NCBI GenBank assembly: GCA_030754885.1
Contig: JASLZL010000017.1
Span: 12,999 to 76,998 of the forward strand
Reading direction: 5' to 3'
DNA from: Rhodospirillales bacterium
Lineage (GTDB): Bacteria > Pseudomonadota > Alphaproteobacteria > Rhodospirillales > JASLLZ01
Length of the DNA stretch: 64,000 nt
Made by a program: the position numbers and the translations under genes. Of this stretch, positions 1 through 64,000 are shown piece by piece. The notes under the pieces were generated by a model, which was not told the origin of the DNA, made no database searches, and saw nothing but the letters and a program-made list of their open reading frames with translations. Position 1 is the stretch's first letter, and each line of letters begins with the position of its first letter.

Positions 1-2
1 TT

Positions 3-1604
3 CACCGCCGCCGCCTGCCTGCCAACCGCGAAGCCCGGGACCTGTTTGACGCCGTCGAGCAAGTTCGCGTTGAGCACCTGGGGATTCGACGATTGGCGGG
101 GGTCGGCGAAAACCTCAACGCCCATTTGGAACAGCGCTGCCGCCAGCGTGGCTACGGCGAAGCCACCGAGCGCCAGGACAGCCACCTGCCCGAAGTCATC
201 GGCCTCATGCTGCGCGAAAAACTGGATAACACGCCGGTCCCTCCTTCGGCAGCGACCATGATGGAATTGTGGCGCCCATGGATTAACGAAGTGGTGGACA
301 CTCAGCTCAATGAACTTGGCCGGCGGGTCGATAACCAAGAGGCCTTCGCCGATGCCATGGCCGAGATGATCCGTGTCCTTGATCTGGACGACGACCCCGA
401 GTCCCCGGGTGACGAGGCGCAGAACGAGGACGACAGCGATGACGACGACGAGAACGATTCCGACGATGCACAAGACGACACCGAGGGAACGCTGTCGAGC
501 GACAGCAGCGAAGGCGAGTTGGACCAGGATACGGATAGTGCCGCCCTCACCGAAGAGCAGCTCATGGCAGGCGAGGGTGAGGACGAACCGGCGGGTCCTT
601 CGGACTGGCGGCGCAATTGGCCGCATGACGGAGCACCCGGCAAGCCATCCTATCGCGCCTACACCCTTGCCTTCGATGAGGTGGTAGACGCCGATGCGCT
701 GTGTGAAGCCGACGAACTGACCCGGCTCAGGATCCAGTTGGACCAGCAGTTGACCAACCTGCAAGGCGTCGTCGCCCGCCTCGCCAACCGCTTGCAACGC
801 AAGTTGCTGGCCAAGCAGACCCGGTCATGGGAATTCGACTTGGAAGAAGGTATCCTCGACGCCGGTCGGCTGTCGCGCGTCGTCGTCGATCCGCGCCATC
901 CGCTGTCGTTCAAGCGCGAGACCGAGACATCGTTCCGCGACACCGTGGTTAGTCTGCTCATCGATAATTCCGGATCCATGCGCGGCCGCCCCATTACGGT
1001 TGCCGCCATCAGTGCCGATATCCTGGCCCGCACCCTGGAGCGCTGCGGCGTCAAGGTCGAAATCCTGGGTTTCACCACCCGCGCCTGGAAGGGCGGCAAT
1101 GCACGCGAGAAGTGGGTTGCCGAGGGCAAGCCAGCCACACCGGGCCGTTTGAACGACCTGCGCCACATTGTCTATAAAAGCGCCGAGATGCCGTGGCGGC
1201 GATCACGCCGAAATCTGGGCCTGATGCTGCGCGAGGGTCTGTTAAAGGAGAACATCGACGGCGAAGCGCTTATGTGGGCCCACAACCGCCTCTTGGGGCG
1301 GCCCGAACAGCGGCGCATCCTAATGGTCATCTCGGACGGGGCGCCGGTCGACGACGCCACCCTGTCGGCCAATCCGGGCAACTATCTGGAACGCCACCTG
1401 CGCGACGTCATCAATTGGATCGAAGCCCGCTCGCCCGTCGAACTGACCGCCATCGGCATCGGCCACGACGTGACACGATACTACCGCCGAGCCGTGACCA
1501 TCGTCGATGCCGAGGAACTGGGCGGCACCATGATGCAACACCTGATCGATCTGTTCGAAAACGAACCGGACCGCTTCACGCCACCCCGACGACGGCGGGC
1601 GTGA
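3..1604 (+). CDS. cobT: Cobaltochelatase subunit CobT (5'-truncated by window edge)
   Basis: Frame is open from position 3 ([24 protein letters not shown]); acidic linker; WEFDLEEG; v[15 protein letters not shown]; [11 protein letters not shown]; ISDGAPVDD. Confidence 0.95.
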
Positions 1605-1646
1605 AGCGTCGCCTCGTGGTCCGCCGCGGAGGCGGGCGACGCTTTT
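1604..1646 (+). terminator. Probable intrinsic terminator after cobT
   Basis: AAGCGTCGCC (1604-1613) pairs with GGCGACGCTT (1635-1644), ending in a short T run. Confidence 0.5.
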
Positions 1647-1661
1647 AGATGGAGGACATTA

Positions 1662-1931
1662 ATGAAACTGAACGTCAAGGCGTTTGCGCTGACGGCCGGC
1701 CTGTTTTGGGGCATCGGTCTCTTCCTCCTTACCTGGTGGGCCATCGCGATCGGCGGACCGACCGACGACACCACATTTCTCGGACGGATATACATTGGCT
1801 ACGCCATCAGTCCGCTCGGCAGCATCCTCGGCCTCGTCTGGGGTTTCGTCGACGGTCTGATCGGCGGCGCCATCTTCGCCTGGCTTTATAACCTGTTGAC
1901 ATCACGGATTTTTTCGTCCGCCGCCGCGTGA
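1662..1931 (+). CDS. Small two-TM membrane protein (resembles the family often labelled 'bacteriophage holin')
   Basis: GGAGG RBS; 89 aa with two hydrophobic segments; GY.ISPLGS..G...GFVDG..GG..FAWLYN pattern. Confidence 0.7.
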   Translation: MKLNVKAFALTAGLFWGIGLFLLTWWAIAIGGPTDDTTFLGRIYIGYAISPLGSILGLVWGFVDGLIGGAIFAWLYNLLTSRIFSSAAA

Positions 1932-2062
1932 GACGGAAAACGGTCGAGGGGCACTGCGAGACGGTGATGGTGGCCTTTTGATCCCAACCTGTGCTAAGAT
2001 AGGTTTGAAATCGTGCCCGGAAACTGGGACCGCGCCGCACCATCGATAGGGAGTGTGGGAGG

Positions 2063-2815
2063 ATGAAGACTTTCAAACCAGCCGCGCTTGTTCTCGCTCT
2101 GGCCGTGACCGCCCTGACCGTAGGCGGTTGTGCCGACACCTTGGATAAACTCGCCGCCTTCTTCGATCCGGCCCGGGACGGCCCCGCCGTGAACGAGGAC
2201 GAGATCGCGGCACTGGCTGAATTTCCGACCGCCGCGGGAAAGACCGAGGACAGCGCCGTCGCGGCCCTGACCCCGGCCAAGAAAGAGCCCGCATCCACCC
2301 ACCCAGCCGCCCGCCACATAGAAAAGCTGGGCGACGAGGTGATCGCGATTCTCAAAGACACCTCGATGTCGAAGGATCAGCGCATCGCTTATTTCCGCGA
2401 CCTTTTGGCGCGTGATCTCGATATTCCCCTGATCGCCCGTTTTGTCACCGGCAAGCATTGGAGATCGGCTTCTCCGGATCAGCGCCGATCCTATCTTGAG
2501 GTCTTCTCCGCCTTCGTCGTGCAGACCTATTCGGCGCGCCTTGGCGGCGCCGACGTCGGGCAGATCCAAGTTCTGGAGACCCAGCCCGTCGGCAAAAGCG
2601 ACATCTTGGTGCGCTCACGCGTTATCCAGTCCCACGGCGCTCCGCTCAGGGCCGACTGGCGCCTGACCAACACGAACGGCACCTTCCGTATCCTCGACCT
2701 ATCGGTGGAGGGCATCAGCATGGCGCTGACCCTGCGCCAGGAATTTTCGTCGGTGCTGCGCCGCAAGGGCGGCGTCGACGGCCTGATCGCCATCCTCAGG
2801 GAAAAGGCGGTCTAA
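2063..2815 (+). CDS. mlaC: MlaC/Ttg2D-family phospholipid-binding protein with N-terminal lipoprotein-like extension
   Basis: DIPLIARFVTGKHWR and ILDLSVEGISMALTLRQEF motifs; signal peptide ending VGGC. Confidence 0.8.
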   Translation: MKTFKPAALVLALAVTALTVGGCADTLDKLAAFFDPARDGPAVNEDEIAALAEFPTAAGKTEDSAVAALTPAKKEPASTHPAARHIEKLGDEVIAILKDTSMSKDQRIAYFRDLLARDLDIPLIARFVTGKHWRSASPDQRRSYLEVFSAFVVQTYSARLGGADVGQIQVLETQPVGKSDILVRSRVIQSHGAPLRADWRLTNTNGTFRILDLSVEGISMALTLRQEFSSVLRRKGGVDGLIAILREKAV

Positions 2816-2819
2816 GGCG

Positions 2820-3383
2820 CTAGTCATCCTCTGGCGGCGGGCGGCGTTCGCAGGGGACGGAGTCGTCGCCGAACGACAGCAAACAATTGTCCTCCATGAT
2901 CCGGCGCAGGGCAGTCCGACCCCGGTGTAAGAGAACCCGCGTGTTGGCTGTCGTGAGGTCAAGCAGCGCCGCCACCTTGCGGTGCTTGAGGCCGGCCATG
3001 TCGTGTAGCGCGACCACCTCGTACTGAGACCGCGGCAGACGGGCCAGGAACTCGCCGATACAGGCCGACATCTCGGCCTGAAGCAATGCCTGCTCGGCGT
3101 CATTGCCGTCGAACGGCACCTCATCGATGGCTTGGTCATCGGCCACGGCATCGGGTATGCGTGTCTGGGCGCGATAATGGTCGCGCACCAGGTTGAGGGC
3201 GATGGCCGAGAGCCAACTGGCCACGACCGCCTCGCCCCTGTACGTGCCCACCCGGCGCTGGGCACGCAGGAACGTCTCCTGGGTCAGGTCCTCGGCCAGG
3301 GCCTCGTCGCCAACCAGACGCAGCACGAAACCCCGCACTCGGGGCCGCTGTTCGGTGATTTCGTCCAACGAGACTTCGTTCAT
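2820..3383 (-). CDS. ECF RNA polymerase sigma factor with short Cys-containing C-terminal tail
   Basis: Region 2 AEDLTQETFLRA/WLSAIALNLVRDHYR; region 4 VAALLDLTTANTRVLLHRGR; own RBS GGAAGGG before ATG at 3383; forms the C-terminal part of the 612-aa ORF. Confidence 0.9.
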   Translation of the reverse strand: MNEVSLDEITEQRPRVRGFVLRLVGDEALAEDLTQETFLRAQRRVGTYRGEAVVASWLSAIALNLVRDHYRAQTRIPDAVADDQAIDEVPFDGNDAEQALLQAEMSACIGEFLARLPRSQYEVVALHDMAGLKHRKVAALLDLTTANTRVLLHRGRTALRRIMEDNCLLSFGDDSVPCERRPPPEDD

Positions 3384-3397
3384 GGGACGTCCCTTCC
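3380..3397. repeat. 18-bp direct repeat copy 1 (TCATGGGACGTCCCTTCC)
   Basis: Identical to 4655-4672; contains palindrome GGGACGTCCC plus RBS and ATG of the sigma gene. Confidence 0.9.
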
Positions 3398-4658
3398 CTC
3401 TTGATGCGTGGGATCTCCCGCCACCTCTTCCGCGCCGTCGGACAGGGTGAAGACCTCCTGCGGGGCGCGGACGCCGCGCAGGGCGTGGCAGCCGAGTGAC
3501 TTCATCTGGCCGGGAAAGCAGCGCGGGAACGCCGACGAGATGAGGATCGATTGGTCCAGAGTTTTGCACAGGCCCTCCAGGCGTGCCGCCTCGTTGACGG
3601 CGGCCCCGATGACCGTGAATTCCAGGCGCTCGGGCACCCCGATGTTGCCGTACATGACGTCGCCCACATGCAGCGCCAGCCCGTAATGGATGATCGGCTC
3701 GCCCCGATCCCGGCGCCGCCCGTTGACAGCCTCGACGCGGGCCCGGGCGTCGCGCGCAGGCGCCTTCCTCGGGCGTGCAGGACTCCTCCAGGATCCGCGA
3801 CGCGGTGCCGATGGGAAAGATGGCCAGCGCCGCGTCGCCGATGAAACGCAGCACTTCGCCACCGTGGTCCAAGACGGCACCGGCCATGCCGTCGAAAAAA
3901 TCATTGAGCATGGCGAGGAATGCCTCGGGCACCATGGACTCGGCCAGGGTCGTCGAATGGCGCAGATCGCAGAACCAGATCACGGCGTAGATACGCTCGC
4001 CGTCACCCCGTTTGACAAGCCCGTCGAGGACACGCCCGCCGGTGTGTCGGCCGAGATAGGTTTCGATGAGGGTCCTGGAAGTGCGGCGCAGGGTATGGAC
4101 TTCGAGCAAGCGCGCCAGCACCGGCAGCATGCCGGAGACAGTCTCCAGTTCGACCTCGCCGAAACCGCCGGGGCGATCGGCGGCCAGGGTCAAGGCATTG
4201 ATCCTGCCGTCCTGGAAAAGAAGTGGCAGGGCCACGTAATCGGTGCCGCCCTCCGCCACCAGGTCCTCGAGGTAGGGGAAATCGAGCTTCGGGTTCCGAC
4301 CGTCCAAGCGGCGGCGGATGGGAGCGGCGCCGTCGAGGATGGCGGCAATCGGGCTCTTCAGGTAAATCGCCGTGCGCAAGGCGTCGTGCGAAGGCGAAGA
4401 GACCTCGGTTTGACCCGTATCGCGGCGCCATGTGTAGCGGATCCCGAAGACCGGGGGATGGGGAACGCGGATGACCACCCGCATCCTGAGAAGCGGCATT
4501 CCCGCTTCCACCATTCGCTCAGCCAATCGTCCGACAAGGTCCGTCGGCTGGTCCACGTTCCAGCCTTCGGCCAGCAGCCAACCGACCAAGGGATTGGCGA
4601 GCGCCGGGGCGCCGGCGTCGGCCGACGAGGGCTCGCTTGTCTGGGTCAGCGCGGTCAT
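3380..4658 (-). pseudogene. Class III adenylate/guanylate cyclase, frameshifted near 3750-3765
   Basis: N-terminal half (IWFCDLRHST, VLRFIGDAALAIF) in ORF 2820..4658; C-terminal half (LHVGDVMYGNIG, FTVIGAAVNEAARLE) in a different frame, ORF 3380..3904. Confidence 0.85.
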
Positions 4659-4672
4659 GGGACGTCCCTTCC
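4655..4672. repeat. 18-bp direct repeat copy 2 (TCATGGGACGTCCCTTCC)
   Basis: Identical to 3380-3397; contains RBS and ATG of the cyclase gene. Confidence 0.9.
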
Positions 4673-4756
4673 GCTGTCATCCATTCTAGAACACCTCCCC
4701 CGGCCCGTGGAAGGAATTTCGAATTCCGACCGGCACGGAATCGGGCCTTCCCCTAA

Positions 4757-4788
4757 TAGACGCCGGTGCATGGAGAAACGTTACAAGG
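4757..4788 (-). promoter_or_regulatory. ECF-type promoter for the cyclase-sigma transcript
   Basis: Minus strand reads CCTTGTAAC-gtttctccatgcaccgg(17)-CGTCTA. Confidence 0.75.
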
Positions 4789-4812
4789 ACGTTCGAAAAC
4801 ACGATAAGCGGG

Positions 4813-4844
4813 CCTTGTAACGTTTTACGGCCGCGCAACGTCTT
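4813..4844 (+). promoter_or_regulatory. ECF-type promoter for the CMD gene
   Basis: CCTTGTAAC-gttttacggccgcgcaa(17)-CGTCTT; mirror image of the minus-strand promoter. Confidence 0.75.
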
Positions 4845-4899
4845 AGGGGTAGGAGCAAAAATCCTATTCGAACCATGAGTAACAAAAAAGGAGGTCACG

Positions 4900-5418
4900 A
4901 TGACCCTGAGGTTGAAGGAAAAGGAACTGGTGGCGGTGGGAGTCTCCGTCGCCGCCGGTTGCAAGCCGTGCACCGACTATCACGTCAAGGCGGCGCGCAA
5001 GGCCAAGGCGACCGATGACGATATCCGCCAAGCCATCGCTGACGCCACGGAGGTCTGCGGCTACGCCCAGGCGATCATGACGGCCCATGGCCTGGCGCAC
5101 CTGGGTATCGCCGGCGAGCCGGTCGAAACCGGAACCTCGCCCGAAACAACGCGGACCACGGAATTGGTCGCCATCGGGGCGGCCTTCGCCGTCAACTGCA
5201 CGGCCAGCCTGGAACGGCATCTGACCGGCGCCGGCCGCTTCGCCATCACCGCCGAGGACGTGGACTCGATCGTCAAGCTCGCCCGCTTCATCAAGGGCAA
5301 AGCAGCATCCCATGTCGACAAGCTGGTCGGCCTCGACGAGACGGATGAAGAGGCGACGCCGGAGAAGACCCAAGGGGGGTTCTTGAAACGCGCCATGAGC
5401 GGCGTCTGCGGCTGCTGA
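4900..5418 (+). CDS. Carboxymuconolactone decarboxylase/AhpD-family protein with two CMD repeats
   Basis: KEKELVAVGVSVAAGCKPCTDYH and ELVAIGAAFAVNCTASLERH; GGAGG RBS; C-terminal CGC. Confidence 0.85.
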   Translation: MTLRLKEKELVAVGVSVAAGCKPCTDYHVKAARKAKATDDDIRQAIADATEVCGYAQAIMTAHGLAHLGIAGEPVETGTSPETTRTTELVAIGAAFAVNCTASLERHLTGAGRFAITAEDVDSIVKLARFIKGKAASHVDKLVGLDETDEEATPEKTQGGFLKRAMSGVCGC

Positions 5419-5439
5419 TAAGAGCGGCGAACAAACGAC

Positions 5440-5463
5440 AAGGCCCGCGATATCGCGGGCCTT
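5440..5463. terminator. Perfect palindrome, likely terminator between convergent CMD gene and rpmB
   Basis: AAGGCCCGCGAT|ATCGCGGGCCTT. Confidence 0.7.
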
Positions 5464-5490
5464 TCATGGCGGGTTGCCGGGCTCCGACCC

Positions 5491-5784
5491 TCAAGCCGCC
5501 TTGGTTGCCAGGGCCTTCTTGATGCGCTTTTTGATGCGCCGCACCTCGGGCGCCAGATCGGTGTCACGGGCGCCGACCAAGAACGTATCCAACCCACCCT
5601 TATACTCGATGGTGCGCAGAGCGTGGACGCTGAGCCGCAGGCGGACCTTGGTGCCCAGGGCGTCGCTATAAATCGACGAGACCTGAAGATTGGGCAGGAA
5701 GCGCCGTCGCGTCTTGTTGTGGGCGTGGCTGACGTTATTGCCGGTCTGCACGCCTTTGCCCAGGATGGGGCACCGTCTGGCCAT
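5491..5784 (-). CDS. rpmB: 50S ribosomal protein L28
   Basis: MARRC...[20 protein letters not shown]. Confidence 0.97.
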
Positions 5785-5911
5785 GGTCTTGGTTTCCTTC
5801 GTCAAACCAACCGGGCGCCTGTGGTTTGGCACCCGGGAGCGGGATTTCTACTGAGCATAGCGTTAAACGTCAAGGGGCACGGGCCGTCTAACCGAGTTTC
5901 TTTGAGATGCC

Positions 5912-8164
<2,253 letters not shown>

Positions 8165-8351
8165 CTAAATAATCCAAGATTTCCCGGCTCGGCGGCCCAT
8201 CCGCCCAAATGCCGTGGCATGGCAACCCAAATGACAATCTCACTTGATATCTGAACGCGCCCGAACGGGCCTCAATCGGTTCCGATACACGAAAAATAAA
8301 GGGGGTTGCGCGCTAATACAAGAGCCGACGTGCCGCCATTCACCACGTACT

Positions 8352-8936
8352 TCAAAGATGGCTGGTGAGGACCTCGGGATTGGTTTCGGGCGCCGCCTCC
8401 AGGGCCGGCAATGCTTGGTCGACATGATCGACCACAGTGAACAGGCCACGCACGGCCGGGTGGGCAAAACCGCCGCCGACCACCGCTTCCACCAAGGCCA
8501 GAAAGGGCTCCCAAAATCCATCGATATTAACCAGCACCATCGGCTTGTCGTGAAGGCGGAGCTGTTTCCAAGTGATGACCTCAATGGCCTCGTCCAGGGT
8601 CCCCAGGCCGCCAGGCAGAACGATACAGCCGTCGGCGAGTTCGAACATGCGCGTCTTGCGGGCGTGCATGCTGTCAACGACGATCAGGTCGGTAACGTCA
8701 CGTTTCTCAACCTCGTGTTTGACCAGGAACTCCGGAATGACCCCGGTGACCCGCCCGCCGCCGTCCAACACGGCGTCGGCGAGCGCGCCCATCAGCCCGA
8801 TACTGCCGCCGCCATAGACCAGACGAATCCCCCTCGCCGCCAACAGCGCGCCCAATTCCTCGGCTGCACGGCGATAAGCCGGAGGATCGCCAAAGCGCGA
8901 GCCGCAGAAAACAGAAATCGCCGATATCGTGGTCAT
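8352..8936 (-). CDS. LOG-family nucleotide 5'-monophosphate phosphoribohydrolase (TIGR00730-like)
   Basis: VFCGS, LVYGGGSIGLMG, MHARK, PGGLGTLDE motifs. Confidence 0.93.
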   Translation of the reverse strand: MTTISAISVFCGSRFGDPPAYRRAAEELGALLAARGIRLVYGGGSIGLMGALADAVLDGGGRVTGVIPEFLVKHEVEKRDVTDLIVVDSMHARKTRMFELADGCIVLPGGLGTLDEAIEVITWKQLRLHDKPMVLVNIDGFWEPFLALVEAVVGGGFAHPAVRGLFTVVDHVDQALPALEAAPETNPEVLTSHL

Positions 8937-9144
8937 GGGACCATCTCCGCCTGTTACTCGACCGAATTACAGTTTCGCCGGGAAAACAGCCTCTATACCA
9001 CACCTCCGCGCGACGAGGGTTCCACGCCGCATGGCCTCCATCGATCACGAGAAATTCATTTGTCCATTAACAACCGGCGAAGGAATAATCTCGGCCACGA
9101 ACTGTTTAACGAATACAAAGCATCACATCCATCGGGAGACGAAC

Positions 9145-9612
9145 ATGACAGGACCCTTGCGTAATCTGACCATCGCCGGCCTGCTGGCCGCCATTCTCAG
9201 TCTTAGCTTCGCCGGAATAGCCGGGGCGGATCCGGCGGCCGAAATCAAGTTCCGACAGAGTAACATGAAGGCGATCGGCGGCCATATGGGCGCCCTGGCC
9301 GCCATGGTAAAGGGTGCGCGCACCGGTTCGCCCCTGGAAGTACGCACCCATGCCTATGCCATCGGCTGGATGTCGCGCGTTGCCGGTGAATTGTTTCCCG
9401 ACGGCTCCGGCGCCGGCGAGACCGCCGCCAAGCCAGAAATCTGATCCAAGCCCGACGACTTCAAGAAAGTGATGCGTAATTTCAAGGTCGCGGCATGGAA
9501 ACTGGAACTGGCGGCTAAGGACGGCGACGCCGCTGCCATCGGAGCCGCCTTCGGGAACCTTGGCAAGTCCTGCGGTGGTTGCCACAAGGCGTTTCGTGCC
9601 AAGAAAAAATAG
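9145..9612 (+). pseudogene. Cytochrome c'/c556 (class II) with in-frame TGA at 9442-9444
   Basis: Signal peptide, RQSNMK, LFPDGS, AKPEI*SKPDDF, then the same frame continues to CGGCHKAFR and TAG at 9612. Confidence 0.85.
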
Positions 9613-9628
9613 TGGCCGAACAAATTTC

Positions 9629-10546
9629 GTGAGCCCCGGCGGCCGGCCATCCTGGTGCTGGTTACCGGGGCGAATCGTTCTTGCGATGGGGCTCCTGTGG
9701 ACGGGGGCCATCGCTCCGGCCACCGCCGGGCCAGAATCCGCGAAGCACGGCAAATATCTCTTCGATGCCGCCGGATGTCTTGGTTGCCATACCAAGAAGG
9801 ACGGCAAGCCGTTGGCCGGTGGGCGGCGCCTGCGCACCCCCTTTGGCCATTACTACAGTCCCAATATCACGCCCCATCCCGAACATGGCATCGGCAAGTG
9901 GACGTCAACGGATCTTAAGCGTTCCCTTCGCGAGGGTGTCGCCCCGGACGGCAGCCACTATTTCCCGGTTTTTCCATATCCGTCTTATACCGGCATCACC
10001 GATTCCGACATTGCCGACCTCTGGGCCTATCTCAAAACCGTGCCATCGATTGCCCAGGCCAACCGCCCCCACGACACCAAACCGCCCTTCGGCGCCCGTA
10101 TTTTCATGGTCGCCTGGAAAACACTTAACTTCGAGCCCGGCCCCTTCAAGCCTGATCCGTACCTCAGCGATCAGGTAAACAGGGGCGCCTATCTGGTCGA
10201 TGTCATCGGTCATTGCGGTGAATGCCACACACCGCGCAATGCGGTCGGTGGCCTGCAACGGGATCGCTGGCTGTCCGGCAATCCGGGTGGGCCAGAGGGC
10301 GAACAAGTCCCCAACATCACACCCGATCGGGAGACCGGCGTCGGCCGCTGGTCAGACGGTGATCTGGACTCGCTGTTTCGCATGGGCATGACCCCGGAGG
10401 GCGACTTTGTCGGCGGCAGCATGACCGAGGTTATAGAGAACTCCTCGGGCCACCTCAGCGAATCGGACCTTCGGGCGGTGATTGCCTACCTGCGCACCTT
10501 GCCCCCCATACGCCACAAGGTCGAGAGCAAGAAGAAGGGGTCCTGA
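9629..10546 (+). CDS. Diheme cytochrome c (gluconate-dehydrogenase cytochrome-like)
   Basis: CLGCH and CGECH heme motifs; duplicated PNITP..GIG.W; YFPVFPYPSY; start uncertain (9629 GTG or 9686 ATG). Confidence 0.9.
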   Translation: MSPGGRPSWCWLPGRIVLAMGLLWTGAIAPATAGPESAKHGKYLFDAAGCLGCHTKKDGKPLAGGRRLRTPFGHYYSPNITPHPEHGIGKWTSTDLKRSLREGVAPDGSHYFPVFPYPSYTGITDSDIADLWAYLKTVPSIAQANRPHDTKPPFGARIFMVAWKTLNFEPGPFKPDPYLSDQVNRGAYLVDVIGHCGECHTPRNAVGGLQRDRWLSGNPGGPEGEQVPNITPDRETGVGRWSDGDLDSLFRMGMTPEGDFVGGSMTEVIENSSGHLSESDLRAVIAYLRTLPPIRHKVESKKKGS

Positions 10547-10670
10547 GGCCCGGAATTCTGCGATTCCTGACAAGACCCCGGTCGAATTGCCGGGAATTGC
10601 GCTGCACCGTCGGAACCTTTCGTGATATGCTTTGTCGGCCCGGGCAGGGTTTGGTCAAGCGGGGGTACAG

Positions 10671-11762
10671 TTGATCCGTCCACTCACGATTTCAGCCATC
10701 GGTGTCGTCATCGTCGCGTCGGCCATCGGCTTGAATTACATGCTGTGGGAGGAGGAGGTCGAAAAGGGAGCTCCTCCCGATAAGGTTGCCCGTGGCGAAG
10801 CTCCGAAAGCCGCCGCGCCGAAGCCCGAGGTCACCGCTCCCAGTCCGGAGAAGAGCGCTCCGCCCAAGGCCGACACCCCGGCCGCGGTGAGCAAGAGCCC
10901 CGCTGAACCGGTCAAGCCAAAGACCGAGCCCCAGGCGCCCAGCTTCGACGTGGTCCGCATCAACCCGAAGGGCGATACCGTAATGGCGGGGCGTGCCGAA
11001 CCCGGCGAAATCGTCATCATCATGGATGCAGACAAGGAGATCGACCGTGTCACCGCCGATCAGCGCGGCGAGTGGGTGTTCATTCCCGAAAAGCCTCTGC
11101 CCCCGGGGAGCCGCCGCCTCAGCCTGGAAACGCTAGCCGAGGTCAAGGGGCCGAAGCGTTTGGAAGACGTTGTTGTCCTGCTGGTGCCGGAACCGGAAAA
11201 GGATATTGCCGGACGGTTAACCGAGAAGCCCACCCAGCCCTTGGCAATCAAGGTGCCGCGTAAGGGGGCCGGTCCGACCAAGGTATTGCAGAAACCGACA
11301 CCAGCCTCCCAGACATTTGTGCTAACCGTGGATGTAGTGGACTACGACGATTCCGGGCAATTGATTATCAGCGGCCAAGCCCCGACCAAGGCCATGGTGC
11401 AACTCTATCTTGATAGCCGCTTCATCGGGCGGAACCGTGCCGACGACGCGGGCGCCTGGACCCTGAATCCCGAGGCGCCAGTGGCACCCGGTCTCTACAC
11501 CCTGCGCGCCGATCAGGTGGACGCCGACGGAAAAGTTCTGGCACGCGTGTCGCTGCCATTCTCGCGCGCCGCCTTCCTTACCGCGATGGGACCGGGGACA
11601 TTCGTCGTTGTCCAGCCGGGCAACAGCCTATGGCGTCTGGCGCGGCGCACCTATGGCGACGGCTTCGGGTACTCGGTGATCTACGAGGCCAACCGCGAAC
11701 AAATCAAGGACCCCGACTTGATCTTCCCCGGACAGGTCTTCGCCCTCCCCGCCACCAACTGA
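10671..11762 (+). CDS. LysM peptidoglycan-binding protein with Ig-like domains
   Basis: N-terminal TM, Pro/Ala linker, PSFDVVRI, C-terminal [17 protein letters not shown]...[19 protein letters not shown]. Confidence 0.9.
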
Positions 11763-11793
11763 TATTCTGGACAGCACCACGAATGGACGCCCC

Positions 11794-12480
11794 TTGCTGA
11801 GGACGATCTTGGTACCCATCAATCGCGCCGGATGGCCGTTCATCGGCCTGTTCGCCGGTGCCACGCTTCTAATCGCCTGGGTCGCCGAGCCCGCAATCTG
11901 GATTGGTGTCGTGCTGACCGCATGGTGCATCTATTTCTTCCGCGATCCCGACCGGGTCACACCGACCCGCGAAGGACTGATTGTCGCCTCTGCCGACGGC
12001 GTGATTCAGACCGTTGATACCGCGGTGCCGCCGACCGAACTGGACATGGGCCCCGAACCACGTTCACGCGTTTGCGTCTTCATGAACGTCTTCAACGTCC
12101 ACGTAAACCGCATCCCGTGTTCCGGCGTGATTGCCACTGTCGCCTATCGGCCGGGCCGCTTCTTCAACGCATCGTTGGACAAGGCCAGCGAGCACAACGA
12201 GCGCAACAGCCTGCGCGTCATCACCACCGACGGGCTGGATCTGGCCTGCGTTCAAATCGCCGGTCTCGTCGCGCGCCGTATCGTGTGCGACGTCACTCAG
12301 GACGAGAACGTTCTGACCGGCCAACGCATGGGCATCATCCGCTTTGGCAGCCGCGTCGACATTTACCTGCCGCCCGGGGTGACGCCCCTGGTCGGTGTCG
12401 GCCAGCATTCAGTCGCCGGGGAAACGGTTATTGCCGATCTGCGTTCCCAAGAATCAGCACGCGACGGAGAAATCCGTTAG
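11794..12480 (+). CDS. psd: Phosphatidylserine decarboxylase proenzyme
   Basis: [34 protein letters not shown] cleavage motif. Confidence 0.95.
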
Positions 12481-12491
12481 GATTGGGCGCC

Positions 12492-13322
12492 ATGGACCAA
12501 CCGCACAGCGAACGCCTGAGCCGACGAGACCGCCTCAAGGGACTTCCGTTCAACCGGATGATTCCCAACATCCTTACGTTACTGGCGCTTTGTGCCGGAA
12601 TGACCGCCATCCGCTATGGCCTTCAGGAACGGTGGGAGCATGCTGGCCTGGCGCTTCTGGTGGCGGCCATCTTGGACGGCCTCGACGGCCGCATCGCGCG
12701 CGTTCTCAAAGGCGCGAGCAAGTTCGGCGCCGAGCTCGATTCGCTCTCCGATTTCATCTGTTTCGGCGTGGCGCCGTCCTTGCTGCTCTACATGTGGACG
12801 CTGAGCGGCGCCGGTCGGATCGGCTGGGTGCTGGCACTTCTTTTCAGCGTTTGCTGTGTTCTCAGACTGGCCCGCTTCAACACCAACTTAGACGAGACCG
12901 ACCAGCCCGCCTGGACCTCCAACTTCTTTGCCGGCGTTCCAGCGCCGGCGGGGGGTGGCCTGGTCATGCTGCCCATGTTCTTGTCCTTCCACTTTGGCGA
13001 GGGTCTGTTCAAGCAACCGGCCATGGTGGCGGTGTTTGTCGTTGTCGTATCAGCGCTCATGGTAAGCCGCATCCCCACGTTCGCCTTTAAGAAGTTCCGC
13101 GTTGCCCCCCGCTGGATCCTACCCACCATGCTGCTGGTCGGTCTGTTCGCCGCGCTTCTGGTCAGCGCCCCATGGCTGACCATGGCGACAACCCTCATCC
13201 TCTACCTGGCCAGCATCCCGTTCAGCCTGAGGTCTTACCGCAAGTTCGAACAAGCGGATACCGACGGCCCGGACACGACGCCACCGGACGCCACCGAAGA
13301 GGCGCCAACGCCCAAGGCGTAA
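12492..13322 (+). CDS. pssA: CDP-diacylglycerol--serine O-phosphatidyltransferase
   Basis: DGLDGRIAR...SKFGAELDSLSD; LRLARFN; adjacent to psd. Confidence 0.93.
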   Translation: MDQPHSERLSRRDRLKGLPFNRMIPNILTLLALCAGMTAIRYGLQERWEHAGLALLVAAILDGLDGRIARVLKGASKFGAELDSLSDFICFGVAPSLLLYMWTLSGAGRIGWVLALLFSVCCVLRLARFNTNLDETDQPAWTSNFFAGVPAPAGGGLVMLPMFLSFHFGEGLFKQPAMVAVFVVVVSALMVSRIPTFAFKKFRVAPRWILPTMLLVGLFAALLVSAPWLTMATTLILYLASIPFSLRSYRKFEQADTDGPDTTPPDATEEAPTPKA

Positions 13323-13329
13323 AGCTCGT

Positions 13330-16300
13330 TCAAATGTTGATGATGCTGGGTTCTCGTCGGCGCCAGGCCGCCAAATTGGCGCGCAGCATGAGGGCCGAGG
13401 GCGTTACGATCAGGGTCAGCAGGGTAGCAAATCCGAGACCGAAAACGACGGCTGTCGAGAGCTGCGTCCACCACTGCGACGACGGCGCGCCGGTGCTAAC
13501 CTGACGGGTGACAAAATCGATGTTCACGCCTAGGACCATGGGCATCAAACCAAGCATGGTGGTCACCGTGGTCAGCAACACCGGGCGCATACGCTGTACA
13601 CCGGCGCGCAGAATGGCGTCGAGGGGTTCTCGACCCGCTTCCACCAGGCGATCGAAGGTATCGATGAGGACGATGTTATTGTTGACCACGATGCCGGCCA
13701 GGGCGATCACGCCGACACCGCTCATAACGATGCCGAAGGGCTGACCGGTGATGAGAAGGCCGATTAGGACCCCGATGGTGGACATGACGACCGCGGTGAG
13801 AATGAGGACCGCTGAATAGAAGCGATTGAACTGGGTAACCAATATGATGGCCATGATGAACAGCGCCACCGCGAAGGCCTTGACCAGGAACGCCTCGGCC
13901 TTCTCCTGTTCTTCGTTCTCGCCTTTGAACATGACCTTGACGCGGGGATCGAGATCGGCGCCGCTGAGCCATGTCTGAAGCTCGCGCACCATGTCATCGG
14001 CCAATACGCCGTCAGCCACATCGGCCTTGATGGTCATCACTCGCTTGCTATCGACGCGGTTGATGGTGCCAACCCTGGGCTTGGCCGAGCGGCTAACGAA
14101 ATTTCCGATGGGGACGCGGCCTTTCTCGGTGGTGATGCGCAGTCCGTCCAGTCGATCGATGGTCCGCAAGGCACTTGGGTAGCGTACGCGGATATCGACC
14201 TCGTCGTCGCTATCGTCGGGCCGGTATTCCCCCAACTTAAAGCCGGTCGTCGCTAAACGCACAGCGAGTCCGATCAGGTTGACGTCGGCGCCAAACTTGG
14301 CCGCCTGGGCACGATCCACCCGGATCTCCCAATCGATGCCGGGGAGCGGCCGAGAATCCTCAATGTTGACGAGGCCGGGAAGACCGGCGAACCCGGCCCG
14401 CACCGTCTCGACCGCAGGTGCCAAGAGTCGCGGATCCGGAGCGCTGAGTTGTATCTGGACCGGCTTGCCGACGGGCGGTCCGTTTTCTTGCTGTCGCTCG
14501 TCGATAATAATGCCGGCGAGATCGGCGGTTCGCCGTTCTATCTCGGCCAGGATAGCGCGGGCCGGCCGGCGATGCTGCCAATCGGCAAGCTCCAGCGCAA
14601 TGGTGCCGATGATATCTTCGGCCTCCTGGCTGTTTTCCTGCTTGCCCGTGCGCGTATAGACGCTATCGAACTCGGTCATGTCGAGGATGCGCTTCTCGAC
14701 CTGGCGCACCAAGGCGTCCTTTTCATCGACCGAAAGGTTGCCGCGGGCGCGCACTTGCAACATGGCGTGTTCGGGCTCTACTTCGGGAAAGAACTCGATG
14801 CCGTTGCCATGGGCGGCGTAATACCACTGCACTCCGACCAGGAGTGTCAGGGCAGCGAGGAGAACCTTGGTCGGATGGCGCAAGGCGACGCCTAGAAGGA
14901 TTAGGTATTTTCCCGTCAAGCCGCCGATATCGGAAAGCAGGCCTGTCTCGGCGGCGGCCAGTGACTTCACGGTGGTCGAGTCTTTCGTCCCTGGACGGCC
15001 GACGTAGGCGCCGAGCGTGGGGACGAAGACCAAGGCCATGAGCAACGATGCCGCGAGGGTCGCAATCAGGGTAATGGGTAGGTACTTCATGAACTCACCG
15101 ACCACGCCGGGCCAGAACAACAGCGGCATGAAGGCAGCTAGTGTGGTCGCCGTCGACGCGATGATCGGCCAGGCCATCCGCTTGGCGGCAACGGCGTAGG
15201 CCTCGCCACGGTGTAGGCCCTCGGCCATCTTGCGGTCGGCAAGCTCGGTCACCACGATGGCTCCGTCGACCAGCATGCCAACCGCCAGGATGAGGCTGAA
15301 CAGGACGACGATATTGATGGTGAGGCCGAGGGCCACCAGGACCAGGATACCGGTGAGAAACGAACCCGGGATAGCAACGCCGACCAAACCCGCCGAGCGC
15401 CAGCCCAAGGTCGCCACGACCACGATCATGACCAGCAGGACGGCGCTGATGACGTTGTTTTGCAGGTCCTTCAACATGGTCCGGATGTCGCTCGACTTGT
15501 CTTGGGCATAGGTTACCCGCACCGCGCCCTTAAGCGTCTCGGGCCAAGTGGCCCGTTCCGCCTCGACCACGTCGCGCACACTCTCAATGGTCTCGATGAT
15601 GTTGGTTCCCGCCCGCTTCGATACTTCGAGCGCGACAGCAGGACGCCCATTGACCCGGGCGAAGCCGGACGCGTCCTTAAAAGTACGCCGGATGTCGGCG
15701 ATGTCGCCGACACGCACCACGGCATCGCCCTTGACCACCAAAGGCATGGCCATGATGTCGCGCACGTCTTCGAACAGGCCGGGAACCTTGACAGCGAAGC
15801 GCCCGCGGCCGGTATCCTGAGTGCCGGCCGGGACCAAAAGGTTGTTGCGCCCGGCGGCGGCAATGGCGTCTTCGCTGGAAAGGCCATAGCTCTCCACCTT
15901 GACCGGATCGACGATGACCTCGGCCAGGTCGTCCCGGCTTCCCGCCAGCTCCGCCTTAAGCACGTTGGAAAGCCCCTCAATGTCGTCGCGCAAGTCGCGT
16001 GCCAGGCGAAACAAGGTCCTCTCCGGGACCTCACCCGACAGGATCACGACGATGATCGGAAAGAGGCTGAAATTAACCTCGTGCACTGTCGGCTCCTCGG
16101 TGCCGTCGGGCAAGTCGGGTCTGGCCAAATCAACCTTCTCGCGCACGTCTTGCAGGGCCGTGTCGGCATCGAAGCCGGCCTCGAATTCAAGCACCACGCT
16201 GGCGCCCCCCTCATAGCCCGAAGAGCGCATCTCCTTAACGCCCTCAATCGCCTTGAGCTCCTTTTCCATGGGCCGGATCAAGAGGCGCTCCGCATCCTCG

Positions 16301-16470
16301 GGCGAGATACCCTCGAAGGCCATCTTCACGTAGAGAATAGGGATGTTGATATCGGGATCGGATTCCTTGGGAATCTCCTTGTAGGCGACGGAGCCGGCGA
16401 TGAGGATTAGCACCAAGGTCGCGATGACCATGCGCGAGCGGCCGATGGCGGCGTCGATGATCCCCTTCAC
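13330..16470 (-). CDS. RND efflux permease (AcrB/D/F family)
   Basis: About 1046 aa; GMLVDGAIVV, GIVVNNNIVLID, RMRPVLLT motifs. Confidence 0.95.
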   Translation of the reverse strand: MKGIIDAAIGRSRMVIATLVLILIAGSVAYKEIPKESDPDINIPILYVKMAFEGISPEDAERLLIRPMEKELKAIEGVKEMRSSGYEGGASVVLEFEAGFDADTALQDVREKVDLARPDLPDGTEEPTVHEVNFSLFPIIVVILSGEVPERTLFRLARDLRDDIEGLSNVLKAELAGSRDDLAEVIVDPVKVESYGLSSEDAIAAAGRNNLLVPAGTQDTGRGRFAVKVPGLFEDVRDIMAMPLVVKGDAVVRVGDIADIRRTFKDASGFARVNGRPAVALEVSKRAGTNIIETIESVRDVVEAERATWPETLKGAVRVTYAQDKSSDIRTMLKDLQNNVISAVLLVMIVVVATLGWRSAGLVGVAIPGSFLTGILVLVALGLTINIVVLFSLILAVGMLVDGAIVVTELADRKMAEGLHRGEAYAVAAKRMAWPIIASTATTLAAFMPLLFWPGVVGEFMKYLPITLIATLAASLLMALVFVPTLGAYVGRPGTKDSTTVKSLAAAETGLLSDIGGLTGKYLILLGVALRHPTKVLLAALTLLVGVQWYYAAHGNGIEFFPEVEPEHAMLQVRARGNLSVDEKDALVRQVEKRILDMTEFDSVYTRTGKQENSQEAEDIIGTIALELADWQHRRPARAILAEIERRTADLAGIIIDERQQENGPPVGKPVQIQLSAPDPRLLAPAVETVRAGFAGLPGLVNIEDSRPLPGIDWEIRVDRAQAAKFGADVNLIGLAVRLATTGFKLGEYRPDDSDDEVDIRVRYPSALRTIDRLDGLRITTEKGRVPIGNFVSRSAKPRVGTINRVDSKRVMTIKADVADGVLADDMVRELQTWLSGADLDPRVKVMFKGENEEQEKAEAFLVKAFAVALFIMAIILVTQFNRFYSAVLILTAVVMSTIGVLIGLLITGQPFGIVMSGVGVIALAGIVVNNNIVLIDTFDRLVEAGREPLDAILRAGVQRMRPVLLTTVTTMLGLMPMVLGVNIDFVTRQVSTGAPSSQWWTQLSTAVVFGLGFATLLTLIVTPSALMLRANLAAWRRREPSIINI

Positions 16471-17582
16471 GACGTTTCTTCCCCCGCCGTCCGGACTTGC
16501 GAGCCGGAGTCTCCGCCCTCGGGTTCCGGCCGTACTCTCTGGCCGGTGCGTACGAACTCCTGCCCCACGGTAATCAGGGTGACATGATCGGGTAGCCCCG
16601 TCAGCCATGCGCCCTCGGTGCCGTCTGCAATCAGGTGCACCGGGTGAAACACCACCCGGCCGCCGGCGTCCACCGCCTTGACGCCGACCACGCCCTGGTC
16701 GGAGAGCGTGAGAACCGCCGGCGAAACATGGTGGGCACGCACCCGCGCCGTCGGCAGGCGCAGTTCCGTCGTCAATCCCTCAGCGACGGCAGAGCCTGGG
16801 TTGGGGACTGCCACCTCGACCCGAAAAGTGCGCGTAGCGTCGTCGCCCATGCGCGAGACGTAACGCACCCGCCCTTCCAGCCGCTGGCCGGTGACCAACC
16901 GCGCCCATGCCTTGGCGCCGACGTCGATACGCGCCACGTCGCGTTCCGAGACCGAGCCGACGACTAAAATGGGATCGAGATCGACCATGCGGGCAACCAC
17001 GGTGCCAATGGCGACGTAATCGCCGACTTCGGTCGGCCGGTCGTCGAGGACGCCGTCGAAGGGGGCGCGGATGACGGTATGGGCGATGTCCGTCTGGATG
17101 CGCGCCAGGGCGGCCTTGGCCGCCTCCAGCTTGGCATTGGCCTCGGCCAGCTGGACCTTGGACCGGAACTCCTTGAGCGACAGTCGGCGCGCCGCGTCGA
17201 AAGCGATGCGTTCGTGCGCAAGCCGCGCCTTGGCTTCCTCAAGGCGGGCCTGGCGATCGTCCAGGGTCAGGCGGACGATGACGCCGCCTTTGCCGAGGGT
17301 TTGGCCTTTGGCGGCCCCAACGGCGACCACCCGGCCCCCTGTCTCTGCCTTAATGTCGACTTGGCGTTCCGCCTCAGTGCGGCCGAAAAGCACCAGTTCG
17401 TTGACCGTCTCGCGGGCGGTAGAGGCGCGTACCCTTACGCGCGGCAAGGGTGGGGTGGTCCCCGTATCCGACGCCGCCGACGACGGCCGGTGCGGGGAAT
17501 TGGCACCGTCCAACTGACCCGACACGATCCATCCGGCAACGCCGAGGCTAAGCGCGGCGGCGATGATGTAAGAACGCCTCAT
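16467..17582 (-). CDS. RND efflux membrane-fusion (periplasmic adaptor) protein
   Basis: N-terminal TM; IRAPFDGV; ATRTFRVE; overlaps permease start. Confidence 0.93.
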   Translation of the reverse strand: MRRSYIIAAALSLGVAGWIVSGQLDGANSPHRPSSAASDTGTTPPLPRVRVRASTARETVNELVLFGRTEAERQVDIKAETGGRVVAVGAAKGQTLGKGGVIVRLTLDDRQARLEEAKARLAHERIAFDAARRLSLKEFRSKVQLAEANAKLEAAKAALARIQTDIAHTVIRAPFDGVLDDRPTEVGDYVAIGTVVARMVDLDPILVVGSVSERDVARIDVGAKAWARLVTGQRLEGRVRYVSRMGDDATRTFRVEVAVPNPGSAVAEGLTTELRLPTARVRAHHVSPAVLTLSDQGVVGVKAVDAGGRVVFHPVHLIADGTEGAWLTGLPDHVTLITVGQEFVRTGQRVRPEPEGGDSGSQVRTAGEETS

Positions 17583-18127
17583 TTTCTGGCACCCGTCTTC
17601 AGAGCCGGGTCCGCCACTTCGTCGAACAGAAGATCGCGGTTGTTCTCCATGTACTCGATGGCCGCCCGGTAGATGGCCAAGCCGAAGCCGCAAACAAATC
17701 TTCGATCGCCAGGCAGTTCCGATAGATCGATCTCCGCCATGTAGCTCACTCGCTCGGCGAAGGTTCCGAGGTATTGTTCAAAGACCCGGCGCCGCTGCAC
17801 ATCTTCCAGAAGGTGGCCGAAGAAAAGCATGAACAGGCATTCCGAACGCAGCGTGTCGCGGGACGGCTCCTTGCCCAGGGCATCGCGGAAGGCCGACATG
17901 CCCGCCGGAGCGATGCGATAGACCTTTTTGGGTGGCCGCCCGGCCTGGGTTTCCTCAGTGCAAGTCACAAAGCCCTCGGCACTCAGTCTGTTGAGGGCCG
18001 GGTAGATGGAGCCGAAGCCGGCGGCGTGGAAGTGGGCGAACGGTCCGTCTTCAAAAGCTTTCTTGATCTCATATCCACTGGCTTCACCGAGTGTCAGCAC
18101 TCCGAGGCACAAGGTCTTCACATCCAT
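17579..18127 (-). CDS. PadR-family transcriptional regulator
   Basis: SGYEIKK, GSIYPALNRL, RPPKKVYRI. Confidence 0.93.
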   Translation of the reverse strand: MDVKTLCLGVLTLGEASGYEIKKAFEDGPFAHFHAAGFGSIYPALNRLSAEGFVTCTEETQAGRPPKKVYRIAPAGMSAFRDALGKEPSRDTLRSECLFMLFFGHLLEDVQRRRVFEQYLGTFAERVSYMAEIDLSELPGDRRFVCGFGLAIYRAAIEYMENNRDLLFDEVADPALKTGARK

Positions 18128-18158
18128 GACGGCGGTCCCTCTAACGAGCGAATTTGGA

Positions 18159-18222
18159 ATATGTCTAATTGATATATGACGATACTATATATATAGAACC
18201 GATATATATCGAGTCAATATAT
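18159..18222. promoter_or_regulatory. Tandem ATATATC-N5-GATATAT-like boxes, putative PadR operator
   Basis: Imperfect palindromes at 18159-18177, 18189-18207 and 18204-18222 (weaker at 18172-18190) just upstream of padR. Confidence 0.6.
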
Positions 18223-18305
18223 TTCACAGCAGGTCAGGCATGCGCGGAACGCATGGATATAGCCATCGTCGCCCGATCAGCGGCAGCGATTGTATCCGGC
18301 TTTGG

Positions 18306-20411
18306 CTAGGCCCCGACTTGGTCTGGAGCTTCAGAGGTAAGGCTGATTACCGGCGCCACCCCGCGCAGTTCGTCCAGGTGGATGTGGCAGGCGATAATAT
18401 GGCGGTCGCGGTTTTGGCGCTGGGGCGGCGGCTCTTTGTCGCAGATATCGCCCAGCCGGCGCGGACAGCGGGTGGCAAAGGGACAGCCCTTTGGCGTCTC
18501 GAAGGCGCTGGGGATATTGCCTTCCAGCACGATACGCCGTTTTTCAACCGCCGGGTCGGCGATCGGAACGGCGGACAGCAGGGCCTCCGTATACGGATGA
18601 TAGGGCGGGCCGAAGACCTCTTCGGTCGTGCCTCTTTCCATAATCCGTCCCAAGTACATGACGACGACGCGGTCGGCAAGGTAGCGCACCGCGCTCAGGT
18701 CATGAGAGATGAACAAAAGCGTCGTCTGGTGTTCGCGCTGGATGTCCACCAACAGTTCCGTAACCGCCGCCGCTACCGAGACGTCGAGGGCGGAGATAGG
18801 CTCGTCGGCGATGACCATGGACGGGTTGCCAGCAAAGGCGCGGGCGATGCCGACGCGCTGCTTCTGGCCGCCCGAAAGCTGGCGCGGACGACGCAAGGCG
18901 AAGTCGCGCGGCAGCTTGACCAGGTCAAGGAGGCGCAGCATCCGATCTTGGATCTTGTGCTTGTCGGACTCGACGCCGAACTTCTTGATAACGCGGGAAA
19001 TCTGGCCGCCGATGGTGTGGCTCGGGTTGAGGGTGTCGTTGGGGTTCTGGAAGACCATCTGCACCGAGCCGAGTTGCTTGGGCGAACGTTCGCGCACCGG
19101 CATGTCGCCGATGTCCTGGCCGTCGAGCCGCACCTCGCCGTCGGTGCAGCATTCAAGACCCATCAGTACCTTGGCGAAGGTCGACTTGCCGCAACCCGAT
19201 TCGCCGACAATGCCGAGCGTCTCGCCCCGCCGGGCAGAAAAGCTCAGAGTCTCGTTAGCCTTGACGTAGCGGATGCCGTCGCCCGAGATCATGGCCCCGA
19301 TGGAACGATCATGGACCTCGTAATACTTCTGCATGCCGACGACATCGAGCACCTTTTCGCCGTATTCGACCGGCGGTTTGCCGTCGGCCTTGGCAATCAA
19401 TTGGTCGGGGTCGATGTCCCGCCAGCGGACACAGCGGACCCGATGGCGGGGATCGTCGTCGGTGTCCACGTACTCGGCACCGATGTCGCCGGCGTCGCAA
19501 AGCCCCGATTCGAAGAAGTCGCACCGGGGGCCAAAGTTGCATCCCGGCGGCCGTTCGTGGGGCAGCGGAAGTTGCCCTTGGATAGCAACCAAGGGGCGCG
19601 CATTTTTGTCGGCATGAGGCAAGGGGATGCAACCAAAAAGACCGTGGGTGTAAGGATGCTTGGGCCAGGTGAAGATGGAATCGATGGTCCCCTCCTCAAT
19701 CACCTCGCCCGAATACATGACGCCGATGCGGTCGCAGACCTCGAGCATGAGACCAAGGTTGTGGGAGATATAAAGGAGCGCGCTGCCGAACTTGTGGCTG
19801 AGCTCTGCGATCAAGGTGACGATGCCTGCCTCGACGGTGACATCGAGGGCCGTCGTTGGTTCGTCCAGCAAAAGGAGCGCCGGCTTGGACAACAACGCCA
19901 TCGCGATAACAACCCGCTGCTGCTGTCCACCGGAAAGCTGATGGGGATAGGCTTGGAGGATTCGCTCCGGGTCCGGCAGGTGCACGTCGTCAAGCATTTG
20001 GAGAGCACGAGACCGCGCGTCGGCGGCGCTTACATTCTCGTGCACCATGGGCACTTCCATGAGCTGGGTGCCGATGGTCAGGCTGGGATTGAGCGCCGCC
20101 ATGGGCTCTTGATAGATCATGGCAATTTCCGAGCCCCGGAGTTGGCGCAACTCGTCGGCGCTCAGGGTGGCGAGGTCGCGGCCCTTGAACGAAACACTGC
20201 CGCCGACGATATCGCCGTTGTTGCCCAGGTAGCGCATGATGGCCAGAGCCACGGTCGACTTGCCGCAACCCGATTCGCCAACCAGGCCGACGCTTTCCCC
20301 CGCCTTCAGGGAAAGCGAGAAATCCTTAATCGCAGGGATCTCTCCAGCGCGGGTGAAATAAGAAACACAGAGCCCCTTGATATCGAGCAGCGGCGTCAAG
20401 TTGTCTGACAT
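18306..20411 (-). CDS. Peptide/nickel ABC transporter ATP-binding protein (fused DppD-DppF)
   Basis: Two GESGCGKST Walker A motifs, two LSGGQ signatures, two oligo_HPY regions. Confidence 0.95.
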   Translation of the reverse strand: MSDNLTPLLDIKGLCVSYFTRAGEIPAIKDFSLSLKAGESVGLVGESGCGKSTVALAIMRYLGNNGDIVGGSVSFKGRDLATLSADELRQLRGSEIAMIYQEPMAALNPSLTIGTQLMEVPMVHENVSAADARSRALQMLDDVHLPDPERILQAYPHQLSGGQQQRVVIAMALLSKPALLLLDEPTTALDVTVEAGIVTLIAELSHKFGSALLYISHNLGLMLEVCDRIGVMYSGEVIEEGTIDSIFTWPKHPYTHGLFGCIPLPHADKNARPLVAIQGQLPLPHERPPGCNFGPRCDFFESGLCDAGDIGAEYVDTDDDPRHRVRCVRWRDIDPDQLIAKADGKPPVEYGEKVLDVVGMQKYYEVHDRSIGAMISGDGIRYVKANETLSFSARRGETLGIVGESGCGKSTFAKVLMGLECCTDGEVRLDGQDIGDMPVRERSPKQLGSVQMVFQNPNDTLNPSHTIGGQISRVIKKFGVESDKHKIQDRMLRLLDLVKLPRDFALRRPRQLSGGQKQRVGIARAFAGNPSMVIADEPISALDVSVAAAVTELLVDIQREHQTTLLFISHDLSAVRYLADRVVVMYLGRIMERGTTEEVFGPPYHPYTEALLSAVPIADPAVEKRRIVLEGNIPSAFETPKGCPFATRCPRRLGDICDKEPPPQRQNRDRHIIACHIHLDELRGVAPVISLTSEAPDQVGA

Positions 20412-20421
20412 GTTGTCCCTT

Positions 20422-21315
20422 CTAATCTCTCAATGAGATCTCGCGCAGCCCGTCGGCCAGCAGGTTGAAGCCCAGGATCAGGGACGAGATGGCGACGCAG
20501 GGGAATACGGACATGTGGGGAAAGGCGAGGGCCATCTGCCGGGTCTCGTTGATCATGCCGCCCCAGTCGGGGTCCGGCGGCGGAAGCCCAAGTCCGAGGA
20601 ACCCCAGTACCCCGATGGTGATGATGACGTAACCCAATCTCAAACAGGCATCGACGATCAACGGTCCGCGGGCGTTGGGCAAGATCTCCACCAGCATGAT
20701 TTGCCACGAGCTTTCACCGCGGGTTTGGGCGGCGGCCACGTAGTCGCGATTACGCAGGTCCAGCACCAGGCCGCGGACGATGCGGAAGATGCCCGGCGCG
20801 CTGGCGAAGGTGATGGCGACGATGATGTTGAGGGCCGAGGCGCCGATGGTGGCGATGATGATGATGTAAAGGACCAGCACCGGGAACGACAAGATGATGT
20901 CGGCGAGGCGCGAAAGCAATTCGTCGATCCAGCCGCGAAAGTAGCCGGCGGCGAGGCCCATGACGATGCCCACCGTGTAGGCGCAGATGGTGGCCAGCGG
21001 CGCATAGAGGAGAACCGCTCGCGAACCCCAGATGATGCGCGACAGGATGTCGCGGCCGATGTGGTCGGTGCCGAGCCAGAAGATTCCCCCCTTGGTGAAC
21101 GCCACGCCCGGCTTGGCGAACGGCTGCAAGGTGGCATTGGGCTCGAAAGGCGCGATGACGGGGGCGGCGAGGGCGACCACGATCCAAAACACGACTAGGC
21201 CGGTGCCGATCATGCCGACCCAGCTTTCCCTGATCAGGGCGAAAGACTTGAGGGCGCGCATGAACGCGGCACCGGGCGTGGGCGCCGGTGTGATGGTGCG
21301 GACGATGTCGGTCAT
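20422..21315 (-). CDS. Peptide ABC transporter permease (DppC-like)
   Basis: WLGTDHIGRDILSR; EILPNA; LGFLGLGLPPP.PDWG. Confidence 0.93.
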   Translation of the reverse strand: MTDIVRTITPAPTPGAAFMRALKSFALIRESWVGMIGTGLVVFWIVVALAAPVIAPFEPNATLQPFAKPGVAFTKGGIFWLGTDHIGRDILSRIIWGSRAVLLYAPLATICAYTVGIVMGLAAGYFRGWIDELLSRLADIILSFPVLVLYIIIIATIGASALNIIVAITFASAPGIFRIVRGLVLDLRNRDYVAAAQTRGESSWQIMLVEILPNARGPLIVDACLRLGYVIITIGVLGFLGLGLPPPDPDWGGMINETRQMALAFPHMSVFPCVAISSLILGFNLLADGLREISLRD

Positions 21316-21328
21316 ATTCCCACCCCCC

Positions 21329-22261
21329 TCAAGCGAACCGGATGCGCGGGTTGAGGTAGGTGTAACCGACGTCGGCGATGGTCTGGGTGGCGACGGCGAC
21401 GAAGACGGCGACCATGGCGCAGGCTTCGATGAGGAAGATGTCGCCGTTCAACGACGCCTCCAACAGCAGCGCGCCGAATCCCTTGTACGCGAAGAAGAAC
21501 TCGACGACGATGACGCCCGACAACAGCCAGTTGATCTGCAGCATAATCACCGTGAAGGGGGCGATGAGGGCATTGCGCAGGGCATGGCGCAAGATCACTT
21601 GTCGGTAAGGCAGTCCCTTGAGGACGGCGGTGCGAATGTAGGGCTGGGTCATCACCTCGGCCATCGAGGCGCGGGTCATGCGCGCGACATAACCGAAATC
21701 GTAGATCACCAACACCATAACGGGCAGGATCAACTGCTTGAACTCGAAGCCCGACGACATGCCGCTGGTGCCGGGCAGAATCTTGAGCCAAAAGACGAAA
21801 ATGGCCGAGAGAAAAACGGCGCTGGCGAATTCAGGGATCGAAGTCGTGGTGACGGAGGTCACGGAAATGGACCGGTCGAGTTTGGAGCCCTCGCGCATGC
21901 CGGCCAGGATGCCGAGCGCCAGGGAAAGCGGGATCATGAGGGCGAAGGTCCAGAATCCCAGGATAGCCGTGTTCCAGAGCCTGGGCCACAAGACCTCGGC
22001 GACCGGCACGTTGAAGCGGATGGACTGGCCGAAATCGCCGCTGGCGAATTTCATCAGCCACGTCCCGTAGCGCAGCCACAAGGGCTCGAAATAGCCGTGC
22101 GCCTCGAGCCACAGGCGGCGCTGCTCGTCGTTCGAGTAAGGTCCCAGCACGCCGACGGCGACGTTCTCGGCGTCGATCTCGAGCAACAGGAACAACAGGG
22201 TCGACACCACGATCATGGTCACGACCATGAAGCCGAGGCGCTTGCACATGAACACGATCAT
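21329..22261 (-). CDS. Peptide ABC transporter permease (DppB-like)
   Basis: GDFGQS; YIRTAVLKGL..VILRHALRNAL; VVEFFFAYKGFG. Confidence 0.93.
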   Translation of the reverse strand: MIVFMCKRLGFMVVTMIVVSTLLFLLLEIDAENVAVGVLGPYSNDEQRRLWLEAHGYFEPLWLRYGTWLMKFASGDFGQSIRFNVPVAEVLWPRLWNTAILGFWTFALMIPLSLALGILAGMREGSKLDRSISVTSVTTTSIPEFASAVFLSAIFVFWLKILPGTSGMSSGFEFKQLILPVMVLVIYDFGYVARMTRASMAEVMTQPYIRTAVLKGLPYRQVILRHALRNALIAPFTVIMLQINWLLSGVIVVEFFFAYKGFGALLLEASLNGDIFLIEACAMVAVFVAVATQTIADVGYTYLNPRIRFA

Positions 22262-22344
22262 CAGCCGTCAGACCCCGCAGTGGGGATCGGGCGCGGAGCG
22301 AACCGCGGAGACGCTCTGGGCGCCCCTGCGGGAGTCAGCCGGCG

Positions 22345-24042
22345 TCACGCCAGCCACACCTTGCCGAGCTGATGGTAGATGGTCGGGTGCAGTTCGTAAC
22401 CCCGCACCCGCTCGGTGCCCGCCGCGAAGACCGAGCGCCACAGGGGCTGCGCGATGACGGCGTCGTCCTGGAGAATCTTCTCCACCTTGGCCATCTGCTT
22501 GCGCCGCTCCTCGACGTCCAAGGTGGCGCTGGCCACGTCGAGGGCGCTGTCGAAGGCGGGGTTATTGTAGTGGCTCTCGTTCCACGGTACGCCCGAGCGG
22601 TAACCGAGGTTGAGCACCATGACGCCGAGCGGACGGTGGGTCCAGGCGGTGAACCCGAAGGGGGTCTTGTCCCAGGTTTTCCAGTACTGAGCGTCCGGCA
22701 TGACGTTGATCTGGATGCGGATCCCCGCCGGTTTGCACATCTCGGACAGGGCCTGGGCTAGGGCCGGCTCCCACGACGGCGTCTTCTTGCAATCCAGCTT
22801 GAGGTCGATGCCGTTCGGGTGGCCGGCATCGGCTAACAGCTTCTTAGCCCGTGCGTAGTCCTGCTTCTGGGCCGGCAGCTTGGCGTATTCGGGATGGGTC
22901 GGCGCCACGTGATGGTCCTCCGCCGGCGCACCCTTGCCACGGTAGGCGATGTCGAGGAGCCGCTGGTGGTCCTGACACAAGGTCACGGCCTGGCGCACGC
23001 GGATGTCGTCGAATGGTTTCTTGTCGATCTGCATGCGGGCGACGCCGGTCTGCGCGGTGACCGCCTCGAAGAGCTGGGTGCCGGGGATCCCCTGCACCAC
23101 CTCGAGTTGCTCGACGAAGGTTTCGTACAATAGTTCCACTTGGCCCGACGCCAGGGCGGCCAGTCCGGCGGCGGGGTCGTCGCCGTGGTCGACATAGGTG
23201 ATCTGGTCCAAATAAACCTCGTCGCCCCAGTAATCCTTGGGGTTGCGCTTGGCCAGCACCGCTTTCTCGCCCACCTTGAACTCCTTGAGCTCGAAGGGGC
23301 CGGTGCCGACCGGGTTCTTCGAGATGTTGCCGCCTTCCTCTTCGAAGCGGCGGTGGACGATGGCGGTGGGGTAGTTGTAAAGGTTCTCGGGCATGGCCAG
23401 TTCGGGGCGGTTGAGGTTGAGGCGGAGCGTGTGCTTGTCCACCACCTCGACGGCACCGGGCGTCATGCTCTTCGACTTGATCGGATTGCCACCCTTGTCC
23501 TTCTTGCCCGTATCGGTCTCCGTCACCATGGAGCCGAACAGACCGATGTTCGACGACCCGGTCTTGGGGTCGAGCCAGCGTCTGAAGTTGAACGCCGCGT
23601 CCTCGGCGTCGAATGCGTCCCCGTTCGACCACTTGACGCCCTTGCGCATGTGCAAGGTCCAGGTCTTGAGGTCGTCGGAAGCCTCCCAACGCTCGCAAAG
23701 ATAGGGCCGGGTGACGTTGTCGGTTCCGGTGATGGTCAGGTATTCGAGGAAGGGGCGGCTCGTGTTAGACATCTGGGTCCATTCGTAGGTCGCCGGATCG
23801 TCCATCCTCTGCACCTGCATGGAGCAGCGCAGGTTGCCGCCCTTCTTGGGCGTCGCCGCCTGGGCGCTGGGCACGAATTGCGAACCGGTCACCCCGCCGG
23901 CCATGGCATAGGCGGCGCTGGCCGACACGCCGAGCAGGGTTGCCGTACGCAGAAATTCGCGGCGGTCGATGTCGCCCTTGGCCAGTTGATTGGCCAACTC
24001 GGGCACCGCCGGATGAATCTTTGTCTTTGATTTGTCTGCCAT
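22345..24042 (-). CDS. Family 5 ABC substrate-binding protein with Tat signal
   Basis: DRREFLRTA twin-arginine motif; WTLHMRKGVKWSNG; PVGTGPF; PFDDIRVRQA. Confidence 0.93.
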   Translation of the reverse strand: MADKSKTKIHPAVPELANQLAKGDIDRREFLRTATLLGVSASAAYAMAGGVTGSQFVPSAQAATPKKGGNLRCSMQVQRMDDPATYEWTQMSNTSRPFLEYLTITGTDNVTRPYLCERWEASDDLKTWTLHMRKGVKWSNGDAFDAEDAAFNFRRWLDPKTGSSNIGLFGSMVTETDTGKKDKGGNPIKSKSMTPGAVEVVDKHTLRLNLNRPELAMPENLYNYPTAIVHRRFEEEGGNISKNPVGTGPFELKEFKVGEKAVLAKRNPKDYWGDEVYLDQITYVDHGDDPAAGLAALASGQVELLYETFVEQLEVVQGIPGTQLFEAVTAQTGVARMQIDKKPFDDIRVRQAVTLCQDHQRLLDIAYRGKGAPAEDHHVAPTHPEYAKLPAQKQDYARAKKLLADAGHPNGIDLKLDCKKTPSWEPALAQALSEMCKPAGIRIQINVMPDAQYWKTWDKTPFGFTAWTHRPLGVMVLNLGYRSGVPWNESHYNNPAFDSALDVASATLDVEERRKQMAKVEKILQDDAVIAQPLWRSVFAAGTERVRGYELHPTIYHQLGKVWLA

Positions 24043-24404
24043 GGAAACTCTCCCTGTACCGTTCGTTGATTGGTTAAGCATAAAGTGCCTATAGAACTAC
24101 TAAATAAATTTTACTGGTAACCTCGCATGCAGATAACAAAATTCATGAACAAACAAATTTAACATTTCTATAGAGTTTATTTATTACACCAATACTTAAT
24201 TTTATATTTATTATATACTATTATCTCACTTCCGAATTATCCTGTCAAACCGAAACGGGACTATAGTTGGGGCCACAATCTTTTTGTGAAATCTATATGG
24301 CATCAACGGGTTTCGACCGACGCCAACTTTAAGGATGAATTTTCAGCCGTTCCCGGTTATCCTGATCAACCGTTATATACGGATTAGAATAACGCTTTCC
24401 AGGG

Positions 24405-25421
24405 ATGTTCCCCATGCTGTCCACCACCGGCCCTTCGCTCATCGATCCCTTCGGACGCCAAGTCACCTATCTTCGGGTATCGGTTACCGACCGCTGTGAC
24501 TTCCGCTGCGTCTACTGCATGTCGGAGCACATGTCCTTCCTGCCCAAGGCCGAGCTTCTGACCCTGGAAGAGTTAGACCGGCTGTGCTCCGCCTTCGTCC
24601 GCAAGGGGGTGCGTAAACTGAGAATTACCGGTGGCGAACCGCTGGTCCGCCGCGGCATCATGTGGCTATTCCGGGCACTGGGCCGCCATCTGGACAAGGG
24701 CGCGCTCGACGAATTAGCCCTAACCACCAATGCCAGTCAGCTGGCGCGATACGCGGCCGAACTGGCCGACTGCGGGGTGCGCCGCGTCAACATCTCCATC
24801 GATTCGCTCAATGCCGATAAATTCCGCGCCATCACCCGCATCGGCCGGCTCGACCAGGTCATCGCCGGCGTGGAGGCGGCGCGCAAGGCGGGGCTGGCGG
24901 TCAAGATCAACACGGTGGCGCTCAATGGCGTCAATGACGACGAGATCGGCGACATGGTCGCCTGGTGCGGGGATCGGGACTGCGACCTGACTTTTATCGA
25001 GGTCATGCCCATGGGCGAGATCGACGGCTATCGCTCCGAGCAGTACCTGCCCCTGACCGCCGTGCGCGACAGGATCGAGGAACGCTGGACGCTGACCGAC
25101 ATCGATTACCGCAGCGGCGGACCGGCGCGCTACACCACCGTTGCCGAGACCGGTCGGCGCATCGGCTTTATCACCCCCCACAGCCATAATTTCTGCGAAA
25201 GCTGTAACCGGGTACGTCTTACCTGCACCGGCACCCTTTACATGTGCCTGGGCCGCGACGACTCCGCCGACCTGCGCACCCACCTGCGCGCCGGGTCCTC
25301 CGACGCGCCCCTGGAGGCAGCCATCGACCAGGCTATCGCGCGCAAGCCCAAGGGCCACGATTTCGTCATCGAACGGGCCGACCCGGCGGTGTCCCGCCAC
25401 ATGAGCGTTACCGGCGGCTGA
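24405..25421 (+). CDS. moaA: GTP 3',8-cyclase
   Basis: [18 protein letters not shown]; [11 protein letters not shown]...LYMCL; C-terminal MSVTGG. Confidence 0.96.
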
Positions 25422-25489
25422 ACAAGCCCGGCGGGATCAAAAGCGAAGGCACTCGTCGGTTGACCCGACCAGGCATGACCCGTACCATG

Positions 25490-25680
25490 GCCGATGGTGG
25501 TTCCCCTTGACGGGGGAGACAACAGGGAACGCGGTGCGCGTCAAACACATGGGCACAATTCCGCGGCTGTCCCCGCAACTGTAAGCGGCGAGTTTCTGAC
25601 CGGCGAGTGCCACTGGGCAACTGGGAAGGCCAGGTAGGAAACGAAAAACCGCAAGCCAGGAGACCTGCCACCACACCGTC
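25490..25680 (+). ncRNA. Cobalamin riboswitch upstream of cbtBA
   Basis: AACAGGGAA..GGTG, CTGTCCCCGCAACTGTAA, GCCACTG..GGGAAGG, AAGCCAGGAGACCTGCC consensus blocks. Confidence 0.95.
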
Positions 25681-25770
25681 ACCGCGACCGTCCGGGCTTT
25701 TCGTGGCCGAGACTGGGGAAAGCGGCGACACGAGACGCGATAGCTTAAACCGGCAACGGAGGATTGCATC

Positions 25771-25953
25771 ATGACCGACCACGTTTACTCACAGACCACC
25801 GAATCCCTCACCAAGACCAGTGCATTGGCGCAGACCGTGTTGGCCGCCTTGCTGGGCGCTTTTATCCTCTTTGGCACCGGGTTCGTCCAGATCAGCGCGG
25901 CGCACAACGCAGCCCACGATTCCCGACATTCGCTCGCCTTCCCCTGCCATTGA
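25771..25953 (+). CDS. cbtB: Cobalt transporter subunit CbtB
   Basis: One TM plus HNAAHDSRHSLAFPCH. Confidence 0.95.
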   Translation: MTDHVYSQTTESLTKTSALAQTVLAALLGAFILFGTGFVQISAAHNAAHDSRHSLAFPCH

Positions 25954-25962
25954 GAACACGCT

Positions 25963-26634
25963 GTGTTCAGGCGTATCGTGGCGACGGCGTTGTTTGCCGG
26001 TCTCGCCGCGGGATTCGTTCTCTTTGTCGTTCAGCAATCCTGGGTCACACCGCTTATTCTTGAAGCGGAGACGTTCGAGACGGCCGGCGCCGGGCATCAA
26101 GAGCACGGGCACGAGCACGGCCATCCCTGGGCTCCACAAGACGGTATCGAGCGGACACTCTTTACTCTCCTCGCCGATGTTCTGAACGGTTTCGGCTTCG
26201 CCCTTCTCCTTGGTGCCGCGATTGCCTTCTCCGGGCGCCAGGTCAACTGGCGCCTCGGCCTCGTGTGGGGGCTTGCCGGATTCGCCGTCTTCGGGGCCGC
26301 GCCGGCCCTCGGGCTGCCTCCCGACCCACCCGGGGTCGATGCCGGCGAGCTTGTTCCGCGACAGGCTTGGTGGCTCGGAACGGCGGCGGCGACGGCTTTG
26401 GGATTGTGGCTTCTTGCCTTGACCAAACGACGGGCGTTGAAGGTGCTTGGTGTCCTGGCCCTGGTGGCGCCGCACGTCATCGGCGCGCCCGCTCTCGACA
26501 TTCACGCCGGCCCCGTCCCGCCGGAACTGGTCAACGAATTTATTGCAGCCTCTTTGGTCGCCACCGGCGTGTTTTGGCTTGTCATCGGTACGATGAGCGG
26601 CCATCTCGCGCGCCACCGCATTGGCCTCGACTGA
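25963..26634 (+). CDS. cbtA: Cobalt transporter subunit CbtA
   Basis: TPLILEAETFE, His-rich loop, W.P.DG.ERT, PALGLPP..PG, RQAWW. Confidence 0.93.
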   Translation: MFRRIVATALFAGLAAGFVLFVVQQSWVTPLILEAETFETAGAGHQEHGHEHGHPWAPQDGIERTLFTLLADVLNGFGFALLLGAAIAFSGRQVNWRLGLVWGLAGFAVFGAAPALGLPPDPPGVDAGELVPRQAWWLGTAAATALGLWLLALTKRRALKVLGVLALVAPHVIGAPALDIHAGPVPPELVNEFIAASLVATGVFWLVIGTMSGHLARHRIGLD

Positions 26635-26642
26635 CGACTGGC

Positions 26643-27674
26643 ATGGCAATCCCATCGACGCCGCACTCGGTATGCCATGGCGGCGATATCGACGCGGCCG
26701 GCCGGCTCTTTGGCGAGCCTCAGGGTGGCTGGCTCGATCTCTCGACGGGTATCAGTCCGCACCCCTACCCCCTGCCGCCTCTGGCGACCGAAGCTTGGCG
26801 AAAGCTACCGCAGCCGGATGCCGAGGCGACGCTCATCCGTGCCGCGCGCAAGGCATATGGCGCCTCCGCCGAAGCCCGCATCGTGATCTCGCCCGGAACC
26901 CAGGCGGCGATCCAGGCCCTGCCGCGCCTGGGCCGGGTCGGCCGGGACGCGGTCAGTGTAGCGGTGCTGGGCCCGACCTATGGCGAGCATGCCCACGTGT
27001 GGCGCGCCGCCGGCCATGACGTTGACGAAGTCGCGTCCTTGGATAAAGCCGCTAAGGCCGAGGTCACCGTTATCGTCAATCCCAATAATCCCGATGGCCG
27101 CGTAATCGACGGCGGAACGCTCCGGGCGCTTCACGGGTCGATCGCCAAACGCGGCGGCTGGCTGGTGATCGACGAGGCCTTCGCCGACGTTGATCCGGAC
27201 GTGAGCATCGCCGCCTGGGCCGGGCGGCCCGGACTCGTGATCTTGCGGTCCTTCGGCAAATTCTTCGGTCTTGCCGGGCTGCGTCTTGGATTCGTGCTCA
27301 CCGATGACGCGATTGGGGATGAGTTCCAGGCCTCATTCGGCCCCTGGGCCGTATCGGGGCCGGCGCTCGCGATCGGCGGGACGGCCCTCGTCGACGACAT
27401 CTGGTGCCAGACCATACGCGCCCGACTGGCCGACGATGCGCGCCGGCTTGACGCCCTCCTTGCCGGTGCGGGCGTCAGCGTCGTTGGCGGCACGTCGCTA
27501 TTCCGCCTCGTTGAGACGGATAACGCGGCGCGCCTTCGCGATGGACTGGCGCGGCGTGGTATCTTGGTGCGTATCTTCGACGACCAGCCGACCCTGGCCC
27601 GGATCGGCCTGCCCGGCGACAAGGCCGCCTTCGAGCGACTGGCCGATGCCCTGGCAAGCCTTATAAGGGCTTAA
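26643..27674 (+). CDS. cobD: Threonine-phosphate decarboxylase (CobD; CobC in P. denitrificans naming)
   Basis: HGGD, WLDLSTGI, VNPNNPDG, DEAFAD, LRSFGKFFGLAGLRLG. Confidence 0.92.
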   Translation: MAIPSTPHSVCHGGDIDAAGRLFGEPQGGWLDLSTGISPHPYPLPPLATEAWRKLPQPDAEATLIRAARKAYGASAEARIVISPGTQAAIQALPRLGRVGRDAVSVAVLGPTYGEHAHVWRAAGHDVDEVASLDKAAKAEVTVIVNPNNPDGRVIDGGTLRALHGSIAKRGGWLVIDEAFADVDPDVSIAAWAGRPGLVILRSFGKFFGLAGLRLGFVLTDDAIGDEFQASFGPWAVSGPALAIGGTALVDDIWCQTIRARLADDARRLDALLAGAGVSVVGGTSLFRLVETDNAARLRDGLARRGILVRIFDDQPTLARIGLPGDKAAFERLADALASLIRA

Positions 27675-28690
27675 TCGTCCTTGGTACTGACGCCGGCCTC
27701 GGCAAAGGTCGCCATGCCGGCATGGACAGCGATCGCCGTCTTGACGATGGCGACGGCCAGAGCGGCGCCCGATGCCTCGCCGAGACGCATGCCAAGATCG
27801 AGAAGCGGCACCTTGTCGAGCCGTTCCAGAAGCCGCCGGTGGCCAGGCTCGGCCGAACAATGTCCGGCGAGACAATGATTGAGCGCGCCGGCGTTCTGCC
27901 GTGCCAGCGCCGCCGCCGCCGCGCCCGCGACGAACCCGTCGAGCACCACCGGGATGCGTTTAAAGCGCGCCGCCAATACAGCACCCGCGATGGCCGAAAG
28001 CTCACGCCCGCCAACCCGGCGCATGACCTCCAGAGGATCGTCTAGGGCCGCGCCGTGAGTCATCATCGCCGCCTCGATCACCTGTGCCTTTCGATCGACG
28101 CCCACCTGATCGACACCGGTCCCCGGTCCCGCCCAGTCGGCGCCCGTACCGCCATAGAGGCCACGACAGATCGCCGCCGCGGCCGTGGTGTTGCCGATGC
28201 CCATCTCGCCGACACACAAGAGGTCGATACCGTCGGGCACCTTTTCCATGCCGAGCGCGACCGCTGCCAAGAACTCAGGCTCGCTCATCGCCGGGGCCTG
28301 GGTGAAATCGACGGTCGGTTGATCCAAGTCGAGCGCGCATACCTCAAGCTCGGCGCCCACGGCCTTGCAGATTTGGTTGATCGCGGCGGTGCCGCCGGCG
28401 AAATTCGCCACCATCTGCCCCGTGACCTCGGCCGGGAAGGCCGAGACACCTTGTGCCGTTACCCCATGATTGCCGGCGAAGACAAGGGTTTTGACGATCT
28501 CGCAGCGGGGCGGGTTGCATCTCTGCCAAGCGGCCATGAAAGCGGCAATACCTTCGAGACGTCCCAACGAACCAGCGGGCTTGGTCAACTGTGCATCACG
28601 GTCGCGCGCAGCCGCCTCTGCGGCGCCGTCGGCGCGCGGCAAATCACTGATCAGGTCACGCAACTCGTCAATCGTCCCGGGCGTTTTCAT
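27671..28690 (-). CDS. cobT: Nicotinate-nucleotide--dimethylbenzimidazole phosphoribosyltransferase (CobT; CobU in P. denitrificans naming)
   Basis: LTKPAGSLGRLE, FAGNHGV, GEMGIGNTT, MRLGEASGA. Confidence 0.95.
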   Translation of the reverse strand: MKTPGTIDELRDLISDLPRADGAAEAAARDRDAQLTKPAGSLGRLEGIAAFMAAWQRCNPPRCEIVKTLVFAGNHGVTAQGVSAFPAEVTGQMVANFAGGTAAINQICKAVGAELEVCALDLDQPTVDFTQAPAMSEPEFLAAVALGMEKVPDGIDLLCVGEMGIGNTTAAAAICRGLYGGTGADWAGPGTGVDQVGVDRKAQVIEAAMMTHGAALDDPLEVMRRVGGRELSAIAGAVLAARFKRIPVVLDGFVAGAAAAALARQNAGALNHCLAGHCSAEPGHRRLLERLDKVPLLDLGMRLGEASGAALAVAIVKTAIAVHAGMATFAEAGVSTKDD

Positions 28691-28785
28691 CGGCGTTTCC
28701 ATTGTCTTCGGATGGTTTTGGCGAGGGCGACACGCGGCAAAGACTATCCTATAACCGAGGCCTAAATACCAATCGAAAGTGTGCC

Positions 28786-29553
28786 ATGGTGGAGACTGAA
28801 TCCCGAATCGATGACGCAAGGGTCGCAGCGGCCTTCTTGACGCGCCTGCCCTTGGCCCTCGCCCACCCGCCGGGCCCCGGCCGCTTGGCACGGGCGTCGT
28901 GGGCCTTTCCGATCGTCGGTCTGGTTATCGGCATCGCCGGCGGCTTGGTTTATGGAGTCGCGCATTGGCTCGGCCTGCCGCCTCTGTTGGCCGCCGTTTT
29001 CACCGTTGCCGCGCAGATTATGCTCACGGGCGCCCTGCACGAGGACGCCATCGCCGATGTCGCCGATGGCCTCGGCGGCGGTGCCACTCGCGAACGCAAG
29101 CTTGAACTCATGCGCGACAGCCGTATCGGCACTTTCGGCGCCTTGGCGCTCATATTGGTCTTCGCGGCGCGGGTGGCCGCCGTCTCGGCCATGGCCGAAA
29201 CCGAAATGGTCATCGCCGCCTTGGTCGCCGCCGGTGCCCTGTCACGTGCTTCGATGGTGGTGGTCATGGATCTGATCGTACCGGCCAGGAGCGACGGCCT
29301 CAGCGCCCAAGCGGGGCGACCTCAAACAGGAACCGTTGCGGCCGCCCTGATCATTGCCGTCGTCTTGAGCCTTTTGGCACTTGGCCCCCTTACCGGTACG
29401 GCCGGGCTGGCGGGCGCTGCCTTCGGTACCGGCGGTCTGGCATGGATCGCATGGCGCCAGATCGGCGGCCACACCGGCGACGTGCTGGGCGCTTGTCAAC
29501 AAATGGCCGAAGTCTTTTGTCTCTCCGTCATCGTTGCCGTGGGACTCCGTTAA
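28786..29553 (+). CDS. cobS: Adenosylcobinamide-GDP ribazoletransferase (cobalamin synthase; CobV)
   Basis: FLTRLP, TGALHED..ADVADG, MRDSRIGTFG, GGHTGDVLGA. Confidence 0.93.
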   Translation: MVETESRIDDARVAAAFLTRLPLALAHPPGPGRLARASWAFPIVGLVIGIAGGLVYGVAHWLGLPPLLAAVFTVAAQIMLTGALHEDAIADVADGLGGGATRERKLELMRDSRIGTFGALALILVFAARVAAVSAMAETEMVIAALVAAGALSRASMVVVMDLIVPARSDGLSAQAGRPQTGTVAAALIIAVVLSLLALGPLTGTAGLAGAAFGTGGLAWIAWRQIGGHTGDVLGACQQMAEVFCLSVIVAVGLR

Positions 29554-30865
29554 ACGCCGCATCCACCAAGTGCACGAAGGAACCCATCACGTTGCCGCGC
29601 CGACACCCGGCGGGACCAAGATCGTCGTCACGCGCGTCGCGGCACTGGAAAAGCGGTTCCGCCGCCGGCTCGCGCAGAATAGTGGCGTAATGGAACTCGT
29701 GGCCGCGATACTCGGTGCCGCCCGCGCCGAGGGGACCGTCCGACACCAGCCGCGCCTGGCGGTAGCCAAGATGCAGGCGGCGCCGGGCGAACGAGGTTTC
29801 GAGCGCCACCAACCCGGCCATTTCGTGGCGTCGTTCGTCGCCATCGACAAGCCCCTCGCCCAGCACCATGTAGCCGCCGCATTCGCCATAGATCACGCCG
29901 CCTCGTGCCGCCGTGGCGCGGAGGCCGTCAAGGAACGCCGCGTTGCCGGCCAGGCGTCCGGCGTGCAATTCGGGATAGCCGCCCGGAAGATAGACTGCGT
30001 CCGCCGCGCCGTCCGGTGCCTCATCGGCCAAGGCTGAGAACGGCACGATTTCCGCCCCTGCCCCGCGCCAGCCGTCTAGGACGAAGGGATAGGCGAAGGC
30101 AAAGGCGGTGTCACGGGCGACGGCGATGCGCTGACCGAGCGGTGGAATACCCGCCGCCGCCCCGTCGCCGCCGGGCGCCGTCCCGGGCCTGGCCAGCGCC
30201 CCGAGGGCATCGGTATCGACATGCGCCCCGACGACAGCGGCGGCGGCATCGAGGAAAGCGTCCAGATCGTCCAGTTCCCCGGCCTGCACCAGCCCGAGGT
30301 GGCGGTCCGGCAAGTGAAGCCTTGGATCGCGCGGCACGCAGCCCAAAACCGGAATGCCGAGGGGCGCCATGGCATCGCGCAAAATTCTCGCGTGTCCCTC
30401 GCCGCCGACACGATTGAAGATGACGCCGACGAGCCTGACATCGGCGCGAAAACGGGCAAAGCCGCTTACCGTCGCAGCGGCCGAAGTCCCTTGTCCACGA
30501 ACGTCTACCACCAACACCACCGGCCAGCCGGCGAGCGCCGCCAGATCGGCGGTCGAGCCGGTGCCGTCGGTGGCGCCGTCGAATAACCCCATCACGCCTT
30601 CGCCGATGACCAGATCCGCGCCTTCGCCCGCGGCAGCGGCGAGGCGGGCCAGCGTCGCCGGGTTCATCGCCCAACAATCGAGGTTAAGGCACTTCCGCCC
30701 GGACGCCGCCAAGTGGAAGGCCGGGTCGATGAAATCGGGGCCGGCCTTGAAGGACGAAATGACCGAGCCTTGGTTGCGGAAATGGCGCAGAAGGGAAAGG
30801 GTCAAGATGGTCTTGCCGCTGCCCGAGGCGGGCGCCGCTATCATCAGGGTGGGCGCTTGGGTCAT
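29528..30865 (-). CDS. cobB: Cobyrinate/hydrogenobyrinate a,c-diamide synthase
   Basis: SGSGKT, FKAGPDFIDP, EGVMGLFDG, GGYPELH, GECGGYM, GHEFHY. Confidence 0.95.
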   Translation of the reverse strand: MTQAPTLMIAAPASGSGKTILTLSLLRHFRNQGSVISSFKAGPDFIDPAFHLAASGRKCLNLDCWAMNPATLARLAAAAGEGADLVIGEGVMGLFDGATDGTGSTADLAALAGWPVVLVVDVRGQGTSAAATVSGFARFRADVRLVGVIFNRVGGEGHARILRDAMAPLGIPVLGCVPRDPRLHLPDRHLGLVQAGELDDLDAFLDAAAAVVGAHVDTDALGALARPGTAPGGDGAAAGIPPLGQRIAVARDTAFAFAYPFVLDGWRGAGAEIVPFSALADEAPDGAADAVYLPGGYPELHAGRLAGNAAFLDGLRATAARGGVIYGECGGYMVLGEGLVDGDERRHEMAGLVALETSFARRRLHLGYRQARLVSDGPLGAGGTEYRGHEFHYATILREPAAEPLFQCRDARDDDLGPAGCRRGNVMGSFVHLVDAAFNGVPRQR

Positions 30866-30878
30866 CGCTTGGACGCGA

Positions 30879-31718
30879 TCAGCCGGCCTTGACCCGGGAC
30901 TTGACTCCCAGGGGATCGGCGACGAGCGCCCGGCCGGCCAGCGCGCCAAGCCAATCGAGCCCACCGCGCAGCCGCACCACTTCGCCGATGACGACCAACG
31001 CCGGTGGTTCGATGCCAGCCGCCACGGCCGCCGCCGCGCAGTCGCCAAGCGTGCTCTCCAAGACTTTCTGGTGCGGAGTCGAGGCACGGCTGACGATGGC
31101 TACCGGCTCATCCGCCCCGCGCTCCGCATCAATGAGACATGCTGACAATTTCCCCAAGTGCTTCATCGCCATGTAAATGACGAGAACCGGCGAGCCGGCC
31201 GCGATGGCGGCCCAGTCGATACTATTGGGCACGTCACCCGATGCATCATGCCCGGTGATGAAAGTAACCACCGAATTGATCTCGCGGTGCGTAACCGGAA
31301 TACCGGCATAGGCCAGGCCGCCGATGCCCGCCGATATGCCGGGGATGATACGGAACGGCACCTCGGCCTCGACCAGCGCCAAGGCTTCCTCGCCGCCACG
31401 GCCAAATACAAAGGGATCACCGCCCTTCAGGCGCAGGACCCGCTTTCCCTCATGCGCCAATTGAACCAGCCGGCGCGAGATATCAGGCTGACGGGGCGAG
31501 GGCTTGCCGCCCCGCTTGCCCGCATATTCGAGTTGGGCACTGGAATTGGCATGTTTGAGGACCCCTTCGCCGACCAGCGCGTCGTAGACCACCACGTCGG
31601 CATATTCGAGGCCGTGAAGCGCATGGAGCGTCAGCAAACCGGGATCACCCGGTCCGGCGCCCGCCAGCCACACCCAGCCCGCCTCGAAGGGCGGCAGTTC
31701 CATCGCCAGACGATCCAA
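30879..31718 (-). CDS. cobA: Uroporphyrinogen-III C-methyltransferase
   Basis: GAGPGDPGLLT, RLKGGDPFVFGRGGEE, GIPVTHR; GGAGG RBS before TTG. Confidence 0.95.
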   Translation of the reverse strand: MDRLAMELPPFEAGWVWLAGAGPGDPGLLTLHALHGLEYADVVVYDALVGEGVLKHANSSAQLEYAGKRGGKPSPRQPDISRRLVQLAHEGKRVLRLKGGDPFVFGRGGEEALALVEAEVPFRIIPGISAGIGGLAYAGIPVTHREINSVVTFITGHDASGDVPNSIDWAAIAAGSPVLVIYMAMKHLGKLSACLIDAERGADEPVAIVSRASTPHQKVLESTLGDCAAAAVAAGIEPPALVVIGEVVRLRGGLDWLGALAGRALVADPLGVKSRVKAG

Positions 31719-31780
31719 TGATTCCTCCGCTTCGTTGCCGCTATATTACCTCGGGCGGGTTCTCTAAGGTAGCGTTTGTC

Positions 31781-32872
31781 ATGGCTAGTGTTCTGGATCG
31801 GAAACCAAGCGGAGAGTTGCGCCGGGGCTGGACCACCGGGGCCTGTGCCACGGCGGCGACGCGGGCCGCCTACACGGCCCTGTTGACGGGTGAATTTCCG
31901 GACCCGGTAACCATCACGCTGCCCCGGGGCGAACGCCCAAGCTTCGCCCTAGCGCGCGAATCGCTTGGGCGGAACGAGGCCATGGCCGCTATCGTCAAGG
32001 ATGCTGGCGACGACCCCGACGTGACCCATTGCACCCAGATCATGGCAACAGTACGTCCCACCGGGCGCGCCGTGACCTTCAAGGCCGGCGAGGGCGTCGG
32101 CACGGTGACCAAACCGGGTCTGCCGTTGGCGGTGGGTGAACCCGCCATCAATCCCGTCCCACGCCGAATGATGACCGAGACCGTGGCTGAAATCGCCGCC
32201 GCCCACGGCCATAACGGCAACGTCGAGATTGAAATCTCGATCCCCGGCGGCGAAGACCTTGCAAAACGCACCATGAACGGCCGGCTTGGCATCCTGGGCG
32301 GGCTTTCGATCCTGGGCACGACGGGCATCGTGGTGCCTTATTCGTGTGCGTCGTGGATCGCCTCGATCCGCCAGGGCATCGACGTCGCCCGCGCCGAAGG
32401 CATCACCCACGCCATCGCCGCCACGGGCTCGGTGTCGGAAGCGGCGGCGCAGGGCATATACGGTGCCCCTGAAAGCGCGCTTCTCGACATGGGCGATTTC
32501 GCCGGGGGGCTTCTCAAATACCTGCGCGACAATCCGATTGGGCGCCTCACCATCGCCGGCGGATTCGCCAAGATCGCCAAGCTGGCGGCAGGAAATATGG
32601 ATCTGCATTCGGGCCGCAGCCAAGTCGATTTCAACCGGCTGGCCGAGATATTGACCGATTTGAACGCCGACCCCGCACTGGTTGACGACGCCCGGCACGC
32701 CAACACCGCGAGCGAGGTTCTGGGTAAGGCGCGCACCGCCGGCCTGGCCCTGGCCGAACACATCGCCAACGACGCTCGAAAGACCTCCCTCAACGTCCTG
32801 GCGGGGGGCATAGAGGTCGAGGTGCTCATTTTCGACCGCGACGGTGCCCTCGTTGGTCGATCGAATGGTTAG
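31781..32872 (+). CDS. cbiD: Cobalt-precorrin-5B C1-methyltransferase
   Basis: LRRGWTTGACATAA, KDAGDDPDVTH, GGLSILGTTGIV, DLHS.RS. Confidence 0.95.
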   Translation: MASVLDRKPSGELRRGWTTGACATAATRAAYTALLTGEFPDPVTITLPRGERPSFALARESLGRNEAMAAIVKDAGDDPDVTHCTQIMATVRPTGRAVTFKAGEGVGTVTKPGLPLAVGEPAINPVPRRMMTETVAEIAAAHGHNGNVEIEISIPGGEDLAKRTMNGRLGILGGLSILGTTGIVVPYSCASWIASIRQGIDVARAEGITHAIAATGSVSEAAAQGIYGAPESALLDMGDFAGGLLKYLRDNPIGRLTIAGGFAKIAKLAAGNMDLHSGRSQVDFNRLAEILTDLNADPALVDDARHANTASEVLGKARTAGLALAEHIANDARKTSLNVLAGGIEVEVLIFDRDGALVGRSNG

Positions 32873-33611
32873 GCCGATGCATCTCCTCATCCTGGGCGGC
32901 ACTGGCGAGGCGGCCGAACTGGCACACCAAACAACAACCCGGCCCGGTCTCAAGGTCACCACCTCGCTGGCTGGGGAAACCCGCAATCCAGCGCGCCTCA
33001 AGGGCGCGGTGCGTAGCGGTAGTTTCGGCGGCGCCGACGGGATGGCTGATTACTTGCGCCAAGCCGGCGTCGATCTTGTGGTTGACGCGACCCATCCCTT
33101 CGCCGCCGTCATCTCCCACAACGTGGCCAAGGCTTGCTCAACCGTCGGTTTGCCCCACGTCCATCTGGTGCGCCCGCCGTGGGAGCGCCAGGAAGGCGAC
33201 ACCTGGATCGAGGTCGACGACCTTACCCAGGCCGCGAAGGCGGTGGCCGGACGGCGCGCCTTCCTGACCATCGGACGGGTTGAGCTCGGGTGGTTTGCCG
33301 GGATGGAGGATAGCTGGTTTCTGGTCCGCGTTATCGATCCACCGGCGGAACCGCCGCCGTTGGCCAACCACCACATCATCGAAGGCCGTCCGCCCTTCAC
33401 CATAGGCGACGAAAGGGCACTCATGTCCGACCACAAGATCGACGTGGTGGTGAGCAAGAACAGCGGCGGCGCGGCCACCTATGCGAAGATCGCCGCCGCC
33501 CGCTCGCTCGCCCTGCCTGTCGTTATGGTGCGCCGCCCGGCACCGCCCGACGGCCCGACGGTCGTCAGCGTTGAGGAAACCCTTGAGTGGCTCGCCACGC
33601 ACCAAGCCTAG
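32865..33611 (+). CDS. cobK: (Cobalt-)precorrin-6A reductase
   Basis: LILGGTGEA, VDATHPFAA, VSKNSGG..TYAKI.AAR. Confidence 0.93.
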   Translation: MVRPMHLLILGGTGEAAELAHQTTTRPGLKVTTSLAGETRNPARLKGAVRSGSFGGADGMADYLRQAGVDLVVDATHPFAAVISHNVAKACSTVGLPHVHLVRPPWERQEGDTWIEVDDLTQAAKAVAGRRAFLTIGRVELGWFAGMEDSWFLVRVIDPPAEPPPLANHHIIEGRPPFTIGDERALMSDHKIDVVVSKNSGGAATYAKIAAARSLALPVVMVRRPAPPDGPTVVSVEETLEWLATHQA

Positions 33612-34375
33612 GACGACTTGCGATGCGGTCGCAGAAGATGAACGTGGGAAGGCGCATAGAGACGACTTTCGGCCGCATCTCCGGCATTGAGAACACGGCC
33701 GACAAGAATTATCGCCGTCCGCGTGATCTTGGCCTCTCGCACCTTGGAGCGGATATCGGCGAGAGTTCCTAAGATGATTTGCTGGTCCGGCCAACTGGCG
33801 CGATAGACCACGGCAACCGGGCAGTCGTCGCCGTAATGGGGGCGGAGATCGGCCGCAACCTGTTTCAAGTTGCGGATCGAAAGGTGGATCGCCAGCGTCG
33901 CCCCCGACGCCCCCAACCGGGCCAGGCTTTCCCCGTCGGGCATGGCTGAGCTTTTCATCGCAGTCCGGGTCAGGATCAGGCTCTGGCTGATTTCGGGCAA
34001 GGTTAATTCGACCCCGAGCGCGGCGGCGGCAGCGGCAAAGGCCGGCACGCCGGGCGTGATGTCGTAGGCGATGTTGAGCGCATCGAGGCGGCGCATCTGC
34101 TCGCCGATGGCCCCATAGAGCGACGGATCGCCCGAATGCACCCGCGCCACGTCATCACCGGCGGCGTCGGCTGTTTTCATCTCGGCAATGATCTCGTTGA
34201 GGGTCAGGGACGCCGTGTCGATCACCCTTGCGCCCTCGGGCGCGGCGGCGACGACGTCGCGCTGCACCAAGGAGCCGGCATAGAGGCAGACCGGGCAGCG
34301 GGCGATCAGATTGTGCCCGCGCAGCGTGATGAGATCGGCCGCCCCTGGCCCGGCACCGATGAAATAAACCGTCAT
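33608..34375 (-). CDS. cobM: Precorrin-4 C11-methyltransferase
   Basis: VYFIGAGPGAADLIT, LYAGSLV, RVHSGDPSLYGA, ASWPDQ. Confidence 0.95.
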   Translation of the reverse strand: MTVYFIGAGPGAADLITLRGHNLIARCPVCLYAGSLVQRDVVAAAPEGARVIDTASLTLNEIIAEMKTADAAGDDVARVHSGDPSLYGAIGEQMRRLDALNIAYDITPGVPAFAAAAAALGVELTLPEISQSLILTRTAMKSSAMPDGESLARLGASGATLAIHLSIRNLKQVAADLRPHYGDDCPVAVVYRASWPDQQIILGTLADIRSKVREAKITRTAIILVGRVLNAGDAAESRLYAPSHVHLLRPHRKSS

Positions 34376-36171
34376 GTCGGGCCCGCCTTGGCGGCGTAAC
34401 CGCGCGGCGTATAGACCCAGGCAGCACCGCCGCGATCAAGGCGCCGTGTCGCCGAAGAGCCGACGATCACCAAGGTCAACATATCAACCCTTTCGGGGGT
34501 CAGTTCGCCCAAGGTGATGAATTCGAGATGTTCGCCGTCGCGCCCCAGATTGCGGGCCAGCACCACGGGCGTCTCGGGCCGCCGGTGGGCCAGCATGATT
34601 TCCCGCGCCCGGGCGAGTTGGCTTTGGCGTCGACCCGAGACCGGATTGTATAGTGCAATCACGAAATCGGCCTCGGCCGCCGCGCTGACCCGCCCCTCGA
34701 TCACCGGCCACGGCGTCAACAGATCGGAGAGCGAGATGGCGCAGAAATCATGACCGAGCGGCGCCCCGGCGCGCGCCGCGGCGGCCTGCATCGCCGAAAC
34801 ACCGGGCGCCACGCTGATCGCGACCCGGTTCCACTCGGCGCGGTCGTGGCGCTCCAATTCCTCGAACACCAAGGCCGCCATGGCATAGATGCCGGCGTCC
34901 CCCGATGAGACCAATGCCACCCGCCGACCCTGGGCGGCGCACTCGATGGCGTGACGCACCCGCTCTTGTTCCTCGCCCAACCCGAAATCGTGACGCGTCT
35001 TGCCGTCGATCAGCGGCCCCAGAAGGTCGAGATAGAGGCGATACCCCATCACATCGTCGGCCTCGGTAATGGCGGCGTCGGCCTCCGGCGTGCGCCAATC
35101 CGCCGTCCCCGGCCCGATGCCGACGACGGCGAGCGTGCCTTGCGGCCGACCGGCGGTCCCGGCGTCGATGGGTTCGGGCGCCCGGGCAATGGCGCAGGTG
35201 GCGCGCCGGCTCTTGCGCTTGGCGACAATCAGCTCAGCCTCGGGCCCGGCGGCGGCAAGGGCGGCGGCCTCGGCTACGCCATGGGCGCCGACCGCCCGGA
35301 AAACAGTCTCCGACGGATTGGCGAGACGCGGCGTCTCGGCTTCCAGCCGCGGCGCGTTAAAAAACCGGGCCGGGACGTTCATTGCATTTGCCAGCGCGTG
35401 GATCGCCGCTTCATCGGACTTGAGATCGAGGGAGAAAACCCCCGCCACCGCGCCTGCGGCCAGTCCCGCGTCGGCCAGGGTCTCACGCACTAAGTCCCGC
35501 ACTTCCTCGGGCGCGGTATCGCGTTCGCATCCCACGCCCAGCGCCAGGGTCGCCGGGTGGTAAACGAGACAGGCCGGGCCGCCGTCCCGCACCCGATCGG
35601 TGACCGCGATGGTCAAGTCGCCCGCATCGGCGAACGGAATACTGCTTTCGTCCAGCCACGCAGCGTTCCCGTCGATCTTCACCTCGGCGCCGGCCAACAG
35701 ATCGGCCATGAAGGGCTTTGCGTCTTGCGGATTGGCCAGGCGCCAACCGGCTGGCGGCGCGTCAAGCGCAACGCCGAACCTGACATCACCGGCCGTAGTG
35801 AGGGCTGGCGCAACGCCAAGGGCAACGCCGATCGCGCGGGCCAGGTCGTTGCCTCCCCGATGGCCGCCGAGAAGCGGCACCACGGCGCTTGCGTCTTCGG
35901 CCACGGCAACGGCCGGCGGCTCGGCCCCTTTATCACCGAGAGCGGGCGCCAGAACGCGAATGAGGGCGCCCGCCGCGCAGACCCCGATGATCGGCGTACC
36001 GCCCGCAAACAGCCTGCGCGCATGGGCGGTAAACGAATCGAACGTCGCCTCGCCCCCGTCCACCCGCCCGGCTCGGCCGTGGATCAGGGCGCCGTCGAGC
36101 CCATCGCGGATACGCCGGGCCGTGGCAAGCCCGCTGGGGCCGAGGACCAAGATTGCCGCGCCGGTCCTCAT
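34372..36171 (-). CDS. cobJ: CbiG-CobJ fusion (cobalt-precorrin-5A hydrolase-like + precorrin-3B C17-methyltransferase)
   Basis: N-terminal PLLGGHRGGN, LGVGCER, GVAEAAAL (CbiG); C-terminal VGIGPG, SSGDAGIY, HDFCAISLSDLLTPW, YTPRGY (CobJ). Confidence 0.92.
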   Translation of the reverse strand: MRTGAAILVLGPSGLATARRIRDGLDGALIHGRAGRVDGGEATFDSFTAHARRLFAGGTPIIGVCAAGALIRVLAPALGDKGAEPPAVAVAEDASAVVPLLGGHRGGNDLARAIGVALGVAPALTTAGDVRFGVALDAPPAGWRLANPQDAKPFMADLLAGAEVKIDGNAAWLDESSIPFADAGDLTIAVTDRVRDGGPACLVYHPATLALGVGCERDTAPEEVRDLVRETLADAGLAAGAVAGVFSLDLKSDEAAIHALANAMNVPARFFNAPRLEAETPRLANPSETVFRAVGAHGVAEAAALAAAGPEAELIVAKRKSRRATCAIARAPEPIDAGTAGRPQGTLAVVGIGPGTADWRTPEADAAITEADDVMGYRLYLDLLGPLIDGKTRHDFGLGEEQERVRHAIECAAQGRRVALVSSGDAGIYAMAALVFEELERHDRAEWNRVAISVAPGVSAMQAAAARAGAPLGHDFCAISLSDLLTPWPVIEGRVSAAAEADFVIALYNPVSGRRQSQLARAREIMLAHRRPETPVVLARNLGRDGEHLEFITLGELTPERVDMLTLVIVGSSATRRLDRGGAAWVYTPRGYAAKAGPT

Positions 36172-36878
36172 CGCCAGGCCTCGCCGCGCTGGTGCACCAA
36201 GACCATCGAGAAATAAGGCGCGCTGGCCTCATCCACCTCGTCGAGGGTCAGGATGCGCTGGCTCGTCATCGTTGCGTGCTCGACATAGCGGGCGCGGGCC
36301 GTCATGCCGAGATCGGCCAGCACGCGCCGGACCTTGGCGAAGTGACGCCCGACCTTAATGATCGCCGCCGCGTCGATGTGTTCGAGCTGGGCCTTAAGCT
36401 CGGCCTCGTCAAGCGGCGCCGGAATCACGTTCAACACGTCGTTGCGCGCGGCAAGGGGCGCGCCGAGTGCCGCCGAACAGGCCATCAACGAAGACACGCC
36501 GGGCACCACCTCGACCGGAAAATCGGTAACCACGCGCTCGAACAAATACATGAAAGAGCCGTAGAAAAACGGATCGCCCTCGCAAATTGCCGCGACATCG
36601 CACCCGGCCGCCAGGTGCCCGGCGATCTCGACAGCCGCCTGATCATAGACCTCTTGCGCCGGAAAGCGCTGGGCCACGATGGGTATGCGGATGGCGATCT
36701 CAATTTGGCCCTCGGTCATATGGGGCGCGACGATGGAACGGGCCAGGGAGTCGCCCTCGACGGGCGCGGGGTAGGCGACGACGGGAACAGCGCGCAGGAT
36801 CTTGAGCGCCTTGAGGGTGATCAGATCGGGATCGCCCGGCCCGACGCCCAAGCCGTAAAGGGTGCCCGTGGCGGTCAT
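36168..36878 (-). CDS. cobI: Precorrin-2 C20-methyltransferase
   Basis: LYGLGVGPGDPDLITLKA, CEGDPFFYGSF, PYFSMV. Confidence 0.94.
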   Translation of the reverse strand: MTATGTLYGLGVGPGDPDLITLKALKILRAVPVVAYPAPVEGDSLARSIVAPHMTEGQIEIAIRIPIVAQRFPAQEVYDQAAVEIAGHLAAGCDVAAICEGDPFFYGSFMYLFERVVTDFPVEVVPGVSSLMACSAALGAPLAARNDVLNVIPAPLDEAELKAQLEHIDAAAIIKVGRHFAKVRRVLADLGMTARARYVEHATMTSQRILTLDEVDEASAPYFSMVLVHQRGEAWR

Positions 36879-38083
36879 GGTTTGACTTTCGAAAATTGTG
36901 TCACGGTGCGGAGCGGCTGCCAGCCGGTGAACCGTCCAATCGGCGCGGCGTGGGAAACGGCGATACGCACCACGTCGCCACCGAGTTTACGCCGCCAGCG
37001 CAGAACCGCCTCCTCGCCCTCAAGGGTGACGACGTTGACCACCAGGCGGCCGCCCGAAGCCAGGGCCCGCCAACAGCGGCGAACGAGCACATCGTCCTGG
37101 CCGCCGCCGCCGATGAAGACGGCGTCCGGCTTGGCCAATCCGGCGAGGGCGGCCGGCGCCTCTCCGGCAACGATTTGGAGCCCCGGCACGCCCAACCGGG
37201 CCGCGTTGGTGGCGATATGGCGGACACGCTTCGCGTTACGTTCGATGGTCACGGCGCGGGCACCGGACGCGGAACGCATCCACTCGATGGCGATGGCGCC
37301 GCTGCCCGCGCCGACGTCCCACAAGAGCTGCCTGGGCAGGGGACCGAGTGCGGCCAGGGTCGCGGCGCGCACCTGGCGCTTGGTGATCTGGCCGTCATGG
37401 GTGAAGGCGCCGTCGGGCAGGCCCGGAACGCGCGCCAGCGCCATGGTCCCGGCGTCGGCCACGCAGGCCACCGCGATGGTGTTGAGATCGGCGATTTTGC
37501 GCGCCCGCCAAGCCGCCGCCGTGCCCTCGACCACTCGTTCGCGGGCTCCGTCCATGTGCTCGAATACCCATATCCGGCTGGCCCCGAAGCCCCCGGCCAC
37601 CAGGGACTTGGCGACCTTGCCCGGCGTCTTTCCATCCCTGCTCAGCAACAACAGCCGGGCGCCCGGATGAAGGTGGGCGTTCAACAGATCAAGCGGCCGT
37701 GCGTGTAGCGAAATCGCCTCGACCTCGGCCATGGGCCAGCCAAGCCGGGCACAGGCCAGACTGAAGGCCGACGGCACCGACATGATCGTCATCTCGGTAA
37801 TGGGGATATGGCGGGTCAATGTGGCGCCGATGCCGAAGAACAGGGGATCGCCCGTCGCCAGCACACACACCAGCCGGCCCTTGAGGGCCTTAATATCAGA
37901 AACGACGTCAAGCAGCGGCGCGCGCCACGCTATGCGCTCTCGTCCATCTTCGTCAATCATGGCCAGGTGGCGCGTCCCACCGACCAGCACCTCGGCGCCG
38001 TCGATCAACGCCCGCGCCCTCGACGACACATCATCAAGGCCCCCTTCGCCGATCCCGACGACGCTCAGCCAGCGCGCCGTCAC
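36875..38083 (-). CDS. cobL: Precorrin-6B C5,C15-methyltransferase (CbiE-CbiT / CobL)
   Basis: LSVVGIGE, LATGDPLFFGIG, DGQITK..VR, LWDVGAGSG, PDAVFIGGG. Confidence 0.93.
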   Translation of the reverse strand: MTARWLSVVGIGEGGLDDVSSRARALIDGAEVLVGGTRHLAMIDEDGRERIAWRAPLLDVVSDIKALKGRLVCVLATGDPLFFGIGATLTRHIPITEMTIMSVPSAFSLACARLGWPMAEVEAISLHARPLDLLNAHLHPGARLLLLSRDGKTPGKVAKSLVAGGFGASRIWVFEHMDGARERVVEGTAAAWRARKIADLNTIAVACVADAGTMALARVPGLPDGAFTHDGQITKRQVRAATLAALGPLPRQLLWDVGAGSGAIAIEWMRSASGARAVTIERNAKRVRHIATNAARLGVPGLQIVAGEAPAALAGLAKPDAVFIGGGGQDDVLVRRCWRALASGGRLVVNVVTLEGEEAVLRWRRKLGGDVVRIAVSHAAPIGRFTGWQPLRTVTQFSKVKP

Positions 38084-38706
38084 GGCGACTCTCCGCCGAG
38101 CGCGTTGACGGCGGCAGCGGCCAACGCACTGCCACCGCGCCGGCCACGAAGCGTCAGATACGTCAGGTCCGATCCGTCGGCGATCAGCGCGTCCTTCGAT
38201 TCGGCGGCGCCGACAAAGCCAACTGGAAAGGCAAGGATTGCCGCCGGCCTCGGCGCGCCGTCGGCAAGCAGCTCCAACAGCCGAAACAACGCCGTCGGCG
38301 CGTTGCCGATCGCAACGACGGCGTCGGCCAGCAGTGGCGGCCAAAGCTCAACCGCAGCCGCCGAGCGCGTTGAGCCGGCCTCGGCCGCCCGCGCTTTGAC
38401 TGTTGGCTCGCCAAGAGTGCAGATGACTTTGTTATTGGCCGGAAGGCGGGCCCGGGTTACCCCCTCGCCCACCATTTTAGCGTCAACGATCACGGTAGCG
38501 CCGGCGTCGAGCGCGGTCCGGCCCCGCGCTACCACATCGCCACCCCAAGCCAGGTCGCCGACAATGTCGGGCATGGCGCAGGCATGAACCAAGCGTAGCG
38601 CAACCTCGGCCAGATCTGGGTCCAAGCCGTCAAAATCCGCCTCTGCCCGCGCCGTTGCGAACGAACGGCGGTAGATTTCTTCCGGCGTACGCAGATAGTC
38701 GATCAT
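38080..38706 (-). CDS. cobH: Precorrin-8X methylmutase
   Basis: IYRRSFA, TRSAAA, IGNAPTALF, PVGFVGAAESK, GRRGGS. Confidence 0.95.
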   Translation of the reverse strand: MIDYLRTPEEIYRRSFATARAEADFDGLDPDLAEVALRLVHACAMPDIVGDLAWGGDVVARGRTALDAGATVIVDAKMVGEGVTRARLPANNKVICTLGEPTVKARAAEAGSTRSAAAVELWPPLLADAVVAIGNAPTALFRLLELLADGAPRPAAILAFPVGFVGAAESKDALIADGSDLTYLTLRGRRGGSALAAAAVNALGGESP

Positions 38707-39728
38707 GTCGAGCCGTCACCCGACTTGTCGTGAACTTCCGCTTTCATACTTCTGGGGCCAAGCGGATGGTCGGCTTGGACGTAGGGATGGTGCCCGTGGC
38801 TGTGATCGTGGCTGTGGCCATGATCGTGACCATGGCCGTGATCGTGGGCCTCGCCGGTGCCGATGCCCTCGACATGGTGGTGGTGACTTTCCTGAACCAA
38901 CCCGACTTCGTCTTCGAATCCCAGTGCCTGTTCGCGATACTTACAGAGCGAACAATTCATGGCATTGGTGCCGTCAAGAATCTCCCCAACCCTTTCGGCG
39001 AAAGCATCAAGCACCAACGGATGGTCGTTGAGGTAGGGGGCCTTGATGAACTGGATGTCTGGATGGCGGGCCTGGACGACGTCGACGTAATGATAGATGC
39101 GTTTGACCAAGATGCCGGTGAACAGAAAATAGGGAAAAACGATGATCCGTTTGTAACCCAGCCTAGCGGCATGATCGAGCGCCGGTTCGGTCAGCGGAAA
39201 AGTAACCCCGGAATACCCAGTCTCACCCCAGCCAAAGCCCTTGCCCTCCCAAAGCAGACGGGTGATTTTCGAAATGTTGGAATTGGCGTCGGGGTCCGAA
39301 GTGCCGCGCCCGATCACCATCAGCATGGTTTCCGTCATCGGCACCGTGTCGTCGACCTGGTCCAGGGCTTCCTGCACGCGGTCGCCGGCGGCGCGAATCA
39401 GCTTTAAATCGATGGCGAGATCGCGGCCGAGGCGAATTGAGACACCTGGATGCTCCGCCGCATACGTATTAAGGACCGATGGCACGTCGTTTTTGACATG
39501 CCCGGCGGCAAACAACATCCCGGGGATAGCCAGGATATCGGTCACGCCCCTGGCGATAAGCGCGTCGAGTCCATGGCGGATGATCGGCGTCGCAAATTCC
39601 AAGAACCCGCTTTCGACATCGTATTGTGGCAGACGCTCGGCGATCCCGCGCGCGACCGCTTGGAATTGCTGCACCGCGTCAGCATCGCGGCTGCCATGGC
39701 CACACACCATTACTCCCATCTTCGACAT
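38703..39728 (-). CDS. cbiX: Long-form CbiX chelatase family protein with MNCxxC motif and His-rich tail
   Basis: CGHGSRD, FLEFATP, FAAGHVKND, GRGTSDPDAN, PYFLFTG, MNCSLCKY, HHHHVEG, HDHGH repeats. Confidence 0.9.
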   Translation of the reverse strand: MSKMGVMVCGHGSRDADAVQQFQAVARGIAERLPQYDVESGFLEFATPIIRHGLDALIARGVTDILAIPGMLFAAGHVKNDVPSVLNTYAAEHPGVSIRLGRDLAIDLKLIRAAGDRVQEALDQVDDTVPMTETMLMVIGRGTSDPDANSNISKITRLLWEGKGFGWGETGYSGVTFPLTEPALDHAARLGYKRIIVFPYFLFTGILVKRIYHYVDVVQARHPDIQFIKAPYLNDHPLVLDAFAERVGEILDGTNAMNCSLCKYREQALGFEDEVGLVQESHHHHVEGIGTGEAHDHGHGHDHGHSHDHSHGHHPYVQADHPLGPRSMKAEVHDKSGDGST

Positions 39729-39802
39729 GCTGTATCCCTCATTCAAAATAGACATGACAATGACGCGTTGACCGGACGCGACGCCCGTTCCATCCTCGTG
39801 TC

Positions 39803-40792
39803 ATGGTGATTCCTTGGTTGCCGCCCTACCCGGACGGTACAAGCATTCTGATCGTTCTCCTCATCGCGCTGGCGATCGACGCCGTTGCCGGCGACCCGGC
39901 TTGGCTCTATCGCGCCATTCCCCATCCGGTTGCCGTCTTGGGCCGTACCGTCGCGGTCCTTGAGGCGCGCTGGAACGACGGCCAAGCCACTCCCGCCCGG
40001 CGGCGACGGCTGGGCGCGTTGAGCGTATTGCTGATTATCGCCGGCGCCACCGGTTTTGCCTGGGCGCTCACTTATGGTTTGCGCCAATTCTCCTGGGGCT
40101 GGGGTGTCGAGGCCGTTGCGGCGAGCACGCTGATCGCCTTTCGCGGGCTCCACGATCATGTTCGCACCGTGGCATCGGCGCTTGATCAAGGGACCGGGTC
40201 CGGACGGCAGGCAGTGGCCGAGATTGTCGGGCGCGATCCCGCCAGCCTTGATGGACCGGGCATCGCCCGCGCCGCCATCGAATCGGCGGCCGAGAATTTT
40301 GCCGACGGGGTGATCGCGCCGGCATTTTGGTTTCTTGTCGCGGGCCTGCCGGGCATGGCCGCCTACAAGGCCATCAACACGCTGGATTCCATGATCGGGT
40401 ATCGCTCGTCCAGGCATGCTGATTTCGGCCGCGTTGCCGCTCGCCTCGACGACGTAGCCAACGTTCTGCCGGCGCGTATCGCGGGTGGCCTGATCGTAAT
40501 TGCCGCTGCCGCAATCCCCGGCGCCAGCGCGACCAAAGCGTGGCGCGCCATGATGCGCGACGCATCCCGCCATCACTCGCCCAATGCCGGCTGGCCGGAG
40601 GCGGCGATGGCCGGAGCCCTCGGTCTGGCCTTGGCCGGCCCCAGGCAGTATGCGGGCGAAACGGTGGACGGCGCGTGGATGGGAAACGGGCGGCGTGACG
40701 CCAACAACCACGATATCCGCCGCGCGCTCGTCATCTATCTCGGTGCCGGAGCCATTGTGGTCGTGCTGGCAGCCATGGGATTGCTGTCGTGA
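39803..40792 (+). CDS. cbiB: Adenosylcobinamide-phosphate synthase (CbiB; CobD in P. denitrificans naming)
   Basis: HPV, IVGRD, ESAAEN..DGVIAP, YKAINTLDSMIGY, SPNAGWPEAAMA. Confidence 0.95.
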   Translation: MVIPWLPPYPDGTSILIVLLIALAIDAVAGDPAWLYRAIPHPVAVLGRTVAVLEARWNDGQATPARRRRLGALSVLLIIAGATGFAWALTYGLRQFSWGWGVEAVAASTLIAFRGLHDHVRTVASALDQGTGSGRQAVAEIVGRDPASLDGPGIARAAIESAAENFADGVIAPAFWFLVAGLPGMAAYKAINTLDSMIGYRSSRHADFGRVAARLDDVANVLPARIAGGLIVIAAAAIPGASATKAWRAMMRDASRHHSPNAGWPEAAMAGALGLALAGPRQYAGETVDGAWMGNGRRDANNHDIRRALVIYLGAGAIVVVLAAMGLLS

Positions 40793-40796
40793 TTGC

Positions 40797-42278
40797 TCAA
40801 CGGGCACGGGCCACCTCCAAGATACGCTTAACGTCGAGATGACGCTCGAGATGCCCGGCCAGGCGGTCGAGCACACCGTCGATCTCAGCTTCATAATTGA
40901 GGCCGCTCGGCGTCCGCGTCCTGATGCGATCGAGAAAGGCATGGCGGAACCCGTCGGCTGAGAACATTCCATGCAGATAGGCGCCCCGCACCCTTCCGTC
41001 GGGGGAAACAGCGCCGTCCGGACGGTCGCCGTCAAGGTGAAACATGGGGCGTCGGGTGTCGGGGCCGGTGGTGCGACCCATGTGCATCTCAAACCCGGTG
41101 ACACGTTCGCCCGTCGCGGTATCAATGCCCTCTGCCTCGGTGAGGGTTTTGCCCTTTTCGAGTTTGGTCTCGACGTTGAGCAGGCCAAGGCCCGGATCGG
41201 ATCCTGCTCGGCCTTCGATACCGTCTGGGTCGCGGACGTTACGGCCCAGTATTTGGTAGCCACCGCAGATACCAAGCACCGCCCGACCCCGCCGGTGGTG
41301 CGCCAAGATATCGATATCCCAGCCCTGGGCGCGTAGAAACGCGAGATCGCCGAGTGTCGACTTGCTGCCCGGCAGGACGATGAGATCGGCGTCGCCAGGA
41401 ATGGCGCGCCCCGGCGCCACCATGTCAAGGGCCACGTCGGGCTCGGCTGCAAGCGGATCGAAGTCGTCGAAATTAGCGATCCGCGAGAGCACCGGGACCG
41501 CGATGCGAATGGGCCGACTGTCTCGCGGGCCAACCGCACGCCAAGGCTGCTCGACCGCGACCGCGTCTTCGGCTGGGAGACGCCCTGCATCGGCAAAATA
41601 TGGAACGATTCCCATAGATTCGAGCCCGGTGCGCGCGCCGATGGCGGCCAAGCCCCCTTCGAACAATTCGGGATCGCCACGGAACTTGTTGACGATATAG
41701 CCCTTCATGCGGGCACGGGCGGCAGGTGCCAGCAAACCCATCGTCCCAACGATGCTGGCGATAACGCCACCCCGGTCTATGTCGCCGACCAGCAGCGCGG
41801 GCACGTCGGCAGCGTCGGCGAAACCCATATTGGCAAGGTCCGGTCCGGGCAGGTTGATCTCGGCAGGACTGCCGGCGCCCTCAACCACCACCAGATCGGC
41901 TTCAGCCGAGAGGCGGGCAAAGCTTTCCAGCACCGCGGGCATAAGCGCACTCTTGGTCGATTGAAATTCGCGCGCTTTGGCCGTACCGCGCAACTGACCG
42001 TGAACGACGATCTGGGCGCCGGTATCGGTCTCGGGTTTCAACAAAACCGGGTTCATGTCGAAGGAAGGCGCCACGCCGCAGGCGCGCGCCTGCAATGCCT
42101 GGGCACGCCCAATTTCGCCACCGCCTTGAATTACGGCGGCGTTATTGGACATGTTCTGGGGCTTGAATGGGCGTACCGCGAGGCCCAACCGGGTGTAGGC
42201 GCGGCACAATCCAGCGACGATCAGCGACTTGCCGACATCGGAACCCGTGCCCTGCATCATGATCGCCGCAACGCTCAA
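40797..42278 (-). CDS. cobQ: Cobyric acid synthase
   Basis: QGTGSDVGKS, FKPQNMSNN, EGAGSPAEINL, GICGGYQ, YLHG. Confidence 0.96.
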   Translation of the reverse strand: MSVAAIMMQGTGSDVGKSLIVAGLCRAYTRLGLAVRPFKPQNMSNNAAVIQGGGEIGRAQALQARACGVAPSFDMNPVLLKPETDTGAQIVVHGQLRGTAKAREFQSTKSALMPAVLESFARLSAEADLVVVEGAGSPAEINLPGPDLANMGFADAADVPALLVGDIDRGGVIASIVGTMGLLAPAARARMKGYIVNKFRGDPELFEGGLAAIGARTGLESMGIVPYFADAGRLPAEDAVAVEQPWRAVGPRDSRPIRIAVPVLSRIANFDDFDPLAAEPDVALDMVAPGRAIPGDADLIVLPGSKSTLGDLAFLRAQGWDIDILAHHRRGRAVLGICGGYQILGRNVRDPDGIEGRAGSDPGLGLLNVETKLEKGKTLTEAEGIDTATGERVTGFEMHMGRTTGPDTRRPMFHLDGDRPDGAVSPDGRVRGAYLHGMFSADGFRHAFLDRIRTRTPSGLNYEAEIDGVLDRLAGHLERHLDVKRILEVARAR

Positions 42279-42907
42279 AATTCAATGCCCTTTTGCGCCT
42301 TCACCCCGGATCGGAACGGGTGCTTGACCATCGTCATCTCGGTTACCAGGTCAGCCACCTCTATTAGCTCGGGCTTGGCGTTGCGCCCGGTGATGACGAC
42401 ATGCAAATTGTCGGGCTTGCCGGTAAGCACCTCGAGCACTTCGTTGAGCGGCAAATAGCCGTACCGCAATACGATGTTGAGTTCGTCAAGGATCACCATG
42501 TCGTATCCGGCGTCATCGCCGCGTGCCGATTTGATCATCTTCTTCGAAGCTTCCCACGCGGCCCAGGCAGCGGCGACATCGCGCGCCCGGTCCTGGGTTT
42601 CCCAGGTGAAGCCTTCGCCCATGGTGCGAATCGTGACCTGGTCGGGAAATTTCTCCATCACCACACGCTCACCGGTGTCCCACTTGCCCTTGACGTATTG
42701 GACGATGCCGACCTTCATGCCGTTGCCGATGGCTCTGGCAGCCAGGCCGAACGCTGCGGTCGACTTGCCCTTACCCTTACCGGTATGGACAATCACCAGG
42801 CCTTTCTCGATGGTCTTGGTGGCCAGCATCTTGTCGCGCGCCTGCTTGCGCTTCTTGGCCTTCTCGTTGGCCCGGCGGTTGACGTCGTCTTGATCGGATT
42901 CGGTCAT
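42275..42907 (-). CDS. cobO: Cob(I)yrinic acid a,c-diamide adenosyltransferase
   Basis: VHTGKGKGKSTAAFG, GFTWETQD, ILDELN, KHPF..G.KAQKGIEF. Confidence 0.96.
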   Translation of the reverse strand: MTESDQDDVNRRANEKAKKRKQARDKMLATKTIEKGLVIVHTGKGKGKSTAAFGLAARAIGNGMKVGIVQYVKGKWDTGERVVMEKFPDQVTIRTMGEGFTWETQDRARDVAAAWAAWEASKKMIKSARGDDAGYDMVILDELNIVLRYGYLPLNEVLEVLTGKPDNLHVVITGRNAKPELIEVADLVTEMTMVKHPFRSGVKAQKGIEF

Positions 42908-45900
42908 GGTACTTCCTCCGCTGATGTTGCGGCGATCTCGGCAAGGCGCCCGTGGATCGAGTTGGAGCGCGGCTTCCACAGACCGCGTTCCATGGCTTCG
43001 GTAAGCCGCTCGGCAATCTCGCACGCCGCCACTGGGTTATTGTCCTCAAGGAATTTACGGACCTCTTCGTCCTCCAGATAGGCCTCGAAGACCAGGTCGA
43101 AATGATGGTCGGCGACGGCCCGCGCGGTGGCTGCGAAGGCGAACATATAATCGACCGTCGCCGCCATCTCGAAGGCGCCTTTGTAGCCGTGGCGCATGAC
43201 CCCTTTTATCCACTTCGGATTGACAACGCGGGCGCGAACGACACGCCCGATTTCGTCTTCCAGCGTCCGCACTTTAGGGCTTTCAGGCCGCGAATGATCG
43301 TTGTGGTAGACCACCGGCTGATCGCCCGACAGGTGACGTACGGCGGCGGCAATACCGCCTTCGAACTGGTAATAGTCATCGGAATCGAGAAGGTCATGTT
43401 CCCGGTTGTCCTGGTTGTGGAGCACGACCTCGGTCCCGGCCAACAAGGATTCAAACTGGCCATGAGCCGCCTTGCCCTCGGCCCCGCTGCCGTAGACGTA
43501 TCCGCCCCAGGCGACATAGGCGCGGGCCAGATCGGCGTCGGTCTTCCACCCTTTCTCGTCGATGAGCGCCTGCAATCCGGCGCCATAGGCTCCGGGCTTG
43601 GAGCCGAAGATGCGGAACCCGGCACGGCGTTCGGCCTCATCTTTGTCCATCCCCTCGCCGACGAATCGCCGGGCATCACCCTTAACCTGCGCCGCCAGCG
43701 GGTTTTGTACGTCGGGCTCGTCAAGGGCCGCCACCGCGCGCACGGCGGAATCGAACAGGTCGATCTGGGCCGGAAAGGCATCGCGGAAAAACCCCGAGAT
43801 TCTCAACGTCACATCGATCCTGGGCCGGTCGAGGACGGCGAGCGGCATCACCTCGAATCCTGTGACCCGCCTCGATGCTACCTCCCAGCACGGCTTGACC
43901 CCCATCAGAGCCAACGCCTGTGCGATATCATCGCCGCCGGTACGCATGTTGGACGTTCCCCAGGCGCTGAGCGCCAAACGCCGGGGCCAACGTCCGTGTG
44001 TCTGGCGGTGATGGTCGAGAAGCCGTGCGGCCGATTTCCAGCCCAGTTGCCACGCCGCCGGCGTCGGCACGGTGCGGCTGTCGAGAGAATAGAAATTACG
44101 GCCCGTGGGCAGTACGTCGGTTCGTCCGCGCGTCGGTGCGCCCGACGGTCCCGGTTCGACGAACCGCCCATCAAGGGCCGTAAGCGCACCGCCGATCTCG
44201 GCCGCACCGCTCGCTGTCACGGCGGGCCGAATATCAGCAGCAATGACCTCAAGCACGTCGCGGGTCTGGCACCACTCGGGGTCGGGCACGGCTTGCCCGC
44301 CGACGAGCCGCGCTGCAAGATTTTCCAACAGCTCCACCGTATCGCCGTTTGATCGCCACGTTTGGCCGTTCACCAGCCCGTTCGGTCTGGGTCCGGTCCA
44401 CGGTGCCCCCATCTCGCAGTCGAGGGGATCGAAGCCTTTCTCACCACCCGACAGTCCGAAATCGGCGGCCAGCGCGCGGATTAAGGAGGCATCACCGTTC
44501 TCACCTTGGAAGCGAGGCAACCGGGTAAGCGCCACTAAAAGATCGGTCAACAACCGTCCTTCGGGCGCCATGCCGAAAACATGCAGCCCGTCGCGAATTT
44601 GCATCTCCTTTAGTTCGCAAAGATAATTGTCGAGCTTGGCCAGCGCCGCGTCGGGTTCGTCGGTAGCGGAGACGTCGCTGTCCTTGTCGAGACCCGTGGT
44701 GCGCGTCAGTTCCAAGATGTCGTCACGCAACACGGCGAGGCGACGCGGGTCGACACCCGCGGCCTCGTAATACTCATCGACAAGTTGCTCCAACTCGGCC
44801 AGCGGACCATAGGTCTCGGCGCGGGTCAGCGGCGGTGTCAAATGATCGACGATAACCGCTCGGGCACGGCGCTTGGCCTGGGACCCCTCGCCCGGGTCGT
44901 TGACGATGAAGGGATAGATATGGGGCGTCGGACCCTGGGCGACCTCGGGAAAGCAATCGGCGGAAAGAGCCAGGGACTTGCCCGGCAGCCATTCCATGTT
45001 GCCGTGCTTGCCCATGTGGATCATGGCGTGGGCACCGAATTTGCTGCGCAGCCAGGCATAGAACGCCAGATAACCGTGCGGCGGCACCAGGTCCGGGTCG
45101 TGGTAAGTGCGCACGGGATCAATGTTGTAGCCACGCGCCGGCTGTAGCCCCAGGGCGACGTTACCGAACCGCACCACGGAAAGGCGGAATTGCCCGTCGG
45201 CGAAGAACGGATCGTCTTCGGGCCGGCCCCACTTTTGGATAACACGCGTCTGCGCGGCATCGGGCAGCGTGGCGAAAAAGGCTTCGTAATCACCCAGGGC
45301 GAGCCGTTCACCGCCTATCCGTGCCGCCCGCACCACAAGATCGTTGGTCGGCCCCATCGCCAGACGGCGCACCAGGGCGTTACCGTCGGCCGGCAGCTCA
45401 CCCACGGTGTAGCCGGCTTCGGCCATCGCGCGTAACAACGTGAGCGTACTCGCCGGCGTATCCAGGCCGACACCGTTGCCGATGCGCCCGTCCCGGTTCG
45501 GGTAGTTGGCGAGGATAAGGGCGACGCACCTATCCTTTGCTGAAGTGCGCGCAAGACGCGCCCAGTTTGCGGCAAGTTGGGCAGTGAACGCGATGCGGTC
45601 GGGGACATCTTTGTAGGTCACGACCGAGGATTCCGTCGCCGGATCGAACCGGGCCTCGGTCTTGAAGGAGACGGCGCCGGCCAGGATGCGGCCGTCGACC
45701 TCGGGCAAGGCGACGTTCATGGCGATGTCGCGGGCCGAAAGACCGCTTGCGCCCTCAGCCCAGGCTTCTTCGGTTCCGCCGGCGAAGACCACTTGGAGGA
45801 CCGGACAGCCAGCCATATCGAACGGTGTCTCTCGGCGCTCGTGCCCAGGGCTTGAGACGGCAAAACCCGTGGCATTTAAAATAACGTCGGGCCGGGCTTC

Positions 45901-46665
45901 TTCGAACAACCCGGCCATGATTCCGGCCGAGACCGCATCCTTGAGGCTCGCCGTATAAATGGGCAGCGGGTTCATACCGTTGAGCCTAAGCTGGCGGACA
46001 AGCGCATCGACCGGCGCCAGGTTGGAAGCCTGCAACAACGCCCGGTAAAAGACGATTGCCGCGATGGGTGCGCCGTCGGTCCACAGTGCCCCGAGATCGT
46101 CAAGGGTCGGACGTTGGATCCCCGGCCAGTAAAGTCCGGCCCGCAAGACCGGTGCCGGTTCGCGCCATTCGCCGCCATGACCGATCAATTCGGCGGCATA
46201 GGCCAGGAAATTGTGCGCGTTCTCGGGCCCGCCATGGACACAGTATTGCCATAGCCGGTGCAAGGGTTCGGGTTCCAATCCGCTCAAGGCGGTCAATTCG
46301 GCATCGGGTTGGTCGTCGCCCGGCAATAACGCCAATTTGACGCCGTTGGCCCGGCACGCCGCGACCGTTTGTTCAATGCCATAGGGCCAATACCCGACAC
46401 CGCCAAGAAGCCTGACAACGACCAGTTTGGCGCGGATGACCACCGCCTCGATGTAGGTATCGACGGACAAATTGTGGGCCAGGTTCAAAAGATTGGCGCA
46501 GCGAACGGTCGGGAATTCGTCTCCGTGTTCGGCCCGCGCGGCGGCCAAAGATGCAAGTTCGGTATCGGCGGCGGACAAGACCACGATATCGCCCGGGCTT
46601 TGGCCGAGATCGATGGCCTCCGATCCATCGGCGATGCCACCCGGTTGAGCCGCCAACAAATGCAT
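42904..46665 (-). CDS. cobN: Cobaltochelatase subunit CobN
   Basis: 1253 aa; MHLLAAQPG, GNGVGLDTP, HMGKHGNMEWLPGK, PTGRNFYS, VNPKWI..VMRHGYKGA. Confidence 0.97.
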   Translation of the reverse strand: MHLLAAQPGGIADGSEAIDLGQSPGDIVVLSAADTELASLAAARAEHGDEFPTVRCANLLNLAHNLSVDTYIEAVVIRAKLVVVRLLGGVGYWPYGIEQTVAACRANGVKLALLPGDDQPDAELTALSGLEPEPLHRLWQYCVHGGPENAHNFLAYAAELIGHGGEWREPAPVLRAGLYWPGIQRPTLDDLGALWTDGAPIAAIVFYRALLQASNLAPVDALVRQLRLNGMNPLPIYTASLKDAVSAGIMAGLFEEARPDVILNATGFAVSSPGHERRETPFDMAGCPVLQVVFAGGTEEAWAEGASGLSARDIAMNVALPEVDGRILAGAVSFKTEARFDPATESSVVTYKDVPDRIAFTAQLAANWARLARTSAKDRCVALILANYPNRDGRIGNGVGLDTPASTLTLLRAMAEAGYTVGELPADGNALVRRLAMGPTNDLVVRAARIGGERLALGDYEAFFATLPDAAQTRVIQKWGRPEDDPFFADGQFRLSVVRFGNVALGLQPARGYNIDPVRTYHDPDLVPPHGYLAFYAWLRSKFGAHAMIHMGKHGNMEWLPGKSLALSADCFPEVAQGPTPHIYPFIVNDPGEGSQAKRRARAVIVDHLTPPLTRAETYGPLAELEQLVDEYYEAAGVDPRRLAVLRDDILELTRTTGLDKDSDVSATDEPDAALAKLDNYLCELKEMQIRDGLHVFGMAPEGRLLTDLLVALTRLPRFQGENGDASLIRALAADFGLSGGEKGFDPLDCEMGAPWTGPRPNGLVNGQTWRSNGDTVELLENLAARLVGGQAVPDPEWCQTRDVLEVIAADIRPAVTASGAAEIGGALTALDGRFVEPGPSGAPTRGRTDVLPTGRNFYSLDSRTVPTPAAWQLGWKSAARLLDHHRQTHGRWPRRLALSAWGTSNMRTGGDDIAQALALMGVKPCWEVASRRVTGFEVMPLAVLDRPRIDVTLRISGFFRDAFPAQIDLFDSAVRAVAALDEPDVQNPLAAQVKGDARRFVGEGMDKDEAERRAGFRIFGSKPGAYGAGLQALIDEKGWKTDADLARAYVAWGGYVYGSGAEGKAAHGQFESLLAGTEVVLHNQDNREHDLLDSDDYYQFEGGIAAAVRHLSGDQPVVYHNDHSRPESPKVRTLEDEIGRVVRARVVNPKWIKGVMRHGYKGAFEMAATVDYMFAFAATARAVADHHFDLVFEAYLEDEEVRKFLEDNNPVAACEIAERLTEAMERGLWKPRSNSIHGRLAEIAATSAEEVP

Positions 46666-46668
46666 GGT

Positions 46669-47703
46669 TCAGCCCCGTATCGCCGTCTCGATGGCAAGAC
46701 GATCGAGCCCGGTCTGCCCGATCACCACTAGACGCCCATCGCGCTCTTCACCGTCGTGCCAGTCGCGGTCGAAGTAATGTTGGATGCGAGGCCCGACGCC
46801 TTGCACCAAGAGTCGCATATCGCGCCCGGCGACCGCGAAGAACCCCTTGATGCGCAAGATACCGTGCTCTGCAATGATGGGTGTCAGGCGGGCCACCAGG
46901 GCGTCTGGCGACGCGATCTCGCCCATGGTCACGGTGAAGCTTTCGAAGTCGTCGTGCTCGTGGTCGTCCTGGCCGTCGTGGTGCGATGGTCGCTGAGCCA
47001 GATCGTCCTCTGCCGCCGCCGCCAAGCCAAGAAGTACATTGGCGTCAATTGCTCCGTGGGCTGCACGCACCAGCTTGACCTGGGGGCGCAGTTGATCGGC
47101 CAGCGTTCTTTCGGTGTTGGCCAGGGCATCCACCGTCAAGAGGTCCGATTTGTTGAGAATAACCATATCGGCGCATGCTATCTGATCGTCGAAGACCTCC
47201 TTGAGCGGGCTGTCGTGATCGAGAGCATCGTCGGCCTGGCGCTGGGCATCAATGGCGTCGGGATCGTCGGCGAAGCGGCCGTCATCGACGGCAGCGCCGT
47301 CAAGCACCGCGATCACCCCGTCGACGGTGACGCGGGTGCGGATCTCGGGCCAGCTGAACGCCTGCAGCAATGGCTTGGGCAGCGCCAGGCCCGAAGTTTC
47401 GATGACGATGTGGTCGGGCGGTTCGGGCCGGGACAGCAGAGCCTCGATCGTCGGGATGAAGTCATCGGCAACCGTGCAACAGATGCAGCCGTTGGCAAGC
47501 TCGACGATATCGTCCTCGGTGCAGGCGTCGTCGCCACAGCCCTTGAGGATTTCGCCGTCGACGCCCAGGTCACCGAATTCGTTGATAATCAAGGCCAGCC
47601 GCCGCCCGTCGGCGGTCTTCAGCACGTGACGGATTAGGCTCGTCTTACCGGCGCCGAGAAAACCGGTGATCACGGTGGCGGGGATCTTGTTGGCTAAGCT
47701 CAT
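46669..47703 (-). CDS. cobW: Cobalamin biosynthesis GTPase metallochaperone CobW
   Basis: TGFLGAGKT, INEFG, NGCICCTV, ETSGLALPKPL, His patch. Confidence 0.95.
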   Translation of the reverse strand: MSLANKIPATVITGFLGAGKTSLIRHVLKTADGRRLALIINEFGDLGVDGEILKGCGDDACTEDDIVELANGCICCTVADDFIPTIEALLSRPEPPDHIVIETSGLALPKPLLQAFSWPEIRTRVTVDGVIAVLDGAAVDDGRFADDPDAIDAQRQADDALDHDSPLKEVFDDQIACADMVILNKSDLLTVDALANTERTLADQLRPQVKLVRAAHGAIDANVLLGLAAAAEDDLAQRPSHHDGQDDHEHDDFESFTVTMGEIASPDALVARLTPIIAEHGILRIKGFFAVAGRDMRLLVQGVGPRIQHYFDRDWHDGEERDGRLVVIGQTGLDRLAIETAIRG

Positions 47704-48272
47704 GTCGAATTCTCCACGACCGCAGGGGTTTTAAGATGCATAGGCAGGCCGGCGGTCACGAACACCACCGATTGCGCGGCCTCCGCCGCTGCCTGATTGA
47801 GGTGTCCGGCAAAATCGCGGAACCGACGGGCAAGGGCATTTTCGGGCACGATGCCAAGGCCCACTTCGTTGGCGACCAGAACCGCTGACCCGGTGAGTTT
47901 CGGCAGCGCCCGGGTCAACGCCGCGAGCTCCGCTTCGACGTCACGCCCGGCAGCCATCAGATTGGATAGCCAGAGCGTCAGGCAATCGACGAGCACGCAA
48001 CGATCCGGACCCACAGCCGCCTTGAGGTCGGCTATCAGGTCAAGCGGCGTCTCCACCGTCCGCCAGCGCCGACCGCGCCGCTTGCGGTGGACGCGGATAC
48101 GCGAAACCATCTCGTCATCGCCCGCCTCGGCGGTGGCGAGATAGACGCACTCGCCGTCTTGGCCTTCGACCAGGGATTCGGCGTATCGGCTCTTTCCCGA
48201 CCGCGCACCACCAAGGACCAGGGTGAGCGGTGGCAATGCGGATGGCGATTGGAAAACAGTCTTAGAAGGCAT
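47700..48272 (-). CDS. cobU: Bifunctional adenosylcobinamide kinase / cobinamide-phosphate guanylyltransferase (CobU; CobP)
   Basis: LVLGGARSGKSRYAE, LVDCLTLWLSNL, NEVGLGIVP. Confidence 0.95.
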   Translation of the reverse strand: MPSKTVFQSPSALPPLTLVLGGARSGKSRYAESLVEGQDGECVYLATAEAGDDEMVSRIRVHRKRRGRRWRTVETPLDLIADLKAAVGPDRCVLVDCLTLWLSNLMAAGRDVEAELAALTRALPKLTGSAVLVANEVGLGIVPENALARRFRDFAGHLNQAAAEAAQSVVFVTAGLPMHLKTPAVVENST

Positions 48273-48300
48273 AAGTGCCCTCCTCCCTCCGAGGATCACG

Positions 48301-48500
48301 AACGAGCGGCCGAGCGAAGTGTCCTGGCTTGGGGTCATCGGATCCGGCGCCTTCCCGACGCAACCGCGTCAGTGACGTTTTGCCGGACCCTCGCCACTTA
48401 CAGTTGCGGGGGCAGCGCCGGCCTGGCCGCATACGCACAGGGCGTATAGGGCGTCACCAGCTTCCTCCTTCTCGGCACGACGACACTAGCCCGTCTCGTT
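48301..48500 (-). ncRNA. Cobalamin riboswitch (variant) upstream of the cobU-cobW-cobN-cobO-cobQ operon
   Basis: Minus strand: AAGGAGGAAGCTGGTG, CTGCCCCCGCAACTGTAA, GTCACTG..GGGAAGG, AAGCCAGGACAC. Confidence 0.88.
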
Positions 48501-48616
48501 CATGGGCGCCAGTGCGATTCGGCCCGATGTTCTGGACCGGGAAACTCGACACCACCCGCGCTTCGGCATACGTTCGCCCCAGGAACACGTAATCCAGACG
48601 ACGTCGGAGGACGAAA

Positions 48617-49672
48617 ATGAGTGCAGACAAGATCCGAGTGGGCATTATCGGCGCCGGCGCGAACACGCGGCTACGCCACATTCCGGGCCTGCAAGAACAG
48701 CCCGGCGTCGAACTTGTGGCGGTCGCCAACCGGTCGGCGGAATCCAGCGCGCGGGCGGCCAAGGAATACGGTATTCCCCACGCCGCCGCCCATTGGCAGG
48801 ATATCGTTGCCGACGAGACGATCGACGCCGTTTGCATCGGCACCTGGCCCTATCTGCACGCGCCGATAACAATCGCGGCGCTCGAGGCCGGCAAGCATGT
48901 GCTGTGCGAGGCCCGCATGGCCATGAATGCAACAGAGGGACATGCCATGCTGCGCGCGGCGCGGGCCCGGCCCGCCTTGGTCGCGCAGATCGTTCCGGCG
49001 CCCCATACCCTGCACTTCGATCAAACCATCATCGATCTGGTCGCGGACGGCGCCATCGGCGATCTTCTTGCCATCCACGCCCAGATCGTGACCGGGAGCG
49101 ACTTCCCACAGTGGGACTCGCCCCCGCACTGGCGCCATGACCGGGATCTTTCCGGCAATAACATCATGGTGATGGGAATCTGGTACGAGGCGATGATGCG
49201 CTGGGTCGGCCCCGCCAAGACGGTTCACGCGGTCGGACAGGCGGTCGTCAAGCACCGCAAGGACGCGACCGGACGGCGGATCGCCATGCCCATTCCCGAT
49301 TTGATCGACGTCCTCGGCCGAATGGAACAAGGCGGGCAGATGCGCATGTCGGTTTCCAACGTGCTCGGCCTGGCGTCCGGCACGGAAGTCGGCCTCTACG
49401 GCACCGAAGGCACGATCAAGCTCGCCGAAGGAGATGACGGGTTTGGATTGTGGTCGGGACGGCGTGGCGACGACGCGCTAAAGCCGGTCAAGATCGCACC
49501 GGAGAAAGCGGGCGATTGGCGCGTCGAAGAGGAGTTCATCAACGCCGTCCGCGGTACCGAGGCGGTGACCCATACCGACCTGGTCACGGCGGTCAAGTAC
49601 ATGGAATGGTCGGACGCGGTGTGCCAGTCGCTCAACACGGGGGATACCGTCTATCTACCACGAATCGATTGA
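48617..49672 (+). CDS. Gfo/Idh/MocA-family oxidoreductase
   Basis: IRVGIIGAG, IDAVCIGTWPYLH, AGKHVLCEARMA. Confidence 0.9.
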   Translation: MSADKIRVGIIGAGANTRLRHIPGLQEQPGVELVAVANRSAESSARAAKEYGIPHAAAHWQDIVADETIDAVCIGTWPYLHAPITIAALEAGKHVLCEARMAMNATEGHAMLRAARARPALVAQIVPAPHTLHFDQTIIDLVADGAIGDLLAIHAQIVTGSDFPQWDSPPHWRHDRDLSGNNIMVMGIWYEAMMRWVGPAKTVHAVGQAVVKHRKDATGRRIAMPIPDLIDVLGRMEQGGQMRMSVSNVLGLASGTEVGLYGTEGTIKLAEGDDGFGLWSGRRGDDALKPVKIAPEKAGDWRVEEEFINAVRGTEAVTHTDLVTAVKYMEWSDAVCQSLNTGDTVYLPRID

Positions 49673-49677
49673 TTCAA

Positions 49678-50922
49678 ATGAAAAAACCAAAGATCGACGG
49701 AGAGCGCCTATGGGCCAGCCTGATGGACATGGGCCGCATCGGGGCCACGCCTGGCGGCGGCTCGGGGCGCATCGCGTTGACCGATCTGGACCGCGAGGCG
49801 CGCGACGTGTTCGTCGACTGGAGCCGGGAGGCGGGCTGCGCGGTGCGGATCGACCGCATGGGCAACATCTTTGCCCGTCGTGCCGGCACCGATGATGCCC
49901 GACCCCCGGTCATGACGGGAAGCCACCTGGATACCCAGCCGCTCGGCGGAAAGTTCGACGGCGTCTACGGCGTGCTTGCGGGACTTGAGGTGGTGCGCAC
50001 TCTGAACGATGCCAGCATCGAAACCGAAGCGCCCATCGACGTCGTCGTGTGGACCGACGAAGAAGGAGTACGCTTCCAATCGTCCATGATCGCATCGGGC
50101 ATATTCGCCGGCATGTACGATCTGGACCACGGGCTCTCTTCCGCCGACAGCAACGGCAATACCATGGGCGGGGAGTTGGAGCGCATCGGCTACGCCGGGC
50201 CCGAACCGGTGGGCGGCTATCCGATCGACGCCTTTTTCGAGGCTCACATCGAACAAGGTCCACTTTTGGAATCGGAGGGCAAATCCGTCGGCGTGGTCCT
50301 CGGCGCCCAGGGCAAGCGCTGTTTTCGCGTCACCGTCGAGGGCGAGGAAGGACATGCCGGGACGCTTCCCATGGATCAGCGCCGCGATGCACTCCTCGGC
50401 GCGGCACGCATGATCGACGCCGTTAACCACGTCGCCTTCTCTCACCAGCCCCGCCCGGTAATCACCGTCGGTGCCATCAGGGCGCGGCCGAATTCACCCA
50501 ACACAATCTCGGGGCGAACCGAATTCACCATCGATTCCCGCCATCCCGACGGCGACTTGCTGGCTGCCATCGGCGACGACTTGCGCCGGGTGTGCGCAGA
50601 GATTGTCGACGAGGCGGGTCTCGGCCTGAACGTCGAACAGAGCACCCACCGGCCGACGGTGACCTTTGATCCGTCCTGCATTACGGCAATTCGCGAGGCC
50701 GCAGAGGAGCGTGGTATCTCGCATCGGGACATTTATTCAGCCGCCGGACACGACGCTTGCAATATCTCGCTTTGCGCGCCGACGGGCATGATCTTCGTAC
50801 CCTGCGAGAATGGCATCAGCCACAACGAGAAAGAAAATGCCAAGCCCGAAGACCTAGCCGCCGGTTGTGACGTCCTCCTCGGCGCCGTACTCGGGCGGGC
50901 CAATAGGGAAAACCGGCGTTAA
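49678..50922 (+). CDS. M20 Zn-dependent hydrolase (N-carbamoyl-L-amino-acid amidohydrolase / beta-ureidopropionase type)
   Basis: GSHLDTQP.GGKFDG, WTDEEG.RF, EAHIEQGP, GHAGT, AGHDA, GISHN. Confidence 0.92.
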   Translation: MKKPKIDGERLWASLMDMGRIGATPGGGSGRIALTDLDREARDVFVDWSREAGCAVRIDRMGNIFARRAGTDDARPPVMTGSHLDTQPLGGKFDGVYGVLAGLEVVRTLNDASIETEAPIDVVVWTDEEGVRFQSSMIASGIFAGMYDLDHGLSSADSNGNTMGGELERIGYAGPEPVGGYPIDAFFEAHIEQGPLLESEGKSVGVVLGAQGKRCFRVTVEGEEGHAGTLPMDQRRDALLGAARMIDAVNHVAFSHQPRPVITVGAIRARPNSPNTISGRTEFTIDSRHPDGDLLAAIGDDLRRVCAEIVDEAGLGLNVEQSTHRPTVTFDPSCITAIREAAEERGISHRDIYSAAGHDACNISLCAPTGMIFVPCENGISHNEKENAKPEDLAAGCDVLLGAVLGRANRENRR

Positions 50923-50982
50923 TAAAGTAATAAGCGGTCTTGGGGTAACGTCGCCTTCTCGCCATCTGGGGAAGGGGACTAG

Positions 50983-51222
50983 ATGAAACGTCTGGCCACG
51001 ATCACAGGGGTCCTTCTTGTGCTGGGTGCCTGCTCGGCTTACGAAAAGGGCGAAGTCGTCAAGAGCAGCCCACAAGAGATAAAGATCGGCATCGCCTATG
51101 ACGCCGCCGTCGATGGCGTCGATAGTCGCCGCCAGGCGACCGAGCATTGCGCCGAATCGAGCAAGGGGGCGGTCTGGTACGGCCACGATCGGGACGGCAA
51201 TATGCACTACCGCTGCGAATAA
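50983..51222 (+). CDS. Small putative lipoprotein
   Basis: GGGGA RBS; signal peptide with LGAC lipobox; two further Cys. Confidence 0.7.
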   Translation: MKRLATITGVLLVLGACSAYEKGEVVKSSPQEIKIGIAYDAAVDGVDSRRQATEHCAESSKGAVWYGHDRDGNMHYRCE

Positions 51223-51236
51223 TTCGTGCTAAAAGT

Positions 51237-51261
51237 AGGGCCCGCAGAAGTGGGTCTTTTT
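51237..51261 (+). terminator. Possible intrinsic terminator
   Basis: AGGGCCC..GGGTCT stem followed by a T run. Confidence 0.4.
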
Positions 51262-51300
51262 CGTGACAAAAGGCCCCGAATCGACCTATAGCGGGGTCCC

Positions 51301-52077
51301 ATGGTCAAGATCGCCACCTGGAACGTGAATTCCGTCCGCTCGCGCCTTCCCATCCTTCTCGACTGGCTGGGCGAAGCGGCGCCCGACGTGGTGCTGCTGC
51401 AAGAGACCAAGGCGACGGACGATCAGTTCCCGCGCCTTGAGATCGAAGACAAGGGCTACAATATCGAGACGGCGGGACAGAAGAGCTATAACGGTGTCGC
51501 CATCTTGTCGAAATCCCCTATCGAGGTCGACCTCCGGGCCCTTCCCGGCGACCCCGAGGATGAACAGGCGCGTTATATCGAGGCCTTTACCGGCGGCGTC
51601 CGCGTCGCCTCGATCTATCTGCCCAACGGCAACCCGACGGACGGGCCCAAGTACCCCTATAAACTGGCCTGGATGGAACGCCTTTATACCCACGTTCAGA
51701 CCCTTCTGGCCGACGAGGATGCCTTCGTCCTTGGCGGCGACTACAACGTGACGCCGGACGATGGCGATCTCTACGATCCCGAGGGCTGGCGCGACGATGC
51801 TCTGTGCCGCCCCGAAACCCGTGCGGCTTGGCGCAAAATTATCTACCTTGGCCTCACCGACGCGTTGCGCGCCACCAGCCCCGAGGTCGGGCGCTACACC
51901 TATTGGGACTATCGCGCCGGCGCCTGGTCCAAGGATCACGGGTTGCGCATCGATCATTTTCTGTTGTCGCCCCAGGCCGCCGATCGCTTGGTCGACACCG
52001 GCATCGACCGCGGGCCGCGTGGCCGCGAGAAGACATCCGACCACACGCCGGTGTGGTGCCAACTGGAAGACACATGA
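51301..52077 (+). CDS. xth: Exodeoxyribonuclease III
   Basis: IATWNVNS, LQETK, YNGVAILS, YLPNG, GDYN, LRIDH, SDHTPV. Confidence 0.96.
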   Translation: MVKIATWNVNSVRSRLPILLDWLGEAAPDVVLLQETKATDDQFPRLEIEDKGYNIETAGQKSYNGVAILSKSPIEVDLRALPGDPEDEQARYIEAFTGGVRVASIYLPNGNPTDGPKYPYKLAWMERLYTHVQTLLADEDAFVLGGDYNVTPDDGDLYDPEGWRDDALCRPETRAAWRKIIYLGLTDALRATSPEVGRYTYWDYRAGAWSKDHGLRIDHFLLSPQAADRLVDTGIDRGPRGREKTSDHTPVWCQLEDT

Positions 52078-52490
52078 GCGAATTCCTGGGTGGCTGCCTG
52101 TGCGGAGGCATTCGGTATCGGCTTGGTGCTAAGTCCTCGCATGCCGCCCACTGCCATTGCTCTCAATGCCGCCGCGCCAGCGGGGCGGCCTTCCTCACCT
52201 GGGTTGCCTTTCCAGCGGTTTCGTTCGCCTTTATCCAGGGCGCCCCCAGGATCTATCGGGCCACCGACAAGGCGGAGCGTTCATTTTGTCCCGATTGCGG
52301 CACCCCGCTGACCTTTCGCCACGTCGATAGCGCCCATCAGGTCGACGTGACGGCCGGAAGCCTGGATAATGCCCAAGACGTCCAACCTGTCCACCATATT
52401 TGGGACTCCGCCAAGCTCGGCTGGCTGAACATGGGCGACGGCCTGCCCCGCTATCCGGGTGAGCGGGACGGCAGCGAGGACATGCCATGA
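52074..52490 (+). CDS. GFA-family (CENP-V-like) zinc protein 1
   Basis: GGCLCG, HCHCSQCRR, RSFCPDCGTPL. Confidence 0.9.
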   Translation: MSEFLGGCLCGGIRYRLGAKSSHAAHCHCSQCRRASGAAFLTWVAFPAVSFAFIQGAPRIYRATDKAERSFCPDCGTPLTFRHVDSAHQVDVTAGSLDNAQDVQPVHHIWDSAKLGWLNMGDGLPRYPGERDGSEDMP

Positions 52491-52933
52491 GCGACAACCC
52501 CGTTTACGAAGGCGGCTGCCTGTGCGGCACCATCCGCTATCGCATCGCCGGCCCCATTGCGTGGGCCGCCCATTGCCATTGCGCCATGTGCCGGCGCGCC
52601 AGCGGCGCCGTCGCCCTCACCTGGGCCACCGTGCCAGCGACGCGATTTGCCATTACCCAGGGGGAGCCCGCCACATACCGGTCGTCGGAGAACGCCGAGC
52701 GCCGGTTCTGTCCCGCCTGTGGCTCTCAACTGACTTTTTGGTCGAACGCACACCCAAACGAGATGGATGTCTCGCTCGGCACCCTGGACCACCCGGAAGA
52801 TCATCGGGCCGACAGGCACACCTGGGCCAAGAGCCGCCTATCGTGGCTTCGTCTCGACGACCATTTGGTAGCCTACGCCGAGTCCACACCGGCGGACAAA
52901 CGGCCCGCGATCGGAGGGGGCGATGATGCCTAA
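52487..52933 (+). CDS. GFA-family (CENP-V-like) zinc protein 2
   Basis: GGCLCG, HCHCAMCRR, RRFCPACGSQL. Confidence 0.9.
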   Translation: MSDNPVYEGGCLCGTIRYRIAGPIAWAAHCHCAMCRRASGAVALTWATVPATRFAITQGEPATYRSSENAERRFCPACGSQLTFWSNAHPNEMDVSLGTLDHPEDHRADRHTWAKSRLSWLRLDDHLVAYAESTPADKRPAIGGGDDA

Positions 52934-53909
52934 GCACATCCTGGTCACCGGCGGCACCGGCTTTATCGGCGCCGCACTGGTGCGCCGTTTGGTCGGCGAC
53001 GGCCATCGGGTGAGGGTGCTGGACAACGACTCGCGCGGCTCCGCCGGTCGGCTCGACGACATCGCCGATGACTTTGAGAGGATTTCGGGCGACGTGCGCG
53101 ATGCAAAGGCGGTGGAGAAGGCGGCACGAGGCGTCGATGCCGTCCACCACCTGGCCTTCGTCAACGGCACCGAGTTCTTTTACGAAAAGCCCGAATTGGT
53201 CCTCGACGTCGGCGTCAAGGGCATGGTCAACGTGCTCGACGCCTGTATTAAGGCCGAAGTCGGAGAACTGGTGCTGGCGTCATCTTCTGAGGTCTATCAG
53301 CACGCACCCAAGGTGCCCACCGACGAAACCGTACCGCTCAGCATTCCCGACCCCACCAATCCGCGCTATTCCTATGCCGGCGGCAAGATCATCAGCGAGA
53401 TCATGGCGCTCAACTACGGACGCAAGTATTTCGAGCGCGTGCTGATCTTCCGTCCGCACAACGTCTATGGCCCCGACATGGGCTGGGAGCACGTCCTTCC
53501 TCAGTTCGTGTTAAGAATGAAAAAACTATCACAACAATTTGATTCAACTGTAGAATTTCCCATACAGGGAACCGGGAAGGAAACCCGCGCCTTCGTCTTC
53601 ATCGACGATTTTGTCGATGGCCTGGCGATCATGTTCGAGCTGGGCGAGCACTTGGGCATTTACAACATCGGAAGTACCGAAGAGGTCGCCATCACCGATG
53701 TCGCCCGGATGGTCGGAGAATTTTATGACCGCCGCATCAATGTCGTCGCCGGCCCCCTCGCCGAAGGAGGAACGCCCCGGCGCTGCCCCGACATCGCCAA
53801 GCTCAAAGCGCTCGGCTACCGGCCCCGGATGACGTTGAGCGAGGGCTTGCCGGTCCTGGCGCGCTGGTACGACGCCAATGCCGGCAAGGCGCCAGTGGAC
53901 GCGAGTTAA
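52923..53909 (+). CDS. NAD-dependent nucleotide-sugar epimerase/dehydratase, UDP-glucuronate decarboxylase-like
   Basis: VTGGTGFIG, ASSSEVY, PRYSYAGGK (YxxxK), RPHNVYGP, ETRAF, RRCPD. Confidence 0.85.
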   Translation: MMPKHILVTGGTGFIGAALVRRLVGDGHRVRVLDNDSRGSAGRLDDIADDFERISGDVRDAKAVEKAARGVDAVHHLAFVNGTEFFYEKPELVLDVGVKGMVNVLDACIKAEVGELVLASSSEVYQHAPKVPTDETVPLSIPDPTNPRYSYAGGKIISEIMALNYGRKYFERVLIFRPHNVYGPDMGWEHVLPQFVLRMKKLSQQFDSTVEFPIQGTGKETRAFVFIDDFVDGLAIMFELGEHLGIYNIGSTEEVAITDVARMVGEFYDRRINVVAGPLAEGGTPRRCPDIAKLKALGYRPRMTLSEGLPVLARWYDANAGKAPVDAS

Positions 53910-53921
53910 AGGGGAAGGACG

Positions 53922-55187
53922 ATGGAAACAAAGCCCAAGCTGGCCGCCGGGAGCGGTGGCAGCGTCGTCGTCGAGACCTGCCAGGCCTGCGGCGGTGCCG
54001 ACCTGCAATCTGTGCTTTTTCTGGGCTATCTGCCGCCGGTCAATCAGATGCGAATGATCGGCGCGCGCCCCCATGAACAACCGGCCTATCCGGCCGAGCT
54101 TCTCTACTGTCCGGGTTGTGAGATGGTGCAAATCGGCCTTATCGTCGATCCCGCCATCCTGTTTCCGCCCGATTATCCCTATACCAGCGGCACGACGCGC
54201 ATCCTGCACGAAAATTTTGCCGATTTATCGCGCGAATGCGCAGACTTGCTGGCCCCGGCGGCGGATGACCTGATCGTCGATATCGGTTCCAACGACGGCA
54301 CGCTGTTGTCGAAGTTTGCCGATAGCGGCTGGCGGCTCTTAGGGATAGAGCCGACCGAGGCGGGCCAACTTGCCATTGAGAAGGGAATTGCCACCGAAAC
54401 CGCCTTTTTTACCAAAGCGCTGGCCGAGCAGATGAGAGCCAAGCACGGCGCCGCCAAGCTGGTAACGGCAGCCAACTGCTTCGCCCATATCGAAAACGTC
54501 CACGACATCATCAAGGGCGTCATGGCGCTGCTGGCCGACGACGGGGTTTTTGTTTCCGAATCCCACTACCTGATCTCGCTTTTGGAGACCGTGCAGTACG
54601 ACACCATTTATCACGAGCACCTGCGATATTACTCCCTGACCAGCCTGGCGAACCTTCTTGCCATGCACGGCCTTGAAGTCATCCACGCCCGACCCATCCC
54701 AAGCCACGGCGGATCAATCCGCGTTTATGCGGCACGGCACGGTTCGCGCCCGGTGCTCCCCTGGGTCAAGAAGATGCTGGCCGCCGAGGCGGCCCGGGGC
54801 CCGATGGCGGAACAATTGAGCGTCTTCAAGGACCAAGTCATTTCCAGCAAGTTGGAACTCCTGGCCATGCTCCACTCCATCAAAGCCGAGGGTCAGCGCA
54901 TATATGCCATTAGCGCGCCGTCCCGGGCCAGCACCCTGGCCCATTACGCGGGCCTCGACGACGGCCTTATCGACTGCATCTTGGAGATCGACGGATCACG
55001 CAAGATCGGCCGCTCCCTGCCCGGCACATTGATCCCGGTGATCGAGGAATCGCGCCTGTTCGCCGATCAGCCCGAATACGCCCTCATGTTTTCATGGCAC
55101 ATCGCCGACGAACTGGCGCCCAAGCTTCGCGACAAGGGGTACGCGGGTAAATTCATCGTGCCCCTGCCCCGGCCCCGCATTATTTGA
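53922..55187 (+). CDS. NDP-sugar C-methyltransferase (zinc-binding, TylC3/EryBIII/NovU-like)
   Basis: CQACG..CPGC zinc site, YPYTSG, DIGSNDG, YDTIYHEHLRYYS, HGGSIR, GKFIVPLP. Confidence 0.9.
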   Translation: METKPKLAAGSGGSVVVETCQACGGADLQSVLFLGYLPPVNQMRMIGARPHEQPAYPAELLYCPGCEMVQIGLIVDPAILFPPDYPYTSGTTRILHENFADLSRECADLLAPAADDLIVDIGSNDGTLLSKFADSGWRLLGIEPTEAGQLAIEKGIATETAFFTKALAEQMRAKHGAAKLVTAANCFAHIENVHDIIKGVMALLADDGVFVSESHYLISLLETVQYDTIYHEHLRYYSLTSLANLLAMHGLEVIHARPIPSHGGSIRVYAARHGSRPVLPWVKKMLAAEAARGPMAEQLSVFKDQVISSKLELLAMLHSIKAEGQRIYAISAPSRASTLAHYAGLDDGLIDCILEIDGSRKIGRSLPGTLIPVIEESRLFADQPEYALMFSWHIADELAPKLRDKGYAGKFIVPLPRPRII

Positions 55188-55767
55188 CCTTGGGCAGGAT
55201 CAGGCGCCCCTTAACCTGGGCCAGCATGAAGATGGCGTAGACGGGGGCATTCTCGAATCCGCCGTCGGCAAGGCGCCGGGCAACCTCTTCGGGCGCCATG
55301 GTCAGGGCCTCCAACTCGGGTTCGGACGGCTGAAGGGGTGTGACGGGCACCGTCGTCGCGGCAAAGAAGCACCACATGCGGTTGCCCAGGCGTCCGGCAT
55401 CGGGGACCAGATTGCCCAGCAATTCCATGCTATCGGCGCGGTAGCCGGTCTCTTCCAGCAACTCGCGCTTGGCCGCTGCCTCAGGCGTCTCTCCGCCATC
55501 GACGAGCCCGCAGGGAAGCTCCAGCGACACCGTCTCGGTGACTGGGCGGTATTGGCGCACAACAAGGATACGTCCCTCGGGCGTCAGCGCCAGAATGGCG
55601 ACGTAGTCGTCGGGCACGACGGCGTAATAGGGATCGCCGCCCTGGTCACTATCGAGAGTTTTCGCCACGACCTCGAACCACGGCGTCTTCAAAACCGTCT
55701 CGCGGGTGGCAACCCTGGGCCGGGGTTTCGTGCTCCGGCCCGGCGGTTCGGATGCTTTTTCGTTCAT
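55180..55767 (-). CDS. NUDIX hydrolase (NDP-sugar / ADP-ribose pyrophosphatase-like)
   Basis: Nudix box GLVDGGETPEAAAKRELLEETGY; VRQYR. Confidence 0.92.
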   Translation of the reverse strand: MNEKASEPPGRSTKPRPRVATRETVLKTPWFEVVAKTLDSDQGGDPYYAVVPDDYVAILALTPEGRILVVRQYRPVTETVSLELPCGLVDGGETPEAAAKRELLEETGYRADSMELLGNLVPDAGRLGNRMWCFFAATTVPVTPLQPSEPELEALTMAPEEVARRLADGGFENAPVYAIFMLAQVKGRLILPKVK

Positions 55768-55940
55768 GGTCCTCTGGTGCCAAAGGTGGGCCGCGCCGAG
55801 ACTGGGCAAGGCGCCGTTCGATGGCAAGCCCTTTGTCGGACATCAGCGTCGATTGACAACCCCGGCGGCACGGGTTTATCTGCGCATCGACGCGCCATGC
55901 ATTATCTGTACGCAACTACGCCGGCCCGGCCGGGGGAACC

Positions 55941-57137
55941 ATGACCGAATGGAACGCCGAAATAACCGTCGTCGGCGGCGCCGGCCATGTTGGCCTGCCG
56001 CTGGCCCTGGCCTTCGCCGATATCGGCCGGCGTGTGCTCATCCACGATATCGACGACAAGGCCCTTAAGACCATCGCCGGGGGCCGCCTGCCGTTTGTCG
56101 AATACGGCGGCCAGGCCTTGCTGGACAAGGCCCTCGGCGAAGACAAACTACGGTTTTCCGCGTCCGTCGATGACGTGCCGGCGGGCGGAGTCATGGTCGT
56201 CACCATCGGCACGCCGATTGACGAGTTCCTTAACCCCGAATACGAGGCTGTCTCGGATTGCATCGACAATCTGTTGTCCAAAATGACGGACGATTGCCTG
56301 GTCATTCTGCGCTCGACGGTCTTTCCGGGCACCACCGATTGGCTGCACCGCCACCTGCGCACCCGGGGAAAATCCCCCAAGCTGGCTTTCTGCCCCGAGC
56401 GCGTGGTGCAGGGTCATGCCACCCAAGAACTGCGCAAGGTGCCCCAGATCGTCAGCGGAACGACGCCCGAGGCGGAGGACGAGGCGGCGGAACTGTTTGC
56501 CGGCATCGGTCCCGCGATTGTCCGCCTGACGCCTCAGGAGGCCGAATTCGCCAAGCTTTTCAGCAACACGTACCGCTACATCCATTTCGCGGTGACCAAC
56601 GAGCTTTACATGATCGCCGAGAACGCGGGCGTCGATTACCACCGGGTCCTCGACGGCATGACCCAGGATTATCCGCGCGCCCAGTACATCCCGAGGCCCG
56701 GCTTCGCGGCGGGACCGTGCCTGTTCAAGGACACCATGCAGCTCTCGGCCTTTGCCAACAACCGTTTCGGCCTGGGCCACGCGGCCATGCTGGTCAATGA
56801 GGGGCTTGTGCTCTACGTGGTTGACGAGGCGCGGCGCAAGTACCCGCTGGCCGAAATGACGGTGGGCCTTCTCGGCATGGCCTTCAAGGCCGACGTGGAC
56901 GACACCCGGGCCTCGCTCAGTTACAAGATGAAGAACGCGCTCAAGGCCCACGCCAAGGAGGTCCTGACCACCGACCCCCACGTCACCTCCGACGCCGAGA
57001 TTAAGCCCTTGGACGAGGTTATAGCCAAGAGCGATCTTCTCGTCCTGTGCACCCCGCATGGGGCCTATAAGGACCTCGATGTCGGCGAAACGCCGTTGAT
57101 CGACATATGGCGCTACATCGGCTCGGGACGAATCTAA
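55941..57137 (+). CDS. UDP-glucose/GDP-mannose/UDP-ManNAc dehydrogenase family
   Basis: GGAGHVGLPL, LRSTVFPGTT, FCPER, AEFAKLFSN, GPCLFKD, MAFKADVDD.R. Confidence 0.92.
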   Translation: MTEWNAEITVVGGAGHVGLPLALAFADIGRRVLIHDIDDKALKTIAGGRLPFVEYGGQALLDKALGEDKLRFSASVDDVPAGGVMVVTIGTPIDEFLNPEYEAVSDCIDNLLSKMTDDCLVILRSTVFPGTTDWLHRHLRTRGKSPKLAFCPERVVQGHATQELRKVPQIVSGTTPEAEDEAAELFAGIGPAIVRLTPQEAEFAKLFSNTYRYIHFAVTNELYMIAENAGVDYHRVLDGMTQDYPRAQYIPRPGFAAGPCLFKDTMQLSAFANNRFGLGHAAMLVNEGLVLYVVDEARRKYPLAEMTVGLLGMAFKADVDDTRASLSYKMKNALKAHAKEVLTTDPHVTSDAEIKPLDEVIAKSDLLVLCTPHGAYKDLDVGETPLIDIWRYIGSGRI

Positions 57138-57174
57138 TTCAGGCACCCTCTTCAGGCAGAAGGAAAAAGAAACG

Positions 57175-58287
57175 GTGACACCGCCCGACGAACGTATTCC
57201 CTGGTTCCAGCCCCAGGTCGGGGCGGCCGAAGAGAAGCGCTTGGCCGAGGTCCTGGAAAGCGGCTACATCAACGCCGGCGAGGTAACCCGCGAATTTGAA
57301 GAACGCGTGGCAGAGACCATCGGCGCCCGACATTGCATCGCCGTTAGCAGTGGCACAGCGGCCATTGCCCTAGCCCTGATGGGCAAGGGGATCGGTCCCG
57401 GCGACGAGGTCATTGTGCCGGACCTTACCTTCATCGCCACCGCCAATGCCGTCCGTTTGACCGGCGCCAACGTCAAGCTGGTCGATGTGGAGACTAAGCG
57501 CTTCACCCTTGATGTCGAACGAACGCGGGCCGCCATCGGGCCAAGGACCCGCGCCGTTGTCCCGGTTGACGTCAATGGCCGCGGCGCCGATTACGGCGTC
57601 TTGGAAACGCTGTGCCGTGACAAGGGTTTGGCTCTTATTTGCGATTCAGCAGAAGCGCTTGGTTCGAAATGCACCGGGCGCTTTCTCGGCACCTTCGGCG
57701 ATGCCGGCGCTTTTTCGTTTTCAGCCGCCAAGACCATTTCTTCCGGTCAAGGCGGCATGATCGCCACCGACGACGAGGATCTCACGTACCGGCTGCGCGA
57801 ACTCCGCGACCAGGGGCGGCGCAGCCAGGGAACCGGCGGCAACGACCTCCATCCGGTCGTTGGCTTCAATTTCAAGTACACCAACCTGCAGGCCGCCGTG
57901 GCGCTCTGCCAAATGGATCGCCTGGCCGACCGCCTTGATCACTTTCGCCGCCGCGATCAGTGGTATCGGGACTTACTTACCGATTGCCCCGGCGTCTCGT
58001 TGCCACCGCTCGACGATGGCGAGGAAGTCCGCCAATGGACCGATATCCTGACCGATCGGCGCGACGACGTTGTCGCCGCGTTGTCCGATCAGGGCATCGG
58101 CTGCCGGCCGTTCTGGTATCCCCTGCATACCCAGGCACCCGACAAGGCATCGGACAACGGTTTTCCGGGCGCCATGGCGGTCTCTTACCAGGGCCTATGG
58201 CTACCGTCGTCGTTCGAGTTGACCCGCGAGGAGGCGGCGCTGACCGCCGGCATTATTCGCCAAACCCTTTCCGGCACCACAACCTAG
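57175..58287 (+). CDS. DegT/DnrJ/EryC1/StrS PLP aminotransferase
   Basis: SSGTAA, GDEVIVP..TFIATANAV, DSAEALGS, FSF..AKTISSGQGGM, GFNFK. Confidence 0.93.
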   Translation: MTPPDERIPWFQPQVGAAEEKRLAEVLESGYINAGEVTREFEERVAETIGARHCIAVSSGTAAIALALMGKGIGPGDEVIVPDLTFIATANAVRLTGANVKLVDVETKRFTLDVERTRAAIGPRTRAVVPVDVNGRGADYGVLETLCRDKGLALICDSAEALGSKCTGRFLGTFGDAGAFSFSAAKTISSGQGGMIATDDEDLTYRLRELRDQGRRSQGTGGNDLHPVVGFNFKYTNLQAAVALCQMDRLADRLDHFRRRDQWYRDLLTDCPGVSLPPLDDGEEVRQWTDILTDRRDDVVAALSDQGIGCRPFWYPLHTQAPDKASDNGFPGAMAVSYQGLWLPSSFELTREEAALTAGIIRQTLSGTTT

Positions 58288-58389
58288 AGCAAATCCCGAG
58301 CGAGCGGAATCGTTCGCAACGATAAATTTGCTTAAAATCAATATGTTAGAGCATTTTCCGTAAGCGCGAGCGATCGGGAAATGGTCTAA
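58284..58389. repeat. Alphaproteobacterial palindromic intergenic element (Bru-RS/RIME-like)
   Basis: CTAGAGCA... hairpin ...AT-rich spacer AAAATCAATATGTTAGAGCA... hairpin ...TGGTCTAA; about 105 bp. Confidence 0.7.
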
Positions 58390-59198
58390 CGAGGCGGCAT
58401 CTGCCGGCCTTCGCCATCGGCCCTGGGAAGCCGCACTACCACCGCGCCCTGTTGCCCGGCCTTCGGAGCCCGGTGCAGGCGCGTCATGCCCCACAGGAAC
58501 CAGCGCAGGTATTCCATCGTCCAGGGTCCGAGACGGAATGTAGATTCGCCACCGAACAAGCGGTCGATGGAGACGATCGGAACCTCACCGAGCCGAAGAC
58601 CCATGATCTGCGCCTTGATGGCCATCTCGAAAGCCACCGCCCAGCCAACCGGTCGTGATTGCAGATCGAAGTCGCCGAACCGTGCGCGCCGAAACATCTT
58701 GATGCCGGTTGTCGAGTCGGTGAGCGCCGAGCCGGCCAGGGCGTGGAACAGGCGATTGGCCAAACGCGACAGTATACCGCCAATGAGCGAGCCCCCGAGC
58801 CGCCGACCGCCGTGGGCGTAGCGCGTGCAACTGACAAAATCGCAGCCTTCGTCCATCAATTTCAGCATGTCGTCAATGGCTAGTACGGGCCCGACCTCGT
58901 CTGCGGCAAAAATAAGAATGATGTCGCCGGCCGCCGCCTCGACACCGGCGCGAATGGCATTGATGACACCCACGCCTAAGGTGTTGTGCAGGGTGCGCAA
59001 GTGGGGAAAGTCAGCCCCCATGGACGCCACCACGGCGACGCTGTCGTCGTCGGCCTCATCGTGAACGACCAGAACCTCGTGTGGAACCTCGACGACGGCG
59101 CGCAACACCTTGAGCATGACGCGCACGTTGAGGCCCTCGTTGCGCACGGGAACCAGGATCGATAGCGCGATAGGTTCGGCCTGGCGCTCCTTGCTCAC
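58386..59198 (-). CDS. GT2 glycosyltransferase, polyprenol-phosphate (DPM/ArnC-like) type
   Basis: LSILVPVRNE, VVHD..DD, G...AIRAG, CTRY..GG, TDSTTGIKMFR, EVPI..DR..GES; start uncertain. Confidence 0.88.
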   Translation of the reverse strand: MSKERQAEPIALSILVPVRNEGLNVRVMLKVLRAVVEVPHEVLVVHDEADDDSVAVVASMGADFPHLRTLHNTLGVGVINAIRAGVEAAAGDIILIFAADEVGPVLAIDDMLKLMDEGCDFVSCTRYAHGGRRLGGSLIGGILSRLANRLFHALAGSALTDSTTGIKMFRRARFGDFDLQSRPVGWAVAFEMAIKAQIMGLRLGEVPIVSIDRLFGGESTFRLGPWTMEYLRWFLWGMTRLHRAPKAGQQGAVVVRLPRADGEGRQMPPR

Positions 59199-59512
59199 CT
59201 CCGCGTCCCCTTCACGTCCTTCGCCATGGCATTCTCCACCGGTCCGCAGGCGTCCAAATGGAAACTGCTCCGACAAACGCGCCTCGCCTTCGAATCGGCG
59301 CAATTCCTCGATGTCGGCGGTGACAAGCGCACCTAGGACGGCGCTGCTGCTCTCCGGCGGAGCCGAGCGAAGGTTTCATATCGGTTGGGGGGTGTCAATT
59401 CCCAACCCCTGCCCTGGGGCGGGAATGACGTTATTTGTTGCGCCGACCCCCTATCGGTCGATAATCATAGACAAAATTCCAGACACCGTGCCCCGAAACG
59501 GAGGAACTCCTC

Positions 59513-61237
59513 ATGGACGCTAAGGTCTTCGACAAGAAAAACCTGCCCAGCCGCCATACCAGCGTCGGCCCGGAGAGCGCGCCGCACCGCTCGTACTATT
59601 ACGCCATGGGCATGACCGAAGAGGAGATCAAGCGCCCCTTCGTCGGCGTCGTCACCACATGGAACGAGGCGGCGCCGTGCAACATCTCGCTGATGCGCCA
59701 GGCTCAGGCGACCAAGAAGGGCGTCAAGGCGGCCAAGGGCACGCCGCGCGAGTTCACCACCATCACCGTGACCGACGGTATCGCCATGGGCCACCAGGGC
59801 ATGAAATCGTCTCTGATCAGTCGCGAGGTGATCGCCGATTCGGTCGAACTGACCATGCGCGGCCATTGCTATGACGCCCTCGTCGGCCTGGCCGGCTGCG
59901 ACAAGTCGCTGCCCGGGCTGATGATGGTCATGTTGCGCCTCAACGTGCCGTCCGTGTTCATGTACGGCGGCTCCATCCTGCCCGGCCGCTACAAGGGCAA
60001 GGACATCACCGTCCAGGACGTCTTCGAAGCCGTCGGCGCCCATAGCGGTGGTCAGATCAGCGAGCGCGAACTGCGCGACATAGAATGCGTCGCCTGCCCA
60101 TCGTCGGGCTCTTGCGGCGGTCAGTTCACGGCCAACACCATGGCCTGCGTGTCGGAAGCCATAGGCCTCGCCATTCCTGGTTCGGCCGGCGCGCCGGCGC
60201 CCTATGATTCGCGCGATGCCTATGCCGAGGCCAGCGGCGAGACGGTAATGAAGCTTTTGGCCCAGAACATCCGGCCGCGTGATATCGTCACCCGCAAGTC
60301 ATTGGAAAACGCCGCCATGGTGGTCGCCGCGTCGGGCGGCTCGACCAACGCCGGGTTGCATCTGCCGGCAATGGCCCACGAAGCCGGTATCGACTTCGAC
60401 CTGATGGACGTTTGCAAGATCTTTGAGAAAACGCCCTATATCGCCGATCTCAAACCATCCGGGCGCTATGTCGCCAAGGATATGTTCGAGGTTGGCGGCG
60501 TGCCAGTACTCCTGAAAGCACTTCTGGAAGGCGGCTACCTGCACGGCGATTGTCTAACGGTCACCGGCAAGACCATGGCCCAGAATCTGGCCCGGGTGAA
60601 ATTCCCCAAGGACCAGGACGTCATCCGCCCGACCAAGGACCCGATCTCGCCGACCGGCGGCGTCATCGGCCTCAAAGGCAACCTGGCGCCCGAAGGAGCC
60701 ATCGTTAAGGTAGCCGGGATGGACGGCCTTAAGTTCACCGGCCCGGCGCGGGTCTTTGATTGCGAAGAAGACGCCTACGAGGCCGTCGTCAAGCGCAAGA
60801 TCAAGAAGGGCGAAGTCATCGTCATACGCTACGAGGGTCCCAGGGGCGGCCCCGGCATGCGCGAGATGCTGTCGACCACGGCGGCGCTTTACGGCCAGGG
60901 CATGGGCGACAAGGTGGCGCTTATCACCGACGGCCGCTTCTCGGGCGCGACGCGCGGCTTTTGCGTCGGCCACGTCGGGCCCGAGGCCGCCGTCGGCGGA
61001 CCCATCGGACTCCTCAAGAACGGCGATGTGATTACGCTCGACGCAGTCAAGGGGCGCCTCCAAGTCGATCTGACCAAGAAGGAATTGGACAAGCGGCGCA
61101 AGTCTTGGAAACCACGCAAGACCGACCACCAATCCGGCGCCCTGTGGCGTTACGCCCAGAACGTCGGCGAAGCCTGCAAGGGCGCCGTCACCCACCCCGG
61201 AGCCAAGGCCGAGACCCATACCTATGCCGACATCTGA
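59513..61237 (+). CDS. ilvD: Dihydroxy-acid dehydratase
   Basis: [52 protein letters not shown]. Confidence 0.96.
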
Positions 61238-62474
61238 TCGCGTCACGCCTGAACTGGACGTCAATTTCGTCCGCTCGTTCTTTCCCAACCTGAACGACGG
61301 CTGGGCCTTTTTCGAGAATGCCGGCGGCAGCTATGTGCCGAAGACGGTGATTGAGCGCGTCACCGCCTACATGACCGAGATGCAGGTGCAGCCGGGCGGC
61401 GTCTTCGAATCGGGCCGACGCGCCGCAGAAAAGCGCGACGAGGCGCAGCGCCTGGTGGCGGAGATGATTAACGCCGACGAGGGCGAGGTTATCATCGGCC
61501 CTTCAACCACCACCAACGTCTATGTCATGTCCCACGCACTGGCGCCCTTCTTCGAGGCCGGCGACGAAATCATCGTCACCAACCTGGACCACGAGGCCAA
61601 CAGCGGCGCCTGGCGGCGCCTCGAGAGGACCGGCGTCACCGTCAAGGAGTGGCGGGTCAACCCCGATAGCGTAGAGTTGGAGATCGGGGACCTTGATGCG
61701 CTGCTGGGCGAGCGCACCCGCCTGGTGTGCTTCCCCCATTGCTCGAACGTCGCCGGCGGTATCAACGACGTGGCGGCAATCACCGCAAGGGCCCACGCGG
61801 CGGGCGCCATGGTGTTTGTCGACGGCGTCGCCTATGCGCCGCACCGGGCGGTCGACGTCAAGACGCTCGACGTCGATTTCTATGCCATGAGCTTTTACAA
61901 GGTCTATGGTCCGCACCTTGCCATGGTCTATGGCAAGCGCGATTTGTTGTTGCGGTGCGAGCCACAGAACCACTTCTTCATCGGAGAAGACCGCCCGGCC
62001 TTGCGCGTCAACGCGGGCTATCCGCCCCACGAATCGACCGCCGCCCTGCCCGGGATCGTGGATTACTTTGAGGCCGTCCACAGCCACCACTTCGATGAAC
62101 CGGAAAACAGCCTCAATCAACGGATCAAGCGCGTCTTCTCGCTCTTTGCCGCGCACGAGGAAAAAATTTCGGCGCGCTTTCTCGATTTCCTCGCCACCAA
62201 GCCCGGCGTGCGCCTCATCGGACGCAACAACCCACGCGCCGCGAGCCGCGCCCCCACTTTCTCGTTCCTGGTCGAAGGGATGAAGTCCGCCGAACTGCCG
62301 CCGCTTGCGGCCAAAAACCAAGTCGCCATCAAGAACGGCAATTTTTACGCCTATCGCCTGATGGAGCCTTTGGGGCTGGACCCGGCTGATGGCGTCGTAC
62401 GCACCTCCATGGTCCACTATACGGCCATGGAGGACGTCGACCGCCTAATCGCCGCCCTGGACGAGATCCTGTAA
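61224..62474 (+). CDS. Aminotransferase class V / cysteine desulfurase-like protein
   Basis: [44 protein letters not shown]. Confidence 0.9.
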
Positions 62475-62484
62475 GAGGAAACCC

Positions 62485-63723
62485 ATGTCCGCCCCCGCGA
62501 GAGTCCTGGTCGTCGGCGCCGGCATCGTCGGCACCTGCTGCGCGGTCTATCTGCAACGTGAGGGTTTCCGCGTTACGCTGATCGACCGCGACGGTCCGGG
62601 CGAAGGCTGTTCATCGGGCAACGCGGGAAACTTCTCCGTCGGTTCCGTCTTCCCCCAATCGATGCCCGGAATCTGGCGCAAGGTTCCGGGCATGCTGATG
62701 GATCCTCTGCTCCCCCTATCGATTCGTTGGCGCCATCTGCCGGCCGCCTTGCCCTGGTTCACCCATTTTACCATGAACAGCCGGCGCCGGCGAGTGGAAG
62801 AAATCGGTCTCGCCTTGAAGGCCCTTTACGGCCACGTCCTCGATGCCTACGACGCCCTCCTCAAGTCCGCCGGTGCCCAAGACCTGATCGTGTGCCGGGG
62901 CAGGCTGACCACCTACGAGAGCGAATTGTCCCTGCAAAAGGATGCCTACGCGCTGGAGCTTCGGCGGCGCCATGGAATCGACGTGCAAATCCTAAGCGGC
63001 GATGAAGCACGGAAAATGGAACCGGCGCTTACCCCCCTGGTCAAGCGGGCCGCCTTCCTGCCCGCCTACGCCCATACGGTCAACCCCCTGCGCCTGACCC
63101 AGGTCCTGGCCGAGCAATTCGTCCGCGACGGTGGGACCGTGTTGCGCGAAACCGTCAGGGGATTCGAAGCGAAAGACCCCGGACCACCCCGGGTGTTGAC
63201 CGACACCGGCGGCCATGACGCCGAGCAGGTGGTTATCGCCGCCGGCGCCTATTCCGGCCGGATGGCGGCGCAACTGGGCAGCCGCGTGCTTCTTGAAGCG
63301 GAACGGGGCTACCACTTGTCGATGTCCGACCCTGGGGTCACGTTCACACGCACCATCATGTCATCGGACCGGTTCATTACCATCACGCAAATGGAGCCCG
63401 GTCTTAGGGTCAGTGGCATCTCCGAATTCTCAGGCTTGGACGCGCCACCGCGCTACCGTCTCGCCGACGTGGTATTGAAACACGCCCGAGACCTCATCCC
63501 CGATCTCAATCCCGCCGGTGCCAGCCGTTGGATGGGAAATCGGCCTTCGACACCCGATTCACTTCCCATCATCAGCCGCTCGCCCCATAACCCGAACGTT
63601 CTGTTCGCCTTTGGCCATTTCGGCCTTACACTGGGGGCTATCAGTGGCAAGCTCATCGCGGAAATGGCTACTGGCCGACCCACCACCATCGACACCACGC
63701 CCTATAGGGTAGACCGCTTCTAG
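62485..63723 (+). CDS. FAD-dependent D-amino-acid dehydrogenase family
   Basis: VVGAGIVG, CSSGNAG, ERGYH, WMGNRPSTPDSLPII. Confidence 0.9.
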   Translation: MSAPARVLVVGAGIVGTCCAVYLQREGFRVTLIDRDGPGEGCSSGNAGNFSVGSVFPQSMPGIWRKVPGMLMDPLLPLSIRWRHLPAALPWFTHFTMNSRRRRVEEIGLALKALYGHVLDAYDALLKSAGAQDLIVCRGRLTTYESELSLQKDAYALELRRRHGIDVQILSGDEARKMEPALTPLVKRAAFLPAYAHTVNPLRLTQVLAEQFVRDGGTVLRETVRGFEAKDPGPPRVLTDTGGHDAEQVVIAAGAYSGRMAAQLGSRVLLEAERGYHLSMSDPGVTFTRTIMSSDRFITITQMEPGLRVSGISEFSGLDAPPRYRLADVVLKHARDLIPDLNPAGASRWMGNRPSTPDSLPIISRSPHNPNVLFAFGHFGLTLGAISGKLIAEMATGRPTTIDTTPYRVDRF

Positions 63724-63743
63724 GTGTTAATGCAGATTCCCGA

Positions 63744-63935
63744 TCACCGGGTCAGATAGACCAGAACCGCCAGGAGGCCAACGGCGACGGCCTGGGCGAT
63801 AACCCGAAGGCGCATCAAGCGGTTGCGGCGCTCTTCCGAGGTATCACCCGGATTTGCGAAGCCGAACAGCCCGGCGACCAAAATCACCACCACGGCCACC
63901 AAGATGAGTACCAAAATCGCTTCGATGAAGCCCAT
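63744..63935 (-). CDS. Twin-transmembrane small protein (HIG1-like)
   Basis: Two hydrophobic helices around NRLMRLRVIAQ; GAGGTGG RBS. Confidence 0.8.
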   Translation of the reverse strand: MGFIEAILVLILVAVVVILVAGLFGFANPGDTSEERRNRLMRLRVIAQAVAVGLLAVLVYLTR

Positions 63936-64000
63936 GCTTCCACCTCTCCCGTCACTGTCCTAGACAATACCCGTTTAAGGATGGCATCGGGCACGGTCCA

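Follow-up and report, generated by a model that had tools for sequence, protein, structure and literature searches.

An exact 18-nt repeat at the starts of a cyclase gene and an ECF sigma gene, perhaps a passive scar of copying within an accessory module

The window (the whole stretch of 64,000 nucleotides that was analysed) carries, near its left end, genes for an ECF sigma factor, a class III nucleotidyl cyclase and an AhpD/CMD-family protein. The starts of the first two share an exact 18-nt direct repeat. The features of this region are as follows.

2820..3383, minus strand: ECF sigma-70 factor of 187 aa with Cys108 and the C-terminal Cys167 and Cys178 (Pfam); no adjacent anti-sigma gene
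3060..3062, minus strand: Cys108 codon (TGT), intact in the window; recurrent 107-aa sigma forms end just before it
3380..3397, minus strand: repeat copy A, with the SD and ATG of sigma; overlaps the stop of the cyclase C-terminal part (ATGA) and encodes G-R-D-V-P-stop
3380..3754, minus strand: C-terminal portion of the class III cyclase, which in the window does not share the frame of the start codon; matches P0361 (intact, 432 aa)
3754..3764, minus strand: here a 20-nt deletion shifts the frame of the window allele and joins the cyclase N-terminal part in frame to sigma (612 aa)
3755..4658, minus strand: N-terminal part of the class III nucleotidyl cyclase, 432 aa in the intact allele (PF00211 on P0361; PDB matches)
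4262..4264: insertion site in other population alleles (insert of at least 1.2 kb in run X1, 3-nt overlap); the insertion is absent from the window
4655..4672, minus strand: repeat copy B, with the SD and ATG of the cyclase
4759..4785, minus strand: predicted ECF-type promoter TGTAAC-N17-CGTC towards cyclase and sigma; recurs in relatives
4816..4842, plus strand: predicted ECF-type promoter TGTAAC-N17-CGTC towards CMD; pattern match
4900..5418, plus strand: 172-aa protein of the AhpD/CMD family (the commonest allele encodes 173 aa), with a CxxC motif and a C-terminus rich in Cys; PF02627, and TIGR00778 over its cut-off
5440..5463: hairpin resembling a terminator, between CMD and the gene that follows, which is convergent with it

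The sigma factor contains the Pfam domains Sigma70_r2 and r4_2 only, and its best NCBIfam match is SigZ (TIGR02959), at 91 bits under a cut-off of 168.65. Its three cysteines are invariant in 14 of 14 aligned homologues. Homologues that carry an organism name are frequently from Rhodospirillales. The neighbours are mlaC, the cyclase and CMD, with no anti-sigma gene among them. A search of 40 related genomes returned no close orthologue (best 28-35%), and the only other genome of the family (G001) gave no sigma match. Shortened forms of 107 aa occur as three different proteins (P0415, P0419 and P0425) on six contig records, and are probably products of a nonsense allele. One of them, P0425, and a 91-aa cyclase piece, P0366, give the same longest contig value, 7995.

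The cyclase is best judged from the intact allele, P0361, which matches PF00211 at 26.3 bits (cut-off 21.9); the PDB matches are class III adenylate cyclases. In an alignment of ten sequences D231, D275 and N362 are invariant and R366 is nearly so, and we take these residues to be the two aspartates and the Asn/Arg pair of the class III catalytic domain. The encoded protein has the attributes of a class III nucleotidyl cyclase, with ATP or GTP as its predicted substrate. In the window, the frame opened by the ATG at 4658 departs from the cyclase near residue ~300, passes through unrelated residues and continues into sigma, which gives a single ORF of 612 aa. This fusion (2820-4658, minus strand) has been deposited as protein P0417, and sigma retains its own start within it. 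The sequence-only reading had placed the cyclase stop inside the copy at 3380, which is accurate for the C-terminal frame, which ends there, but not for the frame that begins at 4658. It had also described the tail ahead of that stop as unlike a cyclase; its length is not unusual, since an end motif can be recognised in 116 homologues and the tail reaches 19 aa or more in 17 of them.

The locus was examined in eight metagenome runs of the 22 listed (X1, X3, X4, X9 and X15-X18; seawater, marine and vent metagenomes), at the level of contigs, which drop rare variants. The 20 extra bases at ~3754 are present in contigs of X4, X9 and X15, and the window allele in X1, X3 and X17. A separate lesion, the insertion at 4262-4264, appears in X1, X3 and X4, where it is evident from loose ends and contig pieces and from protein fragments of 160/161 aa and 299 aa; X1 holds both alleles, and X9 crosses the site without an insertion. 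The 27-30 end bases seen of this insertion include no obvious terminal inverted repeats, and its ends were sought in the source genome assembly (G000; 3,114,608 bases in 131 contigs, 94.7% complete) and not found. Only 6 of the 14 members of the cyclase protein cluster (14 contig records) are full length, the remainder being pieces of 299, 160/161 and 91 aa, consistent with the frameshift and insertion lesions; the corresponding full-length counts in control clusters are 7 of 7 for mlaC, 11 of 12 for a 194-aa neighbour and 7 of 9 for CMD. Hence, the cyclase is broken in the population by routes other than recombination at the repeat, and the cyclase/sigma/CMD module as a whole looks relaxed or decaying in the source species. 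The CMD of the window is itself one cysteine short, having A at position 5418 (codon 5416-5418) where seven of eight runs have C, and the commonest protein is 173 aa long.

The repeat itself proved to be as the sequence-only reading had described it. Its two exact copies, at 3380-3397 and 4655-4672, are spaced by 1275 nt; on the minus strand each consists of an SD-like word and ATGA, with a 10-bp core between SD and ATG that is a perfect palindrome. The source genome holds two copies on both strands, unchanged when up to 2 mismatches are allowed (four further places resemble it at 3 mismatches). Outside this genome no match with up to 2 mismatches was found among the 274 loci fetched. The palindromic core occurs twice, both times inside the repeat copies, against a Markov expectation of 2.5, and neither leader folds more stably than its shuffles (z = +1.18, 0.01, -0.64 and +0.94). 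A nine-codon upstream ORF (4655-4684, minus strand) ends in copy B by an ATGA overlap like that of the cyclase on sigma and is probably accidental.

That the assembly created the repeat is a negligible concern, notwithstanding that the source assembly is in 131 contigs and that run X1 may be its source, because independent contigs contain it. Copy A is bridged by at least 31 nt on both sides in seven of the eight runs and copy B in three, with contigs from other studies, including P3 and P4, among those spanning the repeat; the tail G-R-D-V-P is present in cyclase cluster members read from many contigs. No joint of 3397 to 4673, the mark of a looped-out cyclase, occurs in the contigs of any of the eight runs, in which a rare empty allele could be missed, and the only joints listed are two short ones inside the cyclase from low-identity contigs. 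X16 and X18 do not cover ~3714-4690 save for one 32-base piece in X16; this gap, whose edges have neither joint nor loose end, is a hole in coverage and does not count as evidence.

Cyclase, cysteine-bearing sigma and AhpD/CMD genes form an accessory module with predicted twin TGTAAC-N17-CGTC promoters. The source genome contains five such patterns, two of which are the back-to-back pair between cyclase and CMD, and further instances precede homologues of sigma or CMD at one locus from the metagenome and genome scans (L039) and in seven genomes (G178, G118, G045, G324, G070, G258 and G330). A sigma-70 promoter scan of 2700-5600 found none, and a TAGAAT word noticed by eye at 4683-4688 was accordingly not taken as a promoter. 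Searches for CMD homologues, over 400 genomes each, gave 10 genomes of the order, 3 of the class and, in the class of another genome (G401), a single one, with its match at a contig end. Seven of the 13 CMD loci examined have a sigma gene nearby, and one (G484) has a truncated cyclase of the same subfamily. At that locus (L257, 3359-4924) CMD is followed by the cyclase, which lacks its N-terminal part and is 69.5% identical over residues 191-413, and no sigma gene lies within 9.5 kb. A gammaproteobacterial record has two consecutive accessions (MFB3082060.1 and MFB3082061.1) for CMD and for a cyclase of 61% identity.

What lies between promoter and sigma differs among relatives. The slot is empty in six loci (L039, G324, G070, G258, G330 and L059) and filled in five others, by a DUF2852 gene (G178), a 59-aa Cys-rich ORF (G118), a 64-aa ORF (G045) and 83-aa ORFs (L119 and L120); the two starts in these filled slots share 4-9 nt (the sigma starts of L119 and L120 are estimated). 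The ORF in G118 (L260, ~1855-2035) is rich in both Cys and Met and lies between an ECF-type promoter and sigma. Among the matches listed, the metagenome and genome scans gave 160 sigma-relative loci, of which one, L039, is close, and none has a cyclase in its fetched flank. L039 has the arrangement that had been predicted for an empty allele, in which CMD and sigma diverge from each other with no gene between them; its identity of 59% means that it is no allele of the present locus. Because the slot is empty or filled by other genes, with no repeats, the cyclase is an added, optional passenger, recurrently linked to this CMD family. None of 76 matching plasmid records covers 80% of the module, and a viral scan gave seven distant loci, which were left out of the comparison. 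In G001 the genes that follow mlaC are located on a different contig of the source genome. The module lies at a break in synteny with G001 (window positions 2816 and 5480; L261 and L262), both flanking genes being differently neighboured there.

A sister lineage places limits on the age of this arrangement. Its proteins are 87% (cyclase, P0122), 88% (sigma, P0002) and 80% (CMD, P0243) identical to those of the source species, and each lists in ENA a longest contig of 8651 bases, from which equal value the three genes are apparently on one contig, in a lineage known from proteins alone. Together with the similar divergence, this suggests that the three-gene set probably predates the split of the two lineages. 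The similar divergence of the three proteins and their matching GC3 (cyclase 0.81/0.85, sigma 0.81, CMD 0.84) are evidence against a recent arrival of the cyclase, which probably came earlier. Hence, an optional slot between an ECF-type promoter and sigma is supported and a recent insertion is not. Other candidate same-contig pairs were set aside: P0218/P0340 were dropped, as their sources and lengths differ, and P0229/P0105 (3527) and P0234/P0280 (2178) were not counted, as they have no accessions and may agree by chance.

The sister cyclase aligns up to Q-E-G, where copy A begins, and then continues nine residues longer. In back-translation its last 30 codons, known as protein only, have in every case at least 6 mismatches to the 18-mer. 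The 16 residues before the repeat are identical to the sister at 7 positions, as against 369 of 412 in the rest of the cyclase, and beside so fast-evolving a stretch it is unlikely that both copies remained unchanged since the split; we estimate 1-7%. When a gap is allowed, the best-case back-translation of the sister end comes within 2 mismatches and a 2-nt gap of the repeat, and 5.5% of 1,500 random C-termini do equally well, so this resemblance does not separate copying from an old duplication.

We give about even odds (roughly 0.5) to the interpretation that the two 18-mers are a passive, recombinase-free copying scar, in which the start region of the cyclase was copied onto the start of sigma. 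The cyclase would have joined a pre-existing ECF-sigma/AhpD module, and a single later event would have copied its RBS and start region to the start of sigma, over a distance of 1.3 kb, overwriting the final cyclase codons, probably by a short template switch or a single-strand patch at a microhomology. We infer in what order this happened and by which route the copy was made. What is observed comprises the repeat, the overlap of stop and start, a slot of variable content, the proteins of the sister lineage, the broken cyclase and the truncated sigma forms. At present the repeat would act just as a pair of start sites for translation, with stop and start overlapping in ATGA, and it would permit a rare, one-way deletion of the cyclase; there is no sign of programmed or frequent excision. 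Copying is favoured because the sister alignment breaks exactly at the edge of copy A, because the sister tail cannot hold the 18-mer, and because in the five other filled slots no more than 9 nt are common to both starts. A templated mutation, or SPDIR, is expected to leave an exact copy of a template of up to 100 bp, and copies A and B are the same over 18 nt. No intermediates of the copying event were seen. As a counterpoint, the repeat could sit downstream of the sister's stop, the sister lineage being seen through its proteins. SPDIR frequencies are given as ~1e-12 to 1e-13, which also weighs against copying (bioRxiv 10.1101/2023.11.22.568220).

In decreasing order of probability, the other explanations that we ranked are an old insertion duplication, chance, an operator and a programmed switch. 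The old duplication is a tentative alternative that we take seriously: the cyclase would have entered at the start of sigma, with 18 nt duplicated before the split from the sister lineage, and a later deletion at a microhomology would have trimmed its tail to copy A. Such a deletion would account for the break at Q-E-G, the empty slots of relatives and the absence of cyclases from the listed sigma-relative flanks are as expected, and the geometry fits, as one crossover between the copies would regenerate a promoter-RBS-sigma arrangement, in agreement with what the sequence-only reading had deduced from the repeat positions. However, this history requires both copies to have stayed intact over 12-13% protein divergence beside the fast-evolving tail, the five other filled slots have no repeat, and, more weakly, the last codons of the sister cyclase (D-E-V-T-S-stop) could themselves provide an SD and an ATGA overlap. 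Copying and old duplication alike are passive scars. Unlikely, in our estimation, is a chance identity of neighbouring translation starts that surfaced through the reading of very many windows, part of the match being explained by SD and ATG. In a genome-wide comparison of 1,809 ATG starts (1,635,336 pairs, with paralogues retained and the cyclase/sigma pair outside the set), four pairs have at least 18 nt in common around the start, which corresponds to at most ~0.004 adjacent pairs per genome, yet to as many as ~20 over ~250,000 windows. The probability of such a match is therefore small per genome, but it is not nil across a very large scan. Among 13,646 candidate starts, 12 nearby pairs have at least 12 nt in common: seven are tandem paralogues, one lies within one ORF, three join unrelated genes (12-13 nt), and, paralogues aside, cyclase/sigma (18) alone exceeds 13 nt. 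Chance also leaves it a coincidence that the sister alignment ends exactly at the edge of the repeat.

The perfect palindrome between SD and ATG in each copy might suggest that the 18-mer is a selected binding site for both genes, whether an operator or a translational control element. We regard this as quite improbable, in view of the chance-level count of the palindrome, the lack of near matches in the 274 loci, the absence of the 18-mer from the sister cyclase tail and leaders that fold no better than shuffles. Somewhat more doubtful again is that the repeat is a selected, recombinase-free contingency site in a module that senses through cysteines, at which the slot would exchange passengers (cyclase, DUF2852, small Cys-rich ORFs) at start signals and loop-out of the cyclase would place sigma under its own promoter. 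Very improbable is a programmed excisable cassette or phase-variation switch, in which loss of 1275-1295 bp would bring sigma to the start nearest the promoter. Deletion would leave sigma as a clean gene in its proper frame, and recombination between repeats shorter than 23-27 nt can do without RecA, becoming rarer as they lie farther apart (PMC3637634). A rare, one-way loss of the cyclase is therefore to be expected, and none was seen. Against a switch stand the lack of a joint in the contigs of all eight runs, a window with no PF00589 match, an 18-mer with no spaced binding arms, and a cyclase broken by two other routes.

In site-specific cassettes such as integron cassettes, Xer/dif modules and att-flanked islands, a single gene is flanked by direct repeats whose core is palindromic, and att sites are composed of spaced recombinase-binding arms. 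The 18-mer differs from these in having no nearby dedicated recombinase, no such arms, two copies only and no excision product seen. There are five PF00589 matches in the source genome. The nearest lies ~12.5 kb from the repeat and is closest to XerD, and a second is closest to XerC (partial domains, below cut-off); three more, on other contigs, have no tie to the repeat. We read the XerD-like tyrosine recombinase (positions 3378-3908 of contig C17, L270, outside the window) as housekeeping. PF00239, PF07508 and PF02371 were not found in the 94.7% complete genome, which further counts against a switch. The earlier statement that no recombinase is visible in the window agrees with these profile searches, which found no dedicated one there. 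The suggestion of site-specific recombination fared worse, for there is no linked cognate recombinase, no excision joint among the contigs and no conservation of the sites in relatives, be it at the 274 loci, in the sister tail or in other slots (at most 9 nt). Nor does the interval resemble a transposon, which would have a transposase and terminal inverted repeats inside the duplication: it encodes the cyclase alone, and none of the best 25 of 99 inverted-repeat pairs by length is end-paired around it.

Templated mutations arise by copying from imperfect repeats (PMC3016281), and SPDIR microindels measure 3 to ~100 bp (bioRxiv 10.1101/2023.11.22.568220). The 18-mer resembles both in that a short patch (<100 bp) would have been replaced at a microhomology with no recombinase. 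It differs in that its case is made by comparison alone and that its template is the start region of a neighbouring gene. The PeSLs that shuffle genes in T4-type phages (PMC2839356) are alike in that repeated regulatory sequences flanking a gene could bring about its deletion or circularisation; they are, however, multi-copy promoter/stem-loop cassettes with demonstrated mini-circles, whereas here there are two chromosomal 18-nt copies and no circle or empty allele was seen. The sigma factor, for its part, shares with the SigZ/CorE-like group ECF238 the lack of an anti-sigma, a Cys between regions 2 and 4 and a short Cys-bearing C-terminal extension. ECF238 members are described as lacking autoregulation and conserved promoters (PMC7826278), in contrast to the TGTAAC-N16/17-CGTC conserved ahead of sigma and CMD here (GTAAC-N-CGTC upstream of sigma). 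With ECF41 (PMC3426412) it has in common a linked CxxC carboxymuconolactone-decarboxylase-family gene and a bipartite, CGTC-ending promoter before both genes. It lacks, at 187 aa, the large C-terminal extension of that group, and its -35 element is TGTAAC, not the TGTCACA of the ECF41 promoter (TGTCACA-n16-CGTC).

As a scar, the repeat is ordinary: it adds one case of copying by short homology where two genes meet, and it cautions against taking every exact repeat of RBS and start on either side of a gene for the mark of a recent insertion. The more useful by-product is the ECF-sigma/AhpD module, with its predicted autoregulated TGTAAC-N17-CGTC promoter, variable first-gene slot and recurrent link to a cyclase subfamily. 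Our searches of open-access papers listed no description of it, and it is apparently undescribed. Such a module could couple thiol or metal stress with cyclic-nucleotide signalling. Elsewhere in the window, a large ORF at 5912-8164, presumably encoding a monomeric isocitrate-dehydrogenase-like protein, has a GC content of 0.53 and a GC3 of 0.59, as compared with a GC of 0.63-0.69 in its neighbours.
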